In this document: positions 1 to 61,534 of the stretch, one piece after another | Position numbering within the stretch: the stretch's first letter is position 1 | How the letters are laid out: the number at the start of each line of letters is the position of its first letter | Source: a virus | Taxonomy: Duplodnaviria; Caudoviricetes | Length of the DNA stretch: 61,534 nt | Strand: one strand, 5' to 3' | Virus record (IMG/VR): IMGVR_UViG_3300010366_000013 | Coordinates: 1-61,534 of that record | Program-made: the position numbers and the translations under genes | Notes under the pieces: generated by a model | Seen by the model: only the letters and a program-made list of their open reading frames with translations | The model's database searches: none | What the model was told of the DNA's origin: nothing

Positions 1-13
1 CGGCATCCTCGCC
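1..13. repeat. 13-bp terminal direct repeat (circularisation overlap), left copy
   Basis: CGGCATCCTCGCC at 1-13 is identical to 61522-61534. Confidence 0.9.
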
Positions 14-250
14 AAACCAGCCCTTGAGGATGCCGGGCAGCAGGTTTGGCCCGCCGGTCTCCCCGCGCGCAACGTTGATCGCCACCTTGGCGACAGAGGC
101 AATCACAACCGGCCCGGCCGCCGTGTCGAGATGCATGGCGATCTCGCCCTTGGGCAGATCGGCGCCATAGACGCCGCCCTTCCCGCGCGGCAGGAACAGG
201 ATCGGACGCGCGCCCGTGCGCGCAACGGAACAAATCACTGTGATGGTCAT
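1..250 (-). CDS. 5' part of a 115-aa hypothetical protein that crosses the circular junction (continues at 61521-61424)
   Basis: ATG at 250 after AAAGGAG; manual translation MTITVICSVARTGARPILFLPRGKGG...LLPGILKGWFGEDA has no stop and continues in frame as GAAGTARFKVSIAQAGSAWVMSPVRTDQAVAA*. Confidence 0.8.
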   Translation of the reverse strand, partial: MTITVICSVARTGARPILFLPRGKGGVYGADLPKGEIAMHLDTAAGPVVIASVAKVAINVARGETGGPNLLPGILKGWFGEDA

Positions 251-299
251 CGCGGGACTCCTTTTCCCATCAAGACGGGGCGAGATGCCCCTGGCACCC

Positions 300-330
300 A
301 AAAGGCCCGCTGGGATCATCCATGCGGGCC
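300..330 (-). terminator. possible intrinsic terminator
   Basis: GGCCCGC/GCGGGCC stem followed by only 4 U on the minus strand, just downstream of the 351-515 gene. Confidence 0.35.
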
Positions 331-350
331 GGGTTTGGGGCGGTGGCGCT

Positions 351-515
351 TTACAGTTGGCTTCGCCAGGTCGCGGCATCCTTGACGCTCTCAAACGCGC
401 GCCAGCCGCCCTCGACCTCGATCACCTCCGCGGCCCACGGGCAGATCTCGTAAACCTCCTCTTCGGTTTCCGCGCCTAGCCCGTCGTCGCGGCGCTGTAC
501 GAATTGCTGCCTCAT
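351..515 (-). CDS. small hypothetical phage protein (54 aa, not in ORF track)
   Basis: MRQQFVQRRDDGLGAETEEEVYEICPWAAEVIEVEGGWRAFESVKDAATWRSQL*; ATGA overlap with the upstream gene. Confidence 0.7.
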   Translation of the reverse strand: MRQQFVQRRDDGLGAETEEEVYEICPWAAEVIEVEGGWRAFESVKDAATWRSQL

Positions 516-988
516 GTCCGCTCCCCTTCTTCTGCCGGATCAGCCAACAACTCATCGGCCAGCATCTCTTCGAGATCTTCGATCAGCCGTGTCGCGCCGT
601 GGAACAGCGCCGCTTCAGCCCGGGTCAGATCGCCCATGCGGTTCGCGCCGGTGTTGCCCATCGCTTCGGCGAGCGGCGTCAGAACGTCCACCAAAAACGT
701 GCGGCGGGCGTTGTCGTAGGCGACGGTGGGTTTACCGTCGATAACGTCTTCGATTGGATTGCCGTCGCCGTCGAGATCGCCTGACCACGCGACGCCGTAA
801 TCGATCTCGCCGCTGGGGTTCAGGGTATCGACCAAAAAGCCTGTCGGGATACCTTCGGCATCCTCGACCTCGATCGCCTCGCGGCGCGGCATCTTCAAGC
901 CTTTGCGCAGCGCGTCTTGCTGATTGTCCGCCTCGATAGCGAATAGCACGCGATAGGGGCGATAAATGTGAACGCGATACTGGGTCAT
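512..988 (-). CDS. acidic hypothetical early protein
   Basis: 158-aa ORF, AAGGAG RBS within the repeated leader hairpin, protein-like composition. Confidence 0.75.
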   Translation of the reverse strand: MTQYRVHIYRPYRVLFAIEADNQQDALRKGLKMPRREAIEVEDAEGIPTGFLVDTLNPSGEIDYGVAWSGDLDGDGNPIEDVIDGKPTVAYDNARRTFLVDVLTPLAEAMGNTGANRMGDLTRAEAALFHGATRLIEDLEEMLADELLADPAEEGERT

Positions 989-1045
989 AGCGGGATCTCC
1001 TTCCCATCATCCACGCGCCGGCCGAAGCGACCGTGCGCTGCCCTA

Positions 1046-1075
1046 AATATACGGACGGGTTGCCAGCGCGACAAC
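1046..1075 (-). promoter_or_regulatory. sigma70-like promoter overlapped by a 17-bp operator
   Basis: TTGTCG-N17-TATATT on the minus strand; GTTGCCAGCGCGACAAC at 1059-1075. Confidence 0.7.
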
Positions 1076-1267
1076 CCCCAAAAAGTAGTTACCTTTTCCC
1101 GGGGGGCTCGGCGAGACATCTGCAGCGGCGGTAACCCGTCGGTACCTCGCCGCAGCCAAGCATGGTCATCACAAAGACGCCCGCCGCGGCCTGCCGGCGC
1201 ACGATCCGACAATCCGCGCGGTGTAGCACGAGGTGCTGCGCGGTCGCATCGGGCGCTGCCGCGAGAT

Positions 1268-1341
1268 CGATCACCGGATACCTCCAAACGATCACCGGAT
1301 ACTTGCGACCGTATATAGCAAAAACGATCGCGCCTTACTTG
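1268..1341. repeat. cluster of AAACGATCRCCGGATACTTG-like repeats
   Basis: copies at 1268-1281 (partial), 1286-1305 and 1322-1341 (degenerate); the same motif occurs at 2500-2519 and 2539-2558. Confidence 0.75.
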
Positions 1342-1368
1342 CCCGGCTGAATCGCCCGGCGGCGGGGC

Positions 1369-1402
1369 AAAAAAAACCGCGCCCGTTGGGAGGGGGCGCG
1401 GT
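1369..1402 (-). terminator. intrinsic terminator
   Basis: ACCGCGCCC...GGGCGCGGT stem plus a long U tract on the minus strand. Confidence 0.75.
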
Positions 1403-1417
1403 GTTTGGCCGGCGAGG

Positions 1418-1654
1418 CTAAGCGCTCTCAATCGCTATAGCACAATGGTCGCAAAGCAGGTCTGTATCCTCCCAATTGATATCGCTGCCGACAATGCGCC
1501 AGCCGTCGTTAGGTTCGTCGGTGTGGACAGGGTTACTCGGATCGTTTGCGCATTTGGCGCATAAGCATCCGCCGTCATCGCAAAGATGAAAGATGGGATA
1601 CCCGCCCGGCCAAGCGTAAGCGCTAAAGCGGCCGTCGTCGTCGCGGGCGATCAT
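1418..1654 (-). CDS. small Cys-rich (zinc-binding) phage protein, AWPGGYP family
   Basis: MIARDDDGRFSAYAWPGGYP...CLCAKC...CDHC; ATGA overlap with the 1651-2394 gene defines the start. Confidence 0.7.
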   Translation of the reverse strand: MIARDDDGRFSAYAWPGGYPIFHLCDDGGCLCAKCANDPSNPVHTDEPNDGWRIVGSDINWEDTDLLCDHCAIAIESA

Positions 1655-2394
1655 GCTGCGACCTCCCCTTTTGCGACCGCGTCGGCAATCGCGGCGCCGG
1701 CGCCATGCCCGGGGAATCCGACAACGCTGTGGCGCTGCCGGGCGCACAAGCCGCAATCTTTGCAGCTAGTGTCCAGATACGTTGCCGGGCAAACCGGCAT
1801 CGCCCGGCCGGCCGGCGTGCGCTTTGGCAAATGCGCGACGCGCGCCCGATATTCATCAAGCGACTCCAGCCAGGTATCGCCGCGGGCGCGGCGCCCGTAT
1901 TCAATCGGCAAAACCGTAACAACCGGCGCGATATTCAGCGCGGCGAGTTCGTCGGCATGCGTCGGGTTGTTGCCGGACAAATTGACGGTAAACCCGTCGC
2001 GATTGGCCGCCGCGACAATCGCCATATTCGACGGAGTCATTGGCTTGTGCGTGTAGGTAAAACCGCGGGCGCGCGCGTCGCGGTTAGCCGCGACGATCTC
2101 CCCTAGCGCGGCGCCGTCAATCTCGTTTCCCTCCCCGGGGAGATCGCCGGCTTGATTGTGGCGCCATAGCTGGAACGGCTTTAGGCCGCGGATAAGCGCG
2201 ACGACTGCAGTCAGGGTTCCGCCGCGCTCGCCGCGCGATACCTTGTCCCAATGCATGCCGACGCGCCCGTGTTTCGCATAGCACGCGTCTTCAAGCGGAC
2301 AATCCGGGCAGGTATTTTTGCTAGTCGTCGTAACGGGTATCGGGCCGGTTTTGCCGTTGCGCGAACGGCGCGCGAAGTGAAAAAACGTTTCCAT
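1651..2394 (-). CDS. Cys-rich phage protein (GP88/DUF7227-like, radical-SAM-related)
   Basis: NGKTGPIPVTTTS, TCPDCP...CYA, WRHNQAGD, FTYTH and C-terminal CP...CKDCGLC motifs. Confidence 0.6.
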   Translation of the reverse strand: METFFHFARRSRNGKTGPIPVTTTSKNTCPDCPLEDACYAKHGRVGMHWDKVSRGERGGTLTAVVALIRGLKPFQLWRHNQAGDLPGEGNEIDGAALGEIVAANRDARARGFTYTHKPMTPSNMAIVAAANRDGFTVNLSGNNPTHADELAALNIAPVVTVLPIEYGRRARGDTWLESLDEYRARVAHLPKRTPAGRAMPVCPATYLDTSCKDCGLCARQRHSVVGFPGHGAGAAIADAVAKGEVAA

Positions 2395-2448
2395 TGCGGG
2401 GCGATCCCCATCAAGCCGCGCCAGGCGAAATGCCTATGCGCTAGAACC

Positions 2449-2478
2449 TTTATACCAAACCGTTGCCGTGAGAGCAAC
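2449..2478 (-). promoter_or_regulatory. sigma70-like promoter overlapped by a 17-bp operator
   Basis: TTGCTC-N17-TATAAA on the minus strand; GTTGCCGTGAGAGCAAC at 2462-2478. Confidence 0.7.
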
Positions 2479-2485
2479 AGCCGCG

Positions 2486-2558
2486 GGGGAGCCCGGGCTA
2501 AACGATCGCCGGATACTTGCCCGGGCTCCCCGGGCTTCAAACGATCGCCGGATACTTG
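2486..2558. repeat. 13-bp inverted repeat enclosing AAACGATCGCCGGATACTTG, plus a second direct copy
   Basis: GGGGAGCCCGGGC (2486-2498) / GCCCGGGCTCCCC (2519-2531); 20-mer copies at 2500 and 2539. Confidence 0.75.
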
Positions 2559-2764
2559 TGCGCCATATATAGCTTTACGCTGCCGATATGATTGAAACCG
2601 CTACAGGGGCGATCGCCGCGGGCGCCGGCCGCCGCGGGGGAGGGGCGCCGGCCGCGGCGCCGGCCGGCCGCGCGGGTGAGGGCGCCCGGGCGCCGGATAT
2701 AGCCAGCGAAGCGCGCGGAGGGCGCCTAGGCGCGATGAAACGTCGGCCGCGGTGTACCCTAGCC

Positions 2765-2795
2765 AAAAAAAAGAGGGCGCACTGTGGCGCCCTCT
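2765..2795 (-). terminator. intrinsic terminator
   Basis: AGAGGGCGC...GCGCCCTCT stem plus U tract on the minus strand. Confidence 0.75.
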
Positions 2796-2814
2796 GCGGC
2801 CGCGGCTAGCGGCT

Positions 2815-3072
2815 TTAGAGTCGGCCGCTCATCACCCGTTTGTATAGATCGCCATTGCGGCGATGGCACGCGAGCGCATAGGCGATCGATTGCCGGACTA
2901 GCGCGGGCGTGTATAAGCCGGCCGAATCCGATTTCGCGATCCGGCGCCGGATATTCGCCTCAATCTCCGAGTCGGGCGTGCCGACGTGCACGCGTCCCAT
3001 GAGCCAGCTAATCGCCGCGCGCGGGACTCGCGCGTCCCATCGCTTGCCGAATTCATAGCGGTATTCAGCCAT
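2815..3072 (-). CDS. hypothetical early protein
   Basis: 85-aa ORF, GGAGGG RBS, coupled to the upstream gene. Confidence 0.7.
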   Translation of the reverse strand: MAEYRYEFGKRWDARVPRAAISWLMGRVHVGTPDSEIEANIRRRIAKSDSAGLYTPALVRQSIAYALACHRRNGDLYKRVMSGRL

Positions 3073-3400
3073 TGCCGGCGCCCTCCGCTAACCGCACAAC
3101 GCCTAGCAACCGGGCGATCCGGCGCCGCGTGCTAGTCGTAAGATCGCGCGGCATATGCAAAGCGCGATATTCAGTCTCGCCCGTGCGGCAATCGATATCG
3201 CCATCGATGGTCGTAAACCACACGTACGGGTAACCCGGATCAAACGGGTAAACCGACGGTTCCACCGCGGCGCCGTTCAATGCCGATACCGCATGCCGTA
3301 GCGAAACGTTGTCGACGATAAACCCGGACTCGGCCGACTCCCCGTCGGCCGCCGACTCGGGCGTGAATACCTCATAGGTAACGCTAAAACCGGTTTTCAT
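3065..3400 (-). CDS. hypothetical early protein
   Basis: 111-aa ORF (VTYEVFTPESAADGE motif), AAAGGAG RBS in the leader hairpin. Confidence 0.75.
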   Translation of the reverse strand: MKTGFSVTYEVFTPESAADGESAESGFIVDNVSLRHAVSALNGAAVEPSVYPFDPGYPYVWFTTIDGDIDCRTGETEYRALHMPRDLTTSTRRRIARLLGVVRLAEGAGNG

Positions 3401-3420
3401 CGCGGGACTCCTTTCCCATC

Positions 3421-3454
3421 AAAAAAACCGGGCGCCGCACCATGCCGCGCCCGG
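3421..3454 (-). terminator. intrinsic terminator after ardC
   Basis: CCGGGCGC...GCGCCCGG stem plus U7 on the minus strand. Confidence 0.7.
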
Positions 3455-3462
3455 GCAGAAAC

Positions 3463-4374
3463 CTAATCGGCCGCAAGCTTGCCGTCGGCGGCCGCGCTAT
3501 ACGCGGTAAGGTAATCAGCCGCGCGTTGCGCTGCGCTCGCCGCGGTAAAAACCGCGCGCTTGTCGTTTTTGAGTTTTTCCAGCCAGGACGCAATGTAGCT
3601 CGCATGATCCGGCCGCGGCGAAGCGCTAACCGCCAGGTCAGCGCACAAAAACGCCGCGCCCATTTCCGCGACTAATTCCTCCGCGGCATACGACGCGTCG
3701 CCCCATCGCGCGAAATTGATCCGGTTAAGCCGCGCGCGGCCGCCAGACCAATGCGTCATTTCGTGCAATAGAGTCGCGTAATAGGATTCGGCCGACTCGA
3801 ATTGCGCCAGCGTCGGCATTTGCACGTGATCGCTACTAGGCGCGAAAAACGCCCGATTGCCACCGTGCCGAATATCGGCGCCGGTTGCGTCGACGAAGGA
3901 GTCCACGCGGGCGTTACGCGCAGGTTCCTCCCCGGGCTCAAACGGCGCCGGCGCCGCGGGTAAAAAGCGATCCGGCAAACCGTCAATCTGGCAAACGTTA
4001 AACACGGTGTACGCTTTCAAAAACGGCACGGTGTACGACTCGTCTTCGCCCGTCGTCGCGTTCTCGCGCGTTCGCGTAAACTTGTCAGCGTAAACGATCA
4101 TGGTGCCGCGCTCGCCTTTCCGCACGCACGCGTCGTAAGCAAGCGCTTGCTTAAACGTAAGCCATTGGTTGCTGGCATACCCGCAAGCGCTTTGCTGCGA
4201 CCACAGCAGCAAAACATTGATGCCGGCATAGGGTATGCCGTTATGCCGTATCGGCCGCCGCGGCACGCCCGCAACCGCGGCGCCCGTCGTCTTCCACGGC
4301 TTATGCCAAGGCGCCGTGCCAGACTCCAAAGCCGCGACGATCTTGTCGGTTATTTCCTGATAGATGTCTCGCAT
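3463..4374 (-). CDS. ardC: ArdC-family antirestriction protein (ssDNA-binding domain plus zincin-like domain)
   Basis: DIYQEITDKIVAALE..PWHKPW, YAGINVLLL, WLTFKQA, VRKGE, VFNVCQ, YYATLLHEMTHW and YAAEELVAEMGAAFL motifs; start set at ATG 4374 by its RBS. Confidence 0.9.
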   Translation of the reverse strand: MRDIYQEITDKIVAALESGTAPWHKPWKTTGAAVAGVPRRPIRHNGIPYAGINVLLLWSQQSACGYASNQWLTFKQALAYDACVRKGERGTMIVYADKFTRTRENATTGEDESYTVPFLKAYTVFNVCQIDGLPDRFLPAAPAPFEPGEEPARNARVDSFVDATGADIRHGGNRAFFAPSSDHVQMPTLAQFESAESYYATLLHEMTHWSGGRARLNRINFARWGDASYAAEELVAEMGAAFLCADLAVSASPRPDHASYIASWLEKLKNDKRAVFTAASAAQRAADYLTAYSAAADGKLAAD

Positions 4375-4492
4375 ATCGCGGGTTCCTTTCGCCCATCGAA
4401 TCGAGAGTCGGGACGATTCCCATGCTCTCACCTCAAAAGCCGGCAGGAACGTAATCCTTGCCGGCTTAAGGGTTAGTCGCTTCCGCCGCGGG

Positions 4493-4777
4493 TTACCCGT
4501 CGTCGCTTGCGATCCGGATATCGCCCTCAATCACACACGACTCCCGCACGTCTAACAAATCCTCGCAAACGTCGCGCGCCGTCGCGACCAAACCGGCCGG
4601 CAACGCAAAGCCGGCCGGATACTGAAACGGCCCGCGGCCGTCGGTTGCGTCGATAACCTGGCCGAGCAACGCCGCGCGGGCGCCCTCGTTATCGTCGCGC
4701 GCGTTTTCCCATGCACCGCTGGCCGCGTCGTGAAACAGCATATGTGCCTGCGGCGTCGCGAAAGTAATCGTCATCAT
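4493..4777 (-). CDS. hypothetical early protein
   Basis: 94-aa ORF with GGAGGG RBS. Confidence 0.6.
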   Translation of the reverse strand: MMTITFATPQAHMLFHDAASGAWENARDDNEGARAALLGQVIDATDGRGPFQYPAGFALPAGLVATARDVCEDLLDVRESCVIEGDIRIASDDG

Positions 4778-4791
4778 TCCGGCGCCCTCCC

Positions 4792-5004
4792 CTAACCAAA
4801 AATCACGATATCCATGAGGCGCGTAAGGCGCCCGTCGGATACCGCAGGGTCAAAATGCTCGCAGCCGCGCTGCGCTAGGATCGCTTCTAACGTCGCGACG
4901 ACGGCCGCCAGGTCTGCCGGCAAGCCTTCCACGCAATGCGCTGTCTCCAGTGCGTCAATCGCCGCGGCGATCGCGTCGGCGCAACCCATGCTGTCGTTAT
5001 CCAT
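4792..5004 (-). CDS. hypothetical early protein
   Basis: MDNDSMGCADAIAAAIDALE...; GGAGGG RBS before ATG 5004. Confidence 0.55.
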   Translation of the reverse strand: MDNDSMGCADAIAAAIDALETAHCVEGLPADLAAVVATLEAILAQRGCEHFDPAVSDGRLTRLMDIVIFG

Positions 5005-5239
5005 TGCGGCGCCCTCCGCCGGCGCGCGAACTAATCGGCGCCTCCCCGTCGCGTTCCATGCGCGACCATTCATCGCGCCACCCGCCGGCGCCACCCGCGA
5101 GTTCCGTATCAAGTATGTGCGCGACATCAAGCAACCGCACTAAGTGCGCAGCCCATGCCGCGGCTTTAACGTCCTTAGCGCATTGCTTGTAGGCAATCGC
5201 TTTTGCGAGCGCCCGGTTGATTTCACTGCGATCGATCAT
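4997..5239 (-). CDS. hypothetical early protein
   Basis: MIDRSEINRALAKAIAYKQC...; AAAGGA RBS in the leader hairpin. Confidence 0.7.
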   Translation of the reverse strand: MIDRSEINRALAKAIAYKQCAKDVKAAAWAAHLVRLLDVAHILDTELAGGAGGWRDEWSRMERDGEAPISSRAGGGRRNG

Positions 5240-5297
5240 TGCGCGGGTTCCTTTCACCCATCGTTTCGCGCCCGGCCCGTCGCCGATACGCGCGCGA

Positions 5298-5328
5298 ATT
5301 ATATACGCGCCGTTGCCAGCAAAGCAAC
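5298..5328 (-). promoter_or_regulatory. sigma70-like promoter overlapped by a 17-bp operator
   Basis: TTGCTT-N18-TATAAT on the minus strand; GTTGCCAGCAAAGCAAC at 5312-5328. Confidence 0.75.
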
Positions 5329-5346
5329 ACCTGCCGAAAAACCTAG

Positions 5347-5892
5347 CTATTCCAATGCGCCCGGGGAGCCCGGCTTTTCCCGCAACAACGGTATCCGAGA
5401 CTGCACCCGCGGCACAAAGCGCCCGCGATCACTCCGCGGCTTGTCCGCCGGAACCCGCATCGCTTCCGACGCTAGCCGCGCCAGCGTCGATACCATTGCC
5501 GGCGCCGACGCAAGCCGCTCCGACTCGAGCGCAAAAGCTTCCTCAATCATTCCAGCCAACGCGCGCAATTCCTTCCGACGCTCGCGTATGCGATCCGCAA
5601 GCTTGCTTTCCAAGCGATCAACAATGCGACGCGAGACCCGCAAACCGCCGCTCATCATCGCGCTTAACCGCTGCGGAGGAATTCCCAGCAACGCCGCGCC
5701 ACGCCTCCGATAATCGGCACCATAAATGCCTCGGAGCACATACCGTAGCAATTCGCCACGGTGCGCACCCGCAATAGGTAGTTGCACGTCATCGCCAAAT
5801 AATCGCTGCGACGCCTCGGCCGTTGTCGTCGTACGCGCTGTTATGGGCTCGAGTCGCCGCGTCATACCACGGAGTCGGAGCGGCGATTTCAT
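5347..5892 (-). CDS. putative HTH DNA-binding protein (start uncertain)
   Basis: IYGADYRRRGAALLGIPPQRLSAMMSG resembles an XRE-type HTH and the 60666 protein. Confidence 0.5.
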   Translation of the reverse strand: MKSPLRLRGMTRRLEPITARTTTTAEASQRLFGDDVQLPIAGAHRGELLRYVLRGIYGADYRRRGAALLGIPPQRLSAMMSGGLRVSRRIVDRLESKLADRIRERRKELRALAGMIEEAFALESERLASAPAMVSTLARLASEAMRVPADKPRSDRGRFVPRVQSRIPLLREKPGSPGALE

Positions 5893-6142
5893 GGTGCGGT
5901 TTTGCACCAACGCTACACCATCGCAGCAAGCGGTATCGACAACGCGTTGCGATTGCTCGCGTTTTCGGGCGTGGCTCTCATACCTGATAGGCATGGGCGC
6001 CCCACGTTTCCCGCGGTTTTCGGCCGATCGATCGCCGCACGCGCCCGCACCCACGTGGGACGCCGCGTCGCTCGATGTCGAGACCACACACCTGTTTCCC
6101 CCCAGAAAAGGGGTGATGAGTTGTGGTGGTTTTGGATTGATT

Positions 6143-6370
6143 TCAGTCGGTTTCGCAGGCGATAGCGAAGGCTGCAGCGATGACGGCGGCTTTACGTTCG
6201 GCTTTGGATCTGAGGGGTGCTTTGACGAGGATGTTTGCCGCTGCGGGTGAAGAGACGGCGGAACGGATGAGGATTGTGGTGACGGAGGCTGTTTTTTTGG
6301 ATTGTGTGAATTTTCGCAGGAACGAAACGGCTTCGGCGTAAGTCGCGAAGTTTGTAGGTATGAGACTCAT
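6143..6370 (-). CDS. hypothetical protein
   Basis: MSLIPTNFATYAEAVSFLRKF..., 75 aa from ATG 6370. Confidence 0.4.
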   Translation of the reverse strand: MSLIPTNFATYAEAVSFLRKFTQSKKTASVTTILIRSAVSSPAAANILVKAPLRSKAERKAAVIAAAFAIACETD

Positions 6371-6836
6371 TCCCCGCGGATGCTCTCTCTTGAGGCCGGC
6401 TTTTCGGTGACAAGTGCCACAGAGGACACGGAGGAGATCGGCATCTGGGGTGGCACTGGGCGGCAGGGCGCCTGACCCGCGGCGCCGCAAAAAAAAAAGC
6501 GGCGGAACGGGGTGCGCCTTACCGCCAGTGCGACCCGGGACGGAGGGACGCGCGGCGCACCGGCTGTTTCGATCCATCGCGGGGGTTTAAACCGGCAAGC
6601 CGGCCCGGATCCGCGACCTCCGATCGGCGAGACGGTGCCCCGATGCTGCGGGTGGCACCCCTGGCTTAGGCTCGCTCTGCCCGTGGTAGCCAGGTATAGG
6701 CCCGCTACGGCGCTTCGGCGCCCGACCGCCACTGTAGATAAATCCCGTCCGGTCGGCGGGTGCCGGGGCACGCTGCGGTGCGGGGAGCTCGCGGGTCTAA
6801 GCCTTTAGGGGCATCGCGAGGTGGCCGCGGCTGCGT

Positions 6837-6853
6837 GTTCCCGGCACGGCAAC
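6837..6853. promoter_or_regulatory. operator-like site
   Basis: GTTCC-N7-GCAAC, the same variant as at 49930. Confidence 0.45.
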
Positions 6854-6937
6854 GATACGGATTTACCGAGGCCGGTCAAGCGGGCTATAAGAGAGCCGCT
6901 CTGAGGCTCGGTTTCAGAGCGTCCCCTAGAAACTGGG

Positions 6938-6976
6938 CCGGGTGGTTTCAGGTCTTCGTCGCCACCCGGTTTTTTT
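6938..6976 (+). terminator. intrinsic terminator
   Basis: CCGGGTGG...CCACCCGG stem plus T7. Confidence 0.65.
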
Positions 6977-7030
6977 AAAGGGCGGTGCGGGCGATGCCGA
7001 TATCGGACGAGTGCGACCCCGGTCGTCGGT

Positions 7031-7342
7031 TTACCTGCAGGCACGGTCGGTATTACCGCAGTTGCCCGAGGTGCCGCGACGAGGAGCGCGAGGAGCGCGA
7101 TCGGCGGCGTTTGCTCTCCAGTGGTTTCCGGTAGCTCGGGCGACGGCGCCTTCGCGCTGAAGGCATCCGCAGGAGAGCGCCCGGCCGCGGCGCAGCGATC
7201 CGCCGTTTATGGCTTTGGTGACGCCGCAAGCACAGTAGCAGTCCCAGTAGGTGGCGTGGGCGCGCGCGCGCTGGATCGTCGACGGGCCGAGGACGGTGAG
7301 GCGCCCGAAGGTAAGACCGGTTAAATCGATAAACCTAGGCAT
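7031..7342 (-). CDS. N-terminal Zn-binding domain of phage HNH/AP2 endonucleases, without a nuclease domain
   Basis: IDLTGLTFGRLTVL...WDCYCACG...SLRRGRALSCGC; the ORF ends before any HNH motif. Confidence 0.7.
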   Translation of the reverse strand: MPRFIDLTGLTFGRLTVLGPSTIQRARAHATYWDCYCACGVTKAINGGSLRRGRALSCGCLQREGAVARATGNHWRANAADRAPRAPRRGTSGNCGNTDRACR

Positions 7343-7394
7343 TTCCCCGACAGCGGGCGAGCCCGCGGGCCGCCCAGTGCTGGAGCGCCTCGCC

Positions 7395-8189
7395 GTGACC
7401 CTCGATCCCGCACGACCATTCCTCATCTCTCCACCGTTCGGCACATATCTGCGACACACGCGAGCCTATTCAGTGCTGGGTTCCTATACTCGCTTTCCCA
7501 GGCCGGGTCGCTTGGGTCAAGTCTTGCGTACAGTTCGCCCTCTTGGCCGCGAGCCTGGGGGCGAGCCGAAGGGATGGTTGAATAGAGTTGGTCTACGCAA
7601 TCCCGGATGGGATACCTGGTCTGTCGGCCACTATGATAGTTCCTGGTCGATCATATCACTCGCACCGCTCGAAACGACAGATTGGGATCACCTGGAGCGA
7701 TGGCTGGATCAGCGCTTTCACAGTCCGTCTATTGAAATTAACATCTCATGTCCAAACGTAGATGCCCATCCGGAACTGCCAGATAACGCGGTGCTGCAGC
7801 GAATCATTGGCGGTGGGGCAACGATCATCTTTAAGCTGGCACCGGTCTCCTCTTCTGTGACAACGGCATGCTATTTAGCCGATCTCGGAGCGAGATATAT
7901 TCATCTGTCGAATACCCTTCCTACGCCGATCGGTGGTATCAGCGGTGCCGCACTGCGGGAAGCGAATCTTCCATTAATCGAGCGGATCGCGAGAGGATTA
8001 GAAGGGCAGTATGTCGCCAATCGACCGACCGTCGAGATTATCGCCGGAGGTGGTATCTATTCACCCAAGCATCTACATCAGTATCACAACGCCGGAGCCT
8101 CTCGCTTTTCGCTGTCTACTGCATGGTTTTGGCCACCCCGCGCGTTACGTGTGATGAGGAGTTATGGAAGAGCTCCCGGCCGCGGTTAA
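7395..8189 (+). CDS. dihydroorotate dehydrogenase-like FMN TIM-barrel (class 1-like); start uncertain
   Basis: NRVGLRNPG, EINISCPNV (catalytic-Cys loop), FKL, SNT, GGISG, IIAGGGI and AGA motifs. Confidence 0.8.
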   Translation: MTLDPARPFLISPPFGTYLRHTRAYSVLGSYTRFPRPGRLGQVLRTVRPLGREPGGEPKGWLNRVGLRNPGWDTWSVGHYDSSWSIISLAPLETTDWDHLERWLDQRFHSPSIEINISCPNVDAHPELPDNAVLQRIIGGGATIIFKLAPVSSSVTTACYLADLGARYIHLSNTLPTPIGGISGAALREANLPLIERIARGLEGQYVANRPTVEIIAGGGIYSPKHLHQYHNAGASRFSLSTAWFWPPRALRVMRSYGRAPGRG

Positions 8190-8213
8190 GGCCCGGCGGC
8201 CAGGAGCGCCGTA

Positions 8214-9380
8214 GGGTCGCGCACGGGCCAGGGTTCTCGCGTTTGGTCGGGCTCGCGCACTGTTGGGGGTTCTCGCATTAACGAGGGCTCGCGCAGGGAT
8301 CAGGGTTCTCGCTCATATTCGGGCTCGCGCCAGAGACTGGGTTCTCGCCCCACAGTGGGCTCGCGCATGCGTATGGGGTTCTCGCCTCACTCTGGGCTCG
8401 CGCTAGGATCTGGGTTCTCGCTCCGTGGGGGGCTCGCGCTGGCATCTGGGTTCTCGCTCCCTTGGGGGATCGCGCTACGTTCGGGGGGTTCTTGCCCTCT
8501 TTGGGGCTCGCGCAGCTACTAGGGTTTCTCGCACCACTGTGGGCTCGCGCAAGGGCTTGGGTTCTCGCTCCCTGCTGGGCTCGCGCTCTCAGTAGGGTTC
8601 TCGCGCCCTGCTGGGCTCGCGCAGCGGATCTGGGTTCTCGCTAGAGGCAGGGCTCGCGCGCAGGGGTCTGAGTTTCTCGCTAGTAGGGGGGCTCGCGCTG
8701 TGTGTCGGGTTCGCGCAGCACATTGGGCTCGCGCGCTTTTCTGGGTTCTCGCGGGGCACGGGGCTCGCGCTCGAGACAGGGTTCTCGCCGTTCTTTGGGC
8801 TCGCGCATACAACTGGGCTCTCGCGCAACTGTGGGCTCGCGCAACACGCTGGGTTCTCGCCGCATCTAGGGCTCGCGCTGAATTTCGGGTTCTCGCGCAG
8901 CATCGGGCTCGCGCTGCATATCGGGTTCTCGCCGGACTCCGGGCTCGCGCTGAATTTCGGGTTCTCGCGCCACTCAGGGCTCGCGCCATCAACTGGGTTC
9001 TCGCGTCAACAAGGGCTCGCGCTCGGGACTGGGTTCTCGCCTTTGGTTGGGCTCGCGCACCTACTAGGGTTTCTCGCGGCACACTGGGCTCGCGCTGGCG
9101 ATGGGGTTCTCGCAAGATCCTGGGCTCGCGCATATCGCAGGGTTCTCGCCGAGTTTAGGGCTCGCGCAAGCATCAGGGTTTCTCGCAGTTCTTAGGGCTC
9201 GCGCATTCACTAGGGTTCTCGCAAACGTCCGGGCTCGCGCTGGTGGTGTGGTTCTCGCAAGATACTGGGCTCGCGCTTCGTTCAGGGTTCTCGCGTTTGG
9301 TTGGGCTCGCGCGTACAGTTGGGTTCTCGCGCGACTGTGGGCTCGCGCACCCTATAGGGTTTCTCGCGTGTGGCTGGGCT
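8214..9380 (-). ncRNA. TIGR-like dual-repeat guide RNA array, 32 units of about 36 nt
   Basis: minus strand: GCGCGAGCCC-N8-GCGAGAACCC-N8 repeated; 32 loop repeats counted by hand from 8231 to 9357; spacers variable; abuts the stop codon of the Nop-domain gene. Confidence 0.9.
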
Positions 9381-10225
9381 TAGGCTGGTATGGGCGGCGG
9401 GATGTAGTCCGCGTGCCCGAGGTGGGCCTGCGCGAAGGGCGCGACCGGCGTCTGTCCGGTGCGGATTAACCAGATCTCGTTCATGTGCGACAGGAATAGC
9501 TTGACCGCCCAGCGCCGCGCCCGGCCGTCGATCTGCGAGGGCGGCAGTCGCCCGGCGCTGTAATGCTTGAAAGCTTCAGTCTTTGCGCCGACGCGCGGTA
9601 GCCACTCCTTGGCGGTTTCGGCGCGCTTGCCCTCGTCCGACATGCGCTGTTCGAACGCCTTGCGCTCGCGGTAGAGCCGCCCGTAGAAGCAGTCGTCGCG
9701 GTTGGAGAGCTTCATAAACGACTGCCCGGCGTGCCAGCACAACGTTTTGAGTTGCGTGTTGTACGGGCGCTTCTCATTGCGCGACCAGGGCTTCTGACCG
9801 TCTGCGGCGAGGCCGGCGAAGGCATAGATCCTGCCCGCCGTGGGGCGCGGCGTCTCGAGGTGCGCCAGGATACCGGCGCTGATCACGGGGCCAATGCCGA
9901 CGATCTCGCGCATCCACGAACCCATGACGTGCTCCTGGGTGTACTGGTCGAGGGCGCGTTTGATTTGCGCCTCGAGGATTTTCGACTGAGAGAACAGCCA
10001 ATCGATGAGGACATGCGGCTCGGGCTGTTCGCTTGTTTGCAGCGCTCGCGCCTGATTGGCTGCGCGTTTGCGGTTCTCCTGGCTGGTGTAGTACGCGTCG
10101 ACCAAAAAGCGCGCCTCTTTCGGGCCCATCGTGCGCGCTGCCTGGGCGAGATCGCGGGTTAGCCGGACGATGGCCGGCGCGTGTTCGATGGTCTCGTCGT
10201 CGTCGACGTATGCCGCAAAGGCCAT
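9380..10225 (-). CDS. tasA: TasA-like Nop-domain RNA-guided DNA-binding protein (IS110/Nop-related, no nuclease domain), 281 aa
   Basis: coiled coil (LVDAYY..QENRKR..NQ...LEAQIKRAL), then IVGIGPVISAGIL, IYAFAGL, PYNTQLKT, YGRLYRERK and ARRWAVKLFLSH; no N-terminal DEDD/RuvC or HNH domain; GGAGG RBS before ATG 10225. Confidence 0.85.
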   Translation of the reverse strand: MAFAAYVDDDETIEHAPAIVRLTRDLAQAARTMGPKEARFLVDAYYTSQENRKRAANQARALQTSEQPEPHVLIDWLFSQSKILEAQIKRALDQYTQEHVMGSWMREIVGIGPVISAGILAHLETPRPTAGRIYAFAGLAADGQKPWSRNEKRPYNTQLKTLCWHAGQSFMKLSNRDDCFYGRLYRERKAFEQRMSDEGKRAETAKEWLPRVGAKTEAFKHYSAGRLPPSQIDGRARRWAVKLFLSHMNEIWLIRTGQTPVAPFAQAHLGHADYIPPPIPA

Positions 10226-10253
10226 GGTTCCTCCCGCGTCAGCGTTTGGTGGC

Positions 10254-10283
10254 AGGGTAGAGGATGGTTGCATGCCTGGCAAC
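10254..10283 (-). promoter_or_regulatory. promoter of the tas-TIGR transcript overlapped by a 17-bp operator
   Basis: TTGCCA-N17-TACCCT on the minus strand; GTTGCATGCCTGGCAAC at 10267-10283. Confidence 0.7.
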
Positions 10284-10297
10284 AATACGCCCGTAGA

Positions 10298-10510
10298 TCA
10301 TTGTAGCTTGTCCACCTGACGGATTATTTCGGCCTCGCCCAGCACCTTCCAGGGGATGTCGTTAAAGGCGTGTGTCGCGAAGGCGGCCCGGGCAACGTCG
10401 AGGTCGATGCCGCGGTCGCGCGCGGCGCGCTTGCACGCCGGCCACAGGATCGCGCGATCGACCCGGCGCAGGTAGGCGTAGTAGAACGCAAGCAACCAGC
10501 GGAAGGTCAT
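10298..10510 (-). CDS. hypothetical protein
   Basis: MTFRWLLAFYYAYLRRVDRAILWP...; GGAGG RBS. Confidence 0.6.
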   Translation of the reverse strand: MTFRWLLAFYYAYLRRVDRAILWPACKRAARDRGIDLDVARAAFATHAFNDIPWKVLGEAEIIRQVDKLQ

Positions 10511-10575
10511 ACCAGCCCCCTCCGTAAGCCAATGGCCGAGGGTAGGGGTTGGCGCAGTCGTATGCAACGGCTATA

Positions 10576-10592
10576 GTTGCTCGCATGGCAAC
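10576..10592. promoter_or_regulatory. 17-bp operator at a divergence point
   Basis: GTTGCTCGCATGGCAAC between leftward and rightward gene blocks. Confidence 0.65.
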
Positions 10593-10596
10593 CGAG

Positions 10597-10782
10597 ATGC
10601 ATATGCGTCCGCCGCCGCGCAAGCTGATCAAGGCGATCGACAAGGCTATCGGCGGTCAGCCTGTGGACGAGGCGGTTTTTGCGCTGACGCTCTGCCTCAA
10701 GGTGCTGCTGGATCAGCTACCGCCGACCTACCATGCCTCGGCGGTGGATATCATCAACGCCCCACCGGGACACCTGATGTGA
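10597..10782 (+). CDS. hypothetical protein (start uncertain)
   Basis: first ORF of a translationally coupled rightward run. Confidence 0.5.
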   Translation: MHMRPPPRKLIKAIDKAIGGQPVDEAVFALTLCLKVLLDQLPPTYHASAVDIINAPPGHLM

Positions 10783-11087
10783 GCTCACCGCCGTACCGCA
10801 ACTTCGACGAATGGCTGTCGACCCGGCCGGCGATCGTGCGCCGACTGTTGGCGCGCTGGCCCGTGGGGTCGACGGTTACCGATGGGATGATGCGGCTTTA
10901 CGTGATCGGGGCCGGCGAGACAAATGGCCACGGCGGCGGGGGGCTCATCGTGTCGCCCGTGCACCCAGCCGAGGACTACGATCGCGCGATGCGCCTGCGG
11001 CGGTTTATCTGCGGCGAGTGCCTGGCGCAGGGTCGCATTCACGAGTTAAAGGGGCCGGCCGGTGGGCTTCAATGGTTGAACCGGTGA
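10779..11087 (+). CDS. hypothetical protein
   Basis: 102-aa ORF, GTGA overlap with the previous gene. Confidence 0.6.
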   Translation: MSSPPYRNFDEWLSTRPAIVRRLLARWPVGSTVTDGMMRLYVIGAGETNGHGGGGLIVSPVHPAEDYDRAMRLRRFICGECLAQGRIHELKGPAGGLQWLNR

Positions 11088-11160
11088 CCTGCGAAGACTG
11101 TAAGGGATACGGCCGCCGGCTGAACCCGGCGCTCGTCGTCGAGGAGACGGCGACCCCGCC

Positions 11161-12018
11161 ATGAACATCCCGACCCGCGAATGGCGCGACGTCTATGACA
11201 AGCGCGATTGGGGCGCCGGAATCTGGCAGCACGAGCCCGACAAGCGTCAGTGGCAGGACGAGGTAACGGGGCTCGCGTGCCTGATCGTGCGGTCGCCGGT
11301 CACGGGTTCGCTCTGCGGCTATATCGGGGTGAACCCAGAGCACCCGGCGCACGGGCTGCATTACGACGGGATCACCGCGGACGAGGCCGAGGCGCTGCGC
11401 AAGGCGTTCCAAGAGAACACCAAAGCCTGGGCGCGGGCTGGCTACCCGGATCTGTTGAAATGGTCGGCAGAGCATCGTCTTCCGGCGCGGCCGGATCCGG
11501 TTCCGGGGATCGGCGAGCGGATTTACGGCATCCGGGTGCACGGCGGCCTGATCTATGCCAGCCGCAACCGGACGGTGATCGACCGCGTCAAATGGATGGG
11601 GTTTTACTCGCGGTGGCCCGAACTCGAGGAAAAGGTGCAGCGATTCCCACGCGGTGACGCGGCGCACGCCCTCGTCGAGTGGGGGCGCGGGTTCAAAGAT
11701 TACGAATGGTGGGTTGACCGCATGCTTGCAGTGTCGATTTGCGCGGTCGGCGAAGACGGCCAGGTGCTCGATCTGTGGTGGTACGGGTTCGACTGCGGGC
11801 ACGCCGGTGACCTGTCGCCGAAAATCGGGGCGGTCATGCGCGAGGAGATGATGAGGGGTCGTTTCCCGATGCCGCCGCTGCCGGCCGACTTTGAGGAAGT
11901 GTACCGCGATTGGGCCTATGTCGAGGGCGAGGTCGAAGCGCTCGCCAACCAGTTCGCCGATCTGATGCGGGAGGTGTGGCATGCCGGTGCTGACACGACG
12001 GGATCTCGACCAGGGTAA
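11161..12018 (+). CDS. conserved phage hypothetical protein (CGY...HGG...GFDC.H family)
   Basis: SLCGYIGV, VHGGLIYA, WWYGFDCGHAGD and YRDWAYV motifs. Confidence 0.75.
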   Translation: MNIPTREWRDVYDKRDWGAGIWQHEPDKRQWQDEVTGLACLIVRSPVTGSLCGYIGVNPEHPAHGLHYDGITADEAEALRKAFQENTKAWARAGYPDLLKWSAEHRLPARPDPVPGIGERIYGIRVHGGLIYASRNRTVIDRVKWMGFYSRWPELEEKVQRFPRGDAAHALVEWGRGFKDYEWWVDRMLAVSICAVGEDGQVLDLWWYGFDCGHAGDLSPKIGAVMREEMMRGRFPMPPLPADFEEVYRDWAYVEGEVEALANQFADLMREVWHAGADTTGSRPG

Positions 12019-12048
12019 GTGCGAACACCCGGGCTGCGAGGCCGAGCG

Positions 12049-12420
12049 ATGAAAACCAACGACGACGCGCGCGCATGCTTGCAGCGGATTATTGATGAGA
12101 TACTCGCGTTTTACCCGTTCCCGCTGGGCAGCAAGATCGACCCGCGATACGCGATTGCGATGGGTGCCGTCCTTGGCGGTGCGCACGAGGGATTGGCCTC
12201 AGTTCGCGACGATCGCAAGGTGCGGTTCGGTGAGATGCTGAAGGGCGACCCGAGCGGCATCATCATCGCGTCGCGCCGGGTCATTCAGTGGCGTGATCGG
12301 GAGGAAGGGTTGCTCGATGCCCTCGCTGAGATCCCGGCGCACGAGGAACGGCATTTCGACGAGGATCGCGATATCTACGACCCGCTGCGCAAGGCGTTGG
12401 AGCTCTACAGCAAGCCCTAG
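12049..12420 (+). CDS. hypothetical protein
   Basis: ORF in the coupled run, high GC3. Confidence 0.6.
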   Translation: MKTNDDARACLQRIIDEILAFYPFPLGSKIDPRYAIAMGAVLGGAHEGLASVRDDRKVRFGEMLKGDPSGIIIASRRVIQWRDREEGLLDALAEIPAHEERHFDEDRDIYDPLRKALELYSKP

Positions 12421-12444
12421 CACGCAGGCAGAGGAGACCAGCCG

Positions 12445-12765
12445 ATGGCTGACCGGGCGTTTTTGCAGCAGCTAATGAAGCGGCTCGCCGACGACGGCAA
12501 GATCATCGAATCCGGCTGGGTTTCGCTGCGCCTGGTGGCGATCCCGCTCGACGCCCCGGCGATACAACTCAGCGAGATGCGCAAGGCGTATATGGCGGGT
12601 GCCCAGCACCTCTTCGCTTCGATAATGAGTTTCCTCGACGACGACGACGACGACCCGACCCCAGACGATCTGCGGCGGATGGATCTGATCAGCAAGGAGC
12701 TCGAAGAGTACCAGCGCGAGCTCGAGCTCGACCTGGCCCGTGGGCCGCCCAAAGGATCCGCGTGA
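12445..12765 (+). CDS. hypothetical protein
   Basis: 106 aa, AGGAG RBS. Confidence 0.7.
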   Translation: MADRAFLQQLMKRLADDGKIIESGWVSLRLVAIPLDAPAIQLSEMRKAYMAGAQHLFASIMSFLDDDDDDPTPDDLRRMDLISKELEEYQRELELDLARGPPKGSA

Positions 12766-13091
12766 TGAAAGTGTGGATCGCCTACTGCGTCTGCCCGCAG
12801 GGGCACGCGATCCTCGCCGCGGCGGACGAAGCGGAAAGCGAGGCGGCGGCGCAAAGCATCATCGGCGAGTTGCGCGCCGCGATTGCCGGTTTTCTCGCCG
12901 CCGGCCCGCTGAACCCGTGGTGCGGCATCTGCCACGCCGAGGCGACGACGTGGCAGTACAAAATCGCCCCGACCCGGTTTCGCACGCTCGAAGAGGCGAC
13001 GTCGTTCCTGGCCGATCTCGAGGTTGGACAGATCGTCACCGCGATCGTGCACGGCGAATTCCTCGGGCCGCGCAGCCGCACCAAACACTGA
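12762..13091 (+). CDS. hypothetical Cys-containing protein
   Basis: CPQGH and NPWCGIC motifs; GTGA overlap. Confidence 0.65.
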   Translation: MMKVWIAYCVCPQGHAILAAADEAESEAAAQSIIGELRAAIAGFLAAGPLNPWCGICHAEATTWQYKIAPTRFRTLEEATSFLADLEVGQIVTAIVHGEFLGPRSRTKH

Positions 13092-13135
13092 TCCCCTAAC
13101 CCTCCCCTTTACCTGGGTTATGCCGCAGGCGTAGT

Positions 13136-13152
13136 GTTGCTGTGGCGGCAAC
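13136..13152. promoter_or_regulatory. 17-bp operator upstream of the operon leading to terminase
   Basis: GTTGCTGTGGCGGCAAC, intergenic. Confidence 0.65.
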
Positions 13153-13179
13153 GCCGGGTAGGACGGGGAGGGTGTTTCC

Positions 13180-13389
13180 ATGACAACGAAAGTACTGGTG
13201 CTGGCCTCGGGTCAGGCGTCGCGCGTGCAGGTTACGACGCGCGGCGCCGATGGCGTGCCGGTGGTCGGCCCCGAGGTGTCGGTCGCGGCCGATGCGTGGG
13301 CGGAAATCTATGTGCCAGACGGCGGGTACATCGTGGTCGACGAGCCGGCGCCGGTTCCTGCCGAGCCGGCGGCGGATACCGCAGCATGA
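13180..13389 (+). CDS. hypothetical protein
   Basis: 69 aa, GGAGG RBS. Confidence 0.6.
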   Translation: MTTKVLVLASGQASRVQVTTRGADGVPVVGPEVSVAADAWAEIYVPDGGYIVVDEPAPVPAEPAADTAA

Positions 13390-13517
13390 AATCCAAAGCC
13401 AGGGGCGGCAAGGCCGCCGCGAAGAGCGCCGTGCACAAGCACGAGCGCGAAATGCACCCGGGTAAGCCGCTTACCAAGCTGCCGGGCGGGAAGGGTCGTA
13501 GTGGGCGGCAGACTTGA
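13386..13517 (+). CDS. small basic protein
   Basis: MKSKARGGKAAAKSAVHKHEREMHPGKPLTKL...; ATGA overlap. Confidence 0.6.
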   Translation: MKSKARGGKAAAKSAVHKHEREMHPGKPLTKLPGGKGRSGRQT

Positions 13518-13706
13518 TAACTATGCGACGCCGTCGCGCGCGTGTCCTTTGTACTGGTGGGCGCTGAGCCCCGAGCTCGGCGTCCTCCACCGCGACGCAC
13601 CGATCCCGATCGCGCTGACCGGGCGCCGCGAAGGCTACAGCGTCGTGCCGATGCCGGATCACCGCATCTCGTGTGTGCGGCTTCGTGAAGGATGGGACGT
13701 TAAACC

Positions 13707-14009
13707 ATGCCTGTAATCGTTTCCGAGGCGGTGCTGAAGTCGGCGCTTGCTCGCCTCTTGGGTGGCGGTAACCGGCTATCGAAAAACGCCGCGATCGAGG
13801 GTGTCCTCACCTGCGCCGAGGCGGTCGACGGCCCGCCCGCTGAGATGTCCGACGTGATGTGCCGCGCACTCGCCGGGTTTATCTGTAAGGCGGCGCTGGC
13901 GCTCGGCCGCGACGACCCGGCTGCGCTCATCGCCGAGGTCACTGGTGCGATCGAGAACTACACCACGCAGGGAATGTTGCAGTTCAGAAAGGAGGTCGGT
14001 CATGGCTGA
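13707..14009 (+). CDS. hypothetical protein
   Basis: 100-aa ORF in the operon. Confidence 0.6.
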   Translation: MPVIVSEAVLKSALARLLGGGNRLSKNAAIEGVLTCAEAVDGPPAEMSDVMCRALAGFICKAALALGRDDPAALIAEVTGAIENYTTQGMLQFRKEVGHG

Positions 14010-14226
14010 GCGCTGCCCTGCCTGCGGTCATCTCCCAGGCGAGCACACACCGCCACCGACATTGCCGTCGTTGCCGCGCGAGGAACAGTTGCTCGGCTAC
14101 GCGGTCGAATTAACCGGCGCGTCGACGACGCCCGGCGAGCCGGCCCAGGAGGTCGGGAAGCGGCTGCGCATCATCCACGGCGCGCTGCAGACCTTGGAGG
14201 ACGGGGAGAGGGAGAGTGGCTCGTGA
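14002..14226 (+). CDS. hypothetical protein
   Basis: AAGGAGG RBS; CPACG motif. Confidence 0.55.
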   Translation: MAERCPACGHLPGEHTPPPTLPSLPREEQLLGYAVELTGASTTPGEPAQEVGKRLRIIHGALQTLEDGERESGS

Positions 14227-14896
14227 TCGTGACCTTTACCGGCGCCTCGGGCTGAAGCGCGACGCCTCGCCGCAAGACGTGCACCGCGCTTACCGCCGCG
14301 CCGCGAGAGATTGCCATCCCGACGTCGTCGGCGGGTCGGCCGAGTCGTGGGGCGCCCTCGTCGAGGCGTATGACGTGCTGCGCGACCCTGGTCGCCGCCA
14401 GCGCTACGACGAGACGGGCGAGGTCGGCGCCGCTGCGGCCGACAATCACCAGGCGGCGGTGCTGATCCGCATCGCTGCCGCGCTGAGCAACATCGCCGAG
14501 GCGGCGCGCCAACAGCGGCGCAAGCTGTCCCAGATCGATTGGCCGAACTCGCTGCGCACTTCGCTTGCGGCCGAGATCCAGCAAGAGCGTGATGGCCTAG
14601 TGCTGCTGCGGCAAATGGCCGAGGAGTGGGAGCGGGTCGCGGCCCGCGCGACGGTGCCGGCGGGCGAAGCGAACGTGCTGCGCGCGCTGGCGAGCGGCAA
14701 GGTCGCCGAGTGTCAGCACCGCATCGCCCAAGTCGAGCGCGAGATCGGCGAGCGCGAGGAAGCGATCGAGCTCCTCAAGAACCAGGGCTTCACGATCGAA
14801 GACTTCGTGCCGCAGCCCTACCCGCAATTCGGGCAATTTGGGCTCTTTGGCCGCACCCGGGCGGGTGAGGTCAAGACCGGGGAGAAGATGTGGTGA
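14216..14896 (+). CDS. J-domain (DnaJ-like) protein
   Basis: DLYRRLGL..DAS..DVHRAYRRAARDCHPD...AYDVLRDP.RR.RYD, followed by a coiled coil. Confidence 0.9.
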   Translation: MARDRDLYRRLGLKRDASPQDVHRAYRRAARDCHPDVVGGSAESWGALVEAYDVLRDPGRRQRYDETGEVGAAAADNHQAAVLIRIAAALSNIAEAARQQRRKLSQIDWPNSLRTSLAAEIQQERDGLVLLRQMAEEWERVAARATVPAGEANVLRALASGKVAECQHRIAQVEREIGEREEAIELLKNQGFTIEDFVPQPYPQFGQFGLFGRTRAGEVKTGEKMW

Positions 14897-15459
14897 CGCT
14901 GATCTGCGGATACCGCCACTCGTATACCAACGATGTCTGGATCGGCGCCGACAGTCGCGGCGTCAGCGGTTCGTTCATCGTGCCCAGTGACATGCGGAAG
15001 CTATTGCGCGCCGGCCGGTGGCGCATGGGCTGGGCGGGTAATGCCGCAGCCCGCCTCTATTTACATAAGGCGGTCGATGAGTTGGCGGCATGCGTCGAGA
15101 TCGAGGATCTCGCGCTGGCGACGCGCAGCGTCCTCAAGGACGCCGAATTCCGCGACATCGCGGGCGAGCGTCCCGGCGCCCCTGGTGCTTATGACCATGG
15201 CCAGGAATGCCTCGTCGCCCGCGATGACGGGCTGTGGGTTATCGAACCCGACGGCGGCGTTTTGGAGCCGCACCAGCCGTTTGTCGCGATCGGTCGAGCG
15301 CAGGACGTTGCCTACGGCGCCGCCGCCGGGTTGCTGCATCGCGGCGAGGTGATCGAACCGGCTGAGTTTCTCAGAACCGTGCTCGAGATCGGCGCGCAGT
15401 TCTACGCGACCGTCGGCCCCCCCTATTGGGTGGAGTGCGTCAATGAGCCGGTTTTTTAG
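14893..15459 (+). CDS. Ntn-hydrolase, HslV/proteasome-beta-like protein
   Basis: GTG start gives Thr2 (MTLICG); IGADS, KL, GWAG and AIG motifs. Confidence 0.65.
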   Translation: MTLICGYRHSYTNDVWIGADSRGVSGSFIVPSDMRKLLRAGRWRMGWAGNAAARLYLHKAVDELAACVEIEDLALATRSVLKDAEFRDIAGERPGAPGAYDHGQECLVARDDGLWVIEPDGGVLEPHQPFVAIGRAQDVAYGAAAGLLHRGEVIEPAEFLRTVLEIGAQFYATVGPPYWVECVNEPVF

Positions 15460-15465
15460 GGACGC

Positions 15466-17436
15466 GTGATGCTGACCCCGGCCCGCGGCGGGATCCTGCC
15501 GGCGATCAATTGGGACGGCTTGCAGGACTCGTTCTACGACTTCCTCGGTCACGCCACGATCATCTCAAAGGACGAGGGGCGCATCCGCCTCGAGATGTAC
15601 GACGCCCAGCGGTACTTCTTCGACGAGGTGTTCGACGGGCTGCGCAACGACATCCACTGGTTCGTCTGCGGCAAAGCCCGGCAACTCGGCATCACCACCG
15701 CGTGCTTGCTGTTCGATGTGTTCTACGCCGGTGCCGTCCAAGACCTACAGGCTGGCATCGTCTTCGACACCGACTCCAACCGGGCGAAGTTCCGCAAACT
15801 CCTAAAGGACATGCTGGCGCTACTGCCGGAATCGCACGCGCTGAAGCTCGCCAAGGGCGGTGACAACCGCGAAGGGCTCGTCCTCGCCAACGGCAACATG
15901 ATCGACTACCTCGTCGCCGGGGTGAAGCGCGGGGCCGGGACGCTCGGCCGATCGCGCGCCCTCAATTTCGTGCACGGCACCGAACTGCGGTCGTGGGGCG
16001 ATCCCGAGGCGGTCGAGGCGTTTAAGGACGTCCTGTCCGACATCTTCCCGTGGCGCCTCTACCTCTTCGAGACGACCGGCAAGGGCTACAACATCTTCTA
16101 CGATATGTGGGAAGAGGCAGTCGCCGACGAGCTCACCAAGCGCGCCATCTTCCTGGCCTGGTGGCGCAAACGCACCTACTCCTACGCGCGCGGCACGCCG
16201 CTCTTCGATCGCTACGGCTGGGGTCACCGGTCGAAGGACGAGCTCGAGGCCGAAGAGGTCGTCCTGCGCGACTTCGACCACCAGATCACCGACGAACAGT
16301 GGGCATGGTATCGCCACCGCGCCGATCCGATGGCGCGGGCCGAAGAGCGCAACGACGAGGAGGCGACCGACGACCGCGGCGAGATCGTCTCCCAGGAACA
16401 CCCGACCGTACCCGAGGACATGTTCCGCGGGACGGGCTCGCCGTTCATTCCCAACGAGTTCGTCGCGCCGGCGCTCGCTCGCGCGCAGACGCTTCTCTTC
16501 CGCGGCTACCACTACCATCTCGGCGACTCGATCTCGGCGATGCGCATCGCGCCGACTAAGTTCCTCAAGATGGCGCAACTGAAAGTATGGGAGACGCCCT
16601 CGCCGATCGGCACCTACATCATCGGGGCCGACACCGCTTATGGGATCTCCGACCAGGGCGACGCGTTCTGCGCCCAGGTCATCCGCTGCTACGCCGACCG
16701 CATGGTGCAGGTGGCGGAATTCAATGATCGCACCATCCAGCCGTTCCAGTTCGCCTGGGTGCTGTTGCACTTGTGCGGCTGGTACGGGCTCTGCCGCTAC
16801 GTCTTGGAGCTCAACGGCTCGGGCGAGGCGGTGTGGACTGAACTGAAGGCACAGCGCCGGGCGATGGAAGAGGGGCGCATCATCGCGCCGAGCTTCGTGC
16901 CGGAAGATCTGATGACGCCGCCTCTCGGGCCGGTCGGTGACGAGCCGCCCGTAAACGACATCCGGCACGTCTACCAGCACGTCACGCAGTACCTCTACCG
17001 GCGCTCGGACTCGCTCGGTGGCGGCGGGTGGAATTACCACATGCGCACCAATATCGAGTCGAAGTTCACCTTTATGACGCAGTTCGCTGACCGCTTTATG
17101 CTCAACGAATTCACGATCAATTCTGTGCGCGCGCTCGAGGAAGTGAAGCGGCTGCGCAAGGACGGGCGCTCGATCGAGGCCGAGGGCAAAGGCAAGGACG
17201 ACCGCCCGGTGGCGCTCGGCCTAGCGACACGCGCCTACATCGACGACGAGCGCAAAAAGCTGATCGCTAACAACGCGACCTACGCCAACGAGATGCAGCG
17301 CGAGCACGACGGTGCCAATAGCGACAGCCTGCAATCGCGCTTCATGGGCTCGATCATGCAGCAAGCCTTCGCGCAGAAGGCGCGCGACCGGCGCCAGGTG
17401 CGGCGGGTCGAGCGGCGGCAACGGTGGAACTGGTAG
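15466..17436 (+). CDS. terL: terminase large subunit
   Basis: KARQLGITT Walker A, VHGTE Walker B, FETT motif [11 protein letters not shown] and DDRPVAL nuclease motifs. Confidence 0.9.
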
Positions 17437-17444
17437 GTGGTGAC

Positions 17445-17816
17445 ATGGCAAAACCGATCCTCTGCATCGACTTTGACGGCGTCATCCACTCCTACGAGCA
17501 TGGCTGGTGCGACGGGTCGATCTACGGCACCGTCGTCCCGGGCTTCTTTGAGTGGGCGGCCGAGGCGCAAGATCACTTCCGGCTCTATATCTATTCGTCG
17601 CGCTCAAAGGACGACAAAGGCCGCGTGTCGATGGGGCGCTGGCTCGCCGATCGGATGCGCGAGTGGCGGGGTCGGCCGATCGACTTCGTCATGGCGGCCG
17701 AGAAACCGGCCGCGTTTCTGACGATCGACGACCGCGGGATGCAGTTCAACGGCAACTGGGCCGACGAGATCTGGGATCCCGAGCGGTTGCTGCAATTCCA
17801 ACCCTGGAACGCATGA
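17445..17816 (+). CDS. HAD-superfamily phosphatase-like protein
   Basis: [19 protein letters not shown] and TIDDR motifs. Confidence 0.8.
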
Positions 17817-18382
17817 TGGCTGGATACATCTTCCGTACCTACTCGTGCGACGGCGGCGACGACGCCGAGCCGCACGAGTTCAAGCTGATGATCGAGCGCG
17901 ACCAGCACCCGCGGTTCTGCCCGGTGTGCGGTGCCAGCTTTGATGGCGATCCTGAGATCGTCCCGGGCGGCGGGCATATCGGCGGCTCGGCGATAGCCCG
18001 CTCGGTCGACGGCATGTACCGCGAGGTTGAGCGCTCTTCCGCCGAGCGCGCGGAGCTCGCCGGCAATCCAGCGCTTCGCGTCACCGACATGAACGACCAT
18101 CTCCGCGAGGGCGATGTCGCGGCGAAGATGCCGGTCAACACCGTCACTCAGTTCATGGATGTCGCGGGGCAATCCGGGGCGCGCTACGGGTTCGGCGGCG
18201 GCGCTATGACGGGTGTCAGTTTCAATCAGCCAGCGACGCCGGTGCCGTCGAATACGTGGACGGGGCCGGGCCATCGCGCGCTCTCTGGCATCCAAGGTGA
18301 AGGCGGCGGCACGAACGCGCAAATGCGGCATGACATGACGTCGGCGGGCAGGATTAAAGATACAGTGTCAGGTGAACGGTGA
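17813..18382 (+). CDS. zinc-ribbon protein
   Basis: YSC...H...CPVCG; coupled start. Confidence 0.6.
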
Positions 18383-18726
18383 TGTGGACAGTCGTGGTGA
18401 TGATCGCCGGCGGTGGCGTGGTGAACTTGATCTATGAGCACGAGAGTAAGGCGAAGATAGCCTTTGATAATCTGACGGAAGCCAGGAAGGTGGACACTTG
18501 CGTTGCGGTCTCCCTCTCTGACGATTTTGGCACCAAGGCGGAAATCGGTGTGACGGACATCACCGTGCACACGCTGCAGGACGTTAAAAGAGTGCAGATC
18601 GGCGCCGGCGAGTTGCACCTCGCCAACATGCGCGCCAATGTGACGATGCAGCAAAAAGCGCAGCGCGATCCGACCCTTAAGTTGTTTTCCGGCGGCATGG
18701 GTATGCCGCCGACACTCGTGTCGTGA
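18379..18726 (+). CDS. hypothetical protein
   Basis: 115-aa ORF between terminase and portal. Confidence 0.6.
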   Translation: MMWTVVVMIAGGGVVNLIYEHESKAKIAFDNLTEARKVDTCVAVSLSDDFGTKAEIGVTDITVHTLQDVKRVQIGAGELHLANMRANVTMQQKAQRDPTLKLFSGGMGMPPTLVS

Positions 18727-18735
18727 AGGTGAAGC

Positions 18736-20439
18736 ATGATCCTTCCATCGAACCCCGATAAGCTCGGGCGCTGGGTCTACGAAAACGTTGTCGAGCAATG
18801 CCGTGTTTCGGTCGGTCGCAGGATGCAGCTTGCGCGCTCGATCAACACCTGGCGCTACACCGGATCTGACAGCGGTTCGTCAGCGATCTACAACGCGATC
18901 GAACCGCACTGCGACAAACTCTCGTCAGCGGTTTTCAGCCCGGCGGATCTGCGGTTCTCCGCGGACTTCGAAAACGATTACGGCAACCTCGTGATGCGCC
19001 GCGGCCAGGTCGCCGCGCGCTACCTGACTCGCGAATTCGAACGGCGTAACCTCGACCTCGCGATCCAAGAGGCGGTCGAGGAAGCGGTGCCGCACGGCAC
19101 CGTCGTGCTGAAACATAACTGGGGCTACCACGGGCCCGAGATCGACACGCTGATGCCGTGGCAGTTCGGTGTCTACCTCGAAAGCGAGACCGATCTCGAT
19201 AAGCAAGAGGCGCTGTGCGAGACCACGTACCTCCTGCCCGAACAGATCTGGCGCCGGATCAGCCACCGCAGCGATGCACGTGAACTGATGCGCAAGATTA
19301 TGACGAAGGCTCGCAAGCAGAGCCCTGATGACGTGCCGCCCGGGTTCCTGCACCAAGTGCTGATGGCCGGGACGCCGCCGCTCATCCAAGACCAGGGCGC
19401 GTCGGCCTCGCCTGGCGGGATGATTTCACTCACCGGAACGCCGGCGGTGGCCATGCTCGCGGCCGAGCTCGCCGAGGGGCTGGTCGAGGCGCACCAGCTT
19501 TGGATCGTCAACGACGAAACCGGCGACTACACCACGGTGCAACTCATCGCTCCCGACATTCTCATCGCGCCCCGCGGCATCCGATCGAACCTCTTCATCC
19601 CCTACGACCATCCGTTCGACATGATACGCATCAACCCGCAGAGCAAATACGTCTGGGGTCGCTCGGAGATCGTCGGCCTCATCAAACTGCAGGCGCTGTT
19701 GCGCGACCGCGCCGAGGACATCAAGAAGACGATGGGCGTGCAGTACGACCGCATGCGCGCCTTTATCGGGTTCTCGGGAATGAACGACGAGCGCTTCGAT
19801 CAGCTTGCGCAGGAAGGCTGGCTCGCCGAGGAAAACCCGACCGCTAAGGTCGACGACCTGACCCCGCCGCTGCCGGCAAACGCGTTCGAAGAGTTCAAGA
19901 TGTGGGCGTCGCTCTTCGATGACATCGCGGGCTGGGACAACGTGATGTCTGGCAAAGGCGAGCCGGGGATCCGCTCGGGCAATCACTTCCGCGGCGCGCT
20001 GCGGCAAGCCAGCCCTCGGTTGCGCGACCGCGCAATCCGGGTCGAGCGCCAGGCGGCGGCGGCCGGCGAGAAGACGCTGTGGCAGATGGCGGCGAAAGAC
20101 GGGCGCGTGCACTGGACGAAGAGCGACGATCCGCAGGGCAAGACCAATTTCACCCTGTCGCAACTTCCCGACGACATGCGGATCCTTGTGGACAGCCACT
20201 CCTCGAGCCCGATCTTCGAGGAAGACCACGCCAACACCGCAGCGTTCCTCTTCAAAGCCGGGGCGATCGACGGCGAGGATCTGATCGAGCTCCTACCGGT
20301 GCCGAACCGCGACATCCTCAAAGAGAAGCTGCAGAAGCGCGAGCTATCAAAGCGCCAATTGTTGGATAGCCTGCCGCCCGAGATCCGCATGCAGGCGATG
20401 GTTCCGCAAGCGGCCCATCACCGTGGCGCCCGACGATAA
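18736..20439 (+). CDS. portal protein
   Basis: 567 aa, position between terL and capsid; YN.I...DKL, WGRSEI..L..LQ and SG.GEPGIRSG features. Confidence 0.8.
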   Translation: MILPSNPDKLGRWVYENVVEQCRVSVGRRMQLARSINTWRYTGSDSGSSAIYNAIEPHCDKLSSAVFSPADLRFSADFENDYGNLVMRRGQVAARYLTREFERRNLDLAIQEAVEEAVPHGTVVLKHNWGYHGPEIDTLMPWQFGVYLESETDLDKQEALCETTYLLPEQIWRRISHRSDARELMRKIMTKARKQSPDDVPPGFLHQVLMAGTPPLIQDQGASASPGGMISLTGTPAVAMLAAELAEGLVEAHQLWIVNDETGDYTTVQLIAPDILIAPRGIRSNLFIPYDHPFDMIRINPQSKYVWGRSEIVGLIKLQALLRDRAEDIKKTMGVQYDRMRAFIGFSGMNDERFDQLAQEGWLAEENPTAKVDDLTPPLPANAFEEFKMWASLFDDIAGWDNVMSGKGEPGIRSGNHFRGALRQASPRLRDRAIRVERQAAAAGEKTLWQMAAKDGRVHWTKSDDPQGKTNFTLSQLPDDMRILVDSHSSSPIFEEDHANTAAFLFKAGAIDGEDLIELLPVPNRDILKEKLQKRELSKRQLLDSLPPEIRMQAMVPQAAHHRGARR

Positions 20440-20719
20440 GATCGAACTACACGTTATCCGTACAGATGTGCTGCTACATCGGTTGACCGGCTTTGCCGAG
20501 CGGTTGCCTGAATACCGCGCTGGCAAAAAGACAATGCTCACCTCGTGGCAAATTCGCGCGATCAAGCTGGCAGCGCAGACACCGCGTTTTCGCAAAGGCG
20601 AGGCTAAACGGCAGGCAGAAAGATTGCATCTGACGACGGAGTCATTCCGGGTGCTGGTGTGCCGAACCCGGAAGGGTTGGATGCCGCGCTACTGGCTGTA
20701 CGTCCCTCAAGACTCGTAG
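20423..20719 (+). CDS. hypothetical basic protein
   Basis: 98-aa ORF after portal; HTH-like C-terminus. Confidence 0.4.
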   Translation: MAPDDKIELHVIRTDVLLHRLTGFAERLPEYRAGKKTMLTSWQIRAIKLAAQTPRFRKGEAKRQAERLHLTTESFRVLVCRTRKGWMPRYWLYVPQDS

Positions 20720-20946
20720 CCGAACGCGTAGCTGCCCTCGACGAGGTCGCGCAGCGCGGTGCCGACCGACGGCGCACCCTCGACTTGCTCGGCGACATCC
20801 GGCGGTACACCGCGGTAGACCGCGACCCGTCCGGCCGGGTGGCTCTTGCTCGGGACAAAGCGCACGTAGAGCGCCTGTTCCTTGTCGTCGTAGCCGAGTT
20901 GGAAAACCTTACTCGATTGGACGATGCGCATCGCGGGGCGCGGCAT
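20707..20946 (-). CDS. KTSC-domain protein
   Basis: VQSSKV..LGYD...LYVRF...YRGVP...APSVG pattern. Confidence 0.8.
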   Translation of the reverse strand: MPRPAMRIVQSSKVFQLGYDDKEQALYVRFVPSKSHPAGRVAVYRGVPPDVAEQVEGAPSVGTALRDLVEGSYAFGYES

Positions 20947-20949
20947 GGC

Positions 20950-21129
20950 CTATACCCTGTGCTGTTCGATCCAGCGCAGTACTTCCGAACGTCGATAGCG
21001 GTGGCGGCCGTTGATAAAAAACCCCGGCGGGCAGTGTCCGTCTCGGCGCCAATCCTTGTAGCGGCTCAGCCCGATTCCGAGGAGCGCGCAGACTTCTTTG
21101 ATGCCGATAAGACCCTCGTCCGCCGCCAT
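20950..21129 (-). CDS. AlpA/excisionase-type winged-HTH protein (59 aa, not in ORF track)
   Basis: manual translation MAADEGLIGIKEVCALLGIGLSRYKDWRRDGHCPPGFFINGRHRYRRSEVLRWIEQHRV*. Confidence 0.75.
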   Translation of the reverse strand: MAADEGLIGIKEVCALLGIGLSRYKDWRRDGHCPPGFFINGRHRYRRSEVLRWIEQHRV

Positions 21130-21246
21130 CTAATTGTCCGCTTTCGGCTAGAACTGCCGCATTACACCACTTTCCGCCAATTGCGCAACCCCAGGACGTT
21201 CCGTAACGCCGACTCCGTCGACTGAACTCCGACGGAGGGACTCCAA

Positions 21247-21288
21247 ATGCGCAAGGGACGTCGTTCTCACCGGCGCGGCCGTCGTTAG
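21247..21288 (+). CDS. 13-aa Arg-rich micropeptide
   Basis: GGAGGGA RBS then MRKGRRSHRRGRR*; first ORF of the head operon. Confidence 0.55.
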   Translation: MRKGRRSHRRGRR

Positions 21289-21299
21289 GCCCGTGCTGA

Positions 21300-21770
21300 A
21301 TGCCCCTTCCGCCAGCATTGATGGCGGCGCTGGGCGGCGGTGGCGCTACGCCGCCGCCCGCGGGGGCCGGTACTGCGCCAGGCCAACCGCCCTTCGGTGC
21401 TGGCCCGATGACACCACCTGTGCCGCCGCAGGGACTCTCGGCGGAAGGTGCCTCGCTGGTAGCGAACGCGAAGCAACTCCTCGAAGCAGCGATCTCGAAG
21501 CCGGGGCTCGGTGCCGAAACCAAGCTCGGCCAGGCAATTTTGAAGGCGCTCGAAGCGATCGGGCGCGAGCTCCCCGAGGGTACGGTCACCCCGGGCCAAG
21601 TCGATGCCGGCATGCAGAAGTTCCTACTGCACGCCCGTCAAACCAATCCGATGCAGGCGCTCGCCGCGGCGATCGGCGGCCCCGGTGGGGCGCCGCCGGG
21701 GATGCCGCCGGGTGGGGCGCCGCCGCTGCCGGGTGGCGCACCGCCCGTGCCCGCCCCTCCACCGATGTGA
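21300..21770 (+). CDS. Pro/Gly-rich head-module protein
   Basis: 156-aa ORF upstream of capsid. Confidence 0.65.
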   Translation: MPLPPALMAALGGGGATPPPAGAGTAPGQPPFGAGPMTPPVPPQGLSAEGASLVANAKQLLEAAISKPGLGAETKLGQAILKALEAIGRELPEGTVTPGQVDAGMQKFLLHARQTNPMQALAAAIGGPGGAPPGMPPGGAPPLPGGAPPVPAPPPM

Positions 21771-21777
21771 GGTTCTG

Positions 21778-21945
21778 ATGGCGAAAGATCTCTTCGGCTC
21801 CCTGCCGACCGCGATCCCCAAGAGCTCGCAGGAAATCCAGCGGGTCGATCTCTCGGTCGCCGAACAGGGCGCTCGCAAGTCGCACGTTCCGACGCTCGAG
21901 CGGAACCCGAAACAGGCGATCAAACACGTCACGATGGGACGCTAG
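21778..21945 (+). CDS. small head-module protein
   Basis: GAGG RBS, MAKDLFGSLPTAIPK... Confidence 0.55.
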   Translation: MAKDLFGSLPTAIPKSSQEIQRVDLSVAEQGARKSHVPTLERNPKQAIKHVTMGR

Positions 21946-21948
21946 GCC

Positions 21949-22578
21949 ATGCCGCTCATCGAGGTCGACGACCAGGTTTTCAAGGCGCTGCGCGACAACA
22001 CGGTGCCCTTCACTGATCGCACCGACGCCGCACGCTCGGCCGGCGAGGCGCAGGCGCTGTGGGCCAAGATCCTCGGCAGCGCGAAGCGCCATGACGCCTT
22101 GAAACTCGCCAAGGAGATCGATCCCACCCTCGTCATTCCCGAGGTCGACCACCCGGCCAACGCGGGGCTCGACGCGCTGCGCAAAGAATTCGACGAGTAC
22201 AAGGCTGGCGTCGAGAAGGAAAAAGAAGACAACGCAAACGCGCGGCGTGAAGCGGACGCGAACGACACCGTTTCGAAGGGGCGCACCTGGCTGCGCCGCG
22301 AAAAGCAACTCGACGACGAGGGTGTCGCCGGCGTCGAGAAGATGATGACCGATCTCAGCATCCCGAATTACGAGGTGGCGTTCAGCCACTGGCGTGCGCA
22401 ACAGCCGCCAGAACAGGCACCGCTGCCGTCATCGACCATCGGCCGGAACCTCGATTGGTTCAAGGCGCAGGAAGACCAGCCCGATCACGCGGCGATGCTC
22501 AAAGACCCGATCGCGTGGCGGCGCCAAACCATCCTCAAGACTCTGCAGGGCATCCGCTCGGGCGAGTTGACCGGCTAA
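21949..22578 (+). CDS. putative scaffolding protein
   Basis: charged helical 209-aa protein directly before the capsid gene. Confidence 0.55.
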   Translation: MPLIEVDDQVFKALRDNTVPFTDRTDAARSAGEAQALWAKILGSAKRHDALKLAKEIDPTLVIPEVDHPANAGLDALRKEFDEYKAGVEKEKEDNANARREADANDTVSKGRTWLRREKQLDDEGVAGVEKMMTDLSIPNYEVAFSHWRAQQPPEQAPLPSSTIGRNLDWFKAQEDQPDHAAMLKDPIAWRRQTILKTLQGIRSGELTG

Positions 22579-22595
22579 ACGGGGGGAGATGAACC

Positions 22596-23621
22596 GTGGC
22601 TTTTCCGCTAGCCGGGACAGGCATCGCACCGCCAACCGGGCCTGTATTCAACGAGCTCAATGCTCTGACCCGCCGCGCGTACATGCAGACGGTGGTGGTG
22701 CAGCTTTACTTCGCTTCACCGTCCCTCTTCATGCTGATGGGCGCTGCCCAGCGCGCCGCCGGCGGCCTCAACCAGATCACTGCGCCCGTCCAGGGGCAGG
22801 CGATGGTGCAAGGTCAATGGGCCGGGTATGCGGGGAATTTCAACAAGCCGCAGGTGATCCCCGGCGTGCAGCCTGCGCAGTGGATGCTGTCCTATTACAC
22901 GGTGCCGGTGCCGTTGGTTATGGGCGAAGCGCTCATCCAATCGACCGAAGCGATCGTGCCGATCTTAGACGTCCGGATGAACGACGTCTTCGCGGTTATG
23001 GCGACGCAGTTCGCCACCGCACTGTTCCAGAACAATTCGGCGAACTCGCTCATGCCGCAGGGCTTCTTTGAAGCCTTCGACTCGGGCGCCAACGTCCCGA
23101 CCTACGGCGGCATCAACCGAACCCAGGCTGGCAACGGCTTCTGGCAGGGTAACGTCATCACCAACGTCGCCGGCAACAACACCCGTGCGGCGTGGTCGAC
23201 CTACCTCATCCAGGCGACCAAGCTCGCCGGTGGCGAGATGCCCGATTTCGTCGTGATGTCACCGGGCGATTTCTCGGTTCTGGCGGCGCAGTTCATCGGA
23301 ACCGAGACGACGTTCGTGCGGCCCGGTGCCTCTTACACGCCCGACACCAACATCCGCAGCGGCTTCCCCAACGTCAACATCAACGGGGTGCCGTTCTACC
23401 TCGACTACTACTGTCCGACCGGCACCGCGTACATGGCGAATTCAAAGTACTTCGCCATGCACATCAGCGAAGACGCGCAGTGGGACTTCACCGGCTTCTA
23501 CAGCTTGGTGCCGCTGGGGCAACTCGCGATGGTTGGGGTTTCCTACACTGGTTACAACGTCGTGTGTACCAAGCCCTCGAGCGGCATGCGCCTCTCGGGC
23601 ATCACCGGCGCACCTTTCTAA
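22596..23621 (+). CDS. major capsid protein
   Basis: 341 aa, position, YGGINR and GVPFYLDYYCP..AY..NS patterns, strong codon bias. Confidence 0.85.
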   Translation: MAFPLAGTGIAPPTGPVFNELNALTRRAYMQTVVVQLYFASPSLFMLMGAAQRAAGGLNQITAPVQGQAMVQGQWAGYAGNFNKPQVIPGVQPAQWMLSYYTVPVPLVMGEALIQSTEAIVPILDVRMNDVFAVMATQFATALFQNNSANSLMPQGFFEAFDSGANVPTYGGINRTQAGNGFWQGNVITNVAGNNTRAAWSTYLIQATKLAGGEMPDFVVMSPGDFSVLAAQFIGTETTFVRPGASYTPDTNIRSGFPNVNINGVPFYLDYYCPTGTAYMANSKYFAMHISEDAQWDFTGFYSLVPLGQLAMVGVSYTGYNVVCTKPSSGMRLSGITGAPF

Positions 23622-23633
23622 CGGGAGCGGGAT

Positions 23634-24794
23634 ATGCTCGGAGGACAAGGCATCGGTTTGCCACCGCCGCAGGGGCTTTGGTATCCGCTACCCATCAACC
23701 AGAACTACCAGCCGCTCGGATCCGCCTTCGAGGTCGCTGGTGGCACCGCGCTCTACGTGCCGCCCGGCTGGTGGTACATCCGCACCGGCAACTACACCCA
23801 GATCCAGTGGCTCGATCCGGTATCGGGGCAATGGATCCCGATCACCAGCATCGGCCCGGCGCTGTACGCCATGCAATCCGATGGCAACACGCTGCGCATC
23901 GTCAATCCGACCGGCAACCCCATCGGCGGGCTCGTCACCAACGTCGGTTCGAACTACGTTCAGGCGTCGACGGTCGTCACCCTGTCGGTCGGCAACTCGC
24001 AATGGCGCGCGATTGTCGGCGGCGCGCTGACCGCAATCGCCGTCGGCAACGACCCGAACGGCACCGCCGGCGGCACGAACTTCTCGGTGCCGCCGATCGT
24101 CGATATCCCGGCCCCGCCAGCGGGCGGCGTGCAGGCGACCGCAAACGCCACGATCACGGCGGGTGCCGTCACGGCGATCACGCTCATCAACCAGGGTGCC
24201 GGCTATCCTGCCGGCGGGCTGACGACGCAGCCGGTTATCCGGCCGAATCCGTTCGATCCGAACATCGGCTTGATCACCGTGCCGGCGCTCACCGCGACGG
24301 TGGGCGGCGCGGGGCAGATCGCGGCGGTGCTGTGCACCAACTACGGCTCGGTGCTGACCGGCGCGCAAATGGCCGCAGCGACCCTTACGATCGCCGGTGC
24401 GGGCACCGCAGCGACGGCAAACCCGCTCTTCGCCGAGGCTGTGCAGTCGGTTGCGCTGAGCGCCGGCGGCGGCGCGGGTTATCCCGGTACGGCGGTCGAT
24501 ATCGACACCGTGGCGGCGGCCTCGCTCGGCACGCCCGGCGCGATTGTCAATCCGGCTGTCTCGACCAAGCTCTTCACCCCGCGACGCGCGCTGATCTCGT
24601 CTGTTGTTACGGGCGGTGTCGTGCAAGCGGCGAACATCAGCGACGGCGGTCTGTTTATGGCGGCACCGGCGGCGCTGGTCGTCGCGACGGCTGCAGCCTC
24701 GGCCGGTCTGCCGACGACCGCCACCGCGGCGACGCTGACGATGGGTGCCGTGACCGACACGGTCTTCCTGCAGGCGATGGGAGGCGCTTTCTAA
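23634..24794 (+). CDS. virion structural protein (decoration/head fibre-like)
   Basis: Gly/Ala/Thr-rich beta protein following the capsid gene. Confidence 0.65.
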   Translation: MLGGQGIGLPPPQGLWYPLPINQNYQPLGSAFEVAGGTALYVPPGWWYIRTGNYTQIQWLDPVSGQWIPITSIGPALYAMQSDGNTLRIVNPTGNPIGGLVTNVGSNYVQASTVVTLSVGNSQWRAIVGGALTAIAVGNDPNGTAGGTNFSVPPIVDIPAPPAGGVQATANATITAGAVTAITLINQGAGYPAGGLTTQPVIRPNPFDPNIGLITVPALTATVGGAGQIAAVLCTNYGSVLTGAQMAAATLTIAGAGTAATANPLFAEAVQSVALSAGGGAGYPGTAVDIDTVAAASLGTPGAIVNPAVSTKLFTPRRALISSVVTGGVVQAANISDGGLFMAAPAALVVATAAASAGLPTTATAATLTMGAVTDTVFLQAMGGAF

Positions 24795-24796
24795 GG

Positions 24797-25231
24797 ATGG
24801 CGCAGACACAATCAAAGCCGCCGGCAGCGAACTACTGCGTCGATTGCGCGCTCTACGAGGCACCCGGCATTTGCACGCACGATCCGCACGAGATCGAGGT
24901 GGTGAACCTCGTGACCGGCGAGTCGCATATGGCTAACTTCCATCTTGCGGCGCACCAGCGCGCATCAGAGCACGCCGAACTGTGCGGCCCCGGGGGGCAG
25001 TTCTGGGTAGCAAAACCAGAGACGGCCGCAACGCCCGCGGAGAATGCCAGCGACGACGCGGATTCCGCGGGCGGAACGGTCGCCGGAAGCGAGCCGGCAA
25101 CTGAGCAACCCAGCGCCGAAGCGACGAGCGCCGAAGCGACGAGCGCCGAAACGGGGGGCGAAACAGGCACCACCGACACGGGCGACACCACCCCCGACCG
25201 CTCGTCCGGTCGGTCGAGGCGTTCGTACTAA
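24797..25231 (+). CDS. hypothetical protein, Cys-rich N-terminus and acidic low-complexity tail
   Basis: CVDC...C...CGPGGQFW; SAEAT repeats from a 15-bp tandem repeat at 25112-25150. Confidence 0.6.
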   Translation: MAQTQSKPPAANYCVDCALYEAPGICTHDPHEIEVVNLVTGESHMANFHLAAHQRASEHAELCGPGGQFWVAKPETAATPAENASDDADSAGGTVAGSEPATEQPSAEATSAEATSAETGGETGTTDTGDTTPDRSSGRSRRSY

Positions 25232-25240
25232 TGACGCGCG

Positions 25241-25978
25241 ATGGCGCTCAACGCTTACCTCGCCCAAGTCCAATCGCTCTTGGATGATCCGGGCGCCGTC
25301 GAATATCCCACTGCCAACCTGACGACGTATATCAACGACGCGCGAGTGCAGATCGCGGGCGCGTCGGAATCAATCCGCCTCATCGCCACCCTCAGTCTCA
25401 CCGGCGGCACCCCGTCTTATCTGTTTTCGCTGTTCACCGGCTTGCCCGCGAGCGTCCAGGGTGTCATCGCGCTGCGCAAGATGCGCTCGCAGGGTGGGCC
25501 GGCGGGGCAATGGATCGAGGTCTTCAACCGCGAGTGGGAGTGGTTTTGGTCGTATTGCTTAAACGGGCCGCGCTCGGTCGCACAAGGTACGCCGGATACC
25601 TTTAGCGTCATCCAGAAGGGTGTTAACGGCTCGTTCTTCGTAAATCCGACACCGGCTGGAACGCTGGTGATCAGCGCCGATTGCGTCGGCTACCCGATCA
25701 ATCTCGCCAGTGACAGCGACCCCGAGGCGCTGCCATACCCCTGGACTGAGGCGGTGCAGTACTACGCCGCCTACCTCGCGCTCTTGAACGCCCAGCGCTA
25801 TGCCGACGCTGACGGCATGTTGCAGCGCTACGTGCTGTTTGAAACCAGAGCCACCCAGATGTCGACGCCGACGGCGCTACCGGTGCAGTACCCCGGCGGG
25901 CCTGGCGCGGCGATTGCCGGGGCCGCGCGGCCGATCACCGCGCCGGGACAACAGCCAGCCGCTGGCGGGGGTGGGTGA
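25241..25978 (+). CDS. head-tail adaptor (tail tubular protein A-like), paralogue 1
   Basis: Y..QVQ.LL.D, YINDAR, WEW, DPEALPYPW, AAYLA motifs. Confidence 0.7.
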   Translation: MALNAYLAQVQSLLDDPGAVEYPTANLTTYINDARVQIAGASESIRLIATLSLTGGTPSYLFSLFTGLPASVQGVIALRKMRSQGGPAGQWIEVFNREWEWFWSYCLNGPRSVAQGTPDTFSVIQKGVNGSFFVNPTPAGTLVISADCVGYPINLASDSDPEALPYPWTEAVQYYAAYLALLNAQRYADADGMLQRYVLFETRATQMSTPTALPVQYPGGPGAAIAGAARPITAPGQQPAAGGGG

Positions 25979-26691
25979 TGCTGTTCGCTTACCGCCAGCA
26001 AGTGCAGCGGCTTTTGCACGACACCATCCAGGCGCGCGTCAACCTGCAAGACGTTGACTCGTACATCAACACCGCCCGCAACCAGACGGCAGGCGAAGGC
26101 GAAGCGATCCGCTCGCTGGGAACGCTTAATACCATCAGTGGCGAGGCCGACTATTTATTCACCGCGATTTCATACGCGAACGCGCCGGTGGGTTCAGGCC
26201 CAGCGTTGGCTGTGCGCCAAATGGCGTTCGGCGGCAAACTCTTAACCCCGCGAACGTGGGAATGGCTGTTCACCTATTACATCGCATCGGGAGCCGGGGC
26301 CGGGCCACCGGTCGATTGGGCACAACTGTCGCCAGGCCAGCCGGGGCATTTCTATCTCGGCCCGGCGCCAAACACCGTCGGGGTGCTGACGCTCGACGTG
26401 GTGTTGACGCCAACCGCCCTCGTCACCGACGCCGACCCCGAGGCGCTGCCGTATCCCTTCACCGACGCGGTGCCGTATTTCGCGGCTTACCTGGCGTTGC
26501 TGGCGATGGAGGAATTCGACGCCGCTGAGCGACACTACCAGCTTTTCGAGCGGTTCGTTGCTCGAGCTCGGGCGATGAGCACGCCGACCGTGCTGCCGGG
26601 GCAATACCCGGGGGGCGAGGGAGCGATGATCGCCTCGCAGGCGCGGCCGATTACGCCGCCGACAGCCCCGCCACCTGGGGGAACTCGCTGA
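25975..26691 (+). CDS. head-tail adaptor, paralogue 2
   Basis: same motifs as paralogue 1. Confidence 0.7.
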   Translation: MMLFAYRQQVQRLLHDTIQARVNLQDVDSYINTARNQTAGEGEAIRSLGTLNTISGEADYLFTAISYANAPVGSGPALAVRQMAFGGKLLTPRTWEWLFTYYIASGAGAGPPVDWAQLSPGQPGHFYLGPAPNTVGVLTLDVVLTPTALVTDADPEALPYPFTDAVPYFAAYLALLAMEEFDAAERHYQLFERFVARARAMSTPTVLPGQYPGGEGAMIASQARPITPPTAPPPGGTR

Positions 26692-27425
26692 TGCTGTTCC
26701 AATACCGCGAGCAAACCCAGCGCCTTCTTCACGACGTCGGCCAGGTGCGGGTGCCGATCGGCGACATTGACTTCTATGTCAATGACGCCCGGGTGCAGAT
26801 CGCACTGGCGGCCGAATGCCTGCGCCAGCCGGCCGCTTTGACGATGATCGCTGCCCAGCAACCGTATAGCTTCACGGCGATGACCCTGACGGCGGCACCG
26901 ACCGTCCCGGCGGGGATCGCTGGCGTGGGCAATGTGCGGGTCGCCTATCTCGGGCTGGTCACGGGTGGGCGCCGGCGTTTAGAGATGCGTGCCTGGGAGT
27001 GGTTCGACGCCTATTTCTTGTGTCGATCCGCGCCGGTTCCAGGCCCGCCGGTCATCACAAGCCGACTGCAACCCGGGCTCAGCGGCACGCTGTGGTTCGC
27101 GCCGGCGCCCGATGCAGCATACCCGATTCAGATCGATGCGGTGGCGTACCCGTCGCCGCTCTCGTTCGACACCGATCCCGAGGCGCTACCACTGCCGTGG
27201 ACTGACGCGGTGCCGTTCTATGCCGCGTACCTGGCGTTTCTGAGCGTCGGACAGCCCGACGCCGCCGCGGCGATGTGGGGCGAATACCAGAAGTTTGAGA
27301 CGCGCGGCACGCAACTCACCACGCCGACGCGCCAGCCGAGAAGCTTTCCTGGCGGTCGTGGTGCGGCGCTGGCATCGCAGCGCACGCCGCTCACCGGGGC
27401 GATCGTCCCGAGGTCGGCGCAATGA
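26691..27425 (+). CDS. head-tail adaptor, paralogue 3
   Basis: same motifs as paralogue 1. Confidence 0.7.
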   Translation: MLFQYREQTQRLLHDVGQVRVPIGDIDFYVNDARVQIALAAECLRQPAALTMIAAQQPYSFTAMTLTAAPTVPAGIAGVGNVRVAYLGLVTGGRRRLEMRAWEWFDAYFLCRSAPVPGPPVITSRLQPGLSGTLWFAPAPDAAYPIQIDAVAYPSPLSFDTDPEALPLPWTDAVPFYAAYLAFLSVGQPDAAAAMWGEYQKFETRGTQLTTPTRQPRSFPGGRGAALASQRTPLTGAIVPRSAQ

Positions 27426-28399
27426 CCGCCGCGACGCTCCTCCCGCCGCTCTACTACTACCTGCAACAGGTGCGCCGGCTCATTGGCTACGACGAGCACA
27501 TGGCGCTCTACAACGAGGACGACCTCATCGAGTTCATCAACATCGCTCGAGCCGAGGTCGCCGCGCAGGGACAGTGCATCCGGCGGCTGTCACCGTCTCA
27601 GTCGTCGATCTACACGCTTCAGGTGCTGCAGCCGGGGATCAACTACACCGCCCCGACCCTGTCGATCTCGGCACCCGATGCGCCGTCAGGCTCGAAACCG
27701 TACCCGCAAGGACTGCAGGCGACCGGGATCTGCATGCAACTCGGCGGGCAGATCGCCACCGCCGGGGTCACGGTCGGCGGGGCCGGGTATTTCGCGCCAA
27801 GCGTGACGGTCAACGACCCGACCGGCTCGGGCGCCGTCATCAAGGCCAATCTCGGCCCGCTGTGGGAAACGGTGTTCGGGCAGGAAGAGTACGCCTTCGC
27901 CGACATCCCGATCGCTGGCTTCGCCGGGGTCGGGTCGGTGCTGGCGATCCGCTCGGTGAGTTTCGTCTGGGCGAACTGGCAGTGGTCGGCGAGCCGGTTG
28001 AGCTTCTCGAAATACCAGGCGCTGATCCGCCAGTACGTCGCGAGTTTCTTTGCCCCGCCGGTGTGGTGCTGCCAGTTCGGTCAGGGTGTCGACGGTTCGT
28101 ACAAGCTCTATCCGCTGCCAGACCAAAGCTACCAGATGTCGGCCGACTGCATCTGCCTGCCGGTCGAGCTCACCGACGACACCACCTACGAGGCGATCCC
28201 GCAGCCGTGGCGCCGCGCGGTGCCGTACTTCGCCGCGCACCTGACGCTCCTCTCCAAGGCCGCCGAGATCCCGCAGATGCTGCCGCTCGCCAACACCTAC
28301 TTCAACGAGCGCACCGGCGGACTCTTCCAAGTCGAGATGCGGCGAGCGCGCGCCTTCGCGCAGCCGGGCTACGCGAGCTCCTACTACGGACGGGTGTGA
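27422..28399 (+). CDS. head-tail adaptor, paralogue 4, with a Gly-rich insertion
   Basis: YLQQVRRLI, FINIAR, EAIPQPWRRAVPYFAA; roughly 90-aa insertion. Confidence 0.7.
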   Translation: MTAATLLPPLYYYLQQVRRLIGYDEHMALYNEDDLIEFINIARAEVAAQGQCIRRLSPSQSSIYTLQVLQPGINYTAPTLSISAPDAPSGSKPYPQGLQATGICMQLGGQIATAGVTVGGAGYFAPSVTVNDPTGSGAVIKANLGPLWETVFGQEEYAFADIPIAGFAGVGSVLAIRSVSFVWANWQWSASRLSFSKYQALIRQYVASFFAPPVWCCQFGQGVDGSYKLYPLPDQSYQMSADCICLPVELTDDTTYEAIPQPWRRAVPYFAAHLTLLSKAAEIPQMLPLANTYFNERTGGLFQVEMRRARAFAQPGYASSYYGRV

Positions 28400-28653
28400 T
28401 GAACCTCGATGAACTGGAACAGGCGCATAAGCTGAAAGCTGAGTTGCTGGTGTGGCGCGAGGCGCTGTCGCGCTCGCAGCGCGAGGTGTTCAAGTCGGCC
28501 AATCTCATCGTTACCGATGCGGCGCACGGCTACCAAGGACAGCAGGCTCAGACCAACATCGCGCTCGACCGCGACGTGCTGGTGCCGTTTATCGAAGAGC
28601 GGATCGGCGAGATCGTCCTTGCGCTGAGAATGCTTAGGATCGAGGCGGCGTAA
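28399..28653 (+). CDS. hypothetical protein
   Basis: MNLDELEQAHKLKAEL...; TGATG overlap. Confidence 0.55.
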   Translation: MNLDELEQAHKLKAELLVWREALSRSQREVFKSANLIVTDAAHGYQGQQAQTNIALDRDVLVPFIEERIGEIVLALRMLRIEAA

Positions 28654-30921
28654 GTGGCGCAGGGGCAGCAGGGATCGCTTCCCGCGGCACCGCCGCGTAC
28701 TCCCGGTCTTCCGAATAACCCGCTTTTCTACGAGTTTGCGGGCTGGGAGGGGATCGACACCAAGCCGCCGCGGCCGGGTATCGACGACTCCAAGGTCGCC
28801 TGGTGCGATAACCTCATGCCGCTCGGCCCGCACAACCTGCGGGCCATGCCGGATCGTGGGCCGACCGCCTACACCAGCCCCGGCGGCCTCACGATCACGC
28901 ACTACGATTTCTTTGGCCTGGCGTCGACCATCGTCAACAACGGCCCGCACGCGATCGTTTTCCTGTCGGACGGTAGCGCGGCCGATTACGCGATCTTCCC
29001 GAACACGACGACCACGATCGCACCCGCCGGCACCTTTGCGCCACCCGCTGGCACCATCCCCGGCACCCGGCAGTACGGCACCAATTACCTCCTGATCGCG
29101 ACGCAGCAAGCCTTCTCAGCCTACTGGGCGTATGACGGCGCCAACCTCTACGGGTCAGGTTCGGTCGGCCCCGAGATCACCCTCCTCGATACCGGACGCA
29201 ACTACACGAGCGCGCCGACGGTAGCCGCGCACGGCGGCAGCGGTTCCGGTTCGTCATACACGGCGACGGTGGCGAATGGCCAGGTCACGCAAGTCCAGCC
29301 GACGTCACCGGGTTCTGGGTGGACGCCAGGCGATCCGCAACTCGTCTTTCTGACGTTCTCGGGTGGCGGGGGGCCGGCGACGGCGTTCGGACAGGTAGGC
29401 GTCAATAACGGCGCGTTGACGGGAATTGAAATCACGTTCGGCGGTAGCGGTTTCACCAGCGTGCCGTCGATCATTATCACCGACGCCACGGGAACCGGCG
29501 CGGTCGCGATCGTAACTGGCCTCGCGGGCGGCACCATCACCTCGATCGAGGTCATCGACTGCGGCGGGAATTATACGAACCCGACGATCTCGACGTCGGG
29601 CGGCGGTGGCAGCGGGCTGGTGGCGTCGGGGATCATCACGTCTGGCGTCCTTATCGAGAACTCAGTGTCGATAACGGTGCCTGGTGGCCCGTATCTTGAG
29701 GCGCCGGATGTGCATTTCCTGTCGGCGACCGGCAGCGGCGCGTCGGGTACGGCTATCCTCGACAACACGGGCGCCATCCACGGCGTCGATTTCGGGAAAG
29801 GGCTGTCGCACGGGTTCACCGGATCCGGCTACACCAGCCCCGTCTACATCTATTTTTCGGGCGGCGGCGTCGCCAGCGCGACGCAGCGGTTAATGCCGTT
29901 CGGGGTCAACGGGCGCTCGATCGAGTCGTTCAACGGTCGCGCCTGGGTCACGACGACATTCCAAGGCACCAAAACCTACGGCACCGCGCCCGGCTCGGCG
30001 GTGAATTTCAGCCCCGGCGACGGTGGCTTCGTCTTCCCGGCCACCGAGTCGGATCTGAAGTTCCAGTGGAGCGCGCTGCGGCAGTCGAACGGGTTTCTCT
30101 ACCTCGTCGGTGATTCGAGCGTGAACTACATCAGCGGCGTCAACACCTCGGGCTCGCCGGCGACCACCACGTTCTCAAACCTTAACGTTGACCCGCAAAT
30201 CGGCTCGCCCTGGCCGGAAAGCGTCGAGGTCTTCTCGCGCGCTGTGATGATCGCGAACTCGTTCGGCATCCACGCGATCTACGGCGGCTCGGTGCAGAAG
30301 GTTTCGACACCGCTCGACGGGGTTTTCGGCACCGGTACGATCAACCCGAACAATCTGCCGCACGCGGCGGTCGCCGAGATCTTCGGTGTGCATTGCTTTA
30401 TGCTGTTGATGCCCATCACCGACCCGATCACCGGATCGCCGCGCAACTGCCTCTTCCTCTGGGATAGCAAGCGCTGGTGGACAGCGTCGCAGTCGACCGC
30501 CCTGTCGAAAGTTCGCACCAACGAGTGGGGTTCGGTGATCACCGCCTGGGGCTGCGACTCGGGGCAGACCACGCTGTTTCCGCTGTTCCAGAACGGCACC
30601 ACGAGCACGATCCAGAAGACGCTGCAGGCGAAACTCAATACGTCACCAGGCATCCACATCGAAAAGAAAGCGATGCAACTCTACGCGCTGTGGAAGTCGA
30701 CGACCGCTTCAACGCTTGGCTTCACGATCGACACCGACAACGCCTCGCTGCCGATCACGCAAGGCACCTACGTGGCGCTGGCTAACCAACAGGGCTGGGG
30801 TCGTTCCGCGGTTCCGGACAATTACGGGGTCGCCAGCGGGTTTTCGATGGCATCGACGAGCTCGGACTTCACGCTGATCGACGTGCTGGTGCTCGGGATG
30901 GAGCGCCGACTGAAGGTGTAA
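28654..30921 (+). CDS. tail nozzle / tail tubular protein B-like
   Basis: 755 aa after the adaptors; FAGWEGIDTK..R and NLMP N-terminus; beta-propeller-like composition with Gly-rich inserts. Confidence 0.7.
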   Translation: MAQGQQGSLPAAPPRTPGLPNNPLFYEFAGWEGIDTKPPRPGIDDSKVAWCDNLMPLGPHNLRAMPDRGPTAYTSPGGLTITHYDFFGLASTIVNNGPHAIVFLSDGSAADYAIFPNTTTTIAPAGTFAPPAGTIPGTRQYGTNYLLIATQQAFSAYWAYDGANLYGSGSVGPEITLLDTGRNYTSAPTVAAHGGSGSGSSYTATVANGQVTQVQPTSPGSGWTPGDPQLVFLTFSGGGGPATAFGQVGVNNGALTGIEITFGGSGFTSVPSIIITDATGTGAVAIVTGLAGGTITSIEVIDCGGNYTNPTISTSGGGGSGLVASGIITSGVLIENSVSITVPGGPYLEAPDVHFLSATGSGASGTAILDNTGAIHGVDFGKGLSHGFTGSGYTSPVYIYFSGGGVASATQRLMPFGVNGRSIESFNGRAWVTTTFQGTKTYGTAPGSAVNFSPGDGGFVFPATESDLKFQWSALRQSNGFLYLVGDSSVNYISGVNTSGSPATTTFSNLNVDPQIGSPWPESVEVFSRAVMIANSFGIHAIYGGSVQKVSTPLDGVFGTGTINPNNLPHAAVAEIFGVHCFMLLMPITDPITGSPRNCLFLWDSKRWWTASQSTALSKVRTNEWGSVITAWGCDSGQTTLFPLFQNGTTSTIQKTLQAKLNTSPGIHIEKKAMQLYALWKSTTASTLGFTIDTDNASLPITQGTYVALANQQGWGRSAVPDNYGVASGFSMASTSSDFTLIDVLVLGMERRLKV

Positions 30922-31011
30922 TGTGGTGGCACTGGATTATTCTGGCGGTCTGGCTGTGGTGGGTGTTTGCCGACCGCACGCCGCTCCTCGAGGCATCGCG
31001 CCGGCTTTACG

Positions 31012-31046
31012 AAAAAAAAGGGGGCACCCGTGATCGGGCGCCCCCC
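31012..31046 (-). terminator. intrinsic terminator of the moron
   Basis: GGGGGCGCCCG...CGGGTGCCCCC stem plus U8 on the minus strand. Confidence 0.8.
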
Positions 31047-31060
31047 GAAGGCGGCGGCCG

Positions 31061-31537
31061 TTACTTCAATCGGCCGCCGAGCCAGCCTTGATCGAGCACC
31101 ATCTGGATCATTTCGCGCTCGATCTCGGCGTGAGCATTAGTGTGATGGCGATACCGCCCAGCGCCGTCGAACCGTCTGACGTGCCGGAAGTTGTCGCGGC
31201 GTTGATCGCTCGCCGTGTCAGCCCACTCGCCATTGCCAAGGTAGAGCATACGTTGGCGGTGCCCGACGAGCCGGGCGTAGGCTGAGTGCGATAGCTCATG
31301 GACGATGTCGCGCCAGCCCTGACCGGGATTGACGATGAACACCTTGCCACGCGGCCGGGTGCGGACGTTGCCGTAACCTGGTTGCCATGTGCCGGGCCAC
31401 GCCTTACCCATCGCCCGCCGCCATAAACGCTTCGCGGCGCTGATCGCTTCCTTGCGGCTGAGTCGGGGCAATTCGCCGTCCGGCCAGCGTGTGCCCGTCC
31501 GGCGGTGTACGTCGATGTCGTTGTATGGTAGGGTCAT
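31061..31537 (-). CDS. moron protein with an HExxH motif
   Basis: 158 aa, GWRDIVHELSH; own promoter and terminator; antisense to the tail operon. Confidence 0.75.
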   Translation of the reverse strand: MTLPYNDIDVHRRTGTRWPDGELPRLSRKEAISAAKRLWRRAMGKAWPGTWQPGYGNVRTRPRGKVFIVNPGQGWRDIVHELSHSAYARLVGHRQRMLYLGNGEWADTASDQRRDNFRHVRRFDGAGRYRHHTNAHAEIEREMIQMVLDQGWLGGRLK

Positions 31538-31608
31538 CGCGTTAAGTCTCCTATTCGGTTGTCAATCAGCAAAGCGTCGGTCGGGCTCGTACCCCGGCCG
31601 ACGCACGT

Positions 31609-31617
31609 ATTATAGCA
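31609..31617 (-). promoter_or_regulatory. extended -10 promoter for the moron
   Basis: TGCTATAAT on the minus strand in an AT-rich patch. Confidence 0.7.
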
Positions 31618-31794
31618 TAACTTAAGTCATCTGTCCGATTTTTGTTATTTAATCAAATACTTCGGCCTGGGGTATTACGGCAATACTACTATCGCGCCGA
31701 ATATTACCGAGACGACCGCCGATGGCTTCTTGCGGCGACTGCTGGTAAATACCCAGATTGTTAAATCGGGGCTTTTACTATACGTTTCGACGCC

Positions 31795-32136
31795 GTGAGC
31801 GTCGCGACCCTCTTCAACCTCCCAGATCCCCGCGATCCGCGGAGCATGGCGGAATGGTCGTTCTCCAACGCCGACAGCCACCTGCAGATCATCCTCGCGA
31901 TCCAGCGTCAGCACGGTAAGCTGCTTACGAGCTACGTGCTCGACCCGCTGCCGGTCGAGGACATCCCGACGTTTCTGCAACGCCACCAGGCGATGCACGC
32001 CGACATGGCGTCGGTGACCGGGATCGGCACGAATAATTACACGGCGATCGATTTTAATGACCCGAGTGCCGTCGCTTACTATTTTCAGCTTCACGCGGCT
32101 GAGCACGTCCGCACGCATAACTTGCTTGGGATCTGA
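31795..32136 (+). CDS. His-rich tail-module protein
   Basis: 113-aa ORF resuming the tail operon. Confidence 0.65.
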   Translation: MSVATLFNLPDPRDPRSMAEWSFSNADSHLQIILAIQRQHGKLLTSYVLDPLPVEDIPTFLQRHQAMHADMASVTGIGTNNYTAIDFNDPSAVAYYFQLHAAEHVRTHNLLGI

Positions 32137-32139
32137 GCG

Positions 32140-32832
32140 ATGAGCGACGAACGGATGATCAACCTCGACGAATTTACCCGCAAGCGACCCTCGCCCTTCG
32201 ACTCGGGCCGCAAACCGCCGGGGGCCGACCCGACGCCAGAAAATCCGCATCAGCGCGCCCGGCCGCAGCGTTTGCCGAAGATGGGCGAGCAACCGCGGCT
32301 GCCCAAGCCGGAATTGGAGCTACCTGTGATGACCGACAATCCGATGGCGAATGCGTCGGAACCCGCGACGATCGATACCCAACGCCCGCCCGCCAAGCGC
32401 GACTACGCGGGGTCGACCGCGCGTCGCGTGGTGCCGGCCGAGATTGACGAGCTCATCGGCTGGGGCTTGCCGCGGTTCCAGCACCGGTTCCCGCGCTGCA
32501 CGCCGCAGTCGATCTATCCGCTGCTGATGGAAGCGACCAACGGCGGGCGCTTTCTTTACGTGCGCACCGACTCGGCGCAGGGGCTGTGGATCGCCGAGCG
32601 CACCCCGTGGGAACCAGAGTTGGCGGTTTACGATGCGTTCGTCGTGAAGAAGCGGCTCGAGGCGAACGATGAGGAGCGAGACGCGATCTACCGCGCCGGG
32701 TTGCGGTGGGCCGAAGAGATCGGCGCAGTGACGTTCCAGTACGGTGCCTCGACAGGTGTCAAGCTCGACGCTGTCGCAGCGAAGATCGGCTTCGATTTCC
32801 CGATCTACGGCTATATCAAGAAACTGCGCTAA
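32140..32832 (+). CDS. putative GNAT-fold protein
   Basis: C-terminal IYRAGLRWAEEIGA...AKIGF pattern; position typical of podophage acetyltransferase-like genes. Confidence 0.5.
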   Translation: MSDERMINLDEFTRKRPSPFDSGRKPPGADPTPENPHQRARPQRLPKMGEQPRLPKPELELPVMTDNPMANASEPATIDTQRPPAKRDYAGSTARRVVPAEIDELIGWGLPRFQHRFPRCTPQSIYPLLMEATNGGRFLYVRTDSAQGLWIAERTPWEPELAVYDAFVVKKRLEANDEERDAIYRAGLRWAEEIGAVTFQYGASTGVKLDAVAAKIGFDFPIYGYIKKLR

Positions 32833-32841
32833 ACCGCCCAG

Positions 32842-32890
32842 TTTCGGCTGGTTTTCACGATTGACGCTCGTCTTTAGCGCTTCGCTCTAT
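32842..32890 (+). promoter_or_regulatory. putative late promoter, copy 1
   Basis: TTTCG-N14-TTGACG-N18-CTCTAT; same layout at 38874-38922. Confidence 0.5.
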
Positions 32891-32918
32891 TGCCCGCTTG
32901 GCAAGAGCGGCGGGCCAA

Positions 32919-34178
32919 ATGTGCAGTGGCGCGGGCATCGGCGGCGGCATCGGCGGCATTCTCGGCGGTCTGGCTGATGCCGGGCTTGCGGTTTTCGCCC
33001 CGGAGCTCGCCATCCCGCTGGCGCTGGCGACCGGTGCCGGCGGTTTCCTCGGCGGGACGGCTGGTGGCCTAGCGAGCGGTGAAAAGCTCGGCCCCTCTTT
33101 AATCAGCGGCGCCGAATCCGGTGGAATCGGCGCTCTGACCGCCGGGGCCGGGAACGTCCTCGCCGGCGGCGATTTCCTTGGCGGCCCAGCCTCCAGCCTT
33201 ACGAGTTTGTTTGGCGGTTCCACGCCGGCCGCGGCATCGGACACCGCCGCAGCGGCGGGCACCGCAGCAGCGGGTGCTGCATCGGACACCGCAGCCGCCG
33301 CTGGGGGCGCCGCCGCAGCTACCCCGGCTGCGACCACTCTCACCGCGACGGCACCGTCGACCGGCACGGCGCTATCGACCGCCGCGCCAACGGCGGTTGG
33401 TGCTGGGGCTGGTGGTGGCGGTGCGCCGCTCGCTGCATCGACGGGCGCGATCGACAACACCTCGATAAACCCATTTGCCAGCCTGTCGGGAGCGACGCCG
33501 ACGGCTGGCAGCGGCGTTAGCCCGACATCGAGCGGTAGTGGTATTGGGGGTTGGCTGTCGAAGCTCTGGTCTGGGTCGGGCTCGGGCACTTGGGCCACAG
33601 ACGCGTCCGGTAACCCGGTTCCGCTCGGCTCACCGGGGGTTACCAATGCTGGCGGTGGCAGTGACACCGGTGGCATTAGTGGCTGGCTCGGCAAAACGCT
33701 CACCAGCCCGAGCACGCTGATCGCCGGCGGCGCAGCGGCGCTGCCGTTGATCATGGGGCAAGGTAAGATCCCTGGCCTATCCAGCCTGCAAGCAAACGCC
33801 AATTTTCTGAACACGACCGGCCAACAGATGGCGGATTCGCTACGGACAGGCATGCTGCCAGCGGGAGCTCAAGCGGGGCTCGACGCATCGGCGCGGGCGG
33901 CGAAGGCGCAGGTGGCCAGCACATACGCGTCGATGGGTCTTTCGGGGTCGAGCATGGAAGCCGACGCGATGGCCAACATCGACCAGCGGGTCGCGGCGCA
34001 AAGGTATCAAGAACTCGTGGACGCGACGAAGACCGGGCTCGACGCGGTCGGGCAAGCATCGCCGCTCTACACCACGATAATGAACACGCAGATCGCGCAG
34101 GATAAGGCGACGCAGGACGCCATCGCGCGGCTCGCCGCGGCGCTCGCTGGTGGCACGGGTGCCGCCAAGGCGGCGTAA
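32919..34178 (+). CDS. internal virion / DNA ejection protein
   Basis: MCSG start, Gly/Ala-rich N-terminus, MGLSGSS motif and helical C-terminus. Confidence 0.65.
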   Translation: MCSGAGIGGGIGGILGGLADAGLAVFAPELAIPLALATGAGGFLGGTAGGLASGEKLGPSLISGAESGGIGALTAGAGNVLAGGDFLGGPASSLTSLFGGSTPAAASDTAAAAGTAAAGAASDTAAAAGGAAAATPAATTLTATAPSTGTALSTAAPTAVGAGAGGGGAPLAASTGAIDNTSINPFASLSGATPTAGSGVSPTSSGSGIGGWLSKLWSGSGSGTWATDASGNPVPLGSPGVTNAGGGSDTGGISGWLGKTLTSPSTLIAGGAAALPLIMGQGKIPGLSSLQANANFLNTTGQQMADSLRTGMLPAGAQAGLDASARAAKAQVASTYASMGLSGSSMEADAMANIDQRVAAQRYQELVDATKTGLDAVGQASPLYTTIMNTQIAQDKATQDAIARLAAALAGGTGAAKAA

Positions 34179-34181
34179 CCG

Positions 34182-36833
34182 ATGGCCACCACCGCGACAG
34201 ATACCCCCGACACCAAGAATTTCACGCCGCCGCCCGCGACGCCGAATTACCTGACCCCATCACCCGGTTCCCCGCAGCGCGCGCCGGATCCGGCGTCATC
34301 AGTCGATGGCGCGGTCAGGCAACTGCAGGCGCAGGGAGTAATCGGCACTGGGACGAAGGTCGGGGCCGCACTGCCTGGCGCGGGGGCTGCTGGTGCCGCT
34401 ACCCCAGCACCGGCAACGCCCGCCGGCGGCACCGCGGCCACCACGACGCAGAGCGCCACGCCGACCGCGCCAGCGGACGGTTCCCTCGTCACGCCGCAGG
34501 CCGTTACCGATTTCCTGGCGCAGCCGAACCCGCGGTTCGATGCGTTCTGGGCGAAGATGACGCCGCGCGAAAGCGGCGGTAAAGACGTGCCGAATTTCCG
34601 CTACGACCCGACCCATACGGCGAGCGGCCCAGCGCAGATTACCGACACCAACTGGAAGGATTGGGCACCGCGCCTCGGGATCGATATCAAGCGGTTCCCG
34701 ACTGCGATGTCGGCCAAGCCTGAATGGCAGAAGGCGGTCACGAAGCTCGGCTGGATGATGTACGGCGAGACGCCGTGGGACGCCGCGCACGGCGGCTCGC
34801 TGCCTGTCACCGGGCAGGGTGGATCTCAGGGGATCCAGTATCCCGGGGCTGATAGCGCCGCCAAAATAAACGAGCTCTACGGAACGAAGGCGGCTGATCT
34901 CGACAAGAGAGTGGCGGCAGCAACCGCGAAGATCAATTCGATGGACGGCGACATCGGCGAGATGAGGAAGCGCATCCTCGCGGCGCGTGACCAGGCCGAC
35001 GCGGCGCAGGACAACGCCATGAAGGCGATTGCCAAGGCGCCAGCAAACCCCGAGATCGACGGAATTAAGCACGCCAGCGGACTCGCCACGATCATCGGTA
35101 TCCTCGGCGGCGCGCTGACCAAACACCCGATGCTTGCGAGCGCGAACGCGGCGGCGGCGGCGATCGAGTCGTACAACGCGGGCGACCTCAACAACTACAA
35201 GATCGCCTACCAGAATTGGAAAACGCAGACCGACCTGTTGTTCAAGGTCGCGGACATGAACGCGACCCGCGTCAAAGACATCATGGACGAGGAGAAGCTG
35301 CCGCTCGAGGAAAAGAGGCTACAGGTTGATTTGTACTTGCGCGCGGCCGGGTTGGAGCAACTCGCCGACCAGGCTCGGATCGAGGGGCCGAAAGCCGTCC
35401 TCGATTGGCAAACGACGATGTACAACGCGGTCGAACAGGCGCGTACCCACCGCGAAGAAATGGAGATGAACAATTGGTATCGCCTGCAGTCGCTCGATCG
35501 CCCGGTTCCGCAGGTCGATAAAGAAGGCAACCCCGGTCTGTACTACCCCTACTCAAGGCGGTGGGAGCCGACGCCGGGCATGCCGGTGGGTAAGGGCGCG
35601 GGGGCGACGGCGGCCGGCGATCTCGACCGCGCGGTCAATTCCCAGTACCAGGCGTGGTTGCAGACTGATGAGGGTAAAAACGCCACCGATGCTCAAAAAG
35701 ATCAGAAGAAGGTCGCGATCCGGCAGGATTTGGTAAACCAAGGAAAAGGTGGCCCGTCCGGACAGGCAGCGAGAGACGTCAACAACGCGGTCGAAACCGA
35801 GTTGAACTTTTGGCGTAAGACCCCCGAAGGTCAGAAGGCTGACGACCTCCAAATCGCCCAGAAGCGCGTCGAGTTGCGCGGCAAATACGCCACTGAGGTC
35901 AAAGGCGGCAAAGTTGCCGACTTGTCGGCTGTCCTTGATGCTGACGTGGCGGATTATGTCGCCGCACACCCGGGCGCCAGCGGGCCCGAAATCGCCAAGG
36001 CTCGCTTCGATGCCCGCGTAAATCGCGAGACGGAAGAAAAGCAGCGTGCGAGCGGGAAGCTGAGCGACGCCGCGGTCGATATTCTGGCGCGACGCTGGAT
36101 CATGGGTGACCCCGGGGCGATCACCTCAATGCCGCGCACGGGCATCGCGCGTATTCAGGTCGAAAACCGGATCGGCGAATTGCTGAAAGACGAGCCGGAC
36201 GCCGCTCGCATTACGATTACGAACCGTATGCGTATGCTCGAAGCCGAGGCGGCGGCGCGCACCGCTGGCCGCGTGACGATGCAGACCGAGATCTTTTCAC
36301 AGGAAGCCATCAAGGCCGGCGCCGAGGTGGTGCGTACCTCAAAGCTCGTCCCGCGCACCGACACACCGATGTTCAACGAGGCGCTCAACGCGTTTTATCG
36401 GCAGGAAGGCGACCCCAACATCATCGCGTTCGGCGCCGCCCTCAATGCGTTCGTCAACGCTTACGGCAAGCTGTCAAACCCGACCGGCACCGGCATCCAC
36501 GACCACGACAAGGATGCTTTGCGCGACACGATCAACGCAGCGCTGTCCCAAGGACAAATCGAAGCCGGCGTGGAACAGGTCATCACCGAGGGGCGCATCG
36601 TCTCGGCTGCGGCGGAAGCGGCGCAATTCAAGGTGATCGGCACTATGGTTCCGCCCACGCCCGGCCAGCCAGCGCCAGCCGCGGCACCCGCGCCCGCGGC
36701 TGCGCCACCCGTCCCGCCGTCGCTAAAGCCGTTCCAAGACCAGCACGATTTGCAACGAGATCCGGCATCGGGCCAGTATCGCAGGAAGAGTACCGGACAG
36801 GTCTACGACGCGAACGGTAACCCGGTGCAGTAA
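34182..36833 (+). CDS. internal virion protein with a lysozyme-like transglycosylase domain
   Basis: RESGG...ASGPAQITDTNW...AMSA.PEWQ...YGETPW. Confidence 0.75.
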   Translation: MATTATDTPDTKNFTPPPATPNYLTPSPGSPQRAPDPASSVDGAVRQLQAQGVIGTGTKVGAALPGAGAAGAATPAPATPAGGTAATTTQSATPTAPADGSLVTPQAVTDFLAQPNPRFDAFWAKMTPRESGGKDVPNFRYDPTHTASGPAQITDTNWKDWAPRLGIDIKRFPTAMSAKPEWQKAVTKLGWMMYGETPWDAAHGGSLPVTGQGGSQGIQYPGADSAAKINELYGTKAADLDKRVAAATAKINSMDGDIGEMRKRILAARDQADAAQDNAMKAIAKAPANPEIDGIKHASGLATIIGILGGALTKHPMLASANAAAAAIESYNAGDLNNYKIAYQNWKTQTDLLFKVADMNATRVKDIMDEEKLPLEEKRLQVDLYLRAAGLEQLADQARIEGPKAVLDWQTTMYNAVEQARTHREEMEMNNWYRLQSLDRPVPQVDKEGNPGLYYPYSRRWEPTPGMPVGKGAGATAAGDLDRAVNSQYQAWLQTDEGKNATDAQKDQKKVAIRQDLVNQGKGGPSGQAARDVNNAVETELNFWRKTPEGQKADDLQIAQKRVELRGKYATEVKGGKVADLSAVLDADVADYVAAHPGASGPEIAKARFDARVNRETEEKQRASGKLSDAAVDILARRWIMGDPGAITSMPRTGIARIQVENRIGELLKDEPDAARITITNRMRMLEAEAAARTAGRVTMQTEIFSQEAIKAGAEVVRTSKLVPRTDTPMFNEALNAFYRQEGDPNIIAFGAALNAFVNAYGKLSNPTGTGIHDHDKDALRDTINAALSQGQIEAGVEQVITEGRIVSAAAEAAQFKVIGTMVPPTPGQPAPAAAPAPAAAPPVPPSLKPFQDQHDLQRDPASGQYRRKSTGQVYDANGNPVQ

Positions 36834-38689
36834 TGGCTTGGACTGACGTACCAGCGACACCCGCGACACCCACACCAGCGGCACCGCCAGCCGGTGGTGC
36901 AGGGAATTGGGTCGACGTGCCGGCTGCACCTGCGGCGTCGCCGTCCACCGAAAAGCCGATGTTCAGCGGCCCGCTGATCTCAGACGAGGCGATGTACCAC
37001 GGGCTCATCGCGCCGATCGTCAATCAACTCGATTACCCGGTGCGCGCGGCTGCGGCAGATCTGGCTGCGTCCGCCCCAGCGATGGCTTCCCTCGCGACCG
37101 GCGGGGTCGCCCCGGCAGGCACCCTCGATCAGTGGTGGAAGGTGCGCGACGCGATCGTCAATGCCACCGAGCTCCCCGAAAACAAGTTCGGCCACGGGAT
37201 CTCAGAGGCGATCGGTTTCATCCCCGGGCTCGGGGCGAAAGCCGTACATGGCCTATCCGAGTCTTTGCTCGGCAAAAACATCACCGCAGCGCTCGGCCCG
37301 GCCGCGCAGACCATTACCGATGTGATGCCGTTCCGCGGGCACGCGGTCAGAGACGCGGTTAGAGACACGGTCAGACCGCCGCCGACACCGATGAGGCCAC
37401 TTCCGGCTGTCGAGGGAGCGCAAGGCGCTGGATACAGGCTCGCCCCTGAGATGGCCTCGGAATCGCCCAGCCTGTTTTCGCATCTGATATCGGCGACGGG
37501 GAAAATCAAAAAGGAACAGGAGTTCTCTTACCACAATCAGGAAAACACCGACCGGCTCACGAGGCGGTCGCTCGGCTTGCCCGAGGGCACTTTCCTCGAC
37601 GAGGCGGCGTTTGAGCGGGCGCGCCAGCCGGCGATTAATGCCTATCGCGCACTGGAAGCTGCGGTGCCTGAGATTGTGACCACCGCCGACCCGCGTTTCC
37701 GAGCGGAAATCTCTCGCGCTGGTGCGCGATTGGACGCGCTAGAGGCTGAATACCCCGAAACGAGGAAAAACCCGGATGTTGTAGAGTTGCGGCAAGATAT
37801 GACGCGCTTCCCGGTCAACTCGCCCACTGCCGTGCGCCAACGGATCGCCGAGCTCCGCGAAAAAGCCGGCCGCAATTTCCGCAAGCAGGATGACGCTCAT
37901 GCCCATCAACTTGGGATGGCGCAGCGCGAGGCGGCGATTGCACTCGAAGACGCGGTCGAGCGCTCCATCATGTACAGCCCAGAACAAATCCGCGCGATGA
38001 GGGATGTTTATTCGGCCCAGCAAGAGATCTCGCGATATCAGGAAATGGTGCGTGAAGGGTCGCGCGCTACGGGAGAACCGGTCGACGTGCAGGGCGCACG
38101 AGCGCGGCTGCGTGATGCGCAGGTGCGGGTCGTCCGTAGCTCATTGATCGATCCTGCACGCCGTGCTCGTGCAGAACAGATCTTGGCGAACTTTCGGCAG
38201 GGACGGGAGTTGTTCGCCCGCAGCTACGATCTCGAGTTGGCGACAAACTTCGCCGACGGCCATGTCAGTGCGCGCCGCGTGTCAAACCTACGATCGGGCG
38301 CGCTGAAGCGCAATCTGAGCGGCGAGATGGAGCAAATCGCCAATGCGTACGATTCGTTTCGGAAAGTGATGCAGGATCCAGAGAGTTTTGGCGCGCGAGA
38401 AGCATGGAGCATTCTCGATTTGGCTGGGGCAACCGCTTCATTAGCTACCGGGCACTTCGCGCCAGCCATCGCTACCGGCATGCGGTGGCCGACGCGCGCC
38501 ATGCTGGCGTCGAGGTGGTATCAGGACGTGATGCGGAACCGATACAATCGCCAGGTCAACCCACCAACGCGGGTTCCGACATCACCCATGAGCGGCTATG
38601 TGCAGGGCACCCTGGCACAACCGGAACAGCCAGACCCGTCCGATATATCGTGGCGCTACGCCTTCCCGGCTGGGGTGTCGTCGCCGTAA
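36833..38689 (+). CDS. large internal virion / ejection protein
   Basis: 618 aa, MAWTDVP N-terminus, third of the ejection gene trio. Confidence 0.65.
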   Translation: MAWTDVPATPATPTPAAPPAGGAGNWVDVPAAPAASPSTEKPMFSGPLISDEAMYHGLIAPIVNQLDYPVRAAAADLAASAPAMASLATGGVAPAGTLDQWWKVRDAIVNATELPENKFGHGISEAIGFIPGLGAKAVHGLSESLLGKNITAALGPAAQTITDVMPFRGHAVRDAVRDTVRPPPTPMRPLPAVEGAQGAGYRLAPEMASESPSLFSHLISATGKIKKEQEFSYHNQENTDRLTRRSLGLPEGTFLDEAAFERARQPAINAYRALEAAVPEIVTTADPRFRAEISRAGARLDALEAEYPETRKNPDVVELRQDMTRFPVNSPTAVRQRIAELREKAGRNFRKQDDAHAHQLGMAQREAAIALEDAVERSIMYSPEQIRAMRDVYSAQQEISRYQEMVREGSRATGEPVDVQGARARLRDAQVRVVRSSLIDPARRARAEQILANFRQGRELFARSYDLELATNFADGHVSARRVSNLRSGALKRNLSGEMEQIANAYDSFRKVMQDPESFGAREAWSILDLAGATASLATGHFAPAIATGMRWPTRAMLASRWYQDVMRNRYNRQVNPPTRVPTSPMSGYVQGTLAQPEQPDPSDISWRYAFPAGVSSP

Positions 38690-38838
38690 TAGCGGCGAGC
38701 CCGGTAGCGTTGATATTCGTATATCCACTGTGGAATGATGTCGCTTACGAAGACCCCAACGCCGATCAGCACGTAGGGCGAGGCGACGATCACGAGCCCG
38801 GCCAAAAGAATGCCGGCGGCGATTTCGAGTATCAGCAT
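38656..38838 (-). CDS. small membrane protein (possible superinfection exclusion)
   Basis: hydrophobic 60-aa ORF antisense to the late operon. Confidence 0.45.
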   Translation of the reverse strand: MLILEIAAGILLAGLVIVASPYVLIGVGVFVSDIIPQWIYEYQRYRARRYYGDDTPAGKA

Positions 38839-38873
38839 TGGTATCCCCTAGTCGGTCGCCCGTTAGTAGCCGA

Positions 38874-38922
38874 TTTCGACCGGTTCTGTCCATTGACCCT
38901 CTGAGCCGCCGCTTTTCTCTAT
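38874..38922 (+). promoter_or_regulatory. putative late promoter, copy 2
   Basis: TTTCG-N14-TTGACC-N18-CTCTAT. Confidence 0.5.
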
Positions 38923-38928
38923 GCCGAC

Positions 38929-39201
38929 ATGGCGGCAACCAGACGGCGGCGCTCAGCGCCGGCAGATGATCCGCTCCGCGAGAAGCTCGACCAGCTAGCG
39001 GAGCTCGCCGTCGATCGCGTGCTTGCGAAGGGCAACGACGCCACCCTGCGCGAGATCACGGAGACGCTGAAAACCGTTTCCGCCTACCGCGACAGCACCG
39101 TTGGAGTTGACGCCCCGCCGCCGGCGAAATCGGCGTGGGATCGCTACCGCGGCGTGATGTCGAACGGCAGCGAGGACAAGGCAGATGGCGCGCGCCACTA
39201 G
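38929..39201 (+). CDS. hypothetical protein
   Basis: 90-aa helical ORF. Confidence 0.6.
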   Translation: MAATRRRRSAPADDPLREKLDQLAELAVDRVLAKGNDATLREITETLKTVSAYRDSTVGVDAPPPAKSAWDRYRGVMSNGSEDKADGARH

Positions 39202-39790
39202 GCTTCGTCTCCTCGACGAGCGGCCGGCGCCGGGCGATGACGACCAGCGCCATGTTACCGAAGCTTTTCCCGCACCGCCACCGACCCCGCCGGCGCCTAA
39301 CTCGCAACTCGGCGATGACGTCCTCGCCGTTCTGCGGCGCGACACCGACCGGGCGCTTGGCAACTCCTCTCATGCGGTAGCGACCGCGACGGCGGCGCTC
39401 GATACCGCGCAGCGCGCCGATCAAGTCGCGACCGCCAGCGCCGGCGTCAGCCAGACGCTCGTTCCGCGGGTCGACCAGATGGAAACGGCAACCCGCGAGC
39501 TCGGCGAACGCACGTTTGCCGCGCTGGCACAACAGCAAACAGCGCTCAATACGGCGAAGGCGACCCTAGCCGCTGCGGCGCAGCAAATCGCGGCGCTGGC
39601 GCTGCACATCCTCGCCTACTTGCTCGATCGCGCGCCCGCGCTCCTCGCGCTCGGCGCCGCGGTGTGGCTGTGGCAGCGCGTGCTCGATGACCCGAGCGTG
39701 CTGCGCCTCATCGGCCTCGGGCTCTTTGGGGCGCTGGTGATCGCACCGGCGCTGTGGCTCAGCATTAGGCGAGGGGGCAATGCCGGGTAA
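39185..39790 (+). CDS. coiled-coil protein with C-terminal transmembrane helices
   Basis: two to three hydrophobic segments at the C-terminus. Confidence 0.6.
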   Translation: MARATRLRLLDERPAPGDDDQRHVTEAFPAPPPTPPAPNSQLGDDVLAVLRRDTDRALGNSSHAVATATAALDTAQRADQVATASAGVSQTLVPRVDQMETATRELGERTFAALAQQQTALNTAKATLAAAAQQIAALALHILAYLLDRAPALLALGAAVWLWQRVLDDPSVLRLIGLGLFGALVIAPALWLSIRRGGNAG

Positions 39791-39983
39791 GAAACCGACA
39801 AAACGCGCGTCCTCGGAACGGCAGCGGAAGTTCGCGGGGGCCGAGCTCGGGCGCAAGCGCGCGGGGCAATCGACCGAAACCAACATGAGCGAGGCGCAAC
39901 TGCGCGAACTCGCCCGCAAGCCGGTCAGCCGCGGCGGCGGTGGCAGTCGCCCTAAAGGGAAACGGGGGAGAGCGTCGCGATGA
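39780..39983 (+). CDS. small basic phage protein
   Basis: SERQRKFAGAEL...MSEAQLRELA motif. Confidence 0.65.
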   Translation: MPGKKPTKRASSERQRKFAGAELGRKRAGQSTETNMSEAQLRELARKPVSRGGGGSRPKGKRGRASR

Positions 39984-40381
39984 AAACGCTTCTCGGCGCG
40001 TTCTTCGCGCTGTTGCTACTGACGAGCGGCGCGTGGGCGCAGGCGTATTGCCCGAACAACTCGCCGACCACCACGGTTGTCGCAGCCACCACGTACACGA
40101 TCGGTCAGCGCGACCGTTGCAACATCATCGTCTTCACGAGCTCGAGCGCGATTGCGGTGAGCCTGCCCGGCCCCGGCACCGCCGGCGGCTTCACCGGGAA
40201 TTTCAACATGGCGATCTTCGCGCTCGGCACCGGCACCGTGACGATCACGCCGCAGCCGTATCCGACCGGGGGAACCACGCCGCTGATCAACGGGGCGGCG
40301 ACGGCGACCGTTACCACCGGCACCGCGCGGACGATTTTGCTCGGAACCGACGGCAACTGGTACGCGCCACCGGGAGTCTAG
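39980..40381 (+). CDS. beta-rich protein with a signal peptide
   Basis: MKTLLGAFFALLLLTSGAWA-QA; paralogous to the N-terminal half of the next gene. Confidence 0.7.
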   Translation: MKTLLGAFFALLLLTSGAWAQAYCPNNSPTTTVVAATTYTIGQRDRCNIIVFTSSSAIAVSLPGPGTAGGFTGNFNMAIFALGTGTVTITPQPYPTGGTTPLINGAATATVTTGTARTILLGTDGNWYAPPGV

Positions 40382-40385
40382 CGCG

Positions 40386-41168
40386 ATGGCCGGGTTTAAT
40401 CGCCGCACCAATATCCCGCGCGGGAAGGTCATCACCGCCACGAGCTACACGATCTCAGGCGATGATTGCGACCGCACCCTGGTTTTCACGAGCAACAACC
40501 CGATCGCGGTCACGCTGCCCGCACCCGGCACAGTCGGTGATTTCTACGAGAATTTCGTCACCACGCTGTTCGCGTCGGGGTCTGGGAATATCACCATCAC
40601 GCCGTCTCCCTATTCGGTAGGATTTGCCCTCACGCCGCTGATCAATGGCCAGGCGACCGCCGCAGTGGCGGCCGGGTTCACCCGCGAAATCCTGCTTGGC
40701 ACCGATGGCAACTGGTACGCGCCAGGCGGCGGCTACGTGACGGGGCAGATCCCGGGAACGCAGACCAACGACAACGCTGCGGCGGGCAATGTCGGCGAGC
40801 TACAGACCAACCAGGCGAACACCGTTTCGATGACGAGCGGCATCTCCAACACGGTCGTCTCGGTGGGGTTGACGGCCGGCGATTGGGATGTGTGGGCGCA
40901 TACCAACATCCTGCCGCAAGCCGGCTGCATCCCGACCGCCCTCATCCTCTCGACCAATACGGTGGCCGCTTTCCCCGGTCAGGACGATCCGTCAACCACC
41001 AATCTGCAACTGACGTTCCCCACCGCGACCGAACAGGTCATGTCCAGCGGGATGAAGCGGTACGCAGTCCCGCAGCCCGGTCAGACGATCTTCTCCGTCC
41101 TAAACCCGATCTTCACCGGCGGCACGATGAATGCCAACGGCAGCATCTGGGCGCGGAGGCGGCGATGA
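40386..41168 (+). CDS. tail fibre-associated protein
   Basis: N-terminal half duplicates the previous gene; C-terminal GTQTNDNAAAGNVGE...LTAGDWDV...IWARRRR. Confidence 0.65.
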   Translation: MAGFNRRTNIPRGKVITATSYTISGDDCDRTLVFTSNNPIAVTLPAPGTVGDFYENFVTTLFASGSGNITITPSPYSVGFALTPLINGQATAAVAAGFTREILLGTDGNWYAPGGGYVTGQIPGTQTNDNAAAGNVGELQTNQANTVSMTSGISNTVVSVGLTAGDWDVWAHTNILPQAGCIPTALILSTNTVAAFPGQDDPSTTNLQLTFPTATEQVMSSGMKRYAVPQPGQTIFSVLNPIFTGGTMNANGSIWARRRR

Positions 41169-41665
41169 CCCGTGTACTCGCGCTTCTCCTCTGCCTGATC
41201 GCCGCGTCGGCGAGCGCGCAGAAACCGGCAGCGGGGCCACCGGGAGCGGCGGTGACGTCGGTGGCGACCGGCGCATCCGGCCAGGCACTCGCACAACAGC
41301 AATCGACCGCGGCGGAAGCGAGCCACATCTTCAACAACAATGGCGGCGGCGTCGGGCCCGGCAATCTCTACACGCTCGGTGCGGTCAATACCGGGGCCGC
41401 CGGATTTGTGCTGCTGATCGATGGAACGACGCTGCCCGCCAACGGCACGCTACCCGCGTGCGGCAGCACCAACGCGGCTGGGTGCCTCAAGGGGTGCTAC
41501 GTGCTCCCGATCGGCAGCACGACGCCGGCCTATTTCAATATCGAGCTATCGCCCGGCGTGCCCATCCCGTTCGTGAACGGGGTCGTCGTCGCGTACAGCA
41601 CGACCGGGTGCTTCGCCCTGACCATCGGCACCGCCGCCGTTTTCTTCGAAGGCAGGGTTTACTGA
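41165..41665 (+). CDS. beta-rich protein with a signal peptide
   Basis: MTRVLALLLCLIAASASA-Q. Confidence 0.65.
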   Translation: MTRVLALLLCLIAASASAQKPAAGPPGAAVTSVATGASGQALAQQQSTAAEASHIFNNNGGGVGPGNLYTLGAVNTGAAGFVLLIDGTTLPANGTLPACGSTNAAGCLKGCYVLPIGSTTPAYFNIELSPGVPIPFVNGVVVAYSTTGCFALTIGTAAVFFEGRVY

Positions 41666-41666
41666 C

Positions 41667-44309
41667 ATGTTCCGGTTGGTACTCGCAGTCCTCGCACTGG
41701 CGATTGGGCTGATAAGCGGCACGGCGTCGGCGCAGACGAACGCACCGGTCTACTCAACCGGGGTGCTGACGCCCGGTCACGGCGTGGTGCTGCTACAGAA
41801 CCAGACCCCCGGGTCGGCCGCGATCGTCGGCGATGCCGGGCCAGCCCTCGCCGGCAATTATACCGAGATCGGCATCACCAACACCGGTCTGCCGTTTTGC
41901 ATCAGAGATAGCGTCGGGCCGGGCTATCACATCTTCTGCCTCGGGGCGAACTCGCTCGGCGGCGGGTTGCTGACGTACAGCGCCCAAGGCGGCGCATCAC
42001 CGTTGCCGCTGCAGTTCAGCGTCAACGGGCAAACCTACCAGTTTCCCTTCGCGGTCGGCGGCATCGTCGGCCCAAATCCGAGCGTTGTTGGTCAGCCAGC
42101 CTGCTGGAACAACATGCAGGGTACCGCGCTGGGCAATTGCGGCAGCGTAAAGGCGAATTCCGCCACCTACCAAGCGCAGTCGACGGACTGTTCCAATCAT
42201 CTGAGCGCCGCCGGCAACGCTTTCTACCCGATCACCTTTGGGGCGGCAGCGGGCTATAACCCCGGTTGCACCATCACTGTGTCGAACGACGAGCCGTTTC
42301 CCGGCCGCGGCAAGACCATCGTCATCACGGGAAGTGCCTACACCAATCCGATCCTGCAATCCGGCCAAACCATCACGCTGACCAACCTCGGCTCGGCCTG
42401 GTCGCCGTCGCAGATCACCCCGAAGCGGTGGGGTCAGGTAACCCCCGGCGGCGCCACCCTTAGCGCACTATTCGTTTCGCTGACCGGCAACGATAGCAAC
42501 GACGGGCTCGGCGGCTGCGGCGGCGCTGGCGCTCCGTTCGCCACCCTGAATGCTGCCTATACCTACATGCTGCAGAACATGGATCTGCGCGGTGTAGACC
42601 CCGCCTACATCGTCATGTGCACCGGCACCTATAACGGCGATGCACAGCAACTCCACGCCGCCGGGCTGATGAACTCGCACAACGGCGATCTCGGGGTCAC
42701 GATCACCGGGGAGCTCAGCAACTACAACGGCACCGGAACGTGCAACAACAAGAACGGCGCGACCATCCTGATGAATGCGGCGACGTTTCTCGACGTCGAA
42801 GAGCCGTACAACGTCATTTACGTGCAGTGCATCTCGGTCGGGTCGACCGGCCCCGGCGGGCTGTTTTCCGCTCAGCGGAACGGGACGCTATATCTCGGCG
42901 ACCAAACGGTAATCAACGGCACCGATTCGGGCGGCGGCACCCCGGGGGATATCCCGCAGATCAACGTCAATTACGGTGGGCATGTCCGCCTGCACGACGG
43001 CACGATCTACATCGCACACGACGGGAACGGGCATGGCGCGTTTCTGTCGGTCGGGAATGGAGGAGAGTTTACCGCCTTTTCCGGCACATCGCTTATGTTG
43101 CTCGCCGGAAACTACAGTTGGGCAAATTTCATCCAGGCGTCGAAAGCCAGTTATGTCGATCTTTCCAGCGTGAGTTTCCCCGGGCCTGGCTTAATCGTAT
43201 CCGGCGGCTCTGGGCAGCTTGCGAACATCCAGAGCAACTCGAGCATCTTCACCGGCAGCAATAGTTTCGCGTTCATCCCGAACACCAACCCGACATCCGT
43301 TGGGTTCATCCTCGGCACCGGATCCTGCTACGACAGCTATTGCGGCACGACAGGCCCGCTAGAGCTCTACGCGGCGCCGGGCGGCGTCGATACCAACACG
43401 ACCTGCCAGAACCAATCCGCGCCGTGTTCGTTGCCGAACGCCTGCGCCGTCAGGCAGCGCATCAATACCGCGATCAGCGGTGGGGCGACGATCAACCTCA
43501 CCGCCGGTACCTATTCCCCAACCCCCGATTCGTTCGGCGCGTATTGCACGATCCTTGGCAATTCGGGCGGCAGCGCGCTGACCCTGACCCGGGTCGCCGG
43601 GGCCGGGTACGCCTCGACGACCATCAGCCTAGCCACCGGCGCGACGGGCTTTTACGTCAAGGACGGTGGCGAGCTACAGTTGCAGGATGTCTCGATCGGG
43701 GTCGCCGGTACGGGCGCAAATGCGATTTACTCCGCGCAAGCCGCGGTCGTCGATGTCCAAGGCACGGTGCAACTGCTGACCTTCGACAATGCCTCGACAT
43801 TCGCGCAACTCGGCAACACCGGGATGGTCAACCTGATCGGCACGATCCTTGTCGGGCCGAGCTTTAACCCGAACATGTTCGTCTACAATAACGGTGGGTA
43901 TCTCCTCTCCACCGCGACGATCACCTTCAACAACGCCGCAAGCTTCCACACCGCCTTCATCTACAACAATGGCAGTCGGGTAAGCACCGCCGGCACGACG
44001 ATCAACGGCGCTGGGCTCGCGGGTACGACCGGCCCAAAATACGTCGGGGTCGGTGGTTGCCTGTTTACCGGCGGGGCGCACCCGAACTCGGGCTTCCCCG
44101 GCAGCGTCAACGGTTCTGTCCCGTCCAACTACTGCGGCGATTTCCCGACGGCGACCGCCGTCTCGTTGCTGCCGGCCGCCGGGTCAAATCAAGGACGGCA
44201 CTATTCGGTCAGCGACGCGACCGCCGTCACGTTCGGCTCGATCGTCGCCGGCGGCGGGACGAATACCTTGGGCGTGACCTCTGACGGCACGAACTGGCGG
44301 GAACAGTAA
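41667..44309 (+). CDS. tail fibre/tailspike-like protein with a predicted signal peptide
   Basis: 880 aa; LFVSLTGNDSNDG...APFATL beta-helix cap motif with a second degenerate copy; C-terminal V.SDGTNW; Cys-rich. Confidence 0.7.
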   Translation: MFRLVLAVLALAIGLISGTASAQTNAPVYSTGVLTPGHGVVLLQNQTPGSAAIVGDAGPALAGNYTEIGITNTGLPFCIRDSVGPGYHIFCLGANSLGGGLLTYSAQGGASPLPLQFSVNGQTYQFPFAVGGIVGPNPSVVGQPACWNNMQGTALGNCGSVKANSATYQAQSTDCSNHLSAAGNAFYPITFGAAAGYNPGCTITVSNDEPFPGRGKTIVITGSAYTNPILQSGQTITLTNLGSAWSPSQITPKRWGQVTPGGATLSALFVSLTGNDSNDGLGGCGGAGAPFATLNAAYTYMLQNMDLRGVDPAYIVMCTGTYNGDAQQLHAAGLMNSHNGDLGVTITGELSNYNGTGTCNNKNGATILMNAATFLDVEEPYNVIYVQCISVGSTGPGGLFSAQRNGTLYLGDQTVINGTDSGGGTPGDIPQINVNYGGHVRLHDGTIYIAHDGNGHGAFLSVGNGGEFTAFSGTSLMLLAGNYSWANFIQASKASYVDLSSVSFPGPGLIVSGGSGQLANIQSNSSIFTGSNSFAFIPNTNPTSVGFILGTGSCYDSYCGTTGPLELYAAPGGVDTNTTCQNQSAPCSLPNACAVRQRINTAISGGATINLTAGTYSPTPDSFGAYCTILGNSGGSALTLTRVAGAGYASTTISLATGATGFYVKDGGELQLQDVSIGVAGTGANAIYSAQAAVVDVQGTVQLLTFDNASTFAQLGNTGMVNLIGTILVGPSFNPNMFVYNNGGYLLSTATITFNNAASFHTAFIYNNGSRVSTAGTTINGAGLAGTTGPKYVGVGGCLFTGGAHPNSGFPGSVNGSVPSNYCGDFPTATAVSLLPAAGSNQGRHYSVSDATAVTFGSIVAGGGTNTLGVTSDGTNWREQ

Positions 44310-44311
44310 AG

Positions 44312-44572
44312 ATGGCGAACGGCACGCCAGGCTGGTCGGTGCAGAACACCACGTCGGTGGCGCTGCCGACGACCGCCGGCGTCATCGTGCTGCAGTGGCT
44401 CGTGCACCCGGTGTGGCCACCGCCGACCGATGTCCTCACGATCGCGTGCGGTGCCTTTGCGCCGATCGCGCACCTCGTCGGTCGGGGGATCTACGCCAAG
44501 GTAAATAAGTGGCTGGGTGCGCCGCCGCCCGAGCCAGAGGCGGCACCGCCAGCCGCTGCGGCACCGCCATGA
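44312..44572 (+). CDS. putative holin
   Basis: 86 aa, two hydrophobic segments, end of the late operon. Confidence 0.45.
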   Translation: MANGTPGWSVQNTTSVALPTTAGVIVLQWLVHPVWPPPTDVLTIACGAFAPIAHLVGRGIYAKVNKWLGAPPPEPEAAPPAAAAPP

Positions 44573-44748
44573 CGCGGATGCTGATCCTCGTGGCGCTCGG
44601 ATTGCTGCTAGCCGGGTGCGAACCTGGCGACGCCAACCCTGACCTGTGCGCCGCCGTTTTCGTCTTTAACTCCACGGTCAACTGCCAGCAGCGCGACCAC
44701 AGTTGCGGCGGCAAGCCGACCACGACGCAGATAGTCAATCCTCGCTGA
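44569..44748 (+). CDS. small lipoprotein
   Basis: MTRMLILVALGLLLAGC lipobox. Confidence 0.65.
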   Translation: MTRMLILVALGLLLAGCEPGDANPDLCAAVFVFNSTVNCQQRDHSCGGKPTTTQIVNPR

Positions 44749-44995
44749 GGTCGGTTCCGATCATCTTGGCGTTGATCGCGATTAATCCAGGAACCTCGGC
44801 AACGTGCGCCGCTAAAAGCTCGTCGCGCAGCTTCTTTGTCGCCTCGACATCACCCGGGACAACGAACCCGGCGAGCCACATCGCCAATAGGTCGCACAGC
44901 ACCGCGCCTTGAATGCCGGGATCTTGTTCGGCGAGGATCGGCCGGATTTTCTCGACGAGCGGGCCGACCGCCCGTACAGCTTCGTCATCATCCAT
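44735..44995 (-). CDS. hypothetical protein
   Basis: MDDDEAVRAVGPLVEKIRPILA...; TGATG overlap with recT. Confidence 0.65.
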   Translation of the reverse strand: MDDDEAVRAVGPLVEKIRPILAEQDPGIQGAVLCDLLAMWLAGFVVPGDVEATKKLRDELLAAHVAEVPGLIAINAKMIGTDLSED

Positions 44996-46563
44996 CAGCC
45001 GAGCTCCCGCCACTTCTCCTCGATCGCGCGTTCCAGCGCGTTGGCGTCGCCGCTGGTCAGCCCGCTGCGGGCGGCGCGCAGGTTCTCGTCGTTGTCGGCG
45101 AGGAAGAGGGCAAAGTCGGTCGAGTTGTTGATGTCTTTGCGCATCCGCGGCTGGAAGATCGCCACCGACCAGGCGCGCCAATCGCGCCTGCCAGACCGCA
45201 TGGGCGGATCGTCGACGCGGAACGCACCATCCTCTGTGCTTTCGTCGGTGGGGTTGTCGAGGGGAAACGGCACCGGTTCACCAGTAGACGAGGGGCCAGC
45301 CGCCGGGGCGGGGGTCGTGGAGGTAGCACCCGGTGCGCTCGCGGCAGGCGCGGCAGTAGGGCGCGGCGGCGGGCCTGCGGGCGGCGCTGGTGGCGCGCTG
45401 GGCGGCGGAACGGGATTCCCCCCTGCTGCGGGGCGTTCAGCGCTTTCGCTCGTCTGTGGGCCTCCTACGCGCTCCGCCCGCCCGGCCGCGGTGTCGCGCT
45501 CAGCGGCGATGTCGCGCAGCCCGCGGTAAAGCACCGCCAGGTCGCCGCCGATCTGCTTCCCCAGCGCCTCGATCGTCGCGAGGTTGGTTTCGTAGCAACC
45601 ATCGAGCGCGCCGAGCCCGCGCCGCGCCGCTTCCTCCAACAACAGCCGCAGCGCCTTGTCGGTGGCACCGGCGGATAGGTCGAGCTCGTTGCCGTCGAGA
45701 TCGATGACGGCAAAGGTCGGCTCACTGTCCTCCTCGTGCTCGATCACCGTCGGGCGCACCGGCTCGGGCGGCACGGGCGTGCGCTCGATCGCCGGAAAAC
45801 CGGGGATGTCGTCGAGGATAGGCGGCTCGTCGTCGCGGTCGAACAACCTGGTGATCTCGGCCGACTGTGGCGCGTCTTTCGAGGCGTGCTTGAGCACCGT
45901 CTTGCAGCAAGCCTCGTCGTAGAATTTCGTCCACATCAGCCCTTCTTTTTGCCGAGACTGCCCGTGCGCCTGTTCGATTCGCTGGCGGCTCATCACGTCG
46001 CGGATGATGCCGCCGTTCCGCAGCCGGATGATCGCGTAGGCACCGATGATCTCGCCGCGCTCCTCCCCGAGCGCGGGCGGTTCGTGTTCGATGAACGGCT
46101 GGTCGCCGAGCGCATAGCGGAACCGGTCGTTGCGGCACACCACCTCGGCCTCGACCGTTAGCACCTCGCCAGAGTTGGTCATCCGCCGCTTGATGCCGGC
46201 GACCATTGGTAGGTATTGCACAGCGTCGATGCGGAATTTCTCGTCGAGCCCGGTGCCCGGGTTTCGCATCTTGATTTCGGTATTGTAGACGACGAGCGCG
46301 CAGTCCTTGCCGTCGGGCATCAGCCCGTCGACTGCGGCCTTGACCGCCGAATTGTAGAGCGTGCGCCGGTCGGCGTAGAGCAAGTCGGGGTTGGTGGCGA
46401 CAGCGGTCACGAGGACGCGCTTGAATTTGTCGATGTCGACATGCGCCGGCAGCGCTTGTTCGATCGAGGGCGCAAACTTATCGAGTTCGGTCTGGAATGC
46501 CTGGATGCGCTCGACATTGGCGCGCCGCGCAAGCGCCAGCGGGCTCTGTGGTTGTGCTGCCAT
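44995..46563 (-). CDS. recT: RecT-family single-strand annealing protein with a long C-terminal extension
   Basis: ALPAHVDIDKFKRV, NPDL, GLMPDG, QYLPMVAG, IIGAYA and WTKFYDEACCKTVLK motifs; GAGGAGG RBS. Confidence 0.9.
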   Translation of the reverse strand: MAAQPQSPLALARRANVERIQAFQTELDKFAPSIEQALPAHVDIDKFKRVLVTAVATNPDLLYADRRTLYNSAVKAAVDGLMPDGKDCALVVYNTEIKMRNPGTGLDEKFRIDAVQYLPMVAGIKRRMTNSGEVLTVEAEVVCRNDRFRYALGDQPFIEHEPPALGEERGEIIGAYAIIRLRNGGIIRDVMSRQRIEQAHGQSRQKEGLMWTKFYDEACCKTVLKHASKDAPQSAEITRLFDRDDEPPILDDIPGFPAIERTPVPPEPVRPTVIEHEEDSEPTFAVIDLDGNELDLSAGATDKALRLLLEEAARRGLGALDGCYETNLATIEALGKQIGGDLAVLYRGLRDIAAERDTAAGRAERVGGPQTSESAERPAAGGNPVPPPSAPPAPPAGPPPRPTAAPAASAPGATSTTPAPAAGPSSTGEPVPFPLDNPTDESTEDGAFRVDDPPMRSGRRDWRAWSVAIFQPRMRKDINNSTDFALFLADNDENLRAARSGLTSGDANALERAIEEKWRELG

Positions 46564-46877
46564 CACGACACCTCCTCGTGTTCGACCTTTGCGGCGCCAA
46601 GGAGGGCATCGACCATCGCGCGCCAGACATCGGACATCGGCACCTCGCAATCGTGCGCGCCTTCGGCGAGGGAAGCGTTTTTTCCTGCCGCGGCCATCGC
46701 CGCCGATGGTTCGCGCAGTTCGGCAATCGCGGCGCACATACCCTCGCGCACCCACGCCTTTACCTGGTCGCTGGCATGTTCCCAGACCGGCGCTTGCCGC
46801 TCACCCGCCAGAAAATCGGCCGCAAACCAGTGGCGCATATAAGCGGCGCGGCAGGCGCGCTCGATCACCTCGTTCAT
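46563..46877 (-). CDS. hypothetical protein
   Basis: IERACRA...AIAELREPS..M..AG...WRAMVDALL phage motif. Confidence 0.7.
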   Translation of the reverse strand: MNEVIERACRAAYMRHWFAADFLAGERQAPVWEHASDQVKAWVREGMCAAIAELREPSAAMAAAGKNASLAEGAHDCEVPMSDVWRAMVDALLGAAKVEHEEVS

Positions 46878-47677
46878 CGTACCCTCGCGACGTTTTCGAT
46901 CTTCGCCTCGACCCCGGGGATGTCGACACCGCGCGCCACCGTGTCGACCCCGAGGTTGCGCAGGTGTCGGGTGAAGATTTCCTTGACGACCTGTTTCAGA
47001 GTCGGCACCAGCGGCGACTTGATGAGCCAGCCGCAGGCTTTGCGCAGATCGGTGATCTCGCAAACGATCTGCCGCTGGGTCGATACCTGGCCGAGGGCGG
47101 CGCGCACCGGCTCGGGGCGGATCCCCGCAGCCTGACGGCCGAGCCGCTCGGCGGCGTCCTCGGCCTGCATCGCGGCGAGCTCCTCGGCGACGCTGCCGCT
47201 GCCGGTCGCCTTCTTCTCCTCGGCGGCGCGCCGGGCGGCTTCCGCCTCGGCCTGGCGGCGATTCTGTTCGGCGGTGATGCGGTCGCGTTCGGCCTGCGCC
47301 TCGGCCGCGCGCTTGCGCTCGTAGAGGGTCAGCGTGCCGCGCAATCCGCTGCGCGCATCGACCCCGATGATCTCGGTCAGCGCGTCGGCGATCGGCTTAT
47401 AGGCTTGGTCGATCGTCTTGAGTGTCTCGGTATAAGGCGCGCGCGCGGCGTTGCGCTGGGCCTCGACCTCACCGCGATGGGCCCGGCACAGCCCGACCAG
47501 ATCGACAATCTTGGCCGCGCTCTCGTCGTCGATGATGATCGCGGTCGCGGCAACGCCGGCGAGCTCCTCGAGCCGCGCCTTGAGCGGCGCCACCTCCTCG
47601 GCCAGGCGCTCGCCGAGCGGCGGCTGATTGTGCCCGATGCCGGGCTCGAGTTCGCGGGCAAGCTGGTTGTCGCTCAT
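46874..47677 (-). CDS. coiled-coil recombination-module protein
   Basis: GIGHNQPP N-terminus and long helical region. Confidence 0.7.
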   Translation of the reverse strand: MSDNQLARELEPGIGHNQPPLGERLAEEVAPLKARLEELAGVAATAIIIDDESAAKIVDLVGLCRAHRGEVEAQRNAARAPYTETLKTIDQAYKPIADALTEIIGVDARSGLRGTLTLYERKRAAEAQAERDRITAEQNRRQAEAEAARRAAEEKKATGSGSVAEELAAMQAEDAAERLGRQAAGIRPEPVRAALGQVSTQRQIVCEITDLRKACGWLIKSPLVPTLKQVVKEIFTRHLRNLGVDTVARGVDIPGVEAKIENVARVR

Positions 47678-48042
47678 GCGGTGTTCTCCCGGCTGAAATC
47701 GGGCAGCGGCACCTGGCGCGGATCGACTTTGCGCTGCGGTCGTAGCTCGGGCGCGTCAGGGCGATGCTCCTCGGCCCAGCGCAGCCGGGTGAGTTGATAG
47801 CGATATTCGGCCTCGCTGATCGGCTGCAGGTATTTCCAGTGCGGGGATTGCCAGTAGAACCGCTCGGTAACGAGCTCGGGCGGCACCACCTCGCCCGCCA
47901 CGTCGGCGCACCACACGGTCGCCGGCCACCGATCGCGCGGGTTGTCGGGGCACCCGGGTTCGTGGTCGACCTCGATGAGGCGGGCCGGCACTAGCGGGCC
48001 GTCGCGCCGCAGCCGCATCAGGAAATAGCGCGCCGGGGTCAC
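47674..48042 (-). CDS. hypothetical protein
   Basis: YFLMRLRRDGPLVPAR...PISEAEYRY; coupled. Confidence 0.7.
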   Translation of the reverse strand: MTPARYFLMRLRRDGPLVPARLIEVDHEPGCPDNPRDRWPATVWCADVAGEVVPPELVTERFYWQSPHWKYLQPISEAEYRYQLTRLRWAEEHRPDAPELRPQRKVDPRQVPLPDFSRENTA

Positions 48043-48248
48043 TCTGGCCTCCCGACCAACTCCTCGAGTCGCATGATCGCGCTCCGCAACATCCGCCGGC
48101 GGGTCGCCGGGGAGTGCACATACCAGGCGCTGACCGTGTCGCGCGCCGCCGCGATCAACTCGTCGCCAAGCCGGCGTTCGATCGACGCAAGCGGCGCGCC
48201 CACCTCGTCGAGCATCGCCTGTTCGACATTGAGCCGTCGCGCGATCAT
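48039..48248 (-). CDS. hypothetical protein
   Basis: 69 aa, GGAGG RBS. Confidence 0.6.
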   Translation of the reverse strand: MIARRLNVEQAMLDEVGAPLASIERRLGDELIAAARDTVSAWYVHSPATRRRMLRSAIMRLEELVGRPE

Positions 48249-48332
48249 CGGCGACCCTCCCTACCGGCTCAGGGACTGCCCCCAGACGAGCCGCTCGGGA
48301 TGCGCCAGCGGGGGAACGTCAGGCGAACGGGC

Positions 48333-48570
48333 GGTGCAATTTGGTGTAACCCTGGTGTAATGGCTGGCCGTTTTTGTTCTCTTTTGGGCGTGTTTGAGCG
48401 TTTTCAAGCGCGCCCAGATATGGGCGAAAACCCGCAGAAACCCTAGGAAATCTGGATTATAGCTCGTCAGCATGCTGGTGCCCGCCGGACATGTGTTTCA
48501 CCGTCATTTTCTGCTTTTTGATCAGTTATTTATCCTGGCCGCCTCAGTGCCTGGTGCAATCAGGGTGTAA
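48333..48570. other. putative attP with integrase arm-type repeats
   Basis: GGTGYAA at 48333, 48343, 48354 and 48553, 48564, flanking a non-coding core next to the integrase 3' end. Confidence 0.6.
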
Positions 48571-49733
48571 CGATTGTACTGGTTGCGCGCTTCGGCTTGC
48601 TCGACGAGCGCAGCCGGCAATCCCCAGATCTGCCCGATGATCCGCTCTTCGCCAAAGGCTACCGTTTGGCGGTAAATCTCGACCTCCCGGTAGCTCTCCC
48701 AGCCGCCCTCTTCCTTTAGCGCCGCGAGGTCGTGGTGGATCGCGTAGAACCACGAGGCCCAACTGGCGCGCATGTCATGCGGCGTCAGCTTCCGGGTTAT
48801 CCCGGCCCGCAGTAGCGTCTTGCGCCACCCGGTGCCGATCGACGGGCCGCTCGGCGGCAGCACCTTGTCGCCGCCCTTTTCCACTGCCTGAAACGCGTAG
48901 GGGCGTCGCCGTTTGACGCTGCCGTCAGCCCGCGCCACCGTCTCCCACATAAAGACAGGCCCGGTGCGGTCGCCCGGCAACCCGGCCAGCAACTCGATAC
49001 CGACTGGCGGCAGTGCCGCGATGCGGGTCTTCCCCATCTTGGTCTTCTCGCCGAGGAACGTCGCCGTCGCGGCGCGCAGGTTGACCTCGTTCCAATCGAG
49101 CGTCAGCGCCTCGCCGATCCGCGCCCCGCAGCAAAAGCAAAACAGGCAAAGGTCGCGGAAATGCCGGGACGCGGCACCGAGGAAGCGCACCGCTTCAGAC
49201 GGACGAAAAAAATCGGTATCCGGTGTCTCGATCGTCGGCAGTTTATATTTCGGTCGCGCACACATCGGCGGATTGCTGTCGGCACCGAAGTTCATCACCG
49301 CGCGCAGCGGCGTCACGATCTTCGCCCGCACCGTTGCCGGCGTGGCATTGACCCCGTCGCGCAGCATCGCCTTCTTGAGGCGGGTGACCACCGCGTCACC
49401 GACCGCATCGGCGGCCGGGAAGCCCCTGCCCAGCGCGGCGACGATATCCTTAACCCGCTTGATCTGCGACGGGTGGCGCGGCTCATGCTCTAGATAAGCT
49501 TCGGCGATGTCCGAGAGCGGCCGATCGCGATCACTTGGGCGCTCGAGCCCGAGGTCGGCGGCTGTTTTGTCTCGGAGCATTTTGGCCTCGAGGCGCGCCG
49601 CTTCGGCTTCGACAGCGGCTTTGTCGCGGCCGATCTTCCGAGGAGTCTGTCGAAGGAACTCGTATCCTGGGACGGTGCCGACAATTTGGTAGACGCCTGG
49701 ACGGTCGGGTCGCTCTTTGACGTTGAGGTACAT
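48522..49733 (-). CDS. int: tyrosine recombinase / integrase
   Basis: GARIGEAL.L.W, KTK, PHDMRASWAS, GGW and downstream Y catalytic pattern. Confidence 0.9.
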   Translation of the reverse strand: MYLNVKERPDRPGVYQIVGTVPGYEFLRQTPRKIGRDKAAVEAEAARLEAKMLRDKTAADLGLERPSDRDRPLSDIAEAYLEHEPRHPSQIKRVKDIVAALGRGFPAADAVGDAVVTRLKKAMLRDGVNATPATVRAKIVTPLRAVMNFGADSNPPMCARPKYKLPTIETPDTDFFRPSEAVRFLGAASRHFRDLCLFCFCCGARIGEALTLDWNEVNLRAATATFLGEKTKMGKTRIAALPPVGIELLAGLPGDRTGPVFMWETVARADGSVKRRRPYAFQAVEKGGDKVLPPSGPSIGTGWRKTLLRAGITRKLTPHDMRASWASWFYAIHHDLAALKEEGGWESYREVEIYRQTVAFGEERIIGQIWGLPAALVEQAEARNQYNRYTLIAPGTEAARINN

Positions 49734-49909
49734 GTTCGTAGAGCCTCCTCAAATTTTGCCTGGGCTATCGAGTCGAAGCGAATCGCTCGCCCGCGGCCGG
49801 TGGTTAAGACGGGAACCTGATGTTTGCGCACGACGTCGCGCACAGCGCGCTCCGACATGCGGTAGTGCTCACAAACCTCTTCGAGCGTGAGGGGGCGCTC
49901 GCGATCCAT
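49490..49909 (-). CDS. xis: excisionase-like HTH protein
   Basis: PLTLEEVCEHYRMSERAVRD...GRAIRF; directly upstream of and overlapping int. Confidence 0.7.
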   Translation of the reverse strand: MDRERPLTLEEVCEHYRMSERAVRDVVRKHQVPVLTTGRGRAIRFDSIAQAKFEEALRTCTSTSKSDPTVQASTKLSAPSQDTSSFDRLLGRSAATKPLSKPKRRASRPKCSETKQPPTSGSSAQVIAIGRSRTSPKLI

Positions 49910-49915
49910 GTCGCG

Positions 49916-49946
49916 ATCCTACCCGAATTGTTCCCCGCGTGGCAAC
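49916..49946 (-). promoter_or_regulatory. xis-int promoter with operator
   Basis: TTGCCA-N18-TAGGAT ending 6 nt before the ATG (possibly leaderless); GTTCC-N7-GCAAC at 49930-49946. Confidence 0.6.
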
Positions 49947-49954
49947 AGGGCAAG

Positions 49955-50275
49955 TTAACCTGTGTTGCCCGAAAGAAAACGTTGGAACCGCGGCGGCACC
50001 GGAGCCGAGAGATCGGCCTCGGGGTGGCGCTCCACCCCCATAAAATCGAAATTCAGCCGGTGCAGCATGACCTCCGCCAGCATCGTCTCGCGGCGCAGTG
50101 CGATGAGAACCTCGCCGTTTACCGGGGCTTCCAGCGCCGCGAGCCCGGCCACCGCGGTCGCCACCAGGGGGAGGATTTCGAAGAATTCTTTCGGAGAGAG
50201 GCGGCGTACAGCCAACCAGAGCGCTTCCGGGTTGGGATTGTCGACCAGGCTTTGCCAGCGTTCTTCTTTGGTCAC
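49955..50275 (-). CDS. hypothetical protein
   Basis: 106 aa downstream of the repressor; GGAG RBS. Confidence 0.5.
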   Translation of the reverse strand: MTKEERWQSLVDNPNPEALWLAVRRLSPKEFFEILPLVATAVAGLAALEAPVNGEVLIALRRETMLAEVMLHRLNFDFMGVERHPEADLSAPVPPRFQRFLSGNTG

Positions 50276-50335
50276 CTCTCCGTCTTATCAACGAATCTCG
50301 CAACTGGCACTACACTTTTGCGTAACAAAACGTAA

Positions 50336-50659
50336 TTATTCGACGTGATTGTCGAGAACGGCCTTGATCAGCCGCAGCGCCCGCGCCGTCTCGGTGTGCG
50401 AGCACCGCCCAAGCACCTTCCACAGTTCGGCGGCATCGCCCGGCTGGTGGGTGATTAGATCGCCTGTGGTGCATCCAATCACAGTCGCATACGCTTCAAG
50501 GATTTCCTTGTAATACGGGCGCTTGTCGTTCTCGATCCGCGACAAAGTCGACTTGGCGAACCCCGTCTCCTTCGCCATCTGCCCGAGGCTTAGCCCGTGG
50601 TGCTCGCGCCATTCCCGCAGGAAATGTGACGGTTTGTGTGTGGACGGCGTGTCATCCAT
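50336..50659 (-). CDS. CI-like XRE repressor (no peptidase domain)
   Basis: FLREWREHHGLSLGQMA..TGFAKSTLSRIEN HTH; divergent from the Cro-like gene. Confidence 0.85.
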   Translation of the reverse strand: MDDTPSTHKPSHFLREWREHHGLSLGQMAKETGFAKSTLSRIENDKRPYYKEILEAYATVIGCTTGDLITHQPGDAAELWKVLGRCSHTETARALRLIKAVLDNHVE

Positions 50660-50693
50660 CGTTATTCATAACCTGTGTTAAGTTGGCGCGTAA

Positions 50694-50782
50694 GTTGCCA
50701 TAGCCGCAACTCGTCCGCAATAGATGCACAGTGGTTGCATAGAAATCAACATCTCCTTGACGAGGGTTGCCGTCAGGGGAAC
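50694..50782. promoter_or_regulatory. immunity switch with three 17-bp operators
   Basis: GTTGC-N7-GCAAC (50694), GTTGC-N7-TCAAC (50734) and GTTGC-N7-GGAAC (50766) between the divergent HTH genes. Confidence 0.8.
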
Positions 50783-50793
50783 GATGTCGGGTG

Positions 50794-51036
50794 ATGACAC
50801 CCCGCGCAGAAGTCTACGAACACCCCATAACCGCGTATCGCCGACGGCACGAGTTGACCCTTGAGGCGATGGGTGCGCGGTGCAAACCGCCGATCGCAAA
50901 ATCGACGCTCAGCCGCATCGAATCCGGGTTGCGCAAGCCGTCCTTTGATGTGCTGCAGGCGATCGTCTCTGCGTGCGGCGGCGAGGTCACTGCCGACGAG
51001 ATAATCCGCGCCACTCCCCGCGAGGTGGCCGCATGA
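50794..51036 (+). CDS. Cro-like XRE regulator
   Basis: YRRRHELTLEAMG...IAKSTLSRIESG; shares AKSTLSRIE with the repressor. Confidence 0.85.
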   Translation: MTPRAEVYEHPITAYRRRHELTLEAMGARCKPPIAKSTLSRIESGLRKPSFDVLQAIVSACGGEVTADEIIRATPREVAA

Positions 51037-51114
51037 GTTTCCGCCGGGGCTAACCGGCGGGCCAAAACCCCGATCGGAGCCCCTCGTTTCCCCCAGCGCA
51101 GGTTAGGTTCCGAA

Positions 51115-51693
51115 ATGGCCGAATCCCTCTCCGATGCCGCGCAGCATCTCTCCAACAGCAACGAGGTCACGCAGGCGATCAGCCTCGGCTTTCACGCCGA
51201 GATGGACGCGCTCGATGACGAATCGTTGTCGATCCGCAACGCGCGCAAAAAGCTGCGGCTGCGGATCAAACAGGCCGGCATCAACCTCCGCGGCTTTGAC
51301 CGGGCGCGCAACGACCTAGAGCGATCCGGCACCGACCGTGAGGCCGAGGATCTCGAATACCGCCGCCAGATGGCGTGGAACGCAAAACCCGTTGGCTTCC
51401 AGCCGACAATGGATCTGGGTGACGCGGTCGACGAGGGGCTGCGTGCGCTCAACGTCCACGAGCTCCACCGGATCGATACCGATGGGTTTGAGGCGGGTCG
51501 CGCCGGCCACAAGCGCGGCGTGAACCCGTGGAGCCTCGGCACCGAGGCGTACCAGCGCTGGGACACGGCGTGGGTGCGCGGCCAGGCGGCTATCGCCTCG
51601 ACCTTGAACGGCAGCGGCGGGAACGGCGCAAAGCGCCGCGGCCGACCGCGCAAGGACGCCACCGCGAACGACGACGATCAGCCGGCGGCGTAG
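51115..51693 (+). CDS. hypothetical protein (GapR-like N-terminus, RMF-like C-terminal motif)
   Basis: IKQAGINLRGF and GFEAGRAG...NPW...W..AW..GQ. Confidence 0.55.
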   Translation: MAESLSDAAQHLSNSNEVTQAISLGFHAEMDALDDESLSIRNARKKLRLRIKQAGINLRGFDRARNDLERSGTDREAEDLEYRRQMAWNAKPVGFQPTMDLGDAVDEGLRALNVHELHRIDTDGFEAGRAGHKRGVNPWSLGTEAYQRWDTAWVRGQAAIASTLNGSGGNGAKRRGRPRKDATANDDDQPAA

Positions 51694-51698
51694 CGCCG

Positions 51699-52223
51699 AT
51701 GTTCCGCCCGGTCTTCGTTCGGTTGTCCGCGCGGACGATCGCGAAAGCCGATCGCTATGGGCTGGCGCGCCATTGGATGGCCTTGGGCCATCGGTTGCGC
51801 GACGTCAATAATCTGATCGTCGACGAGCTCGCTGCCCTCGCGCTGCACATCCTCGGCTGTCGCACCGAACTGGCGGGGCAGGGATTTTTGCCGTCGGCCC
51901 GTTGGTTGCCGCTGGAGGATATCCGCGGCGGCGATGAGAAGAAGCTGCCCGATCTCGTTTTGCCGTCTGGGTTGTCGATCGACGTAAAGGGCAGCGAGCT
52001 CGATCGGCACCGGCTCATCGCGCCGGTGAACAGCCTCGTCGAGAAATACGCCTATCTGTTCATTACCGCCGAGCACCATCCCCGCTACATGATCCACGGG
52101 TGGCTGTGGGGTGATGAGTTGCTGCGCTGCCCGGTGCGCGAGCTTCTCCCACGGCGCCCCTGCTATGTCGCCGATCGGCCGCTCCGCGATCCGCGCGAAC
52201 TGCTTGCAGCGGGGGTCGCATGA
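51699..52223 (+). CDS. putative PD-(D/E)xK-fold protein
   Basis: G..TELA, PDLVL...IDVKG, IHGW motifs. Confidence 0.55.
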   Translation: MFRPVFVRLSARTIAKADRYGLARHWMALGHRLRDVNNLIVDELAALALHILGCRTELAGQGFLPSARWLPLEDIRGGDEKKLPDLVLPSGLSIDVKGSELDRHRLIAPVNSLVEKYAYLFITAEHHPRYMIHGWLWGDELLRCPVRELLPRRPCYVADRPLRDPRELLAAGVA

Positions 52224-52846
52224 TCCTCGCGCTCGACCCCGCGACCACGGTTGGCTGGGCGGCCGGCGCGCCCGGCGAGACGCCGACCTGGGGCTCGCGG
52301 CAATTCGACGGCAAGGCGACGGGCGCGGTCGTCGGGCTCTTCCGGCACTGGCTCATCGAGCGGTGCCGCGAGTTGCACCCGACACTCGTCGTGTTCGAGG
52401 CGCCGTACATTCCCCGCCCCAACGCCGCCGTGCCAATCAACGCGAAAACGCTGCGCCGATTGCTGGGGCTGGTCGCGACGATCGAGGCGGTGTCTTGGGA
52501 ACTGCGCGTGCGCTGCTACGAGACGACGGCGCTCGACATCGCCCGCTTTTTTGTCGGCTCGGCGCGGATGCCGCGCAACGCCAAGAAGGCGGCCACGATC
52601 GATATGTGCCGGCGCTACGGTTGGCACGTCACCAATGACAACGAGGCCGACGCCTTGGCCTTGTGGCACCTGGCCGAGGCGACCGTCGCGCCCGAGATCG
52701 GGCTGCGCCGCGGCGCCGGCCCGCTGATGCTGCCACCGAAGCCTGAAATGCGAGCGCCCCCGGGTGTGACGAACCAGAGGGCGCTCTTTCCGCCAACCAC
52801 CAACACCCCGACGGAGGGACGACTAGATGGACGGATTACGCGATGA
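52220..52846 (+). CDS. RuvC-like Holliday junction resolvase
   Basis: ILALDPATTVGWA, VVFEAP, K and DNEADALAL motifs. Confidence 0.8.
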   Translation: MILALDPATTVGWAAGAPGETPTWGSRQFDGKATGAVVGLFRHWLIERCRELHPTLVVFEAPYIPRPNAAVPINAKTLRRLLGLVATIEAVSWELRVRCYETTALDIARFFVGSARMPRNAKKAATIDMCRRYGWHVTNDNEADALALWHLAEATVAPEIGLRRGAGPLMLPPKPEMRAPPGVTNQRALFPPTTNTPTEGRLDGRITR

Positions 52847-53023
52847 TGTAAGGGCTGTTAACGATATTCCAAGACTCGGGGTCGATCTCGACCTCCCCGG
52901 GCTCGACCGCGGGCCGCCGCGCTTCCAACGCTGGCGACCGCGGCTCGGAACCTGGCAGCACCTACGCCAGCCGCTTCGGCGGGTTCTCAAGCGCACGTAC
53001 CGCCTCTCAGGATTGTAAGCCCG

Positions 53024-54049
53024 ATGCTGCAGTTCTCACCCGCCGACGTCGAGCGGGCGCGCACCCGCTTTGACATTGTCGCGGCCGAGGTAGCGCTCAA
53101 ACGCCGCGGCCGGGAGCTCGTCGGGCTCTGCCCGTTCCACAACGAGCGGACGCCGAGTTTCGCGATCGTCCCGCATAAGGTCTTCATGCACTGCCACGGT
53201 TGCGGCTGGCACGGCACTGTCGTGGATTTTGTCATGCAGCGCCGCAACGTCTCGTTTTTCGACGCGATGCGGATCCTGCTTAATCTGCCGTCGCTGCCGC
53301 CGAAAGAAGACCACGCCCCGCGCGCCGCCCGGCGCGACGATGATCGCAGCGATGCCGTCGCTGACGCGCGGGCGATCTGGGCCGAATCCTCGACCATCGA
53401 TCGGCGCCTGGTGCGCCTCTACCTCGACAGCCGGTATCTGCGCCGCGATATCCCCGACGCGATCCGCGAGCACCCCGCGCTCTATTGCCCCGAGCGACAC
53501 GCCAAGATGCCGGCGCTGGTCGCGGCGTTCCACAACAGCCGCGGCGACCTCACCGCGGTGCAGCGGATCTGGCTTGAGCACAAATTTGTGACCGTCGGCG
53601 GCGACGGCGGCGACCCGAAGGGCTCGCGCCTCAAGAATGTCCCGAAAAAGAGCCGCGGCGTGCTTGGCGACGGCGCGGTGCGCCTGGCGCCACCGGGGCC
53701 GTTTTTGGGGTTCGCCGAGGGTATAGAAACCGCGCTCGCGGCGCAGCATCTCCACCGCATCCCGGTGTGGGCGCTCGGCGGGCTGGCGCGGCTCGGCTAT
53801 CCCGAGCACCGCGATCAGCACACCGGAAAGCTGATCGCCGAGCGGCCGCCGACGGTATGGGTGCCGCCCGAGGTGCAGCACATCGTGCTGTTCGGCGACG
53901 CGAACGAGATCGGCCAAATCGTGGCGGAATTCGCCGCTGGTTGGTGGCGGCGCCAGAAGCGCTCGGCCGAGGCGATTATGCCCGATTTCGGGTTTGGCGA
54001 TTTTCAAGATCAGTTGCGGGTCGCAGTGCTCGCCGGGGCGGTGCGATGA
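53024..54049 (+). CDS. DNA primase (CHC2 zinc finger plus Toprim)
   Basis: GLCPFHNERTPSF, HCHGCG, AEGIETALA, FGDAN and DFQD motifs. Confidence 0.9.
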   Translation: MLQFSPADVERARTRFDIVAAEVALKRRGRELVGLCPFHNERTPSFAIVPHKVFMHCHGCGWHGTVVDFVMQRRNVSFFDAMRILLNLPSLPPKEDHAPRAARRDDDRSDAVADARAIWAESSTIDRRLVRLYLDSRYLRRDIPDAIREHPALYCPERHAKMPALVAAFHNSRGDLTAVQRIWLEHKFVTVGGDGGDPKGSRLKNVPKKSRGVLGDGAVRLAPPGPFLGFAEGIETALAAQHLHRIPVWALGGLARLGYPEHRDQHTGKLIAERPPTVWVPPEVQHIVLFGDANEIGQIVAEFAAGWWRRQKRSAEAIMPDFGFGDFQDQLRVAVLAGAVR

Positions 54050-55200
54050 GAGGCGACAATGTCGTCCCGTTCTACTCAGACGACCGCGGGTCGCGGATCG
54101 AAGAGTTCCGCCCGATATATGTGTCGCAACTTGAAGGAAAGACCCCTAAGCCGCGGGAATGGTTGGTTGACGGCATCTTGATGCGCGGCACCGTGACCCT
54201 CTTCGCCGGGCCGCCAAAAGTCGGGAAGAGCCTCCTCGGACAGCAACTTCTCACCGCGGTTGCGAGCGGGCTCGAGTGGCTCGGCCATGCGGTCATGCAG
54301 GTGCGGACTTTCGGGCTCTTTACCGAAGATCCGATCGACGAACTCCACCGCCGCCAGGACGCGATCAACGCGCACTACCAGCGCAACGCCGCCGACTTCG
54401 AGCTCGACATGAGTTTCGACGCCCGCGAGGGCAAGGACGCGATGCTGTGCACGTTCGACCGCACCGACACGATCCAGTTCACGCCGCTCTGGTTCCAGTT
54501 GTGGAACTACGTCCAAGAGGAAGGGGTCGGTGTGGTGATGCTCGATCCCGTTTCCGTCATCTACGGCGGCAGCGAAAATTTCCGCAATCAAGTCACCATC
54601 TTCATGCGCGAGCTCGTGAAGAAAGCGGTCGCGATAAACGGCGCGATCCTCCTATCGGTGCACCCGTCGAAAGCGCAGGCATCGGGCTACTCGGGATCTA
54701 CCGCTTGGCTCGGCGCCGCGCGCTTCGGCATGACGTTGCAGCGCCCGCCCGAGTATGACCCCGACACCGACGTACCGCGCGACGCCCGCGTCCTGCGCGG
54801 GCTGGGAGCGAACTACACAGCGGGGTTTAAGCCGCAGCGCCTCGAGTACCGCGACGGCGTTTTCGACCTCTCCGCGCCCCCCGAAGCGCCGCAAAAACGG
54901 ATCCTAACGCAGAACGACCGGGTCGAGCTTCGCTATAGGTTGCTCGCCGGCGTCAAGCGGGTGGTGATGAACGGCGGCCGGGTGCCGGCCGACGAGATGC
55001 ACCGTGAGTCGATGCCAGCCCGAGCCCGGCGCTCGCCTGATGCGCAAATCAATCATGTGCCGCTCAACGATCTCTACGCCGCGCAGGGGGAGCTCATCGA
55101 CTCGGGGCAGCTTGTGCGGGTCGACGTCGCGCGCCGCTGCCTGCTGCGCCCGGCGGACGGGCCGCTCTATCCGAACGAAATGCCGTGGTTGTCGTCATGA
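54046..55200 (+). CDS. RepA/AAA_25-type replicative helicase
   Basis: REWLVDG, GPPKVGKS Walker A, MLDP Walker B, HPSK and SGSTAW motifs. Confidence 0.85.
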   Translation: MRGDNVVPFYSDDRGSRIEEFRPIYVSQLEGKTPKPREWLVDGILMRGTVTLFAGPPKVGKSLLGQQLLTAVASGLEWLGHAVMQVRTFGLFTEDPIDELHRRQDAINAHYQRNAADFELDMSFDAREGKDAMLCTFDRTDTIQFTPLWFQLWNYVQEEGVGVVMLDPVSVIYGGSENFRNQVTIFMRELVKKAVAINGAILLSVHPSKAQASGYSGSTAWLGAARFGMTLQRPPEYDPDTDVPRDARVLRGLGANYTAGFKPQRLEYRDGVFDLSAPPEAPQKRILTQNDRVELRYRLLAGVKRVVMNGGRVPADEMHRESMPARARRSPDAQINHVPLNDLYAAQGELIDSGQLVRVDVARRCLLRPADGPLYPNEMPWLSS

Positions 55201-56085
55201 CCGGCGGCTGGGTTGACGGACTCGCCGAGTGGATCGAGGGCGATACTGCCTATCTGTCGATTGCCTTCTCGTGGCGCCTCGACGACGCCTACATGCGCGC
55301 CGTCTTTTACCGGGCCCAAGGCTACCACGTCCGCGCCGGCGGCCCCGGGCTCTTCACCCGGAAGACCTACCTGGCCGACGTCGCCGAGATCGGTGGCGAT
55401 ATCCCCGACGCGATCGTGCGCCACAATCCCAGCGCGACGATCGCCAGCCGCGGGTGCCCCGTCGGCTGTTGGTTCTGCATCGTGCCGGCGATGGAGGGTC
55501 GCGACTTCACCGAGTTGCCCGATTTTCCGGTACGCCCGGTGCTGTGCGACAACAACCTCTCGGCGCTCTCGCCGGAATATCAGCGGCACATCATCGGCCG
55601 TTACCTTAAAGCGGGCGTGCCTTTACTCGACGCCAACAGCGGTTTCGAGCCGCGCACCTTCGATGAAGAAGTATTCGAGCGCTGGCGGCCGATCAACAAA
55701 GGCCCGTGGCGGTTTGCCTACGACGACGCGGCCGATGGCCCGCACGTCGAGCGCGCCATGCGGATGCTGCGCCGCGCCGGCGTGCGACCGCGCAAGATCC
55801 AAGTCTACGTGCTGATCGGTAACGAGCCGGTGGCGGCGTGCGTCGAGCGCATCCGCCGGGTGATCGCCTGGGGCGGCGAACCCTACGCGCAGCCGCTGAT
55901 GAAACTCAACGCGCTGCAGAAACGCCCGTGGGTTCGACATGATTGGACGCTGGGCGAATTACTGCGCCGGCAGCGCTGGGTGAATCCGTCGGCTAGCCGT
56001 CCGCGGGATCCCCTACGAGAGCTACAACGCCTCGGCAAAGACGACGCGACTGCTGCCGGCAAACACCTGGGAGCTCGCGCTGTGA
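55197..56085 (+). CDS. radical SAM protein with an apparent +1 frameshift near 55986
   Basis: ASRGCPVGCWFCIVP (CxxxCxxC), DNN, RFAYD and YVLIG; removing one C restores a C-terminus WVNRRLAVRGIPYESY...ELAL*. Confidence 0.8.
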
Positions 56086-56114
56086 TCGCCGACCGAATGG
56101 AGGAATTATTCGCC

Positions 56115-56426
56115 ATGAGCCAGCAACACGAGACGACGGGCATCCCGGCGCCTGGCCCGATTAACGCGCCGCCAGACGAAAGAAAGGTTCCTGCTAAATT
56201 AGCGCAGGCGGCGCCGGATGGGGATTCGGCGCCGTCACGCGTGGTCGTCATCGTGATCAAGGACGGCAAGGTCACGACTGTGGCTGGGACGATCCCGCTC
56301 GATATCGCCAGCGCCGAGGCCTGGCGACCGAACCTCGAGGCGATCCGCGCCAAGTACGGGTGGGTCTGCCGGGTCATGGGCGACGACGCGCTGGTCAGCC
56401 TGGCGCGTGACGTCATGGCGCTGTGA
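56115..56426 (+). CDS. hypothetical protein (fused to the radical SAM ORF in the track)
   Basis: own GGAGG RBS before ATG 56115. Confidence 0.5.
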   Translation: MSQQHETTGIPAPGPINAPPDERKVPAKLAQAAPDGDSAPSRVVVIVIKDGKVTTVAGTIPLDIASAEAWRPNLEAIRAKYGWVCRVMGDDALVSLARDVMAL

Positions 56427-56427
56427 C

Positions 56428-56766
56428 ATGGAACAGCAAATCGGACAAATGGAATTGCGCGAGGCCGACGGCATGGTCGAGCTCCGCATCGGCCGGGTCG
56501 TCGTGCTGCTGATCGACCCGGCGGTAGCGCACGATCTCGGCTACCGAATGATGGAGTGCGCGCGCTACAGCGTCGCCAAGGTTTCCGACGACCCGGCGCG
56601 ATCCGAGGTGCGCCGCTTCGTGGCGGAACTGCTGCGCGTCGACAGGCGCCGCAGCGGGGCCGGCGGCAAGGCGCGGGCCGCGGTGCTATCGCCGGAACAG
56701 CGCAGCGAGATCGCCCGCAAAGGCGCGGCGGCCAGGTGGGGAAATGGCGAACCGCAGAGTGCCTGA
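56428..56766 (+). CDS. hypothetical protein with a GGKARA..LS.E.RSEIARK.A.ARW motif
   Basis: motif visible at the C-terminus. Confidence 0.65.
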   Translation: MEQQIGQMELREADGMVELRIGRVVVLLIDPAVAHDLGYRMMECARYSVAKVSDDPARSEVRRFVAELLRVDRRRSGAGGKARAAVLSPEQRSEIARKGAAARWGNGEPQSA

Positions 56767-56917
56767 GACGGTCATCGACCGCATCCGGCTGTTTGCCGCC
56801 TACGGCGCGAACTCGGTGCTGGTGGCGCGGTTATGCCCCGGCTATTCCGACGCCTCGATCCGGGTGCTGGCGCGGCGGCGCGGCATCAAGCTCGACGATT
56901 GGCGGGGGAAAAAATGA
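56744..56917 (+). CDS. small HTH-like protein (57 aa, not in ORF track)
   Basis: MANRRVPETVIDRIRLFAAYGANSVLVARLCPGYSDASIRVLARRRGIKLDDWRGKK*. Confidence 0.5.
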   Translation: MANRRVPETVIDRIRLFAAYGANSVLVARLCPGYSDASIRVLARRRGIKLDDWRGKK

Positions 56918-57020
56918 CCGGCGCCCGACAGGCACAGCAAATGCCGACACCGCTCCCCGACGGCCCGACAACGTGGCTCCTCGGGGTGATCCTGCGGATC
57001 TACTTCGCCGTGGTGTGGTG

Positions 57021-57692
57021 GTGATCTGCTACGCCTCGCGCACCGGGACGATACGCAATCTCGCGGCGCTGCGCGCCCGTGGCTGGGGGCTCTTGGTGTC
57101 GCGGGCCGGGAAGTGGCGAACGCACGGTTTCGAGCGGTGGGCGGCTGACAACGGCGCGTGGACTGATCACCAGGCCGGACGTCCTTTTGACGAGGATCGC
57201 TATGAGAAATTCCTCGGGTGGGTTGAAACACAGAAGGTTGTACCTGCTTGGTGCGTCCTTCCGGATGTTGTTGCTGGCGGTCGCTCCTCCCTCGAATTGT
57301 CGTCGCGTTATCTCAACCGCTGTCTGGCGGTGGCGCCTCTCGTGCTCCTCCCGGTACAGAACGGCATGGTCGAGGCTGACATCGCGGCGATGGTTGGGCC
57401 GAACGTAGGCGTCTTCCTCGGCGGCACAACCGAATGGAAACTCGAGACGATGGCCCGCTGGGGCGTATTCTGCGCCCGGCACCGGGTGCACTACCATGTC
57501 GCCCGGGTCAACACGACGCGCCGCATGTTTGCCGCTATCGCGGCGGGGGCTCACAGCGTCGACGGCTCAAGCGCCTCGCGCTACGCCACCAACCTGCCAA
57601 AGCTCGACGGCGCGCGGCGGCACATCGATTTGTTTGGCCCCGACGGACAGCCTAGAGCGGCCGGTCAGTCGCTTGCGGCAGCGGCACTGTGA
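57021..57692 (+). CDS. TGT/DpdA-like TIM-barrel protein (possible DNA base-exchange enzyme)
   Basis: ADNGAW, LPDVV, PVQNG, FLGG..EWK, HVARVNT.RR and SVDGS motifs. Confidence 0.65.
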   Translation: MICYASRTGTIRNLAALRARGWGLLVSRAGKWRTHGFERWAADNGAWTDHQAGRPFDEDRYEKFLGWVETQKVVPAWCVLPDVVAGGRSSLELSSRYLNRCLAVAPLVLLPVQNGMVEADIAAMVGPNVGVFLGGTTEWKLETMARWGVFCARHRVHYHVARVNTTRRMFAAIAAGAHSVDGSSASRYATNLPKLDGARRHIDLFGPDGQPRAAGQSLAAAAL

Positions 57693-57966
57693 TGGTGGTG
57701 CGCTGCCCCGGGCACAAGGTCATCCCCGGGTGGTACGGCACGACCTTCGGCGCGTCGGGCCCGCAGCCTGAGACCTCATTGAACGCATCGATCTTGCCCT
57801 GGTTGTAGGCGATATCGAGGCGCTGAAGGATCACCCACGCCTGAACGATGACCAAGGCGGCATTGACAGCGACGATAAACCAGCGTCGGCGCCACGCAGA
57901 TAAAACCGCGACCACGGTGTTGACGACGATCGCGAGGATCATCCCCAAGACGATGGCGATGTTCAT
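57652..57966 (-). CDS. membrane protein
   Basis: two N-terminal hydrophobic helices; ATGA overlap. Confidence 0.6.
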   Translation of the reverse strand: MNIAIVLGMILAIVVNTVVAVLSAWRRRWFIVAVNAALVIVQAWVILQRLDIAYNQGKIDAFNEVSGCGPDAPKVVPYHPGMTLCPGQRTTITVPLPQATDRPL

Positions 57967-58493
57967 GGCGCCGCGTCGCGAAACATGTTGGGGATCGCGC
58001 CGCCGAGCGTCGGCCCGTCGATCGGCTCGCGGATGTCCTTTTCGGGGTCGGCGCGCAGCATGCGTATCGTGGTTTTCCAATCGCGCACGATATCCCAGAG
58101 GAATTGCGCGCGCTCGGTGCGGCTCGACACGTAGCAGATCACATATTCGCGCCGTTTCGGGTCTTCGCTCGGGCGCAGCGTGCCGGGCGCAACCCGCTCG
58201 GGCGCGCCGCCTTCGCCGCGGATCACGGCGCCGGCTTCGCGGGTCGCCATCCACATTTCGCCGATATAGGCGTAGGCGACGATCTTCGGCTCGGCGAGCG
58301 GGTTCAAGTGGGCGCGGATCGTCGCGAAGGCGATCTGTTTTTCGAAGTCTCCCCCCCACGGCGTAATGAAGGTTTGCACTTTGTCTGTCGCGTCGAACAA
58401 CAGCCAAGTTGGAGGGAGCTCGCGGCGCTGGTCGACCAGCCACTCGGTCGCGACCTTCTCGGCGTAGCGGCGGATCTCGTCGAAATCGATCAT
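57963..58493 (-). CDS. hypothetical protein
   Basis: MIDFDEIRRYAEK...IGEMWMA...PSEDPKRRE. Confidence 0.7.
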   Translation of the reverse strand: MIDFDEIRRYAEKVATEWLVDQRRELPPTWLLFDATDKVQTFITPWGGDFEKQIAFATIRAHLNPLAEPKIVAYAYIGEMWMATREAGAVIRGEGGAPERVAPGTLRPSEDPKRREYVICYVSSRTERAQFLWDIVRDWKTTIRMLRADPEKDIREPIDGPTLGGAIPNMFRDAAP

Positions 58494-58854
58494 GCGTTCG
58501 CCCAGCCGAGTTTCTCGCGCATCACCGCGGCCGCCGATCGCCCGTTGGGCGTGGCAAAGACCGCGGTCACGACGCGACCCGCATCGGGGTTGGTTCCAGC
58601 CCCGCCCCCACACCAGCCGGCACCCGCCGGCGCTGTATTTCTCAAACCACTCGCCAACGCGGCCGAGATCGTCGGGGCCAAAGATATTGACCAGAAAGAA
58701 AGGCGGCGCGGTCAGCGTCGAGCTCCCGCACGATATCCGGCACCTCGCGCTCAAGGTTCGCCAGCGCCGCGCGCAGCACCGACTGCCCGTGCTGCTGATA
58801 GCCGTGGTCGTCGGCTTCCGGGGTCAGGTCGATGATCGGGCGCCCGCTCATCAT
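58490..58854 (-). pseudogene. hypothetical gene broken by two +1 frameshifts (or sequencing errors)
   Basis: deleting one base in each of the runs at 58699-58701 and 58605-58609 yields one 120-aa ORF coupled to both neighbours. Confidence 0.6.
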
Positions 58855-59513
58855 CACCTTCTCCGTAGCAGTTCCTGCGCGCGCAGCGCTCGCGCGGCGA
58901 CATCCCGCCGCGACGAAAAGTCTTTGTCGACCGTGGCAGGTTGGGTGGCGGCCATTTGTCCCTCGTGAACGAAGAAGCCGCGCGCCGTCTCGACCCCGTC
59001 CGCGCCGCGATAGCGCCACAGCACGGCACCATATTCGTGGACGAGCGCCATGATCAGCGAGCGCACCGGGTCGCGCTGCCAAGCGTCCTCGTACCCGGCC
59101 GCGACCCACATCGCCACCGCCGCGACGTCGTCTCCGTTTGGCGACTTACCGGGCCCGCGCAGGCGAACCATATCGGGCAGCGGATCGACCACCACACCGC
59201 AGCTATCGGGCCGCAGATCAGCGGGCCATTCGTTGATCCGGTAGCCGCAAAACCAAGTGCGGCAGCTATCCGGACGGTTCGCATAGATCGCGCAGCCCGG
59301 GCTGGCGGACGGCACCCGGCGCTCGTGCTCGCACGCGGTGAACGCCCGCAGCTTGAGTTCGACGACTGGCACGAGGTGGCAGCACGTTGTGCAATTGCCG
59401 CAACTCGTCCGGTGGATCATCGCGAGATCCTCGCGGAGTCGCGTAAGTTCCTCGGGCAATAGCGCCGGGCGGCGCACTGTTGGTCTACCGTTCTTCAAGC
59501 CACCAATCTCCAC
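58854..59513 (-). CDS. YkgJ-like CxxCxxCC cysteine-cluster protein (start uncertain)
   Basis: CGNCTTCC, CEH, GCAIYANRPDSCR.W.C. Confidence 0.75.
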   Translation of the reverse strand: MEIGGLKNGRPTVRRPALLPEELTRLREDLAMIHRTSCGNCTTCCHLVPVVELKLRAFTACEHERRVPSASPGCAIYANRPDSCRTWFCGYRINEWPADLRPDSCGVVVDPLPDMVRLRGPGKSPNGDDVAAVAMWVAAGYEDAWQRDPVRSLIMALVHEYGAVLWRYRGADGVETARGFFVHEGQMAATQPATVDKDFSSRRDVAARALRAQELLRRR

Positions 59514-59712
59514 GGTCGGGCCACAGCCCGTTGTATTTTATGCGCTGCGCCATAATCAGCGTGCCGTGGTGGGTCGCGACGTTGAACCTGGCGCCACACG
59601 GCTTGCACTCGATGTTCGTCGACCGACCGCCCGACGGCCCGCGCCAGAAACGATTGTCGCCGCAATCGGGGCAGCGGTGCGCCGCCAGCGTTTCGAGGCC
59701 GGCGTCGATCAT
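59485..59712 (-). CDS. zinc-ribbon protein
   Basis: CPDCG...GPSGG.STNIECKPCG.RFNV. Confidence 0.7.
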   Translation of the reverse strand: MIDAGLETLAAHRCPDCGDNRFWRGPSGGRSTNIECKPCGARFNVATHHGTLIMAQRIKYNGLWPDRGDWWLEER

Positions 59713-60590
59713 CGCCGCGGTAGGTCTACGTTCGCCATCAGCGGCTGGCGCAGACCGCGGTTGATCGCGCGCAGGAGCCCGGTCGCGTATGCGCGCGCAC
59801 CGCCCTTGCTATCGAGCATCCCCATCTTGCGGATCTCCTCGACGATATTCGCGTGTCCGGTGCGGGCAATGCGCTCCCGCCACCTGTCGTCGGCGAGCGA
59901 CTCACCGCGGGGCATGCAGCGCTCGAGGTGATGGAATGCCCACAGGATGCGCGCCGGCATCGGATGACCGGCGCAGACCTGTGCGGCGAGCGGGAACACC
60001 CGTTCCATCGCCGCGGTGTTGGTGCGCAGCATCGTCGCGAACGCGCTGACGCAGGTGATGTGCTGCGCATCCGCGGGGATGCCGATCGTGCGGCTGTGGG
60101 ATTCCGCCAGCGCCGTCATCCGCATCGCGATCGGGTCGCCGGCCATGATGAGCGCCTTGAATTGATCGCTGATCGTCGGCATGCGCCGGTTCGTGTTGGA
60201 AGCCAGAAACGCAATGGCCTCGTCTCGGACAGTGTCGAGCTCGAAAATTATGCAAGGCAATTCCTTGATGTGCGCCAGATACGACGCCGCCTTGAGCCGG
60301 TGTTGCCCATCCACCACAAAGTAAATTGTCGACCCGGGACGCCTGCTAACTTCCAAGACGCCGCAGGATGTCCAGTTCCAGTTCGCCGCCATAACCGCGA
60401 CCTGGCGCTCGTTAAGTTTGCGCTGGTACTGGCTGTCGATGGAGAGGCGCGCCTTGGCGATGCTCACCTGCACGCCTGGCTCGTTTTTCAGCGGCACGAA
60501 ATTCTGGCGCAGCGGCGACGCCGTCGTCGTCGGGATCAGTGTCGTCGCGGCACCAGCACGGCTTTGGAGAATTGCGGTATCGGCGGCCAT
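59709..60590 (-). CDS. ParB/Srx-like N-terminal domain protein (DUF6551-like)
   Basis: LSIDSQYQR, VVDGQHRLKAA and EA..F...N motifs. Confidence 0.8.
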   Translation of the reverse strand: MAADTAILQSRAGAATTLIPTTTASPLRQNFVPLKNEPGVQVSIAKARLSIDSQYQRKLNERQVAVMAANWNWTSCGVLEVSRRPGSTIYFVVDGQHRLKAASYLAHIKELPCIIFELDTVRDEAIAFLASNTNRRMPTISDQFKALIMAGDPIAMRMTALAESHSRTIGIPADAQHITCVSAFATMLRTNTAAMERVFPLAAQVCAGHPMPARILWAFHHLERCMPRGESLADDRWRERIARTGHANIVEEIRKMGMLDSKGGARAYATGLLRAINRGLRQPLMANVDLPRR

Positions 60591-60623
60591 CGTCTTCCCC
60601 TAGTTGAGGTGCGATGGGCGGCG

Positions 60624-60653
60624 AGCGTAAAACTAAGTTGCGCGTGTGGCAAC
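60624..60653 (-). promoter_or_regulatory. promoter overlapped by a 17-bp operator
   Basis: TTGCCA-N17-TACGCT on the minus strand; GTTGCGCGTGTGGCAAC at 60637-60653. Confidence 0.7.
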
Positions 60654-60665
60654 ACCCGCGCCGAT

Positions 60666-60908
60666 TTACCCCTCGCGCAGTAGCTCGATCAACCCAGGCA
60701 CGACCCCCTGCAGCGCGTCCCGGCGCTCGCAAACCAGGCGATAGAGGTAGGCGGTGATGTCGGGGTGCGGCTGCATGCGACCGGACAGCCAGCGCCGTAC
60801 CGTGCGATCGGCGACCTCGAGTTCGCGCGATAGCGGCGTCTGCCACTGGTCGCCGTAGAGCGCCTCGCCTACCCGGCGCAGTAGCTCGGGCGACATCGAC
60901 TCAGCCAT
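60666..60908 (-). CDS. HTH DNA-binding protein
   Basis: GEALYGDQWQTPLSRELEVADRTVRRWLSG. Confidence 0.75.
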   Translation of the reverse strand: MAESMSPELLRRVGEALYGDQWQTPLSRELEVADRTVRRWLSGRMQPHPDITAYLYRLVCERRDALQGVVPGLIELLREG

Positions 60909-60939
60909 CAAACGATCTCCGCATACTTGTGGGCGCCAA

Positions 60940-61314
60940 TCACTGGACGCTCCGTTGTTTGAGGACGTGCCACAGCACGAGGTCGACGACGGTGTTGTCA
61001 CTGCGCTTCTTCGAGAACTTCCCGGCCAGCAGGCGCGGTATGTTGCGGTTCAGCGAGCGCTCGATGCTGAGCATCATCTGGCGGCCCTCGTCGGGCGCGT
61101 AGCCGTCGGCCTCGGCCTCGGCCTCGGCGAGGACGTGACGCTCGATGCGCACACAAAACCTGCCGTACTCGATCGAGACGCCATCGGCCAGCCGGTTGGC
61201 GACCGCTTCCGGACTGAGCCCAGAATCATTTCGGGTTCCGCGCTCCCTGAGCTCGCGCGCAACCTTTTCGGGATCCCAATCGATCGCGGGGTACTTGTCT
61301 GGCTTATCGCTCAT
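60940..61314 (-). CDS. hypothetical protein
   Basis: 124 aa, GAGGAGG RBS. Confidence 0.65.
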   Translation of the reverse strand: MSDKPDKYPAIDWDPEKVARELRERGTRNDSGLSPEAVANRLADGVSIEYGRFCVRIERHVLAEAEAEADGYAPDEGRQMMLSIERSLNRNIPRLLAGKFSKKRSDNTVVDLVLWHVLKQRSVQ

Positions 61315-61427
61315 CAAAACCCCTCCTCGATCCGCGCGCCGCAGCCGGCCGCGACTAGCGCGCGCTCGATCGCTTCCGCGACGTTGCGCACCGCGGCCGC
61401 GGCGATCAGATCCGGGTTGCGGCTCAC
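61314..61427 (-). CDS. small hypothetical protein (37 aa)
   Basis: GTGA and TGATG overlaps with both neighbours. Confidence 0.45.
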   Translation of the reverse strand: MSRNPDLIAAAAVRNVAEAIERALVAAGCGARIEEGF

Positions 61428-61521
61428 GCCGCCACCGCTTGATCGGTGCGCACCGGCGACATTACCCAAGCGCTACCAGCCTGCGCGATCGACACCTTGA
61501 AGCGAGCCGTGCCGGCCGCGC
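61424..61521 (-). CDS. 3' part of the junction-spanning gene that starts at 250
   Basis: in frame with 250-1; 348 nt in total. Confidence 0.8.
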
Positions 61522-61534
61522 CGGCATCCTCGCC
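61522..61534. repeat. 13-bp terminal direct repeat, right copy
   Basis: identical to 1-13. Confidence 0.9.

Follow-up and report, generated by a model that had tools for sequence, protein, structure and literature searches.

A probable dual-repeat TIGR-TasA system in the genome of a temperate soil phage

What might a phage do with a gene that runs, without any gap, into 32 units of short alternating repeats separated by spacers of only 8 nucleotides? The window analysed here, a stretch of 61,534 nucleotides covering a whole phage record, raises this question on its minus strand. A first-pass annotation had proposed that gene and repeats form a system resembling TIGR-Tas, the recently described compact, PAM-free RNA-guided DNA binders. 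We find that a dual-repeat TIGR-TasA system of a temperate soil phage is very probably the right description, and the best explanation of the locus as a whole. The family profile, the nearest folds, the lack of a nuclease domain, the match with the published array anatomy and the phage origin of the record all bear out the proposal. This analysis establishes what the protein is and how the array is organised, and the steps of the mechanism discussed below are inferred by homology to the Tas systems that have been studied. The system is not of a new kind and the locus is not a discovery of this analysis, since it is already a row of Table S1 in the 2025 paper defining the TIGR-Tas family. The identical 281-aa sequence is given there with coordinates 9379_10225_-1 (Faure et al. 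2025, PMC12045711).

The array and its boundaries

The gene tasA (9380..10225, minus strand) is an open reading frame with an ATG start at 10225. We read a Shine-Dalgarno-like GGGAGGA from the sequence (10229..10235, minus strand), 3 nt before the ATG, and an alternative TTG start at 10285 would lengthen the product from 281 to 301 aa. Gene and array adjoin without a gap because the last A of the TAA stop codon (9380) doubles as the first base of the truncated edge repeat AGCCC. The dual-repeat array (8214..9380, minus strand) thus consists of AGCCC (9380-9376), 32 units and a final degenerate edge (8223-8214). After AGCCC, the order within units is spacer A (8 nt), the loop repeat GCGAGAACCC, spacer B (mostly 8 nt) and the edge repeat GCGCGAGCCC, edge and loop being assigned following the anatomy given by Faure et al. 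2025 (PMC12045711). A search of the 61.5-kb record for GCGCGAGCCC-N8-GCGAGAACCC-N8, allowing up to 2 mismatches, returned 31 matches, all on the minus strand and within 8231-9348, and no copy in the rest of the record. In 100 shuffles the mean was 0.02 matches and the largest value 1. The 31 full units and the first one, whose edge is truncated at its 5' end, give the total of 32, so that the initial count of units and the gapless junction with a 281-aa minus-strand gene both hold.

The period is mostly exactly 36 nt, as first described: 23 of the 31 units with a full edge have this length and the other 8 have 35 or 37-39 nt. All 32 units have a spacer A of 8 nt. Spacer B has this length in 27 of them, provided that the loop may take an 11-nt variant form (GCGAGAAACCC), and ranges over 7-11 nt in the others. 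The two repeats are indeed related to each other, both having the form GCG....CCC with box-D-like starts and box-C-like ends. The interior of the loop is A-rich (AGAA) and that of the edge is able to add a C-G pair, in agreement with the description of TasR arrays. Edge and loop are altered jointly in other clades, e.g. GAGCGAGCCA goes with GAGAGAACCA.

Published arrays start with a 5'-truncated edge and finish with a 3'-truncated edge and a terminator (Faure et al. 2025, PMC12045711). The termini of this array match that scheme: it opens with AGCCC at 9380, and its degenerate edge (8223-8214) is followed by a hairpin (8207-8172). The latter was found by RNA folding of 8235-8140 as a GC-rich hairpin (8172..8207, minus strand) with a stem of ~12-14 bp followed by UCUUCC. 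Lying right after the last edge repeat, the folded element is likely a terminator with a weak U tract; it was not picked up by a simple scan for terminators. On the minus strand, scanning for sigma-70-like promoters gave no result, and no Rfam family was matched by the 61,534-nt stretch.

A period of 36 nt is also a period of 12 codons and the array contains open reading frames of up to 204 aa. The region might then be translated as a repetitive protein, an outcome that the first-pass annotation had itself set against its proposal. This is hardly credible, since these reading frames lie in several frames and on both strands, and the 8 full units of 35 or 37-39 nt break the frame. The three longest have no significant Pfam match (best E 0.23). 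Furthermore, related arrays keep the 10-nt repeats while the length of their spacers changes between 8 and 9 nt.

A Tas protein lacking a nuclease domain

The product of tasA, with a coiled-coil hairpin and a Nop-type RNA-binding domain, passes the curated NCBIfam model NF052498.1 (TIGR_Tas_endo) with 172.5 bits for a cut-off of 100, positions 1-214 of the 215 in the profile covering residues 38-252. The motifs quoted at the outset are present in the translation (GIGPVISAGIL, FAGL, YNTQLK, YRERK and ARRWAVK). Among proteins of known structure, the top sequence match is TaTasR (PDB 9mty, chain A, E 1.2e-11), and TasH is also matched (21kl_A, E 3.5e-5). Alignment of the TasA family with SpTasH by hhalign spans the Nop domain (probability 97.5%, E 6.1e-12). 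The AF2 model was built on P0001, which differs from the TasA of this phage by one residue (A166P), and is all-helical (pLDDT 89.2, pTM 0.84). When it is compared with the PDB by Foldseek, the best 10 matches are all chains of TasH or TasR (E 7.9e-7 to 1.8e-5), SpTasH being the first of them (TMq 0.63), and IS110-type recombinases rank after these with weak scores (E ~0.02-0.035).

We found no HNH or RuvC family in TasA using Pfam and NCBIfam. Together with the all-helical model, this agrees with the earlier statement that DEDD/RuvC, HNH and IS110 serine domains are all lacking. Judged by sequence and predicted structure, the protein is of the TasA subtype, as it carries no nuclease domain. 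In the profile and structure search proposed at the outset, the Tas profile is passed, TasH and TasR are the nearest folds, IS110 is weak and Pfam reports no Nop family even at E <= 10. Kinship of TasA with Nop proteins stands at the level of the fold only, by way of the Tas literature.

The sole Pfam match of TasA is to Transposase_20, and one might speculate that the locus is a decayed fragment of an IS110-family transposase, that the repeats beside it are a satellite and that neither has to do with guides. There are indeed weak matches of this kind (Transposase_20 with 17.8 bits, PHROG 4285 annotated as 'transposase', NF033542 IS110 with 22.5 bits), but they fall well under the cut-offs (21.3 bits for Transposase_20, 140 bits for NF033542.1), at odds with the Tas model, which is passed, and with TasH and TasR as the nearest fold. 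Decay is also at odds with an intact gene conserved across 1915 homologues (E <= 0.001), and a satellite with relatives that keep the repeats while their spacers differ. Three phage contigs with TasA 69-75% identical have retained both repeats and have entirely different spacers. More generally, TRF rows with a period of ~18, 36 or 72 occur at 75 of 81 loci (80 viral relatives and this one). We thus regard the transposase fragment as very improbable. IS110 bridge-RNA recombinases (IS621, ISCro4) do share with TasA a coiled coil and a Nop-like RNA-binding domain. Yet, they have DEDD/RuvC and serine catalytic domains, both missing here, and use a single bridge RNA instead of an array of guides.

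The TIGR-TasA reading leads to more specific predictions on the protein. TasA is predicted to form a homodimer, with an ipSAE of 0.60 where the best of 3 controls has 0.00 and with the interface on residues 22-91. Of 30 proteins whose structures were solved as pairs, 20 attain that mark, compared with 1 of the 23 solved as single chains; the runs share at least 60% of contacts and the partner has a pLDDT of at least 79. This pass may reflect resemblance to Tas dimers that have been solved. As for the processing of guides, the catalytic Tyr289 of SpTasH aligns with Phe264 of TasA, so that one cannot take for granted that TasA processes guides autonomously with the published Y/H dyad. Of 45 aligned sequences, 20 have F at this position and 25 have Y, and TaTasR also has a residue other than tyrosine (W). 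His271, aligned to H296 of SpTasH, is invariant (45 of 45 sequences), and Tyr274 is conserved in this clade and in TaTasR.

How does this locus compare with named systems? The FpTasA system of Flavonifractor plautii (PMC12045711) similarly has a single Nop-domain Tas protein, whose gene is followed by an array in which edge and loop repeats of ~10 nt alternate. Dual-repeat systems of its type, as described in that paper, also share the 36-nt period, the truncated edges at both ends and the terminal hairpin. Differences with the systems described there concern the spacers, 8+8 nt here and 9+9 nt in dual-repeat TIGR-TasA systems such as FpTasA, the ends of the repeats, GCG/CCC here and UG/CCA in the description of TasR arrays, and the number of units, 32 here and most often '5 to 15' according to Faure et al. 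2025 (PMC12045711). The published mean is ~16 (65,635 tigRNAs in 4,126 dual-repeat arrays). SpTasH, from Salicola phage CGphi29 (PDB 9w03, 9w04, 21kl), is likewise borne by a phage, with a dual-repeat array and 16 variable nt per tigRNA. However, SpTasH bears an HNH nuclease at its N terminus and is able to cleave DNA. TaTasR has a C-terminal motif, GHVDYIKPP, that parallels GHADYIPPP in TasA; it differs by an N-terminal RuvC nuclease and by spacers of 9+9 nt. The suggestion that 8-nt spacers and GC-rich repeats define a distinct variant does not survive these comparisons, given the 16 variable nt of SpTIGR and the repeats shared by catalogued relatives.

Guides, targets and phage context

TasA binds 36-nt tigRNAs (PMC12045711), and guide-dependent repression of transcription has been reported for a different and distant TasA (bioRxiv 10.64898/2026.09.09.750476). 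By homology, tasA and the array would probably lie on one minus-strand transcript ending at the hairpin 8207-8172. A TasA dimer, joined through the coiled-coil hairpin, would bind the GCG (box-D-like) and CCC (box-C-like) ends of the repeats. By analogy with the TaTasR tigRNA, the precursor is predicted to be cut within each edge repeat, at GCGCG|AGCCC, which would yield some 32 tigRNAs of roughly 36 nt with the structure AGCCC-spacer A-GCGAGAACCC-spacer B-GCGCG. Each would recognise a contiguous 16-bp site, one strand of which reads as spacer A and then as spacer B reverse-complemented, a geometry that we took from tigRNA1 and its target oligos in Table S3 of PMC12045711. Lacking a nuclease domain, TasA would act by binding with DNA bending or steric repression instead of cleavage. 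The role would most likely be to silence non-self DNA, whether carried by the host or by competing elements.

The phage encodes an integrase, a CI-like repressor, RecT and an exonuclease, from which we conclude that it is temperate. Its tigRNAs might accordingly bind its own genome and time lysis, lysogeny or gene expression, and regulation of the viral lifecycle has been named as a possible role by preprint authors. This we consider improbable. After masking of the array, we found not a single site within 2 mismatches of any of the 32 guides, in the correct geometry, in the 61.5-kb genome, and the 11 sites with 3 mismatches are at the level of shuffled spacer pairings (9.8 +/- 3.1). Controls with wrong geometry and shuffled pairs had the same outcome as the correct geometry. 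The search of the phage in both spacer orders, suggested by the first-pass annotation, thus revealed nothing beyond chance. Across four phage genomes with the same cassette, this one and three others, sites within 2 mismatches numbered 6, for 5.85 expected. A lone match with 1 mismatch, between unit 23 and positions 23992-24007 of G003 (in a 149-aa ORF), had an expectation of ~0.05 and was not accepted as a target. There is no excess of similarity between A and B spacers of the kind that palindromic targets would produce.

The neighbourhood of tasA adds little to the system. An 89-aa ORF directly upstream (10298..10567, minus strand) has no family match and is probably not a part of it, as it is not kept beside tasA in relatives. 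We rejected a TasParB operon, because the ParB-like gene is ~9 kb away across the ends of the record and is not operonic. No tRNA genes were found in the phage. Its terminase has only distant relatives (identity of at most 35%), and a tblastn search of TasA against 50,697 phage records gave no match. The one genome match for TasA lies in a Nitrosomonas MAG and is 54% identical; TRF detects no array within 4 kb of it.

The composition of the spacers raises the question of their origin. Their GC content is ~0.47-0.51, compared with 0.65 for the genome. T is nearly missing at spacer position 2 (1 of 32 in A, 0 of 27 in B); a constraint of the family was rejected as the cause, since related arrays lack this bias. 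The units are related to each other in register and share half-spacers, a pattern suggesting that the array grew by duplication and by shuffling of half-units. One could tentatively suggest, as a possibility still on the unlikely side, that the array grew by duplication of whole units and re-pairing of half-spacers, through recombination between loops or edges, followed by point mutation, and not solely by capture of target DNA. We found no mention of unit duplication in the TIGR-Tas literature searched for this point. If true, TIGR arrays would be able to diversify their guides internally, and a spacer GC of ~0.47, whatever the GC of the phage, would represent a functional or mutational optimum and not the composition of a source genome.

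The relatedness of units in register and the sharing of half-spacers bear on how arrays gain spacers. A complete genome of a temperate phage with a long array makes a convenient case study for this process and for the natural targets of tigRNAs.

A dual-repeat array joined to a phage gene

On the minus strand, a 281-aa ORF with an ATG start (tasA, 10225-9380, -), preceded by GGGAGGA at 10235-10229 (-), runs without a gap into an array of 32 dual-repeat units (8214-9380, -). A 5'-truncated copy of GCGCGAGCCC, AGCCC, opens this array, and its first base is the last A of the tasA TAA stop, so that the continuity claimed in the first-pass annotation holds to the nucleotide. From there down to 8214, GCGCGAGCCC, 8 nt, GCGAGAACCC and another 8 nt alternate regularly. 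Since the truncated starting copy is of GCGCGAGCCC, we take this motif to be the edge repeat and GCGAGAACCC to be the loop repeat, with spacer A 5' of the loop and spacer B 3' of it. The two-repeat pattern, with at most two mismatches, has 31 matches in the window, every one within 8231-9348 (-), against a mean of 0.02 and a maximum of 1 in shuffled sequences; the total of 32 units includes the first, truncated-edge unit. Unit length is exactly 36 nt in 23 of the 31 full units, spacer A has 8 nt in every unit, and spacer B has 8 nt in 27 of the 32 once an 11-nt loop variant is allowed. The early description of a dual-repeat array with 8-nt spacers and a mostly 36-nt period was accurate. A degenerate edge at 8223-8214 (-) closes the array and is followed by a strong hairpin, GCUCCUGGCCGC...GCGGCCGGGAGC (8207-8172, -), and then by UCUUCC.

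This anatomy fits the published definition of TIGR arrays, in which two alternating repeats of 8-12 nt, edge and loop, separate spacers of about 9 nt, a 5'-truncated edge opens the array, a 3'-truncated edge plus a terminator closes it, and the transcript is processed into 36-nt tigRNAs, the guides, by cuts within the edge repeat (Faure et al. 2025, PMC12045711). The published rule also gives both repeats a box-D-like start and a box-C-like end, to which the GCG starts and CCC ends common to the two window repeats conform. Inside the loop repeat the sequence is rich in A, and the interior of the edge repeat allows one more base pair, both in keeping with published arrays of TasR, the Tas form with RuvC. 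By analogy with the synthetic tigRNA1 of TaTasR (Table S3 of Faure et al. 2025), we expect mature RNAs of the form AGCCC-A8-GCGAGAACCC-B8-GCGCG.

The window spans one entire virus record (61,534 bases) of a temperate tailed phage, whose genes include those for a large terminase, a major head protein, tail proteins, a tyrosine integrase, a CI-like regulator, RecT, an exonuclease and a primase. A dihydroorotate-dehydrogenase-like gene (7251-8186, +; PF01180, 44.9 bits) converges on the terminal hairpin of the array, and an HNH endonuclease ORF (7034-7459, -) overlaps the 5' part of that gene on the opposite strand. Some tasA genes are described as sharing operons with ParB-like genes (PMC12045711), but the ParB-like / DUF6551 gene of this phage (59712-60590, -), whose product is weakly similar to DGQHR, lies about 9 kb from tasA across the record ends. 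Elsewhere, AT skew is strongly positive (0.26 and 0.16) at 34001-38000, over an 883-aa ORF (34182-36830, +) for which there was no PHROG match. Apart from one run that may be its source, pieces of this phage occur in four soil metagenome runs from four other studies, none of the runs listed being of RNA, and array-bearing pieces, e.g. 8831-9201 and 7820-8439, show zero differences from the window. At 8977-9331, within the array, contigs of three soil runs (X2, X3 and X5) have joints and loose ends where other spacer-like letters appear, which may come from true variants of the array or from mis-joining at the repeats.

TasA, a nuclease-free Tas protein

The sole Pfam match of the protein is Transposase_20, sub-threshold at 17.8 bits (cut-off 21.3), and among PHROGs it falls in phrog_4285, labelled 'transposase' (1.3e-30). 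With 172.5 bits (cut-off 100), the protein passes the curated NCBIfam model NF052498.1, 'TIGR-Tas system RNA-guided endonuclease', its residues 38-252 covering profile positions 1-214 of 215; with the IS110 model it scores 22.5 bits (cut-off 140). In the PDB, the best sequence match is TasR (9mty_A, E 1.2e-11), followed by chains of TasH, the form with HNH (E 3.5e-5), and by IS621 (E 0.061). An AlphaFold2 model, built from a 45-sequence alignment whose first row (P0001) is the window TasA except for A166P, is all-helical (pLDDT 89.2, pTM 0.84). A Foldseek search of the PDB with this model puts TIGR TasH or TasR chains in all of the first ten places, with ISCro4 and IS621 next (E about 0.02-0.035). 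Thus, the profile and structure searches proposed in the first-pass annotation bear out its assignment to TIGR-Tas. There is neither signal nor room for an HNH or RuvC domain in the protein, which is therefore of the TasA form, again as had been suggested.

The homodimer prediction scores 0.60 (best control 0.00), with an interface at residues 22-91, a coiled-coil hairpin, at least 60% contact agreement between runs and a partner pLDDT of at least 79. Among proteins with solved structures, 20 of the 30 seen as pairs and 1 of the 23 seen as single chains reach this mark. Because solved Tas dimers exist, the score is a likeness and not independent proof. In SpTasH, the Salicola phage protein, Y289 and H296 cut the precursor (PMC13421893). 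In a profile alignment of the 45 sequences, H296 aligns with H271, invariant in 45/45, and Y289 with position 264, where the window TasA and the clade close to it have F; of the 45 sequences, 20 have F there and 25 have Y. A tyrosine three residues past the histidine (residue 274) is kept in the window clade (GHADYIPPP), and likewise in TaTasR.

An already catalogued locus and its relatives

The supplements of Faure et al. contain one exact match to a stretch of the window TasA, and its row, with coordinates 9379_10225_-1, holds the identical 281-aa sequence at the same place and strand. The finding is hence real and rightly interpreted, yet already known: this locus, a genuine RNA-guided system, has been published as a member of an established family. 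The suspicion that 8-nt spacers mark a distinct variant does not stand, since 16 variable nucleotides, as in the 8+8 seen here, are also found in the Salicola phage system. A 2026 preprint re-annotates the 20,096 tas loci of Faure et al., counts 4,126 dual-repeat arrays, shows a TasA to be an RNA-guided transcriptional repressor, and states that natural tigRNA targets and spacer acquisition are still unsettled (10.64898/2026.09.09.750476). The mechanism of the window system would be that of the studied Tas systems, from which we take it by homology.

TasA has 1915 homologues at E <= 0.001. Three viral contigs with TasA 69-75% identical have the same edge and loop repeats and wholly different spacers, in arrays placed upstream, downstream or on both strands. 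Neither the tasA neighbours nor the terminase of the window phage were found on these contigs, and the cassette therefore resides in unrelated phages. Tandem-repeat rows with a period of about 18, 36 or 72 occur at 75 of 81 loci (80 viral relatives and the window); edge and loop sequences vary by clade, yet change together. The longest unit chains parsed in relatives have 33, 26 and 25 units, so that the 32 of the window are long, not unique. On G001, the contig of tas locus L001, besides the arrays that flank tasA, a third, short one (L006; 208-398, -) uses the same repeats about 12 kb from the gene. A relative 54% identical, on a Nitrosomonas MAG contig (L004), has no TRF-detectable tandem array within 4 kb either side.

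Guide targets, spacer composition and array growth

In the published tigRNA1 and its target oligos, one strand of the target consists of spacer A joined directly to the reverse complement of spacer B (Table S3, PMC12045711). With this geometry, none of the 32 guides has a site with at most two mismatches in the window genome with the array masked, and sites with three mismatches number 11 (9.8 +/- 3.1 when the pairings are shuffled). The guides of the window and of the three related contigs, all searched against all four genomes, gave 6 sites with at most two mismatches (5.85 expected), and a single site with one mismatch has no evident meaning. The phage part of the target search suggested at first pass thus returned nothing beyond chance, and it gives no support to self-regulation or to mutual targeting within this set of four phages.

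In the window array the A spacers have a GC of 0.51 and the B spacers one of 0.46, in a genome of 0.647. Over 43 related arrays (loci L015-L094) mean spacer GC is 0.47 (sd 0.05), flank GC spans 0.44-0.65, and spacers are below their flanks in 38 of the 43, with a slope of 0.39.

Spacers of the window array also resemble each other in register. There are 5 pairs of A spacers with at most one mismatch (0.33 expected) and 13 with at most two (3.3 expected), 10 pairs of B spacers with at most two (3.6 expected), and 3 pairs of whole units with at most four differences in 16 (0.06 expected); A and B spacers compared with each other give no such excess. In 2000 column shuffles the observed counts were never reached. 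Units 4/8 and 2/16 have both halves in common, whereas single halves recur in units 12/14 (same B), 22/23 (nearly same A) and 3/10/32 (same A). Units 1, 9 and 24 have in common the rare 11-nt loop variant together with related B spacers, which argues for descent by duplication. Units and half-spacers that recur with 0-2 changes suggest growth by duplication and recombination at the repeats. At least one close pair was found in 9 of 43 other arrays tested (p <= 0.05 in 8 of these), and the process is therefore occasional, not universal. The interest of the locus is modest, and its value rests on these side observations on array growth and spacer composition.
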